Shown: one piece after another, positions 1 through 5,139 of the stretch
Layout: each line of letters begins with the position of its first letter
Position numbering within the stretch: the stretch's first letter is position 1
Notes under the pieces: generated by a model
What the model was told of the DNA's origin: nothing
The model's database searches: none
Seen by the model: only the letters and a program-made list of their open reading frames with translations
Virus record (IMG/VR): IMGVR_UViG_2751185961_000001
Location: 1-5,139 of that record
Source of the DNA: a virus
Lineage: Duplodnaviria > Heunggongvirae > Uroviricota > Caudoviricetes
Direction: 5' to 3' (one strand)
DNA length: 5,139 nt
Made by a program: the position numbers and the translations under genes

Positions 1-77
1 TCCACTTTGCAAGCGCCGCCACAAAATACCCAGCCAACAGACAACAAAAAAATCACTCCCCAGCATTAACGCATTAA

Positions 78-103
78 CCCGGCCTCAGCGCCGGGTTTTT
101 GTT
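78..103 (+). terminator. Rho-independent terminator, probably closing an upstream + strand (immunity-region) transcript
   Basis: Stem CCCGGC (78-83) pairs with GCCGGG (90-95) around a 6-nt loop, followed by TTTTTGTTG (96-104). The reverse complement has no U-tract, so it is + strand specific. Stop codons in two frames (67-69, 72-74) sit just upstream, consistent with the 3' end of a gene that starts before the window. Confidence 0.6.
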
Positions 104-312
104 GCCTGCACATAACTATCAGGACAGCACCTGCCAGCCAGCCCAAGCCTCTGATTAAATTACTATAATTCTTAATACAACTCCCATATCCCGCCATCTC
201 GTCACCACCTACTTCGCTCGTTTTTCGAACTTTTCAGCACACCATCCTGCTGTTTCCCCCGCCTTAAGTAAGCAAACCCATCGCGGGGAAAACTATTTAC
301 ACAAAAAAATCA

Positions 313-390
313 TACACATAACGTGTCACACCCTTATTTTACACATTTTGTGATTGACCATTAAATCACAATATGTGACTATTATTTCCA
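313..390 (+). promoter_or_regulatory. Putative pL-like early promoter with overlapping operator palindromes
   Basis: Candidate -35 TTGACC (355-360) and -10 TATTAT (380-385), with a rather long 19-bp spacer. A 24-bp palindrome TTGTGATT-N8-AATCACAA (348-371) overlaps the -35. A second near-palindrome TCACA-ATA-TGTGA (366-378) and a related site GTGTCACA (323-330) share the half-site TGTGAY/RTCACA. About 190 nt upstream of the N-like gene start. Confidence 0.4.
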
Positions 391-428
391 TCAGCAGGAC
401 GCTGGTAGCCAAACGGAAAAGATTGGCA

Positions 429-476
429 GGCTCTTTAAACAACGTCGAACACTCGACTACGTGGCTGAAAAGCCAG
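429..476 (+). promoter_or_regulatory. Putative nutL-like site (boxA plus candidate boxB hairpins) in the N leader
   Basis: GGCTCTTTAAACAA (429-442) resembles the boxA consensus CGCTCTTTA / rrn TGCTCTTTAACAA. Two short hairpins follow: GTCGA-ACAC-TCGAC (444-457), and TGGCT-GAAA-AGCCA (462-475), which has a purine-rich loop like lambda boxB. Position between promoter and N gene is as expected for nutL. Confidence 0.4.
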
Positions 477-573
477 ATCACCCAACCACATAAGCTGTGG
501 GATGCAATGCCGAAGCAACCGTCTCAGGAGGAGCTTCGAGATTGCATCGCCAAAGTTTATTCGGGAGGAATCT

Positions 574-846
574 ATGTCCAGAAAAACAGAATTTAAAGGC
601 ACCGCAGCTTCTCGCCGTAGAGCTCGTCGCGCAAACCTGCAAAGTCAGGAGTCGATTAGCTCCGACAAGCTACACAGGCCAACCCCTTCACGAGTGGTCT
701 TGCAATGCAAGCGCAAACCAGCAATGAGAGCAGAAGTTATAACTCTGACAACGTTGACCAGAAAATATGAAGGTTCAACTTGTCTTCCAAACGTAGCCAT
801 TTACGCTGCAGGCTACCGTAAATCCAAACAACTGACAGCAAGATGA
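574..846 (+). CDS. N: Transcription antitermination protein N (phage 21 / P22-type)
   Basis: 90-aa basic protein; ATG at 574 preceded by GGGAGG (563-568) with 5-nt spacing. N-terminal arginine-rich motif KGTAASRRRARRANL closely resembles the phage 21 N boxB-binding peptide GTAKSRYKARRAEL and the lambda/P22 N ARMs (recalled from literature). The C-terminus AIYAAGYRKSKQLTAR resembles recalled N-family C-termini. Sits just downstream of the operator/promoter and boxA-like element. The in-frame upstream ATG at 502 lacks a good RBS. Confidence 0.7.
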   Translation: MSRKTEFKGTAASRRRARRANLQSQESISSDKLHRPTPSRVVLQCKRKPAMRAEVITLTTLTRKYEGSTCLPNVAIYAAGYRKSKQLTAR

Positions 847-907
847 CTTGTGTTGGTCGCCAGAAAATGAAATTAGGCAGCAAACCACTTATTTGAGAGG
901 AATTAAT

Positions 908-1531
908 ATGTCATCAATCCGCTTAACTACGAGAATGAAAGAGGAAATCGCTCGTAACGCTTTAATTAAGTCCGGGGTGTTCACTGAACTTGAAGAAGTA
1001 ACAAAGTTAAAGAACCAGCTTGCACTTGACGCCAGAGTTATTGCGTTTGGCGGGAAAAAGAAAACCGAAGGAGTGGACCAGCTGGCATCAAAGTTAATGG
1101 CTGCAAGTGAGGAACTTCAAAAGCTGGGATGTTCATTTTACTCATGCGATGTCAGTTCATGTTCGATTTATCTGACTGTATCTGGAAGAAGGGTTGGCTG
1201 GCATTCATACGGAAAAGACGGCAACGGTGAAGATATATTGCTCCCTACCCCCGACAAAGATAAATGCATGTTTGACGCAGAACACAAAATAACAAAAAGG
1301 TTTGATGAAATCTGCGCATTGCAACAAAAACTTGAAGCCAGGAAAAAGGATATAGAATCAAACGTATGGGCTGCTTTGAACTCAGTCACAACAGTTAAGC
1401 GACTTATTGAAGTTTGGCCTGAAAGCAAAGAGTTGCTACCAAAAGAAGCAGATAAAGCAAGTGCAGCACTTCCTGCTTTACGGGTAGAAGATTTGAATAA
1501 GATGATTGGACTTCCTTCCGAGGCCGCATAA
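908..1531 (+). CDS. Hypothetical protein (207 aa) in the variable cargo slot between N and cIII; cysteine cluster C-x4-C-x4-C
   Basis: ATG at 908 with RBS GAGAGGA (895-901) at 7-nt spacing. The ORF is long and clean, and visibly more AT-rich than its neighbours. Contains GCSFYSCDVSSCSIY (Cys 75/80/85) plus His99, Cys120, His126, flanked by charged helical-looking segments. I recognise no family. Its own intrinsic terminator overlaps the stop codon. Confidence 0.6.
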   Translation: MSSIRLTTRMKEEIARNALIKSGVFTELEEVTKLKNQLALDARVIAFGGKKKTEGVDQLASKLMAASEELQKLGCSFYSCDVSSCSIYLTVSGRRVGWHSYGKDGNGEDILLPTPDKDKCMFDAEHKITKRFDEICALQQKLEARKKDIESNVWAALNSVTTVKRLIEVWPESKELLPKEADKASAALPALRVEDLNKMIGLPSEAA

Positions 1532-1546
1532 TCGGCCTTTATTTTT
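1521..1546 (+). terminator. Rho-independent terminator (tL1-like) at the end of the 207-aa gene
   Basis: Stem AGGCCG (1521-1526) pairs with CGGCCT (1533-1538); the 6-nt loop CATAAT contains the TAA stop codon (1529-1531); followed by TTTATTTTT (1538-1546). + strand specific. Confidence 0.6.
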
Positions 1547-1575
1547 GGCATAAACAACAGAATAAACACTGCACT

Positions 1576-1603
1576 GTGTATTCATTCCAACGAGTGAATA
1601 CAC
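1576..1603 (+). promoter_or_regulatory. Perfect 9-bp inverted repeat (operator-like site or RNA hairpin) in the intergenic region before cIII
   Basis: GTGTATTCA (1576-1584) and TGAATACAC (1595-1603) are exact reverse complements around a 10-nt spacer. No U-tract follows, so it is not a classical terminator. GGAG lies immediately downstream. Confidence 0.35.
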
Positions 1604-1665
1604 GGAGCAATGTCGCTCGTAACCAAACAGGAGCCGACTTGTTCTGATTATTGGAAATCTTCTTT

Positions 1666-1690
1666 GCCCTCCAGTGTGAGGGCCTTTTTA
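1666..1690 (+). terminator. Rho-independent terminator-like hairpin (tL2-like) upstream of cIII
   Basis: Stem GCCCTC (1666-1671) pairs with GAGGGC (1678-1683) around loop CAGTGT, followed by CTTTTTA (1684-1690). A weaker hairpin AACGC / GCGTT (1704-1723) followed by a T-rich run lies just after it. Confidence 0.5.
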
Positions 1691-1751
1691 TATGCATACC
1701 AATAACGCTTCACTCGAGGCGTTTTCGTTATGTATAAATAAGGAGCACACC

Positions 1752-1877
1752 ATGCAATATGCCATTGCAGGGTGGCCTGTTGCTGGCTGCCCTTCCGAAT
1801 CTTTACTTGAACGAATCACCCGTAAATTACGTGACGGATGGAAAAGAGTTGAGGTCTTATTATGCGCAATGAAATAG
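1752..1877 (+). CDS. cIII: cIII protein (FtsH inhibitor) with a short, divergent C-terminus
   Basis: 41 aa, MQYAIAGWPVAGCPSESLLERITRKLRDGWKRVEVLLCAMK. The first ~31 residues match my recollection of lambda cIII (MQYAIAGWPVAGCPSESLLERITRKLRAGWKR...) almost exactly, including the amphipathic ESLLERITRKLR core. RBS AGGAG (1741-1745) is 6 nt upstream of the ATG. Below the 60-aa cutoff of the ORF track; the listed ORF 1692..1877 is an N-terminally extended version of the same frame. Confidence 0.65.
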   Translation: MQYAIAGWPVAGCPSESLLERITRKLRDGWKRVEVLLCAMK

Positions 1878-2014
1878 CCATCAATCACCAGATGCTTCGT
1901 GCTGCACAAAACAAAGCAGTAATAGCCAGATTTATTGGTGATTCAAAAATGTGGCTTGAAGCAAATAAAGCGATGAAATCAGCTATCAACCTTCCGTGGT
2001 ATCGCAGGAAATGA
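1862..2014 (+). CDS. kil: Kil-like host cell-division inhibitor peptide (50 aa)
   Basis: ATG at 1862 overlaps the cIII 3' end by 16 nt, as kil overlaps cIII in lambda. Translation: MRNEIAINHQMLRAAQNKAVIARFIGDSKMWLEANKAMKSAINLPWYRRK. The segment IARFIGDSKMWLEA resembles my uncertain recollection of lambda Kil (…IATFIGDEKMFREA…). Size and position fit. Not in the ORF track (under 60 aa). Confidence 0.45.
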   Translation: MRNEIAINHQMLRAAQNKAVIARFIGDSKMWLEANKAMKSAINLPWYRRK

Positions 2015-2118
2015 GTTTTACAGATAACTGGTCAGACGAAGAATTCATTCGTCAGATGAACAAAATGCTCAATCAGCACAAAGAACAGGAGAAAGATGAT
2101 GATTCTGACTCTGAATGA
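2011..2118 (+). CDS. Small hypothetical protein (35 aa), acidic C-terminus
   Basis: ATG at 2011 overlaps the stop of the Kil-like ORF (ATGA), and its 3' end overlaps the next gene by 23 nt. Translation: MSFTDNWSDEEFIRQMNKMLNQHKEQEKDDDSDSE. No independent SD sequence; could be a coupled gene or spurious. Confidence 0.3.
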   Translation: MSFTDNWSDEEFIRQMNKMLNQHKEQEKDDDSDSE

Positions 2119-2407
2119 TAAGCGTGAAATATCGCAAATAATCGCAAGTTTTACTGATAAAGATTACGAACGAATCAACAGTGAAGTTGATCGCCTCTGC
2201 AAACGTTGCGACCCAATAAGCGAAATGCTTCGCTCATATAAACCAGATGAACACACTAAGGACGCTATCGACTGGCTGGAAGATGATGACTGTAACTATC
2301 AGGAAAAAGCCGCTGAATGGTTCTGGGATGCAATAACCGAAAGAGTTAAGGCTGAATATGCCTTCGCAATATTCAAACGCAGACATATTTATGGAGAAGC
2401 AGCATGA
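2096..2407 (+). CDS. Hypothetical acidic protein (103 aa), translationally coupled to recT
   Basis: ATG at 2096 with RBS AGGAG (2087-2091) at 4-nt spacing. Its stop TGA overlaps the recT start (ATGA at 2404-2407). Asp/Glu/Trp-rich (…DWLEDDDCNYQEKAAEWFWDAITERVKAEYAFAIFKRR…). Occupies the position where Gam or Abc-type RecBCD modulators sit in lambda and P22, but I see no similarity to lambda Gam. Confidence 0.6.
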   Translation: MMILTLNDKREISQIIASFTDKDYERINSEVDRLCKRCDPISEMLRSYKPDEHTKDAIDWLEDDDCNYQEKAAEWFWDAITERVKAEYAFAIFKRRHIYGEAA

Positions 2408-3315
2408 GCAATATCGTTGAATTCGTTAAACAGCAAGAGCAGTTATTCTGCGGAGCATTGACTGAACAGACGGTGACATGGGCTAAGGAAAGCCAGTTTG
2501 CAATTCAGTATTTCCAGAAAAACGATTACCTGGCTAAAACAGCACTGGCAAATCCAACCAGCGCACAGAACGCCATCATCAATGTTGCGGCGATCGGAAT
2601 CACCTTAAACCCGGCCAGCAAACTTGCTTATCTAGTTCCGCGCGACGGCATTGTTTGCCTTGATATCAGCTATATGGGATTGCTCCATATTGCAATGGAG
2701 TCTGGTGTTATCTCATGGGGTCAGGCAAAACTTGTTCATGCTAACGATACCTATGAGTCAAACGGGCTTGATAAATCACCAACCCATAAATACAACGCCT
2801 TCGGTGATCGTGGTGATATCGTTGGCGTTTACTGCACAGTTAAGACGCCAGCAGGTGATTATCTAACGGAAGAGATGAGTCTGGCTGAAATTGAGGCTGT
2901 AAGGAAAACAAGCAAGGCAGCATTCAGCGATAAAGGACCATGGGTAAATCACTGGAATGAGATGGCACGAAAGACGGTCGTAAAGCGTGCAAGCAAGTAT
3001 TGGCCTAAGGCATCACGTCTTGATAGTGCTATTCACGTACTAAACGAAGAAGAAGGTGTATGGACTGAACCAGTTATGCCGCACAAATCAGAGGAAGATA
3101 TCCGCGAAGATGAACGGAAACGCCAGCAGGAAATAATGGATAAAGCACAACTTCTTTGCGATGAAATGGCTCAGGCAGAAAACATGGATGATTTGAAGCG
3201 ATATTTTGCAGAAGCATATCGCCTGACATCTGGAATGAAATTGCAGCAGAACGTACAAGCCATTTACATAGAATGCAAAGCGAAACTGGAGGTTGCCAGT
3301 GAGCAAACTGTATGA
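2404..3315 (+). CDS. recT: RecT-family single-strand annealing recombinase
   Basis: 303 aa; RBS GGAG 9 nt upstream. The segment GPWVNHWNEMARKTVVKRASKYWP closely matches the E. coli Rac RecT segment GPWVTHWEEMAKKTAIRRLFKYLP (recalled), and the N-terminal half has the RecT-like layout. Confidence 0.85.
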   Translation: MSNIVEFVKQQEQLFCGALTEQTVTWAKESQFAIQYFQKNDYLAKTALANPTSAQNAIINVAAIGITLNPASKLAYLVPRDGIVCLDISYMGLLHIAMESGVISWGQAKLVHANDTYESNGLDKSPTHKYNAFGDRGDIVGVYCTVKTPAGDYLTEEMSLAEIEAVRKTSKAAFSDKGPWVNHWNEMARKTVVKRASKYWPKASRLDSAIHVLNEEEGVWTEPVMPHKSEEDIREDERKRQQEIMDKAQLLCDEMAQAENMDDLKRYFAEAYRLTSGMKLQQNVQAIYIECKAKLEVASEQTV

Positions 3316-3781
3316 AATAGCCAATGAATACGCAAAGCTGATGGATTCAGATTTAGAGCCAGAGATGATTGCTGACACAATAGAAGGCATGGAAGGAGAA
3401 TTTACCGATAAAATAGAGCAACTTCTTGCCATTATTAAAAATGAATCTGGTTATGCTGAACGCCTCAAGGACGAGGCAAAGTCACTGAATGAACGAGCAG
3501 CAGTAATTCAAAATAAGATTGATAGCATTATGGCATATATAGCGTCATCGCTTGAAATGGTTGGCAAGAAAAAGATTCGAGCAGGTATTCACCAGGTAAC
3601 AATCCGCAAACCGTCAGAAACTGTAGAAATCATCGACTCAAGCGCCATTCCTCCTGAATACGTTGAGTTTGAAACGACAATTAAAGCCGACAAGTTGGCA
3701 ATCAAGCACCAACTAAAAGCAGGAATAAATATCCCAGGTGCTCAAATCAAGGTTGGGAAACCTTCACTTCTTATCAAATAA
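3299..3781 (+). CDS. Siphovirus Gp157-family protein
   Basis: The frame is open from 3293 (TTG); the best start is GTG at 3299, with GGAGG (3288-3292) 6 nt upstream. It overlaps the recT 3' end by 17 nt. Landmarks (N-terminal KLYEIANEY, central GKKKIRAG, C-terminal IPPEYVEF) match my recollection of the Sipho_Gp157 family, which typically sits next to RecT/Erf/Sak recombinases. Confidence 0.65.
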   Translation: MSKLYEIANEYAKLMDSDLEPEMIADTIEGMEGEFTDKIEQLLAIIKNESGYAERLKDEAKSLNERAAVIQNKIDSIMAYIASSLEMVGKKKIRAGIHQVTIRKPSETVEIIDSSAIPPEYVEFETTIKADKLAIKHQLKAGINIPGAQIKVGKPSLLIK

Positions 3782-3792
3782 CGGTATCGCCT

Positions 3793-4107
3793 ATGAAAAA
3801 GACTCCATGGGAGAAATGGGAAGTCGATTTCTTGCGCGAAGTAGCGGCGACAATGCCAGTTGAAGTTATCGCTGAAAAACTGGAAAGGACTGAAAAAGCA
3901 GTAATGGCGAAAGCAACAAGGATTGGCGCTGACATTGTTAGCCGACTTCGTGGAAGACGATGGACAAGAGCCGAAGTATCACTTTTCGGTAAGTTCTCCG
4001 CAGAAGAAATAGCAATTGCAACCTGCCGCTCAATTTATTCAGTAAGAGCTATGCGATACAAGCTAAAAAAACTCGATGAAGAAAGAGCAGGCATACGAAT
4101 AAATTAA
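3793..4107 (+). CDS. Hypothetical protein (104 aa) with two tandem helix-turn-helix-like repeats
   Basis: Internal duplication: WEKWEVDFLREVAATMPVEVIAEKLERTEKAVMAKATRIG versus RRWTRAEVSLFGKFSAEEIAIATCRSIYSVRAMRYKLKKL. Both follow the pattern W-x2-E-x2-L…E(V/I)IA…R(T/S)…AV, reminiscent of SANT/Myb-type helix-turn-helix repeats. Weak SD. Confidence 0.55.
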   Translation: MKKTPWEKWEVDFLREVAATMPVEVIAEKLERTEKAVMAKATRIGADIVSRLRGRRWTRAEVSLFGKFSAEEIAIATCRSIYSVRAMRYKLKKLDEERAGIRIN

Positions 4108-4123
4108 CATGGGGTAATTAACA

Positions 4124-4405
4124 ATGAAGCTAAACATCGACCTCGGAAAATACGTTATTACCGGAACCAAACACGACCTGATTCTTAGCGAAAGAGGAAT
4201 TATCAAAGAAGGCGAGAATGCAGGGAAAGAAACACTAAGTCGTATCGGTTATTACAGCAAGTTTGAGCATCTGGTTAAAGAGTTATGCAACCGTGAAATC
4301 CTGTTATCTCAGGCGCAGACGCTACAGGATATTCAGCAGCATATCGAAACTTTAGGTATGTCACTTAGCATGGCTATTGACCAGTTCGTTGAGAGTAAAT
4401 CATGA
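4124..4405 (+). CDS. Hypothetical protein (93 aa)
   Basis: ATG at 4124 with GGGG 9 nt upstream; clean ORF. Its stop overlaps the next start (ATGA at 4402-4405). No family recognised. Confidence 0.5.
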
Positions 4406-4566
4406 GAGGACTTGCATACAATCCCGGCATTCTTCCGGCAGAAATGATTATTCGCCAACGCGTAAAGCCAATGCCATCGAGAGAGGAATTGCTTAAGAGA
4501 AATTCTTTTCCATCAGTAAATCAAAACAAATATCTGAATGCGATGTTGCGGAGTGGGAAGAAATGA
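4402..4566 (+). CDS. Small hypothetical protein (54 aa), translationally coupled on both sides
   Basis: ATG at 4402 overlaps the upstream stop; its TGA at 4564-4566 overlaps the ATG of the next gene at 4563-4565. Translation: [54 protein letters not shown]. Not in the ORF track (under 60 aa). Confidence 0.4.
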
Positions 4567-5048
4567 AACAAATGTCACTAATTGAGATGGATGGATTTCT
4601 GAAAGGTAAATGCATCCCCCGAGATTTAAAGGTTAACGAAACAAACGCTGAATATCTTGTCCGTAAGTTCGGTGAACTTGAATCAAAACTAGAAACGGCG
4701 TTGCGGGAGTGTCGTTCTTCTGGAATCACGATTGATAACCTTGAGGCCAAGTGCGCGGCGCTGGCAGCGGAGAGTGCGGGGATGAAGAAGTTCTGCAAAG
4801 ACGCTGCATTCGATGCCGATTACGAAGCAGAGCTAGGTATGGAGCGTGGTGGATTCAGTGATGCGCTTAACGAAATCAAAACCCCAGCCACCGATGCTTT
4901 CCTGGCTGAAATTGAACGCAAAGCAATCCGCAAGTTTATTAACAGCATTGAACACATCCTGCGTGACAAGCTGTCACCGTATGACACCGAAGAGATGCTT
5001 GAGGCTATGCGTATTTTTCTGGAAGAACAGGGAGTTGAGCAAAAATGA
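4563..5048 (+). CDS. Hypothetical protein (161 aa), predicted helical / coiled-coil
   Basis: ATG at 4563 with GGAG 9 nt upstream. Charged, Ala/Glu/Leu-rich sequence. Its stop overlaps the next start (ATGA at 5045-5048). Possibly an early-region Ea-type accessory protein, but that is a guess from position only. Confidence 0.55.
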
Positions 5049-5139
5049 CGATCACAAAACAACGAGTAGAAAAAATCATATATCGCCATGAAATGGGACT
5101 GAACAGCGATGTCACTGCCGAAGAGGTTTATGACCTGGC
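5045..5139 (+). CDS. Hypothetical protein, 5' fragment (continues past the window end)
   Basis: ATG at 5045 overlaps the upstream stop. The frame stays open to the window edge ([31 protein letters not shown]…). Confidence 0.4.
   Translation, partial: MTITKQRVEKIIYRHEMGLNSDVTAEEVYDL

Follow-up and report, generated by a model that had tools for sequence, protein, structure and literature searches.

The stretch of DNA analysed here, hereafter the window (5,139 nt; IMG/VR record IMGVR_UViG_2751185961_000001), comes from a Caudoviricetes virus, an E. coli lambdoid prophage, and carries between the genes for the antiterminator N and cIII a 207-codon gene, nmad5, whose product is almost certainly a genuine Nmad5-family protein. 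The gene very probably constitutes an optional early cassette. The explanation that we favour overall, and hold with fair confidence, is a dispensable early Nmad5 cassette whose product would serve phage DNA metabolism as an accessory or adaptor that acts by binding; the narrower proposal that Nmad5 is a non-enzymatic accessory of DNA metabolism is tentative. The cysteine-cluster protein that a preliminary description left unrecognised in fact belongs to a catalogued family, and its cysteines are irrelevant.

Layout of the early-left operon and gene model of nmad5

The window holds an early-left lambdoid operon on the + strand, in the order N, nmad5, cIII, kil, a phrog_3486 gene, RecT, a Gp157/Mu-Gam-like gene and further early genes. 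The features of the N-to-cIII region, in window positions, are as follows.

~430-457, + strand: nutL-like boxA/boxB (HK140 annotation and reading of the sequence)
574..846, + strand: antiterminator N, upstream flank of the slot (PF25694, E = 1.6e-31; phrog_271)
847..907, + strand: N-nmad5 intergenic spacer, without a predicted terminator, promoter or stable structure
897..900, + strand: Shine-Dalgarno GAGG, 7 nt 5' of the ATG at 908 (read from the sequence)
908..1531, + strand: nmad5, encoding a 207-aa stand-alone Nmad5-family protein (ORF, translation, PF18757, phrog_1965)
1130..1162, + strand: C-x4-C-x4-C motif, codons 75-85, allele-specific and not conserved
1397..1516, + strand: C-terminal family signature, codons 164-203 (conservation in 102 diverse members)
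1520..1546, + strand: intrinsic-terminator-like hairpin and T-tract (promoter/terminator scan, fold)
1739-1797: cIII thermoregulator RNA (Rfam RF01804, 88.5 bits)
1752..1877, + strand: cIII, downstream flank of the slot (PF02061, E = 5.7e-21)

The nmad5 ORF starts with the ATG at 908 and, after 207 aa and a TAA, ends at 1531. Across the 80 close loci, the 20 nt before this ATG are identical in all listed upstream variants, including where the upstream gene is a different one, and the N-terminus of the protein aligns with the N-termini of 27 enterobacterial homologues. Purifying selection was evident among 58 intact alleles (dN/dS 0.24; 0.15-0.26 in each quarter of the gene), and the ORF is, as judged from these alignments, a real gene under such constraint. 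Allele differences are clustered at residues 50-100, but diversifying selection was ruled out there (dN/dS 0.26), and the higher pS of the central part of nmad5 suggests recombination. The product had been described as soluble-looking, which is borne out by its hydropathy (maximum 19-residue Kyte-Doolittle value 1.03, GRAVY -0.32, no hydrophobic segment); its pI is 7.6, and thus not acidic.

Assignment to the Nmad5 family

Although the preliminary description could not place the protein in any family, a Pfam scan matched it to PF18757 (Nmad5; full name 'nucleotide modification associated domain 5'; InterPro IPR040835) (229.6 bits, cut-off 27, E = 5.3e-68), with protein residues 4-203 aligned end to end to positions 1-206 of the 206 in the model, and a PHROG scan matched it to phrog_1965 (E = 2.3e-80). 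A copy with 99.7% DNA identity is named 'Nmad5 family putative nucleotide modification protein' by RefSeq PGAP; nmad5 is therefore already known as an entity, catalogued as a family and annotated so by RefSeq. All signature residues of the family, each conserved in at least 90% of 102 diverse members, are present in the window protein (R5, R43, G48, G93, T162, L166, W170-P171-E172, L176, P178, L196-N197 and G201-L202). The founding Nmad paper is that of Iyer et al. from 2013.

At least 80% of nmad5 was found in 201 of 5426 complete E. coli genomes, and the gene is carried at 91-97% identity by Kapi1, HK542, mEp235, PhiR12 and many Stx-converting phages, with homologues of the window protein present in 221 phage records. 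A profile search of 1.84 billion representatives returned 2694 clusters (50% identity) at E <= 1e-3, and nearly all of the best 150 of these 2694 clusters are stand-alone proteins of about 200 aa (190-220 aa).

Other searches with the protein returned little. An NCBIfam scan gave zero matches, a PADLOC-DB v2 scan gave 0 defence families at E <= 0.1, and the Pfam and PHROG scans yielded only Nmad5 and phrog_1965, hence no similarity to Ral or SieB; nor was similarity found to known anti-defence proteins or DNA mimics. Kinship with the neighbouring Gp157/Mu-Gam-like coiled-coil end-binding protein was considered and rejected (hhalign negative). The validated 'NMAD' defence domain of DefensePredictor is Nmad2 (PF18753), not Nmad5.

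Cysteine residues and base composition

A metal-binding cluster had been proposed from the window allele alone. The allele does contain Cys75, Cys80 and Cys85 in a C-x4-C-x4-C arrangement, with His99 and His126 nearby, but the metal site itself is unsupported by conservation. In 80 viral-contig loci at least 91% identical, residues 75/80/85 were C-Y-T in 47, C-C-T in 16, C-C-C in 6, C-C-S in 6 and some different triplet in the remaining 5, so that all three cysteines occur together in 6 of the 80 close loci. The alignment of 27 enterobacterial homologues shows conservation at none of the three positions, and in 102 diverse family members they are mostly occupied by R/K, aliphatic residues or Y/S/D. 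Cys120 is found in only 11 of these 102 members, and 20 of them have no cysteine at all. Because the positions are unconserved both among close alleles and among diverse members, the alignments do not support a structural or catalytic metal site at these residues.

The gene had further been called more AT-rich than its neighbours, which does not hold: its GC content of 0.423 (0.436 in the whole window) is lower than that of N (0.476) and cIII (0.452) and higher than that of kil (0.405), the phrog_3486 gene (0.41) and gp157 (0.40). A foreign origin inferred from composition was ruled out by the same comparison with the window.

Predicted structure and conserved residues

We built an AlphaFold2 model with a 27-sequence alignment (mean pLDDT 84.5, pTM 0.69). 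The model comprises helices at residues 8-22, 24-47 and 50-72, a small beta-sheet at about 86-125, a long helix at 127-158 and short C-terminal helices; its confidence is low at residues 183-191 (pLDDT below 50) and at the last residues, despite the conservation around 183-191. The chain is thus predicted to form an antiparallel bundle of coiled-coil helices that carries a small beta-sheet, and its conserved C-terminal peptide to be disordered in part. Foldseek comparison of the model with the PDB gave nothing below E = 0.2, PDB sequence and profile searches gave zero matches, and the structural matches in BFVD were only other Nmad5 or uncharacterised phage proteins. An enzyme fold is not recognisable in the predicted Nmad5 structure.

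The C-terminal family signature reads K-R-L-I-E-V-W-P-E-S-K-E-L-L-P ... L-P-A-L-x-V-x-D-L-N-x-x-I-G-L-P. Among the 102 diverse members, N197 is invariant, and L166, W170, P171, E172, L176, P178, L196, G201 and L202 are each conserved in at least 90%. Conservation across the family is strongest in this C-terminal block, to which T162 also belongs; other conserved spots are the N-terminal R-L-T..I..N-A motif, R43-x4-G-G and G93, and an A-D-H motif at residues 124-126 is semi-conserved. Conserved polar residues are few (R5, R43, T162, E172 and N197). The pairing of conservation with low model confidence in the C-terminal stretch is typical of a segment that becomes ordered on a partner, and this peptide may well behave in that way.

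Transcription and the hairpin downstream of nmad5

A scan of positions 847-907 detected no promoter or terminator, and the RNA fold of this interval gave z = 0.05. Because the spacer is free of terminator, promoter and structure, and the first hairpin lies 3' of nmad5, the gene is probably transcribed together with N from pL at a stage that does not yet require antitermination, and its protein would be an immediate-early product. Rho-dependent termination after N is possible and would weigh against such expression.

The hairpin has a 7-bp stem (1520-1526 paired with 1533-1539) followed by TATTTTT, and, as had been noted, its loop holds the stop codon (loop CATAAT, with TAA at 1529-1531). The same description had called this terminator strong and had given it to nmad5 as its own. 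Its strength was overstated (fold -13 kcal/mol, z = -1.8, with 8 of 200 shuffles folding as well), and the same hairpin and T-tract stand behind different genes in mEpX1 and HK140, where the preceding gene is a small ORF and ral, respectively, and where homology to the window restarts at 1516 and at 1534. The hairpin is kept in 80 of 80 close loci, and 4 of the 80 have an additional ral-type copy of it directly 5' of the nmad5 ribosome-binding site. As read from these comparisons, the hairpin is a shared element of the slot boundary and not private to nmad5; it plausibly also supplies short homology for cassette exchange. Two more terminator-like hairpins precede cIII (1666-1683 and 1704-1723), and the equivalent of the one at 1666-1683 is annotated in mEpX1 as a rho-independent terminator.

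Mosaic behaviour of the N-to-cIII slot and dispensability of nmad5

The N-to-cIII interval had been described as a variable accessory slot, and comparisons with HK140 and mEpX1 agree, with nmad5 as one alternative occupant. HK140 has the 3' end of N and the RecT module in common with the window, yet carries sieB (on the opposite strand) and ral in the slot, the left limit of homology loss lying at 846; the slot of mEpX1 contains Nun and small ORFs. HK542 carries the same nmad5 beside a lambda-type N and an Erf/Abc2 module. The 80 close loci share their other genes with the window to varying extents (N allele in 12, kil in 29, cIII in 3 (at least 80% coverage), RecT and Gp157 in 12), and in one genome nmad5 and SieB occur together. 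A role for nmad5 as a replacement for an anti-RecBCD function was also considered and is weakened by its co-occurrence with Abc2 in HK542.

In the Stx2a phage PV12-16, a 1309-bp IS3-family element splits nmad5 after window position 1014, with a 4-bp duplication, and the same partial match (residues 34-207) was found in 48 Stx2a-converting phage records. On the basis of this disruption and of the viable deletion of the Dhillonvirus homologue (PMC11846954), nmad5 is dispensable. The cassette consists of the ribosome-binding site, nmad5 and the shared hairpin terminator, placed directly after N in the slot that in other phages takes sieB and ral.

Gene neighbourhoods of Nmad5 across phages

We further compared the neighbourhoods of the gene at 25 diverse loci from viral contigs, which form 18 clusters at 70% identity, by scanning three ORFs on either side (149 ORFs). 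The commonest neighbour families were DUF2800 (PD-(D/E)XK), Enc34-type ssDNA-binding protein, PDDEXK_1 and family A DNA polymerase, followed by HTH and S24 repressors. A recurrent module of DUF2800 nuclease, Enc34-type SSB, Nmad5 and PolA was present at 5-6 of the 25 sampled loci, and at two loci (L153 and L159) nmad5 comes directly after a co-oriented CI-type repressor gene, in the early-left position that it also has in the window. The N4-like phages Pylas and As2 have the gene order DNA polymerase, thymidylate synthase or ThyX, Nmad5, PD-(D/E)XK-type nuclease, primase; that of Oceanospirillum phage PD0307 is helicase, Nmad5, nucleoside 2-deoxyribosyltransferase, nuclease, with methylases nearby. 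Other sites are moron-like, namely antisense between spanin and head scaffold in Dhillonvirus, antisense in the tail module of Vibrio phage 138 and, in ZRG1, a place between terminase and portal. Overall, the family keeps company mainly with replication and recombination genes or stands directly after a repressor.

The family owes its name to the neighbourhood in M6-like Yuavirus, where nmad5 adjoins the genes for a 5-hmdU DNA kinase and a dU hydroxymethylase (PMC9476957). The hypermodification of M6 has been reconstituted, with its steps assigned to gp51-gp55 and no mention of Nmad5 (PMC8989533). A Pfam scan of the window detected no base-modification partner genes, and in the complete HK542 genome, which carries nmad5, the annotation includes neither a thymidylate-synthase homologue nor an hmdU kinase, an aGPT-Pplase or a DNA methyltransferase. 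The association with base-modification genes is thus absent here and confined to some distant members; family membership stands nevertheless, since context does not define the family at the sequence level.

The Dhillonvirus homologue and escape from Tmn

The only functional data in the searchable literature concern the Dhillonvirus homologue, and no functional experiments on lambdoid Nmad5 were found there; likewise, a nucleotide-modifying activity is reported there for no family member. Deletion of the Dhillonvirus nmad5 is viable, and the gene resisted cloning, apparently from toxicity (PMC11846954). Independent mutants that escape Tmn carry K296E (SM_S22) or K216E (SM_A8) in nmad5, whereas deletion gives no escape, and the wild-type protein affords no protection against Tmn (PMC11846954).

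We located the mutated position on the window protein. K296 of SM_S22 CDS6 is the second K of N-T-D-K-K-L-I-K-A-W-P-E and aligns with R165 in T-T-V-K-R-L-I-E-V-W-P-E, a conserved basic residue beside the strongest motif of the family (W-P-E). Since the R165-equivalent is what mutates when Dhillonvirus escapes Tmn, the surface around it is presumably of consequence for one host immune system or more.

Possible functions of the cassette

Probably expressed from pL together with N as soon as infection or induction begins, Nmad5 would bind rather than catalyse and would assist replication, recombination or precursor supply as an accessory or adaptor; its putative partner could be DNA, a replication protein of the phage or a conserved protein of the host. 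A binding role in DNA metabolism is suggested by the predicted fold together with the company of SSB, polymerase, nuclease and nucleotide-precursor genes. Gene neighbourhood is circumstantial, however, and several moron-like positions are unrelated to replication; moreover, a missing known fold does not disprove catalysis, and the A-D-H motif at 124-126 could be catalytic. That semi-conserved motif would fit a DNA- or nucleotide-modifying enzyme that alters phage bases or precursors to evade restriction, as would the naming of the family after its association with base-modification clusters and the neighbours seen in Yuavirus (5-hmdU DNA kinase, dU hydroxymethylase), in N4-like phages (thymidylate synthase/ThyX) and in PD0307 (deoxyribosyltransferase, with methylases nearby). 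We regard such an enzyme as improbable, given that the predicted model has no enzyme-like fold, that the sole invariant residue falls in its lower-confidence C-terminal region, that the M6 pathway runs through gp51-gp55 with Nmad5 unmentioned (PMC8989533), and that modification partner genes are absent from the HK542 annotation and from the window.

Selection and position bear on a further reading, in which Nmad5 is a counter-defence protein or decoy, an immediate-early product of the Ral-like class that would inhibit an immune or nuclease system of the host, with the C-terminal peptide as its interface. The gene is optional and mosaic, sits in a slot otherwise holding ral and sieB, and comes first after N, ahead of any terminator; antisense, moron-like positions in Dhillonvirus and Vibrio phage 138 and a Dhillonvirus homologue that is non-essential and toxic to clone point the same way, as does the gain-of-function pattern in which a point mutation at the R165-equivalent abolishes Tmn defence and deletion does not. 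We nonetheless consider this unlikely, although as a rival it is a serious one. The protein resembles no known anti-defence protein or DNA mimic and has a pI of 7.6; dN/dS of 0.15-0.26 in every region argues against an arms-race interface; embedding in conserved SSB/polymerase modules would be unusual for anti-defence cargo; co-occurrence with Abc2 (HK542) and with SieB (one genome) indicates that it is not a simple replacement for either; and in its wild-type form the Dhillonvirus protein gives no protection from Tmn. The picture given by the preliminary description, a lysogen-expressed prophage defence or superinfection-exclusion protein that binds metal through Cys and His, is highly improbable, even though C75, C80, C85, His99 and His126 exist in the window allele and the slot hosts sieB in relatives: only 6 of 80 alleles with an identity of at least 91% combine the three cysteines, cysteine is missing altogether from 20 of 102 members, and PADLOC returned 0 matches. 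In lambda and P22, sieB carries its own promoter. As nmad5 instead lies in the pL operon, on the strand of N and without a predicted promoter of its own, it should be repressed in a lysogen, unlike sieB, which argues against a role in lysogen exclusion.

A broader proposal, to which we give limited credence, is that Nmad5 proteins are widespread immediate-early effectors, not modification enzymes, whose C-terminal peptide would engage a conserved host or replisome target; the lambdoid cassette would then be a counter-defence or defence-sensed module, interchangeable with ral and sieB, and the Tmn-escape position would mark the interface. Irrespective of which reading applies, the name 'putative nucleotide modification protein', borne by the copies in 201 complete E. 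coli genomes, may mislead, as the lambdoid copies have neither modification partners nor an enzyme-like fold in the model. As far as sequence comparison can tell, Nmad5 is very widespread (some 2700 clusters at 50% identity), dispensable and expressed early, and one published genetic link ties it to Tmn escape. The lambdoid copies in HK542, mEp235 and Kapi1, all genetically tractable phages, may offer a convenient handle on the function of the family.

Comparison with known systems

Measured against the Nmad5 family as catalogued, the window protein is a full-length match, about 200 aa long and stand-alone, with the same R-L-T...N-A and W-P-E...L-L-P...D-L-N..I-G-L-P motifs; it differs in its lambdoid setting without base-modification partners, so that the context implied by the family name does not apply here. 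The Yuavirus Nmad5 belongs to the same family (24-26% identity over the full length) and is likewise stand-alone, at about 190 aa; it lies within a thymidine-hypermodification cluster, yet the published pathway gives no step to it.

The Dhillonvirus protein (SM_S22 CDS6, SM_A8 CDS7) is of the same family as well; the N-terminal motif and the C-terminal signature align, and both genes are dispensable. The differences are considerable, however: identity to the window protein is about 33% and limited to the C-terminal half, the Dhillonvirus protein is about 253 aa long with a large insertion in the beta region, and its gene is a core gene of the genus (141 phage records contain a match that covers 80% or more of the protein) that lies antisense beside the head scaffold gene, as against the early operon in the window.

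Ral and SieB, the cargo of the lambda and P22 slot, occupy the same place and show the same optional, mosaic behaviour as nmad5, but have no sequence or family relationship to it; in HK140, Ral is a protein of 66 aa and sieB lies on the opposite strand, whereas nmad5 is co-oriented with N.

Genomic context and disruption of nmad5

The strongest contextual clue to Nmad5 function came from a four-gene module kept in the IMG/VR prophage contigs L095, L115, L122, L113 and L130, which comprises a DUF2800 nuclease (~433 aa), an Enc34-type SSB (~185 aa), Nmad5 and a family A DNA polymerase (~690 aa). Nmad5 looks like a fixed component of a DUF2800/SSB/polymerase replication module. The gene is disrupted in the Stx2a phage PV12-16, where it is interrupted near codon 35, equivalent to window position 1014, by a 1309-bp insertion sequence of the IS3 family (L175 1696-3004) that is bordered by a 4-bp duplication of the target. 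The same partial Nmad5 match (aa 34-207) was found in 48 records of Stx2a-converting phages.

Hairpins flanking nmad5

We found three terminator-like hairpins, each with a T-tract, in the 220 nt separating nmad5 from cIII:

1520-1546, +, terminator-like hairpin 1 and T-tract
1666-1689, +, terminator-like hairpin 2 and T-tract (equivalent annotated as a rho-independent terminator in mEpX1)
1704-1729, +, terminator-like hairpin 3 and T-tract

In its position, this group is similar to the lambda tL2 terminator cluster. A variant form of the hairpin at 1520-1539 (GAGGTCG...CGTCCTT) is present in phage Kapi1 (L001 ~3677-3696) and seven IMG/VR loci; both partners of one C-G stem pair are altered, to T and T, which leaves U opposite U, a mismatch, so that the second change does not compensate for the first. 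Such a double change, which breaks the stem, is odd. In four of the IMG/VR loci of the close nmad5 set (L009-L088; 70 nt 5' of the gene), the 3' end of ral and its hairpin with T-tract lie directly 5' of nmad5, with the junction falling within a TTATTT microhomology ~20 nt 5' of the ATG. The nmad5 cassette in these loci is therefore flanked on both sides by the same hairpin, which may serve as a recombination linker for the exchange of cassettes.

Regulatory elements and the left edge of the window

The cIII assignment was confirmed by an Rfam match spanning the start of the gene:

1739-1797, +, lambda cIII thermoregulator RNA element (RF01804, 88.5 bits, E=2.4e-21)

This match also shows that the thermoregulator RNA is conserved in the window. 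Upstream of N, three operator-like palindromes (ACAC..GTGT or TCACA..TGTGA; window ~313-381, +) surround a -35 hexamer and represent a putative pL/OL, and a boxA-like motif followed by a hairpin (~430-457) looks like nutL boxA/boxB:

353-358, +, TTGACC -35 hexamer
429-438, +, nutL boxA-like CGCTCTTTAA (equivalent annotated as boxA in HK140)
444-457, +, nutL boxB-like hairpin GTCGA-ACAC-TCGAC, 3' of the boxA-like motif

Window 1-107 (+) matches HK542 gp35 at the 3' end of that hypothetical gene, which occupies the rex position 3' of cI, and this window segment ends in a strong terminator-like hairpin (76-97, +; 8 bp, of which 6 are GC). The cargo slot that the prophage expresses as a lysogen therefore lies just beyond the left edge of the window. 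In HK542, the interval from the lysis cassette to cos (L176 36330-38239), an unusual moron position, contains an HNH endonuclease gene and two genes for glycosyltransferases, which may act on O-antigen or on DNA.

Recombination module

A RecT recombinase gene (PF03837) overlaps a Gp157/Mu-Gam-like gene at window 2404-3781 (+):

within 2404-3781, +, Gp157/Mu-Gam-like protein (PF05565; phrog_253, 'Mu Gam-like end protection')

The two genes form a recombination module of RecT and a Gam-like protein that takes the place of exo, bet and gam of lambda. Annotation of the window revealed no gene for an exonuclease.

Follow-up and report, generated by a model that had tools for sequence, protein, structure and literature searches.

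The closest described counterpart of the gene studied here, which we call X, is lambda gam. Lambda Gam (GamS; PF06064; PDB 2UUZ, 5MBV) acts on RecBCD as a homodimer, occupying the DNA-end site and inhibiting all activities of the enzyme, and acts on SbcCD as well; X may do the same by analogy. The gam gene lies after kil and directly before the strand-annealing gene in the pL operon, and its product is an all-helical protein. X agrees with lambda Gam in this gene position, in size (~98-102 aa), pI (~4.7), net charge (~-9) and predicted helical make-up, in being interchangeable with it in the same module, and in carrying the motif (S/T)K-A-I...DDD..(F/Y)QE.AAE(F/W) at the same relative position. 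The two differ in other respects. Overall identity is only ~16-19% with no significant PF06064 match, the N-terminal helix with which Gam plugs RecB shows no detectable conservation in X, where a kink is predicted in it, and X lacks the long N-terminal extension that marks the GamL isoform of lambda Gam. Unlike lambda Gam, X is also usually accompanied by a Mu-Gam-like gene.

A second protein that, like X, is encoded in the gam position and has hardly any sequence identity to lambda Gam is GamL of phi80 and Lula (PF28165; 'host nuclease inhibitor GamL'), for which a Gam-like predicted fold has been reported (Zheng et al. 2025, PMC12315714). Like X, phi80 GamL (93 aa) is acidic and helical and is encoded directly upstream of RecT. 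It retains Gam's N-terminal helix (MNAYxxxDRIE), whereas X keeps the C-terminal motif, and its antitoxin-like partner (agt/mog) is absent beside X.

Other small proteins of the pL recombination module, among them Abc2, Abc1 and Arf of P22, modify RecBCD or aid recombination. Abc2 binds RecC and is encoded downstream of erf, in contrast to X, which lies upstream of the recombinase. Gp33 of HK75 and HK446, whose gene follows kil and opens a lambdoid recombination locus, is an uncharacterised protein proposed on the basis of function to perturb RecBCD (bioRxiv 10.64898/2026.07.10.737580); it has no similarity to X, Gam or GamL, and its counterpart in the DNA described here is the small ORF preceding X rather than X itself. 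Finally, proteins of the Mu Gam/Sipho_Gp157 type, one of which is encoded in the same module as X, are like X presumed to protect DNA ends from RecBCD, yet they represent another gene, another fold and another mechanism, namely Ku-like binding of DNA ends and not binding of the enzyme.

X is an intact gene of a lambdoid early-left operon

The window, by which we mean the whole stretch of 5,139 nucleotides analysed here, comes from a temperate lambdoid phage like HK140, mEpX1 and Kapi1 and represents its early-left (pL) operon. About 60% of the window matches these phages, mosaically, at 96-97% identity. The gene order is cIII-kil-orf35-X-recT, and all window genes listed in this paper lie on the + strand. 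cIII occupies 1752-1877 (PF02061, E 5.7e-21) and kil, the left boundary of the exchangeable cassette described below, 1862-2014 (PF06301, E 1.7e-20). It is followed by orf35 (2011-2118), a 35-aa acidic ORF that is joined to the kil stop by an ATGA overlap and shares 23 nt with the start of X. On the other side of X, recT (2404-3315; PF03837, E 1.5e-31) encodes a single-strand annealing protein with 59% identity to phi80 RecT over 227 aligned residues (BLASTP vs phi80 Rec, 3e-91). The next gene, a Sipho_Gp157 or 'Mu Gam-like end protection' gene at 3293-3781 (PF05565, E 1.3e-36; phrog_253, 7.5e-53), reaches the Mu Gam family PF07352 at E 0.0061 only. It probably starts at the GTG at 3299, as in the HK140 annotation, and is presumed to provide the other anti-RecBCD function of the module; in HK140 it was classed as the anti-RecBCD gene MuGam by Zheng et al. 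2025 (PMC12315714). Both orf35 and this gene after recT had been missed in the original prediction.

The original prediction had described X (2096-2407) as a 103-aa ORF coupled to recT, and both points were borne out. The frame is intact, with 103 codons and a stop, and the X stop and recT start overlap as ATGA at 2404-2407, a configuration read from the sequence as translational coupling. By sequence reading, a Shine-Dalgarno AGGAG at 2085-2089 lies 6 nt from the ATG at 2096 and 9 nt from a second in-frame ATG at 2099; the 102-aa form beginning at the latter is the one used by most homologues and by the HK140 annotation. A GGAG at 2393-2396 serves as the recT ribosome binding site. The protein, predicted to be all-helical, had further been called acidic and Trp-rich. 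It is indeed acidic, with 23 D+E against 16 K+R, a net charge of -7 and a pI of 4.81, whereas three Trp in 103 residues (2.9%) amount to a modest enrichment only.

The small ORF in front of X has likenesses of its own. orf35 matches phrog_17766 (E 5e-16), phrog_2123 (3.5e-10) and, weakly, the Arf family phrog_2445 (0.062). Over its first 16 aa it is identical to HK75 Gp33 (56 aa, encoded between kil and erf), and with P22 Arf it has the sequence SDEEFI and a kil-proximal position in common. HK75 Gp33 is reported to suffice for triggering P2 Old, and the same preprint proposes that it newly inhibits or manipulates RecBCD (bioRxiv 10.64898/2026.07.10.737580). Since orf35 shares its start with HK75 Gp33 and SDEEFI with P22 Arf, up to three RecBCD-related small genes may surround recT in the window. 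A small upstream ORF as a universal partner of X was considered and rejected, the ORF at this place being Arf-like in E. coli, Salmonella and Cronobacter, and kil-like or cIII-like in the Erwinia, Pantoea and metagenomic members.

X belongs to an unannotated family of temperate phages

We searched exhaustively for relatives of X with an HMM over 1.84 billion representatives with clustering at 50%, which yielded 53 representative homologues down to ~25% identity. The window protein matches PHROG 3486, a family without functional annotation, over its full length (E 2.8e-59; residues 2-103 align with positions 1-102 of the 102-position profile). The family consists of ~100-aa acidic helical proteins from temperate phages of Enterobacterales, and full-length relatives stay within 97-110 aa down to ~25% identity. 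With a full-length PHROG 3486 match, homologues of kept length and a conserved overlap with the next gene, X is a real gene and not a chance ORF. All records that we examined, including HK140, mEpX1, Kapi1 and SEN22, label it 'hypothetical protein'; the full cassette is present in 265 of 5,426 complete E. coli genomes, where X carries the same label.

In composition X comes close to GamS. The family has a median pI of 4.65 and a median net charge of -9, compared with 4.73 and -9 for GamS (97-98 aa) and 4.61 and -7 for GamL (87-94 aa), so that the small, acidic, DNA-mimic-like composition of the Gam family is found in X as well.

Searches at the level of whole sequence families gave a different picture. 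X found no match in Pfam, NCBIfam or PADLOC, and sequence searches of the PDB returned none, whether X or the profile of its family served as query. Against PF06064 (Gam) X had no match at E<=0.1 and 37 family members had none at E<=10; against PF28165 (GamL) neither X nor the 37 members matched even at E 10; PF07352 and PF05565 gave no match to X. A Gam HMM that we built matched phi80 GamL weakly and X never in whole-genome scans. Direct comparison of X with phi80 GamL gave a BLASTP E of 0.096, out of register, and an hhalign profile probability of 0.1%, which places X outside that family. For the P22 proteins, phmmer with Abc2 against all ORFs of six genomes containing X genes gave no hit, and phmmer with Abc1 and Arf against X-containing genomes gave no hit on X. 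Searching with distant X members by tblastn added Pantoea phage PA-1 as the sole new case. By sequence models, X thus falls outside PF06064, PF28165 and the Abc2 family.

X occupies the gam slot and is exchanged with gam

In all contexts examined X opens the recombination module and lies directly before a RecT, RecE or PF27050 gene, a leading position that holds even for members at 25-34% identity. The arrangement X-RecT-Gp157 is found in the window, Pantoea phage PA-1, a Pantoea prophage and metagenomic contigs with X at 25-34% identity; X-PF27050-RecT-Gp157 in metagenomic contigs; X-RecT-Exo in Cronobacter ENT47670 and Erwinia Midgardsormr38; X-RecE-RecT in Erwinia phiEt88; and X-RecE in Salmonella SEN22. 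A 1- or 4-nt overlap of X with its downstream gene is kept in SEN22, ENT47670, Midgardsormr38, phiEt88, PA-1 and the metagenomic loci. At the DNA level, only 2011-2407, that is orf35 and X, is conserved between the window and SEN22 (97.5%), while the flanks are not, and the orf35-X cassette precedes RecE in both SEN22 and phiEt88. X is therefore not tied specifically to recT.

The comparison with phage Dewey defines the slot precisely. Homology of the window to Dewey ends at 2017, at the end of kil, and restarts at 2401, at the start of recT, with 95.7% identity. Between its kil stop and recT start, Dewey carries an 80-aa ORF and a true lambda-type Gam (PF06064, E 1.5e-50), the latter together with the same Gp157 as in the window. 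Because Dewey swaps exactly that segment, the orf35-X pair is allelic to the orf80-gam pair in an otherwise identical module. Consistently, among 80 viral loci whose RecT is 87-99% identical, 79 read orf35-X-RecT-Gp157 and one reads kil-Gam-RecT-Gp157, and none has both or neither of X and Gam; as these loci are closely related, the exclusion is consistent though statistically weak. In phi80 the same slot before RecT is filled by gamL. The location typical of the Gam family (in pL, after cIII/kil, directly upstream of the annealing or exonuclease genes) is thus also that of X.

A gene coupled so regularly to a recombinase or exonuclease gene could instead encode a recombinase accessory or mediator, with a role like that of P22 Arf, lambda Orf/NinB or T4 UvsY; X would then bind RecT/RecE or host SSB and help to load or regulate them with no action on host nucleases. 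X does travel with an Arf-like mini-ORF, and a first structural model of X showed a weak, non-significant likeness to T4 UvsY (Foldseek against the PDB; E 3.3-8, TM ~0.3). The downstream partner, however, varies between RecT, RecE and an intervening PF27050 gene while X stays constant, and the SEN22 cassette, 97.5% identical as it is, stands before RecE in a module scored as being without a strand-annealing protein (Zheng et al. 2025, PMC12315714). Moreover, the place of X can be taken by gam, whose product is no cofactor of the recombinase, the top structural match of X is Gam and not a mediator, and NinB/Orf mediators are already present elsewhere in these phages. With the partner gene changing and the slot swapping with gam, we regard an accessory role as distinctly unlikely.

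X and lambda Gam share a collinear C-terminal motif

Despite the failed family-level searches, a profile-profile comparison revealed a local likeness to lambda Gam. In hhalign of the X profile against lambda-type Gam, X residues 53-79 (HTKDAIDWLEDDDCNYQEKAAEWFWDA; 2252-2332), the best-conserved part of the family, aligned collinearly with GamS 57-83 at the same relative position. The match is local, covering 27 columns with 41% identity, an E of 0.0012 and a probability of 19%. Its score of 22.7 exceeded all of 400 column-shuffled controls (mean 11.0, sd 2.2, max 20.3), and the reversed alignment scored 8.6. Q69 of X is near-invariant (33 of 37 sequences in alignment A3). When the alignment was relaxed, X and Gam became collinear end to end and almost gapless, with an N-terminal D-(K/R)-x-E also aligned, although the global score was not significant.

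As a control, phi80 GamL aligned with Gam by hhalign at a probability of 90-94%, through the N-terminal helix. When Gam and GamL were merged into one profile, the signal with X was gone, since the GamL rows put gaps across the Gam motif. Judged by sequence models X would therefore not count as a member of Gam or GamL, yet the two proteins, X and lambda Gam, have a motif in common at the same position.

The predicted fold of X resembles GamS

We modelled X twice with AF2. The first model, built from six close sequences, was mediocre (pLDDT 74.9), and a Foldseek search of the PDB with it gave no match below E 2, with Gam absent. The second, a monomer modelled from 26 family members down to 24% identity with no templates, reached a pLDDT of 85.5 and a pTM of 0.72 and comprises five helices (5-16, 20-36, 39-46, 53-63 and 65-101). 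In an unbiased search among PDB folds, lambda GamS was the top match of this predicted fold. The identity over the structural match, 16%, is what the shared motif would contribute. A top rank of Gam by chance is very unlikely, because few RecBCD-inhibitor folds exist in the library and the family had been suspected beforehand from gene position. The model has the N-terminal helix and C-terminal helical domain of the GamS fold, with the N-terminal helix broken at residues 17-19 as opposed to the single long helix in Gam. In BFVD, Foldseek with the better model showed no Gam among the best 50 matches listed. These were uncharacterised proteins only, probably an Edno5 protein and a remote member of the X family (UPI001E6C2358, TM 0.56).

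These results leave some room for the view that X is a conserved small phage protein of unrelated function, for example in lysogeny control or another kind of host take-over, whose likeness to Gam is a coincidence of small acidic helical bundles. The low hhalign probability, the two Foldseek searches in which Gam did not appear (the PDB with the first model and the best 50 BFVD matches listed with the better one) and the abundance of unrelated accessory genes in the pL operon would all agree with it. It would nevertheless require four independent coincidences, namely the top fold match, a motif that beats all shuffles, the exchange with gam and the match in length and charge, and it sits poorly with the strict lead position of X in recombination modules over deep divergence. 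We consider such a coincidence very improbable.

Phages with X as the only candidate lack Chi

If X disables RecBCD, its effect might be visible in the Chi content of its carriers. Zheng et al. 2025 (PMC12315714) reported that most lambdoid phages lacking an anti-RecBCD function are rich in Chi, and that most of those possessing one are free of it. In the same survey, the SEN22 class was scored as having no anti-RecBCD function and yet has 0/0 Chi, and HK140-type modules were scored as strand-annealing protein plus MuGam only. We scanned four taxonomically diverse phages in which X is the sole candidate, namely SEN22, ENT47670, phiEt88 and Midgardsormr38; Gam, GamL, Abc2 and Gp157 were not detected in any of them. 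All four contain zero copies of Chi (GCTGGTGG) on both strands, against a composition-based expectation of ~5.5 summed over the four phages and all strands (Poisson P ~0.004). This is what would be expected if RecBCD is disabled, and it fits the proposed role of X. The rule is imperfect, as HK140 has 4 and phi80 7 Chi sites on the top strand.

In most X carriers, recT is followed directly by a gene for a Mu-Gam-like protein, which may make another blocker of RecBCD look redundant. The objection is weakened by Dewey, which combines Gam with Gp157, and by HK639, which has GamL plus MuGam (Zheng et al. 2025, PMC12315714). In a related proposal, X mimics DNA through a Gam fold but has another main target, for which SbcCD, KwaB (the effector of Kiwa) or some other defence protein that binds DNA or DNA ends would be candidates, while the Mu-Gam-like neighbour handles RecBCD. 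In line with it, X occurs with the Sipho_Gp157/Mu-Gam-like gene in 79 of the 80 close loci and in the distant Pantoea and metagenomic loci; lambda Gam itself also hits SbcCD (cited in PMC5218532) and KwaB of Kiwa (PMC11785009); and the region of the RecB-plugging helix 1 of Gam is not detectably conserved in X, the C-terminal motif alone being so. On the other hand, the true Gam of Dewey stands beside the same Gp157, so that co-occurrence is no sign of a different target, the Chi-free state of the four X-only phages fits neutralised RecBCD, and we found no positive evidence for any alternative target. A different main target thus appears unlikely.

A broader variant, which we hold to be possible though improbable, is that X is a third Gam-fold DNA-mimic lineage, unrecognisable by sequence, that was retargeted or forms part of a layered counter-defence. 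Here orf35, X and Gp157 would share the neutralisation of RecBCD, SbcCD and Kiwa-like defences, or the avoidance of guards such as retron Ec48 and P2 Old. Such a division of labour would explain both the co-occurrence of X with another end-protection protein and its diverged RecB-plugging helix.

A candidate Gam-type inhibitor and its proposed mode of action

Several independent observations were obtained by computation here: X is a real gene with a family, its position is fixed and allelic to gam, its predicted fold is Gam-like, it has a motif in common with Gam, its size and charge match, and the phages that have X only are Chi-free. Taken together, they make it reasonably probable that X is a divergent host-nuclease inhibitor of the lambda-Gam fold. 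As its predicted shape, size, charge and genome slot match those of lambda Gam, X most likely blocks RecBCD. Counting against this reading are the hhalign probabilities of 19% with Gam and 0.1% with GamL.

The proposal in the original prediction of a nuclease inhibitor in the gam position therefore gains from the slot (the Dewey swap), the GamS-like fold, length and charge and the Chi-free X-only phages, with inhibition itself suggested by analogy. Its statement that X does not resemble lambda Gam holds for the overall sequence and fails for the predicted fold and the 27-residue C-terminal motif. Likewise, the description as a distinct or poorly described inhibitor suits a protein that is unannotated and outside Gam, GamL and Abc2 by sequence; with fold and C-terminal motif both resembling Gam, X is probably a divergent Gam-fold lineage and not an unrelated inhibitor. 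The profile check suggested there against Gam and Abc2 came out divided, with a local hhalign match to Gam (E 0.0012, 19%), no PF06064 match and no phmmer hit for Abc2. X is also not the sole inhibitor candidate in the module, given the Sipho_Gp157/Mu-Gam-like gene.

We modelled the proposed mechanism on lambda GamS (Court 2007; Wilkinson 2016, PMC5218532), from which we infer dimerisation, RecBCD binding and inhibition by analogy. X would be made early from pL, in translational coupling to the recombinase, and would dimerise through its C-terminal helices as GamS does. The dimer could then offer the DNA-end-binding site of RecBCD, and possibly that of SbcCD, an acidic DNA-like surface together with an N-terminal helix, with one such helix entering the RecB ssDNA channel (by analogy with GamS, PMC5218532), so that the enzyme would be blocked sterically. 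Linear phage DNA, including rolling-circle tails, recombination intermediates and the ends resected for RecT/RecE, would in this way be protected, and end processing would be shifted to the phage RecT/RecE pathway and away from the host Chi/RecA pathway.

X probably works like Gam and GamL and shares their fold, and we predict with moderate confidence that it constitutes a third sequence lineage of Gam-type proteins. Gam-like proteins would then appear to persist as a structural class over at least three sequence families (Gam, GamL and X) that are swapped as cassettes at the same mosaic junctions. Zheng et al. 2025 (PMC12315714), whose survey of recombination modules in lambdoid phages is the most thorough and most recent one, do not count X. 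If it is anti-RecBCD, modules scored there as being without such a function, for example the SEN22 class, would be reclassified, and the Chi-free SEN22-class genomes would fit the rule of that study, which would resolve the SEN22 anomaly. X is also predicted to be a likely trigger of the RecBCD-guarding systems retron Ec48 and P2 Old, which respond to Gam and gp5.9, and, if the assignment is true, recombineering based on RecT and the potentiation of quinolones would gain a further small candidate for inhibiting RecBCD.

Other genes of the window

Upstream of cIII, the window carries N at about 574-846 and an Nmad5-domain gene at 908-1531. A small HTH protein is encoded at 3793-4107; its homologue in phage Gally is labelled 'Anti-RecBCD protein 1 (Abc1)', a label that we rejected, as there is no BLASTP similarity to P22 Abc1. 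The window continues with a DUF5405 protein at 4124-4405, a 54-aa ORF at 4402-4566 and an Ea22-like protein at 4563-5048.

The head of the cassette upstream of recT

X, the acidic 103-aa protein encoded just upstream of recT (window 2096-2407, + strand), shares its cassette with orf35, a 35-aa acidic ORF (MSFTDNWSDEEFIRQMNKMLNQHKEQEKDDDSDSE; window 2011-2118, + strand) that is coupled to the kil stop by an ATGA and extends 23 nt into the start of X. Residues 1-16 of orf35 are identical to residues 1-16 of HK75 Gp33, a 56-aa protein whose gene is located between kil and erf; the C-terminal halves of the two are wholly different. Gp33 alone is reported to be enough to trigger P2 Old, and it has been put forward as a new RecBCD inhibitor (2026 preprint, bioRxiv 10.64898/2026.07.10.737580). 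The stretch SDEEFI is common to orf35 and P22 Arf; in a PHROG search, orf35 matched phrog_17766 and phrog_2123, and the Arf PHROG was matched weakly.

Of 5,426 complete E. coli genomes, 1,099 contain the first 50 nt of the cassette (window 2011-2060), comprising the kil stop and the orf35 N-terminus, at 98-100% identity, and only 265 have the entire orf35-X cassette. This segment has the appearance of a conserved junction or linker in the mosaic, where different heads of recombination modules are swapped.

The partner of X is not constant. In Erwinia, Pantoea and metagenomic relatives (L007 3888-4004, L011 4891-5004 and L013 4865-5017), the start of X is overlapped by a short ORF for a basic, kil-like peptide, e.g. 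MKSRYFSKAQELCREAVMYSNADKWAAAMNILRRAFQP, that is not Arf-like, and the pairing of orf35 with X is therefore restricted to a particular lineage.

Chimeras and the C-terminus of X

Natural chimeras occur among the proteins related to X. One of 69 aa (P0025) has the orf35 N-terminus fused to the X C-terminus at a common DDD run, another (P0022) continues from X residues 1-48 into an Ea22-like C-terminus similar to window 4563-5048, and a third (P0009) is a fusion of X with DUF551. All three probably arose by deletion or recombination, and some of them may be pseudogenes.

In the two alignments of the X family (A3 and A4), nearly all members end in E-(A/V)-A. In the window, recT has both its Shine-Dalgarno sequence and its start codon within the corresponding codons, GAA GCA GCA TGA, together with the GGA before them (window 2393-2407). 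The motif is therefore probably kept by the translation signals of the downstream gene and not by protein function.

Insertions and other genes of the window

The recombination module tolerates insertions: in phage Louie, a gene for an HNH endonuclease (L004 3990-4457) separates recT from Gp157, the Mu-Gam-like gene, and in one metagenomic lineage X is separated from recT by a PF27050 (Phage_P22_Y8K6) gene (L013 5306-5629).

A gene for a 207-aa protein (window 908-1531, + strand) lies between N and cIII, a place taken by different accessory genes in other relatives. The protein gives a full-length match to Pfam Nmad5, nucleotide modification associated domain 5 (E 5.3e-68). PADLOC gave no match for this protein; its gene may be a moron or a counter-defence gene.

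Window 3793-4107 (+ strand) encodes a basic 104-aa HTH protein, assigned by PHROG as a D5-like transcriptional regulator. The record of phage Gally names its homologue 'Anti-RecBCD protein 1, similar to P22 Abc1', a label that looks to be without sequence-level support, as BLASTP of the window protein against P22 Abc1 found no similarity.

Chi sites in HK140 and phi80

The HK140 genome, with X and Gp157 as presumed anti-RecBCD genes, has four Chi sites on the top strand and none on the bottom strand, all in the structural-gene half and distant from the recombination module. In phi80, where the presumed gene is GamL, there are seven and two, respectively. This pattern corresponds to the 'exceptional' class of Zheng et al. 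2025 (PMC12315714).

Follow-up and report, generated by a model that had tools for sequence, protein, structure and literature searches.

The analysed DNA, referred to here as the window, is 5,139 bp long and corresponds to one entire contig, MECV01000090.1 of assembly GCA_001722155.1 (positions 1-5139, 100% identity); sequence past position 5139 can therefore be examined in relatives only. All genes described are on the plus strand. The upstream part contains genes for N (574-846), Nmad5 (908-1531; Pfam E=7.3e-68), cIII (1752-1877) and Kil (1862-2014; Pfam Lambda_Kil, E=1.7e-20), where the short reading frames of N and cIII are identified solely by precomputed Pfam matches to the gene calls of the contig. 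Judged by this gene content, the genes that follow belong to a lambdoid early-left (PL) operon, and the source is a lambdoid prophage of gut bacteria. Four co-oriented genes form the module of interest: a gene for an acidic 102-aa protein (2099-2407), recT (2404-3315; 303 aa), a Sipho_Gp157-family gene (3299-3781; 160 aa) and a gene for a 104-aa protein (3793-4107). They are tightly packed, with overlaps of 4 nt and 17 nt and a gap of 11 nt; neither a strong promoter within the module nor a plus-strand terminator after position 1723 was found. Further downstream lie three genes that do not encode nucleases, namely DUF5405 (4124-4405), DUF2737 (4402-4566) and a gene for a 161-aa protein of PHROG 614 (4563-5048), followed by a 31-codon fragment from ATG 5045 to the window end (5045-5139). 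The gene for the 161-aa protein is also found 3' of other recombination modules (Sak4+SSB+Abc2 and GamL+RecT+YqaJ).

The 102-aa protein matches PHROG 3486 (E=2.8e-59), a family whose label carries no function, and has no Pfam match. The stop codon of its gene overlaps the recT start (ATGA). With a pI of 4.8 and a net charge of -7 it is acidic like GamL, and its position is that of GamL or lambda Gam in sister modules. The gene is located 5' of RecT in 80 of 80 viral contigs and in nine genome loci; in seven other genome loci it is replaced by GamL, one of these assignments (L022) being a weak match (E=7e-5). The protein was also considered as a divergent GamL, which was rejected in view of an hhalign E-value of 0.08, i.e. 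no detectable homology, and as P22 Arf, which was rejected after comparison.

At the other end of the module, the 104-aa protein contains two HTH-like repeats. Its profile matches place it in a remote-homology cluster (PHROG 323) together with P22 Abc1 and Mu gp9 (E=2.8e-20 for the window protein, 1.3e-23 for Abc1 and 5.2e-29 for gp9). In direct BLASTP comparisons it matches Mu gp9 (E=5e-5) and shows no match to P22 Abc1. At one locus (L029), the slot after Gp157 is occupied by a close homolog of P22 Abc1 (E=2e-29). The label 'similar to P22 Abc1' given in phage Gally has no BLASTP backing and is based on the PHROG level and on the equivalence of the slots.

The initial annotation had paired RecT with a Gp157-family gene at the 3' end of recT, and the profile matches to PF03837 and PF05565 together with the 17-nt overlap confirm this pairing. 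RecT matches PF03837 over residues 31-217 (E=1.5e-31, 110 bits against a cut-off of 24) and PHROG 148 (E=6.6e-91); the solved RecT structure 7UB2 is a weak sequence match (E=0.007). Family membership suggests that the protein anneals single-stranded DNA. For Gp157, the mechanically derived reading frame opens with TTG at 3293 and the public gene call with GTG at 3299. A GGAGG motif is located at 3288-3292, six bases 5' of the GTG, which is the likely start; it yields 160 aa and the overlap with recT, whose TGA lies at 3313-3315. The protein aligns with the complete PF05565 profile (positions 1-162 of 162; E=1.3e-36, 126.4 bits against a cut-off of 28.6) and with PHROG 253, 'Mu Gam-like end protection' (E=7.5e-53). 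Searching with a profile derived from this protein retrieves 12,195 cluster representatives (threshold E<=0.001). Across phyla, genes of this family adjoin those of Erf, Sak4 and RecT, and in actinophages the proteins may be fused to PD-(D/E)XK nucleases.

Mu Gam is a DNA-end-binding, Ku-like blocker of host nucleases. The match of Gp157 to the Mu Gam family PF07352 stays below the cut-off (E=0.006, 16.9 bits against 28.3; residues 42-161 aligned to 30-147 of 149), Mu Gam proteins score 12-18 bits against a deep profile of the Gp157 family (P about 1e-6), and hhalign reports E=2.9e-4 with a probability of 40%, restricted to the C-terminal ~55 residues. Shallow profile-profile comparison with Mu Gam was insignificant, so that modest support comes from the deep profile only, and none of the Gam structures in the PDB was reached by sequence searches with the shallow or the deep Gp157 profile. 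The AF2 model of Gp157 (pLDDT 81) consists of a long helix (residues 21-88) followed by a small beta domain. For another Gp157-family protein, HHpred gave 99.4% probability to Gam 2P2U (PMC10530707). The initial annotation had described the family as of unclear mechanism and linked to phage sensitivity, a label which is outdated given this distant kinship (PMC10530707). We presume that the Gp157 family is distantly related to the end-binding nuclease blocker of Mu, and the protein of the window may accordingly bind or protect dsDNA ends.

The conserved unit comprises all four genes, with GamL in place of the 102-aa protein in other genera, and not just the two that had been singled out initially; it is common, already annotated in public phage records, and uncharacterised. 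All 18 intact genome loci, which come from many Enterobacterales genera, and all 80 viral contigs have RecT directly 5' of Gp157; the contigs, collected by a scan with the RecT core, are 99%-identical copies only and hence add numbers, not diversity. The module proteins are 57-97% identical across many genera with intact reading frames, and the four intact genes are also found in phage records deposited as complete genomes. One locus with Gp157 and without RecT (L026) was rejected as a real exception to the pairing, because an IS3-family element is inserted where recT should be.

That the window lacks an exonuclease, as first noted, holds for its nine complete plus-strand reading frames, for which neither Pfam nor PHROGs gave a match to an exonuclease family. 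The terminal fragment had been regarded as impossible to judge, but it can be aligned to the N-terminal part of hypothetical proteins from related phages, which at 101-105 aa are too small for an exonuclease. As to whether an exonuclease is absent or encoded further downstream, the relatives favor the former: no exonuclease family is represented anywhere between cI and int in the PL operons of E. coli A65EC, mEpX1 and two prophages each of Salmonella and Serratia, and none is annotated in the complete genomes of HK140 and Kapi1. Maximum-sensitivity phmmer searches with YqaJ and DUF3799 seeds retrieved nothing in HK140, Kapi1, PDP110P1 and seven other loci, and Pfam gave no nuclease-related match for those downstream proteins that lack an annotation. 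Altogether, no cognate 5'-3' exonuclease (lambda Exo/YqaJ PF09588, RecE, DUF3799) was found in 21 genome loci and on the plus strand of 80 viral contigs. Because the complete phages HK140, mEpX1, Kapi1 and PDP110P1 possess near-identical modules without an exonuclease, the absence is real, and the module is not a two-component exonuclease/annealase system such as lambda Red, RecET or YqaJ-RecT. The slot that is held by the exonuclease YqaJ in the sister module GamL-RecT-YqaJ is occupied by Gp157.

What changes along with the occupant of this slot is the C-terminus of RecT. The protein can be divided into an N-terminal annealing core (residues 1-220; 2404-3063) and an acidic C-terminal tail (residues 221-303; 3064-3315), the latter being partner-specific by identity comparison. 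Between the RecT of the window and a YqaJ-paired RecT (L007), the cores are 68% identical and the tails 14%; among Gp157-paired RecTs, the respective ranges are 72-97% and 47-78%. Tail type A occurs together with Gp157 in all 80 viral contigs, and type B together with YqaJ in 34 of 34. Across 13 loci, tail divergence and Gp157 divergence are correlated (Mantel r=0.63, p=2e-4), whereas the divergence of the core does not track that of Gp157. At L029, the core is 97% identical to that of the window, but the tail only 69% and Gp157 62%, which locates a breakpoint at the core/tail junction of RecT. The last ~83 residues of RecT thus change completely with the downstream partner and co-diverge with Gp157, a pattern that lends indirect support to an interaction between the two proteins.

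Gene identities, exonuclease-free complete relatives, the slot of Gp157 and the switching, co-diverging tail are the observed parts of the explanation which we favor, and to which we give slightly better than even chances: a four-gene RecT module without exonuclease, in which an end-binding partner works with RecT on single strands generated by the host. According to this model, RecT would anneal single-stranded DNA, while Gp157, as a distant relative of Mu Gam, would bind or protect dsDNA ends and cooperate with RecT, probably by contacting its C-terminal tail. The analogy is with Red-beta, which binds both lambda Exo and SSB through its C-terminal domain (PMC6393309). The single strands could be provided by host enzymes, or by replication forks and rolling-circle tails, as for P22 Erf/Abc. 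A bolder form of this model, which we put forward tentatively, makes Gp157 the dedicated RecT partner in a nuclease-free two-component recombinase: a Gam/Ku-like protein that would dock on the RecT tail and load RecT at ends unwound or resected by the host, so that the family would represent a general annealase-loading adaptor and not a mere nuclease inhibitor.

The strongest competitor, although rather unlikely in our judgment, is that Gp157 acts as a stand-alone RecBCD blocker like lambda Gam with no specific tie to RecT, their adjacency reflecting shared timing or operon position. The distantly related Mu Gam itself protects ends alone (PMC10530707), and in a mixed set of Chi counts from three complete module-bearing phages (their genomes share mosaic modules), two have no Chi site where 2-3 are expected, a pattern reported for RecBCD-inhibiting phages by Bobay et al. 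(PMC3784561). Yet HK140 has kept four co-oriented Chi sites. Moreover, the seven genome loci with GamL, one of them by the weak match given above, carry this 'gam-like host nuclease inhibitor' 5' of RecT in addition to Gp157, which is consequently not simply a Gam substitute. Its location in the exonuclease position, and not in that of Gam, and the perfect association of the RecT tail type with the partner also speak against a stand-alone role.

It is improbable that a cognate exonuclease acts in trans, from elsewhere in the phage, from another prophage (e.g. RecE of Rac) or from the host (e.g. RecJ), with Gp157 irrelevant to resection. The window is only a 5-kb contig of a draft genome, and several lambdoid prophages, equipped with recombination modules of other types, often reside in one E. 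coli genome. But HK140, mEpX1, Kapi1 and PDP110P1 are free-living phages without an exonuclease anywhere in the genome, so the module works without its own exonuclease in whatever host. As the favored model itself already draws on host enzymes, the in-trans scenario differs from it only by denying Gp157 a role.

Still less probable is a role of Gp157 itself in resection, either as a cryptic nuclease or as a recruiting adaptor domain like that fused to PD-(D/E)XK nucleases in some actinophages. Besides its presence in the exonuclease slot, the best non-family BFVD match of its model (Foldseek E=2e-3, 118 columns) is a PD-(D/E)XK protein of 398 aa from Tsukamurella phage TIN4, in which the nuclease domain (residues 5-261) is accompanied by a C-terminal stretch of ~125 residues opening with a motif that resembles the N-terminus of Gp157. 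The corresponding sequence match is, however, marginal (2.3 bits, P=0.008), and column conservation among 144 diverse family members reveals no D...(D/E)xK triad: in place of E123 other members have K, R or V, and conservation is dispersed over the long helix, apart from a D131-K132 motif common to the non-nuclease Mu Gam (N-K). Since a conserved catalytic motif is missing, the identification of Gp157 as a cryptic PD-(D/E)XK nuclease was rejected. Finally, the idea of a decayed remnant, i.e. a non-functional recT-gp157 pair left in a defective prophage after loss of its exonuclease, draws on the short contig, the IS3-family element in place of recT in L026 and the fact that many E. coli prophages are defective, but is very improbable and already contradicted by conservation, considering the four intact genes in complete-genome phage records and 80 of 80 viral contigs and the protein identity maintained across genera.

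Recombineering is built on RecT and Red-beta systems, which, in the current view, require a cognate exonuclease bound to the tail of the annealase for their activity on dsDNA. Here, a very common enterobacterial module has a Gam-like protein in the place of the exonuclease and a RecT tail to match. If the pairing is functional, it would represent a second way of coupling an annealase to DNA ends and would assign a role that can be tested to the Gp157 family, large as it is (>12,000 sequence clusters); compact recombineering cassettes in which linear donor DNA is protected could also be derived from the module. If Gp157 blocks RecBCD, surveys that score inhibitors by lambda Gam and Abc2 only (PMC3784561) misclassify such phages.

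The module shares with GamL-RecT-YqaJ, RecET and lambda Red (gam-bet-exo) the place in the operon, with cIII/kil on the 5' side and the ea genes and int on the 3' side, as well as the succession of a small acidic protein, an annealase and a partner. With GamL-RecT-YqaJ (e.g. L007) it also has in common a RecT core that is 68% identical and, in certain genera, the identical GamL gene 5' of recT. The partner there is, however, a PD-(D/E)XK 5'-3' exonuclease instead of the 160-aa Gp157 protein, the C-terminal ~83 residues of RecT are unrelated (14% identity), and an SSB-like gene comes next instead of the Abc1-like gene. In phage Mu, too, a Gam-like protein adjoins a gp9/Abc1-like protein with two HTH-like repeats; the alignment spans the C-terminal region of Gam, and the motifs R..PS.V.I..D and [DN]K.AI are common to both. 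Mu differs in that gp9 lies directly 5' of gam, the opposite of the order in the window, and no annealase adjoins Gam; its Gam belongs to PHROG 491 and Gp157 to PHROG 253, with a PF07352 score under the cut-off.

An annealase module without an exonuclease is not exceptional, contrary to what had been implied: P22 and the Sak4+SSB+Abc2 module of the same slot have none, and there are precedents in the erf and sak4 modules of Firmicutes (PMC8093625). Like the window, the arf-erf-abc1-abc2 genes of P22 form a lambdoid PL module of an annealase and small accessory proteins, with an Abc1-family gene (PHROG 323) just 3' of the annealase region. P22 differs by its annealase, which is Erf and not RecT, by lacking Gp157, and by possessing the RecBCD-modifying Abc2 (PF11043), to which nothing in the window matches; Abc2 occurs in alternative modules of the same slot (Sak4+SSB+Abc2). 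The usual neighbors of erf and sak4 in phages of Firmicutes are gp157 or Mu-gam-like genes, while RecT is reported with YqaJ or DUF3799 exonucleases or with DUF1351 (PMC8093625). These modules (gp157, Mu-gam-like, DUF1351 or DUF2483 with erf or sak4) likewise combine a Gp157-family neighbor with an annealase and no exonuclease, but with Gp157 upstream and Erf or Sak4 as annealase (PMC8093625). By analogy, the module of the window resembles both P22 Erf/Abc and those Firmicute modules in which gp157 or gam accompanies Erf/Sak4; in contrast to the latter, Gp157 lies downstream, overlaps RecT, and is found in lambdoid phages of Gram-negative hosts.

Every long ORF in the window that matches a known family lies on the plus strand, and together these ORFs make up a lambdoid prophage's early-left (PL) operon: N (574-846), cIII (1752-1877), kil (1862-2014), a gene for a 102-aa protein (2099-2407), recT (2404-3315; Pfam 110 bits, cut-off 24), a Sipho_Gp157 gene (3299-3781; 126 bits over the entire profile, cut-off 28.6), and genes for a 104-aa protein (3793-4107), DUF5405 (4124-4405), DUF2737 (4402-4566), a 161-aa protein (4563-5048) and a 31-codon fragment (5045-5139), all in plus orientation. 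On the same strand, a gene for an Nmad5 protein ('nucleotide modification associated domain 5', 908-1531) lies between N and cIII; some relatives possess it and others do not, which marks it as a mosaic insert. The adjacency of recT and a Gp157-family gene, reported in the initial annotation, is confirmed by both profile scores and by a 17-nt overlap: the best placement of the Gp157 start is GTG at 3299, 6 bases past GGAGG (3288-3292), which yields a protein of 160 aa. The stop codon of the 102-aa gene likewise overlaps the recT start (ATGA). Because of these overlaps, and because neither a strong internal promoter nor a plus-strand terminator was found 3' of 1723 in the window, the genes of the module look co-transcribed and are possibly translationally coupled.

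RecT lies directly upstream of Gp157 in all 18 genome loci with intact upstream sequence, out of 21 loci in total (Citrobacter, Enterobacter, Erwinia, Yokenella, Atlantibacter, Siccibacter, Leclercia, Lonsdalea, Salmonella, Serratia), and the order 102-aa gene, RecT, Gp157, 104-aa gene recurs in 80 of 80 viral contigs. Complete phage records (mEpX1, HK140, Kapi1, Gally, Louie, PDP110P1 and others) carry this four-gene core at 96-99% identity; 16 such records match it, 14 of them with at least 80% of the core covered. The only apparent exception, a Gp157 gene without RecT in Pseudenterobacter timonensis, is explained by an IS3-family insertion: the element (transposase OrfA and OrfB; 6738-7942 in locus L026) sits directly upstream of Gp157, at the expected place of recT. 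Three RecT-Gp157 loci (L020, L023, L028) of Serratia-type appearance, which share about 70% identity with the enterobacterial loci, come from assemblies labelled Actinomycetes MAG, Micromonospora and Streptomyces; they sit there on short contigs that are probably contaminants. RefSeq and PHROG-annotated phage records already carry annotations for the module genes. Public annotations are inconsistent: RecT is named 'Bet' in one mEpX1 record (PV340543.1 is among the entries cited), and Gp157 of mEpX1 (gp33; 11397-11837 in L002) and of Gally (4743-5183 in L041) is called from an internal ATG as a 146-aa protein, so that the conserved N-terminal LYE motif is lost.

For the missing exonuclease, two readings had been offered, namely that it lies downstream of 5139 or that it is absent. 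The window and the entire contig MECV01000090.1 (assembly GCA_001722155.1) are identical from end to end, and hence the record contains no sequence beyond it. Relatives encode hypothetical proteins of 101-105 aa, and the final fragment aligns to their N-terminus. The closest relative (L013) is 99.8% identical to the window up to 5095 and then diverges; the last 44 bases (5096-5139) match PhiR12-type phages instead, so the contig stops at a mosaic junction inside the 101-105-aa gene, which probably accounts for the assembly break. In each complete relative examined the exonuclease is truly absent, and the downstream reading was not borne out. Between cI and int, no exonuclease was found in the annotated PL operons of E. 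coli A65EC and mEpX1, nor in the gene calls and precomputed Pfam hits of two prophages each from Salmonella and Serratia, where the stretch covered ran on into host genes; the annotation of the whole HK140 and Kapi1 genomes has none either. Searches at maximum phmmer sensitivity with YqaJ and DUF3799/RecE-like exonuclease seeds covered every six-frame ORF of HK140, Kapi1 and PDP110P1 and of seven other loci and gave no match at E<=0.01, and none of the unannotated downstream proteins matched a nuclease-related Pfam family, even at E<=1.

Gp157 occupies the exonuclease slot. The sister module is GamL-RecT-YqaJ, and some genera possess GamL-RecT-Gp157. In other prophages the same genomic slot holds Sak4+SSB+Abc2, GamL+RecT+YqaJ+SSB+Abc2, or Erf+Abc2. 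Salmonella phage SEN22 (3498-5510 in L040) retains the flanking PHROG 3486 and Abc1-like genes, but RecT and Gp157 are replaced by a 273-aa DUF3799 PD-(D/E)XK exonuclease and a 189-aa protein (PHROG 11517), which has no Pfam hit and could be an unrecognised annealase.

The RecT tail differs according to the partner. RecT of the window is 68% identical to YqaJ-paired RecT over residues 1-220 (the core) and only 14% identical over the remaining ~83 residues (the tail), with an abrupt drop between the two; Gp157-paired RecTs are 72-97% identical to each other in the core and 47-78% in the tail. In viral contigs, tail type A occurs with Gp157 (80/80) and type B with YqaJ (34/34). At one Gp157-paired locus (L029), the core is 97% identical to that of the window, the tail only 69% and Gp157 62%, which places a breakpoint at the same core/tail junction. 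Across 13 non-redundant loci, Gp157 divergence tracks that of the tail (Mantel r=0.63, p=2e-4) and shows no correlation with that of the core (r=0.12, p=0.14). Lambda Red-beta binds both lambda Exo and host SSB through its C-terminal domain (PMC6393309), which is needed for recombination (PMC5052646). By analogy, the RecT tail probably contacts Gp157; the tail coding region adjoins the Gp157 gene, and the same pattern could therefore come from linkage alone.

What is Gp157? The association with phage sensitivity is an old and not very informative description, and several lines of sequence comparison point instead to a distant relationship with Mu Gam. In Pfam, Gp157 matches Mu Gam below threshold over nearly its full length (E=0.006), and PHROG 253 bears the name 'Mu Gam-like end protection'. 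Mu Gam proteins reach 12-18 bits against a profile built from 143 diverse members of the family (per-sequence P ~1e-6), hhalign aligns the C-terminal beta region (E=2.9e-4), and the motifs R..PS.V.I..D and [DN]K.AI are common to both. Another Gp157-family protein matched the Gam structure 2P2U in HHpred with 99.4% probability (PMC10530707). The AF2 model (pLDDT 81) predicts a helix of 68 residues that leads into a small beta domain; a fold search of the PDB returned nothing informative, and no conserved PD-(D/E)XK motif was found in the family. In BFVD, the model matches a PD-(D/E)XK (DUF2800-type) nuclease of Tsukamurella phage TIN4 (Foldseek E=2e-3). This 398-aa Orf36 (L160 6643-7839, minus strand) has its PD-(D/E)XK domain at residues 5-261, with a DUF2800 match too; the Foldseek match covers the C-terminal ~125 residues, which open with a Gp157-like 'LYEL...D' motif. 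Orf36 may combine a nuclease and a Gp157-like domain in one fusion protein, although this is only a lead.

Directly upstream of RecT lies either the 102-aa protein (PHROG 3486) or, in seven loci (one a weak match), GamL, a 'gam-like host nuclease inhibitor'. Homology between the two is not detectable; both the 102-aa protein and GamL (6987-7268 in L007, a sister-module locus) are small, nearly equal in size, and acidic (pI ~4.7, net charge ~-7), and the former may be an inhibitor of the DNA-mimic type. The 104-aa protein after Gp157 belongs to PHROG 323 ('transcriptional regulator, D5-like') together with P22 Abc1 and Mu gp9 (BLASTP E=5e-5 to the latter), and at L029 its slot is occupied by a close homologue of P22 Abc1. 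Each of these three PHROG 323 genes adjoins an end-protection or annealase gene: Mu gp9 (L038 5482-5781) directly adjoins gam, P22 abc1 (L043 6971-7255) comes after erf, and the window gene follows Gp157. Members of the family may serve as accessories in recombination or against nucleases rather than as transcription factors.

Firmicute Erf and Sak4 modules without an exonuclease and with gp157 or gam neighbours have been described (PMC8093625). The literature searched contained no account of RecT paired with Gp157 in enterobacterial lambdoid phages, of the equivalence of this pairing to the exonuclease slot, or of a RecT tail specific to its partner. The finding is real and of moderate interest, and it offers a directly testable hypothesis, i.e. 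an annealase coupled to DNA ends without a nuclease of its own.

The main rival is that Gp157 merely blocks nucleases as a stand-alone protein; two observations argue against it, namely that Gp157 can occur together with GamL and that it sits in the exonuclease slot. Most likely, the module works through RecT and an end-acting, RecT-coupled Gp157, without its own exonuclease. RecT would anneal single strands, and Gp157 would bind or protect double-stranded ends; the proteins encoded on either side, small and acidic upstream and Abc1-like downstream, are candidate modulators of host nucleases. Resection would be left to host enzymes, or RecT would use single strands at forks and rolling-circle tails. 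Chi-site counts favour neither this reading nor the rival: HK140 carries four Chi sites (2143, 13519, 15106 and 16201 in L039), all in one orientation within structural genes, against 2.7 expected for the two strands together, and no Chi site occurs in Kapi1 (L045; 1.9 expected) or PDP110P1 (L044; 3.0 expected). P22 possesses no exonuclease and redirects RecBCD, and it provides a precedent for recombination without an exonuclease of the phage's own.

Follow-up and report, generated by a model that had tools for sequence, protein, structure and literature searches.

The window, i.e., the whole stretch of 5,139 nucleotides that was analysed, carries on its plus strand a lambda cIII thermoregulator RNA element (1739..1797; Rfam RF01804, 88.5 bits vs. 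a gathering score of 50), which marks it as part of a P_L (early-left) operon. Further along the same strand are situated the genes of RecT (2404-3315; Pfam RecT, 1.5e-31) and of a Siphovirus Gp157/MuGam-type protein (3293/3299-3781; Pfam Sipho_Gp157, 1.3e-36; PHROG 253, “Mu Gam-like end protection”). These genes represent a Rec module of the type found in HK140, a phage classed as SAP-4 + MuGam (PMC12315714), and they immediately precede the block considered here.

The block comprises five consecutive plus-strand ORFs: ORF1 (3793-4107), ORF2 (4124-4405), ORF3 (4402-4566), ORF4 (4563-5048), and ORF5, an open fragment starting at 5045. The last four are joined, in line with the original prediction, by ATGA overlaps at 4402-4405, 4563-4566, and 5045-5048, which can be read directly in the sequence. 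Among the complete E. coli genomes (5,426), 1,562 contain a match to the 1.35-kb block in its entirety or to a portion of it. In related phages and prophages, the genes run on via an Ead/Ea22-like gene to xis and int; this supported the predicted position in the accessory early-left segment, which is bounded by the Rec module on one side and xis/int on the other and corresponds to the ea genes of P22 and the exo-xis region of lambda. It had also been stated that the ORFs belong to no recognisable family, and this did not hold: all five match PHROGs, ORF2 and ORF3 match Pfam families, and ORF4 is homologous to EaE/Oad2. NCBIfam returned zero matches for the five ORFs, and the PADLOC defence-system HMMs returned 0 for all proteins at E <= 0.01.

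The pN/pS values obtained by comparison with related loci were 0.06 for ORF1, 0.07 for ORF2, 0.30 for ORF3, and 0.14 for codons 1-65 of ORF4, whereas the same alignments read in shifted frames gave at least 1.0 (1.05-1.94 for ORF3). Hence, ORF1-3 and ORF4 (codons 1-65) are real genes, and these sequences are under purifying selection. The antisense ORFs at 4493-4798 and 4820-5089 had no phage-family match. A scan of positions 3200-5139 for promoter-like and terminator-like sites reported none inside the block; the only two sites lie before it, at ~3285-3401. Shine-Dalgarno-like sequences (GAGAG, GGAG/GGGAAG, and GGGAG) are located 8-15 nt before ORF3, ORF4, and ORF5, respectively, within the preceding gene, so each stop/start overlap is accompanied by an upstream Shine-Dalgarno-like site, a configuration for which translational coupling is predicted. 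At the same time, four-base overlaps are common along the operon, e.g., at 2404-2407 between the gene of a 103-aa protein and that of RecT, as well as in many places in the related loci L003-L008. Since such junctions are usual throughout the operon, the ATGA overlaps are not special to the block.

ORF1 and the recombination module

ORF1 (3793..4107, plus strand) encodes a basic protein of 104 aa (pI 10), the same as HK140 gp39, which consists of two three-helix helix-turn-helix (HTH) units at residues 6-45 and 57-97 that are Myb/SANT-like (GcrA-DBD-like). The expectation of two tandem SANT/Myb-like repeats was borne out in that the units are tandem copies of a three-helix bundle with the recognition helix in the third position, and this arrangement supports the predicted binding of nucleic acid. 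The link to Myb is transitive only, leading from the ORF1 profile to P0279 (E 2e-31) and from P0279 to PF00249 (E 2e-41); ORF1 itself has no Pfam match above threshold, with PF00249 (Myb_DNA-binding) unmatched at E <= 1. An HMM of the HTH unit recognised repeat 1 at E 7e-11 and the degenerate repeat 2 at E 0.6. The three regularly spaced tryptophans per repeat of canonical Myb are absent from ORF1: Trp is retained only at the first position in each unit (W6/W9, W57), and the later positions are occupied by I/A/V. The likeness to sigma-70 region 4 and to LuxR-type HTHs is about equally good, and sequence and profile searches of PDB gave nothing significant for ORF1 (the best hit was the NarL HTH, E 0.022). 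As compared with GcrA, ORF1 harbours the DBD-like fold twice and lacks the C-terminal sigma-70-interacting domain, there being no further domain in its 104 aa; Pfam GcrA did not match it.

The RecT-Gp157 pair precedes ORF1 in 79 of 79 loci, and distant relatives of ORF1 follow a module of a RecE-like exonuclease and PHROG 11517. A comparable case is Abc1 of P22, which helps recombination (PMC12315714), carries an HTH, and displays phenotypes depending on the host. Like ORF1, it is a small, basic Rec-locus protein with an invariant Rec-module association, and it possesses the same kind of HTH unit, although only one, at the C-terminus, vs. two in ORF1. A direct comparison of Abc1 with the ORF1 profile gave no significant match (E 0.26), and the gene order differs: abc1 stands before abc2 in P22, whereas ORF1 comes after Gp157 here. 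Judging from its fold, with two GcrA/Myb-like HTH units, ORF1 probably binds DNA in a sequence- or structure-specific manner. It is tied to recombination solely by its position, and the constant linkage suggests that it is functionally a part of the Rec module, as P22 Abc1 is.

A broader and quite doubtful generalization would be that small tandem GcrA/Myb-like binders are unrecognised integral components of Rec modules and that, in parallel, DUF2737 proteins (represented here by ORF3) serve as a second counter-measure against sensors of RecBCD inhibition. Such a class of binders would span the RecT + MuGam and the RecE-like exonuclease + PHROG 11517 module types along with Abc1 as a single-unit analogue (Erf + Abc2), and its members would direct or regulate recombination or end protection on DNA. 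The strict Rec linkage of ORF1, combined with an HTH type common with Abc1, offers a testable idea on the long-unknown role of Abc1-like accessory proteins.

ORF4 and the Oad2/EaE family

ORF4 (4563..5048, plus strand) encodes an acidic protein of 161 aa (pI 4.9) from the EaE/Oad2 family, assigned to PHROG 614 (E 6e-60); its exact copy occurs on 84 contigs. In BLASTP, it matched HK446 gp27 (Oad2) along its entire length at E 6e-63, with 57% identity over 168 positions. Oad2, described only recently, binds and inhibits the P2 OLD nuclease and is sufficient alone, whereas the homologue from HK75, which shares 54% identity with Oad2, fails to inhibit P2 OLD (bioRxiv 10.64898/2026.07.10.737580). 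To verify that Oad2 corresponds to the HK97 gp37-like gene, the identity between HK446 gp27 and HK75 gp28 was computed, and the result (53.9%) fits the published figure. The assignment of Oad2 to the position of ORF5, considered since HK75 gp27 follows the EaE-type gene, was ruled out by the HK446 numbering and by the same identity value.

Both features that define the family are present in ORF4, i.e., the N-terminal module (residues 1-75), which is family-wide and ~93% identical to that of Oad2, and a motif of ten residues at 107-116. In 7 sequences, among them P22 EaE and ES18 gp43, the motif varies only at its second residue (T in HK140 gp36), and the N-terminal module is joined in the relatives to many different C-termini. 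The C-terminal 55 aa of ORF4 are of the Oad2 type (43% identity with Oad2 over 49 aa) and can be aligned with the inactive type of HK75 across the motif alone; P22 EaE (44% over 62 aa) likewise has only the central motif region in common with ORF4. The central segment (residues 76-106, ~30 residues) is unique and unrelated to that of Oad2, and the C-terminal QLRKGxxQ tail found in Oad2 and the other members of the family is missing. Sequence and profile searches of PDB returned nothing significant for ORF4.

The Oad2 locus of HK446 (abc2-gp29(DUF5405)-gp28(DUF2737)-gp27) matches the order ORF2-ORF3-ORF4, and ORF4 is placed like Oad2, immediately behind the DUF2737 gene where the Rec locus ends distally. 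The preceding Rec module consists of RecT + Gp157 + ORF1 here vs. Erf + Abc2 for Oad2. The anti-defence content anticipated for the block thus finds a likely representative in ORF4, a homologue of the anti-OLD protein. By homology, ORF4 is probably a counter-defence protein binding and blocking an abortive-infection nuclease of the OLD type (ABC ATPase + TOPRIM), its specificity presumably residing in the variable central and C-terminal part. Since the HK75 homologue is inactive, membership in the Oad2 family is no guarantee of anti-OLD activity. Moreover, the target may differ from that of Oad2, in view of the 57% identity, the unique centre, the lack of the QLRKGxxQ tail, and the narrow specificity of Oad2; an alternative target could be a related sensor of RecBCD inhibition, which would otherwise be set off by the anti-RecBCD function of the phage itself. 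Combining an Oad2-type C-terminus with a different centre, ORF4 represents a ready-made specificity variant for mapping the recognition of OLD-type nucleases.

Small conserved proteins and the mosaic gene content

ORF2 (4124..4405, plus strand; 93 aa, PHROG 154) is of the type represented by Sf6 gp24, ES18 gp45, HK140 gp38, and HK446 gp29. Its score of 25.8 bits (threshold 21.6; model positions 6-78 of 88; E 1.5e-5) makes it a marginal member of Pfam DUF5405, and RefSeq gives this name to the identical protein. Its fold is a four-stranded beta-meander with a helical hairpin; PDB searches with the single sequence and with the profile found nothing significant. The Pfam description mentions a conserved cysteine close to the C-terminus, whereas the single Cys of ORF2 is residue 55 of 93 (KELCNRE) and not near this end; most relatives keep it, and some have M/F instead. 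The label “Replication initiation protein” of PHROG 154 was not supported, as no similarity of ORF2 to any characterised replication initiator was found. The gene before ORF2 is abc2 in 73 of 87 loci and Gp157 (with ORF1) in 9 of 87.

ORF3 (4402..4566, plus strand; 54 aa) is a very basic protein (pI 11) matching Pfam DUF2737 over model positions 1-53 of 53 (E 3.4e-32, 110.5 bits, threshold 25), from the same family as P22 ORF56 (77% identical), HK97 gp38, and HK446 gp28. For ORF2 and ORF3 alike, neither sequence nor structure comparisons yielded a hint of an activity. A literature search found no functional study of DUF2737 or DUF5405, and the supplements of an accessory-gene screen (PMC12373910) contain them only as neighbourhood annotations and not as tested genes. 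The ORF5 fragment (5045..5139, plus strand), cut by the window end after 31 codons, matches PHROG 3126 at E 3.7e-12. Its full-length relatives (99-105 aa, pI 4.1-4.2) match at E 1e-62 to 1e-67, suggesting a complete protein of roughly 100 aa that would be strongly acidic. Genes of the ORF5 type are followed by an Ead/Ea22-like gene, directly in L003-L008 and PhiR12_1 and one gene further on in Nord1.

The distribution of these genes was assessed in the best-scoring 80 loci per query, mostly from E. coli prophages, so the locus counts are not phylogenetically independent. ORF3, whose presence is the most constant in the region, was found in 71/71 of the loci selected with ORF1 and in 80/80 of those selected with ORF2. 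Among the former, ORF2 was present in 33/71 and absent in 38/71, and in these 38 loci ORF3 has its own AGAGGA Shine-Dalgarno after a 17-nt spacer; ORF3 also occurs without ORF2 in P22, HK75, and L003-L008. The ORF2-selected loci contained ORF1 in ~10/80, the C-terminal type of ORF4 in 7/80, and the ORF5 type in 3/80. After ORF3, more than a dozen different unrelated gene types were encountered, many abutting it in the same manner.

The original prediction took the ATGA overlaps as a sign of a stoichiometrically co-expressed unit, and the proteins could on this ground be regarded as subunits of a single complex or functional system for host takeover or anti-defence. The three consecutive overlaps and the complementary charges (ORF3 vs. 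the acidic ORF4 and the ORF5 family, pI 4.1) fit this idea, as does the contact of ORF2 with ORF3: the two genes lie side by side in all 80 close loci (78 of these having the 4-base overlap at an identical offset) and in 6 of 7 divergent species. It is contradicted by the independent assortment of ORF1, ORF2, the ORF4 C-terminal type, and the ORF5 type, by the occurrence of ORF3 with its own Shine-Dalgarno, without ORF2 and next to many unrelated genes, and by the ability of Oad2 to act alone; overlapping junctions are, besides, general along the operon. A single complex is hence highly improbable, and the overlaps are to be seen as compact operon packing.

A narrower proposal, that only ORF2 and ORF3 form a functional pair (e.g., as a heterodimer or as effector and modulator) and the other genes are independent, seems rather unlikely. 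In its favour, a DUF2737-like gene comes right after ORF2 in all 80 close loci; the pair is kept at 61-71% ORF2 identity in those 6 of 7 species and also in L186/L187, and ORF2 is mildly acidic as opposed to the strongly basic ORF3. However, ORF3 is widespread without ORF2, and Citrobacter L098 has a TraR-like gene after ORF2 instead, so the dependence is at most one-sided.

It could also be argued that ORF3 owes its near-universal presence to a role of its DNA, as a conserved linker where modules are exchanged by recombination, more than to its protein: it sits exactly where the downstream gene content switches, is targeted by HNH homing-endonuclease insertions, and shows the weakest constraint among the four genes tested. 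Still, its pN/pS is far below 1 and below the values of the shifted frames, the R-[ND]-S-F-P motif is retained in relatives of ~45-60% identity, which are too distant for the DNA to be aligned, and the DUF2737 family is defined on the protein, which makes this explanation very unlikely.

The early-left block in comparison with P22 and lambda

Overall, the block is probably a tightly packed mosaic accessory segment of the P_L operon of a lambda/P22-like E. coli prophage, made up of exchangeable genes with a counter-defence protein (ORF4) and a DNA binder (ORF1). Within an N-antiterminated P_L operon, it would form the proximal part of the accessory (“ea”/“exo-xis”) segment, which is non-essential, and would be transcribed as one early message, its place being directly after the HK140-type Rec module. 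The end-to-end packing would let ribosomes move from cistron to cistron at the stop/start overlaps, each gene being an independently exchangeable module and not a subunit of one complex. ORF2, ORF3, and ORF5 would then be conserved small accessory proteins, whose constant position beside the anti-RecBCD gene points to a possible part in the conflict over host recombination and immunity. Taken together, the finding holds little surprise, a mosaic accessory segment of this kind being typical; part of its significance is that DUF2737 and DUF5405 occur very widely among E. coli and Salmonella prophages and among Stx prophages and are located in a now-recognised anti-defence hotspot beside the anti-RecBCD gene.

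The exo-xis region of lambda (orf60a, orf63, orf61, orf73, ea22, ea8.5) occupies the same niche, from the Rec genes to xis, and is likewise composed of small non-essential genes with early N-dependent expression. These lambda genes influence lysogenisation and induction (PMC7093339, PMC3824215), so the genes of the block might be modulators of the lysis-lysogeny choice (like the pro-lysogenic Ea22 and the pro-lytic Orf60a/61/63 and Ea8.5) and not counter-defence genes. The shared niche and early expression, the Ead/Ea22-like genes just downstream in the relatives, and the plausibility of ORF1 as a transcription factor agree with such a role. Against it, the lambda exo-xis proteins have no sequence similarity to the ORFs (BLASTP of the five against Ea22, Ea8.5, Orf60a, Orf61, and Orf63 gave nothing better than E 2.9, and none matched Pfam Ead_Ea22), and the sole function-tested family member, Oad2, inhibits defence; a lysis-lysogeny function is accordingly improbable.

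The ea region of P22 (abc2-ORF56-eaE-ORF45-eaF-eaD-eaI-eaA-eaG-eaC-xis-int) lacks the ORF1, ORF2, and ORF5 types. Nevertheless, it resembles the window in its operon and position and in having a DUF2737 gene followed by an EaE-type gene with overlapping junctions, and the gene order of the block is in line with that of P22 (abc2-ORF56-eaE), ES18, and HK446.

Location and gene content of the block

In mosaic pieces, the DNA of the window is approximately 95–97% identical to lambdoid and P22-like phages in their early-left regions, HK140, mEpX1, Kapi1, PhiR12 and Stx phages being among them. The 1.35-kb block of five ORFs (ORF1–ORF5; 3793-5139) is matched, at least partly, in 1,562 of 5,426 complete E. 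coli genomes, with at least 80% of its length covered in only four. Upstream in the window lie the Nmad5 protein gene, the cIII thermoregulator RNA, cIII- and kil-like ORFs, a 103-aa gene, RecT and a Gp157/MuGam-like gene; relatives among phages and prophages have Ead/Ea22-like, DUF551 and other small genes further along the operon, up to xis and int. Therefore, the block is the start of the accessory segment called “ea” in P22 and “exo-xis region” in lambda; as phage genome segments go, it is ordinary and of a type that already has a name. The neighbouring genes thus agree with the original prediction, which placed the block in the accessory early segment between the recombination genes and xis/int.

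The lambda cIII thermoregulator RNA (1739-1797, + strand; Rfam RF01804, 88.5 bits) sits just 5' of, and extends into, the cIII-like ORF (1692/1752-1877), which is followed by the Kil-like ORF (1862-2014). The Nmad5 (“nucleotide modification associated domain 5”) gene (908-1531, + strand), encoding 207 aa with a full-length domain (PF18757, E = 5e-68; PHROG 1965), lies between the N region and cIII, a position held in other lambdoid phages by ral, sieB or other morons. In prophages with an exact ORF4 copy, a Ser/Thr-kinase-like protein adjoins cI (locus L003, 4805-5851), and the ea region (L003, 13409-16757) encodes a DUF4145 protein, a RelE/HTH toxin–antitoxin pair and an MT-A70 methyltransferase; these extra genes are more accessory or defence cargo within the same operon.

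All genes of the block are on the + strand: ORF1 (3793-4107, 104 aa), ORF2 (4124-4405, 93 aa), ORF3 (4402-4566, 54 aa), ORF4 (4563-5048, 161 aa) and ORF5, a 5' fragment starting at 5045 and open past the window end. ORF calls and direct reading of the sequence bear out the previously proposed ORF chain along with the stop/start ATGA at three junctions (4402-4405, 4563-4566 and 5045-5048). A purine-rich Shine-Dalgarno-like stretch lies 8–15 nt 5' of the starts of ORF3, ORF4 and ORF5 each, and ORF1 starts 11 nt past Gp157 and lacks a good Shine-Dalgarno. Where variant sequences existed in related loci, pN/pS was 0.06 for ORF1, 0.07 for ORF2, 0.30 for ORF3 and 0.14 for ORF4 codons 1-65, vs. at least 1.05 when the same alignments were read in a shifted frame; the ORFs are genuine genes. 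Scanning 3200-5139 for promoter-like and terminator-like sites turned up two, both 5' of the block at ~3285-3401, and none within it. Two longer antisense ORFs had no phage-family match.

The earlier statement that these ORFs belong to no recognisable family fails. ORF2 matches Pfam DUF5405 (25.8 bits at a cut-off of 21.6) and PHROG 154, its counterparts being Sf6 gp24, ES18 gp45, HK140 gp38 and HK446 gp29. ORF3 matches Pfam DUF2737 (E = 3.4e-32), with counterparts in P22 ORF56 (77% identity) and HK97 gp38; its 54 residues are very basic (pI 11) and include the conserved motif R-[ND]-S-F-P. Both are, hence, members of known domains of unknown function. ORF4 and ORF5 fall into PHROG 614 and PHROG 3126, respectively. 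Full-length ORF5 relatives (e.g., L099 8396-8713, L100 7448-7747 and L003 10483-10788) comprise ~100 aa and are extremely acidic (pI 4.1–4.2, net charge −13 to −17), reminiscent, by composition only, of DNA-mimic anti-restriction proteins; the family carries a CDS[CF]GQDCG motif. None of the five ORFs resembled lambda Ea22, Ea8.5, Orf60a, Orf61 or Orf63 or matched defence-system models or NCBIfam. Functions given for the block genes are, throughout, ones that we infer.

ORF4 and the Oad2/EaE family

A July 2026 preprint named HK446 gp27 Oad2 and reported that this protein alone, recovered from a genomic library, suffices to suppress the toxicity and defence of the P2 OLD nuclease, that it is a relative of P22 EaE and a direct binder of OLD, and that an HK75 homologue 54% identical to it is inactive (10.64898/2026.07.10.737580). 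The 53.9% identity between HK446 gp27 and HK75 gp28 agrees with that figure and confirms the mapping of Oad2. In HK446, abc2 (gp30) is followed by DUF5405 (gp29), DUF2737 (gp28) and gp27, the last three in the same order as ORF2–ORF3–ORF4.

The alignment between ORF4 and HK446 gp27 spans all of ORF4 (E = 6e-63, 57% identity), with residues 1-75 ~93% identical to Oad2. Its last 55 residues show 43% identity to Oad2 over 49 positions; their alignment with the HK75/HK140 type is confined to a 10-residue motif, which is kept in seven of seven aligned family members, P22 EaE included, with a single change (P to T at the second residue, HK140 gp36). ORF4 is unlike Oad2 in the central 30 residues, and lacks the terminal QLRKGxxQ common to other family members. 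Sequence comparison shows that ORF4 belongs to the EaE/Oad2 family, as a new and divergent member; anti-OLD activity might accompany this membership, though uncertainly. The anti-defence content originally expected of the block would then be right, with ORF4 as its likely carrier.

Mosaic neighbourhoods and gene overlaps

Gene neighbourhoods were sampled in 80 viral contigs chosen by ORF2, seven species-representative genomes and 80 contigs retrieved with ORF1. Each set of 80 contains the best-scoring loci for its query, mostly from E. coli prophages closely related to one another; the counts thus describe the sample and cannot be read as independent events. ORF3 came next after ORF2 in all 80 ORF2-chosen contigs (with the identical four-base-overlap offset in 78), which contained ORF1 in ~10 cases, an ORF4-type N-terminus in ~45, the ORF4 C-terminal type in 7 and an ORF5 type in 3. 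Across these contigs and the species genomes, the gene 5' of ORF2 was abc2 in 73/87 and Gp157 in 9/87. In the seven species genomes (ORF2 61–96% identical), a DUF2737-like gene was next in six and a TraR-like one in Citrobacter. In this Citrobacter sp. prophage (L098 4680-6482), RecT, Gp157, a 152-aa three-repeat ORF1 relative and a 251-aa gene precede ORF2, and DUF2737 gives way to a TraR/DksA-type zinc-finger protein of 73 aa that resembles lambda Orf73.

ORF3 was likewise downstream in 71/71 ORF1-chosen loci, and ORF2 was present in only 33; in 38 loci, ORF3 stood ~17 nt past ORF1 with its own AGAGGA Shine-Dalgarno, and an Oad2-type N-terminus lay 3' of ORF3 in 40. Some metagenomic gene calls (P0002, P0035) joining ORF1 and a DUF2737 domain in one product, putative fusions, mirror this common arrangement without ORF2. 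More than 12 unrelated gene types adjoin ORF3, including Ead/Ea22-type genes and HNH endonucleases, and DUF2737 directly follows abc2, without ORF1 or ORF2, in P22, HK75 and prophages with an exact ORF4 copy.

HNH endonuclease genes were also seen inserted in DUF2737, giving two annotated pieces, or directly 3' of it (L002 5610-6398, an E. coli JX2 prophage; L100 7026-7451; L097 6461-6967), as would be expected if homing endonucleases act where these modules meet; Oad2–HNH fusions are mentioned in the OLD preprint (10.64898/2026.07.10.737580).

The ATGA overlaps had been taken to imply stoichiometric co-expression. Four-base overlaps are frequent throughout the operon and its relatives and so are not distinctive for the block; the mosaic neighbourhood and the sufficiency of Oad2 alone argue that they reflect tight packing where modules join. 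Coupled translation in the block is possible, but the three samples gave no sign of a stoichiometric complex, and with genes varying independently among loci the stoichiometric claim was an overreach. The ORF2-to-ORF3 association, which is one-sided, is the sole one worth testing.

ORF1 as a candidate recombination accessory

On its own, ORF1 had no Pfam match above threshold. Its family is narrow (51 clusters, enterobacterial throughout), with a third copy of the HTH unit in relatives of ~152 aa. An exhaustive ORF1-profile search retrieved 1,979 proteins, many of 300–900 aa with up to nine matched stretches, several of these arrays being scored by Pfam as Myb_DNA-binding, GcrA or Sigma70_r4_2 (e.g., P0279, Myb_DNA-binding 2e-41, seven stretches). 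An HMM of the unit, built from four of the long tandem-array proteins, matched ORF1 residues 6-45 end to end (E = 7e-11) and residues 57-86 weakly, in register (E = 0.6); hhalign of repeat 1 vs. repeat 2 gave P = 0.003. The three tryptophans of canonical Myb are not present. The honest label for ORF1 is, hence, a Myb/SANT-like, GcrA-DBD-like HTH in two copies, the second degenerate, and the family is an undescribed but clearly Myb-like one of small proteins; the tandem HTH had been correctly read from the raw sequence, as the unit HMM and array relatives indicate. Arrays of the unit (~2,000 proteins overall) include P0279, P0280, P0287, P0292 and P0305, and in an 807-aa example nine near-identical “PWTQEEDxFLxQNY..KEIAEHLGRS” repeats come after a ResIII/Helicase_C helicase.

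RecT and Gp157 preceded ORF1 in 79/79 cases among the best-scoring 80 contigs, with no exception in the sample. Distant two-repeat relatives (at most 51% identity) follow a RecE-like exonuclease (PHROG 412/DUF3799) and a PHROG 11517 protein of 189–199 aa (L185 2611-4841; L183 1-1798). The latter protein may serve this type of Rec module as its partner for end protection or annealing. In L185–L188 they stand just before DUF2737, or DUF5405 and DUF2737, and, contig permitting, an EaE-type gene; in L183 and L184 DUF2737 is absent and an Oad2-type N-terminus comes next.

According to PMC12315714, P22 Abc1 assists recombination. An HTH in this protein, and a P4-dependent death response that it triggers, have also been noted. 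The C-terminal half of Abc1 (44 residues; abc1 at L090 4366-4650) contains an HTH unit of the ORF1-repeat kind (Sigma70_r4_2 27 bits, above threshold; Myb 17 bits; unit HMM E = 6e-5). Given the linkage to RecT–Gp157, or to another Rec module in distant relatives, and the Abc1 HTH, the most economical guess from position and fold is that ORF1 is a DNA-binding accessory of the Rec module.

Overall, the original prediction stands for location, ORF1 fold and likely anti-defence content, but not for family absence or stoichiometric coupling. The main leads are the possible anti-OLD activity of ORF4, the DUF2737 and DUF5405 genes, which lie in an anti-defence hotspot, and the idea linking ORF1 to Abc1, whose HTH unit is Myb/sigma-70-region-4-like, as in the ORF1 repeats.
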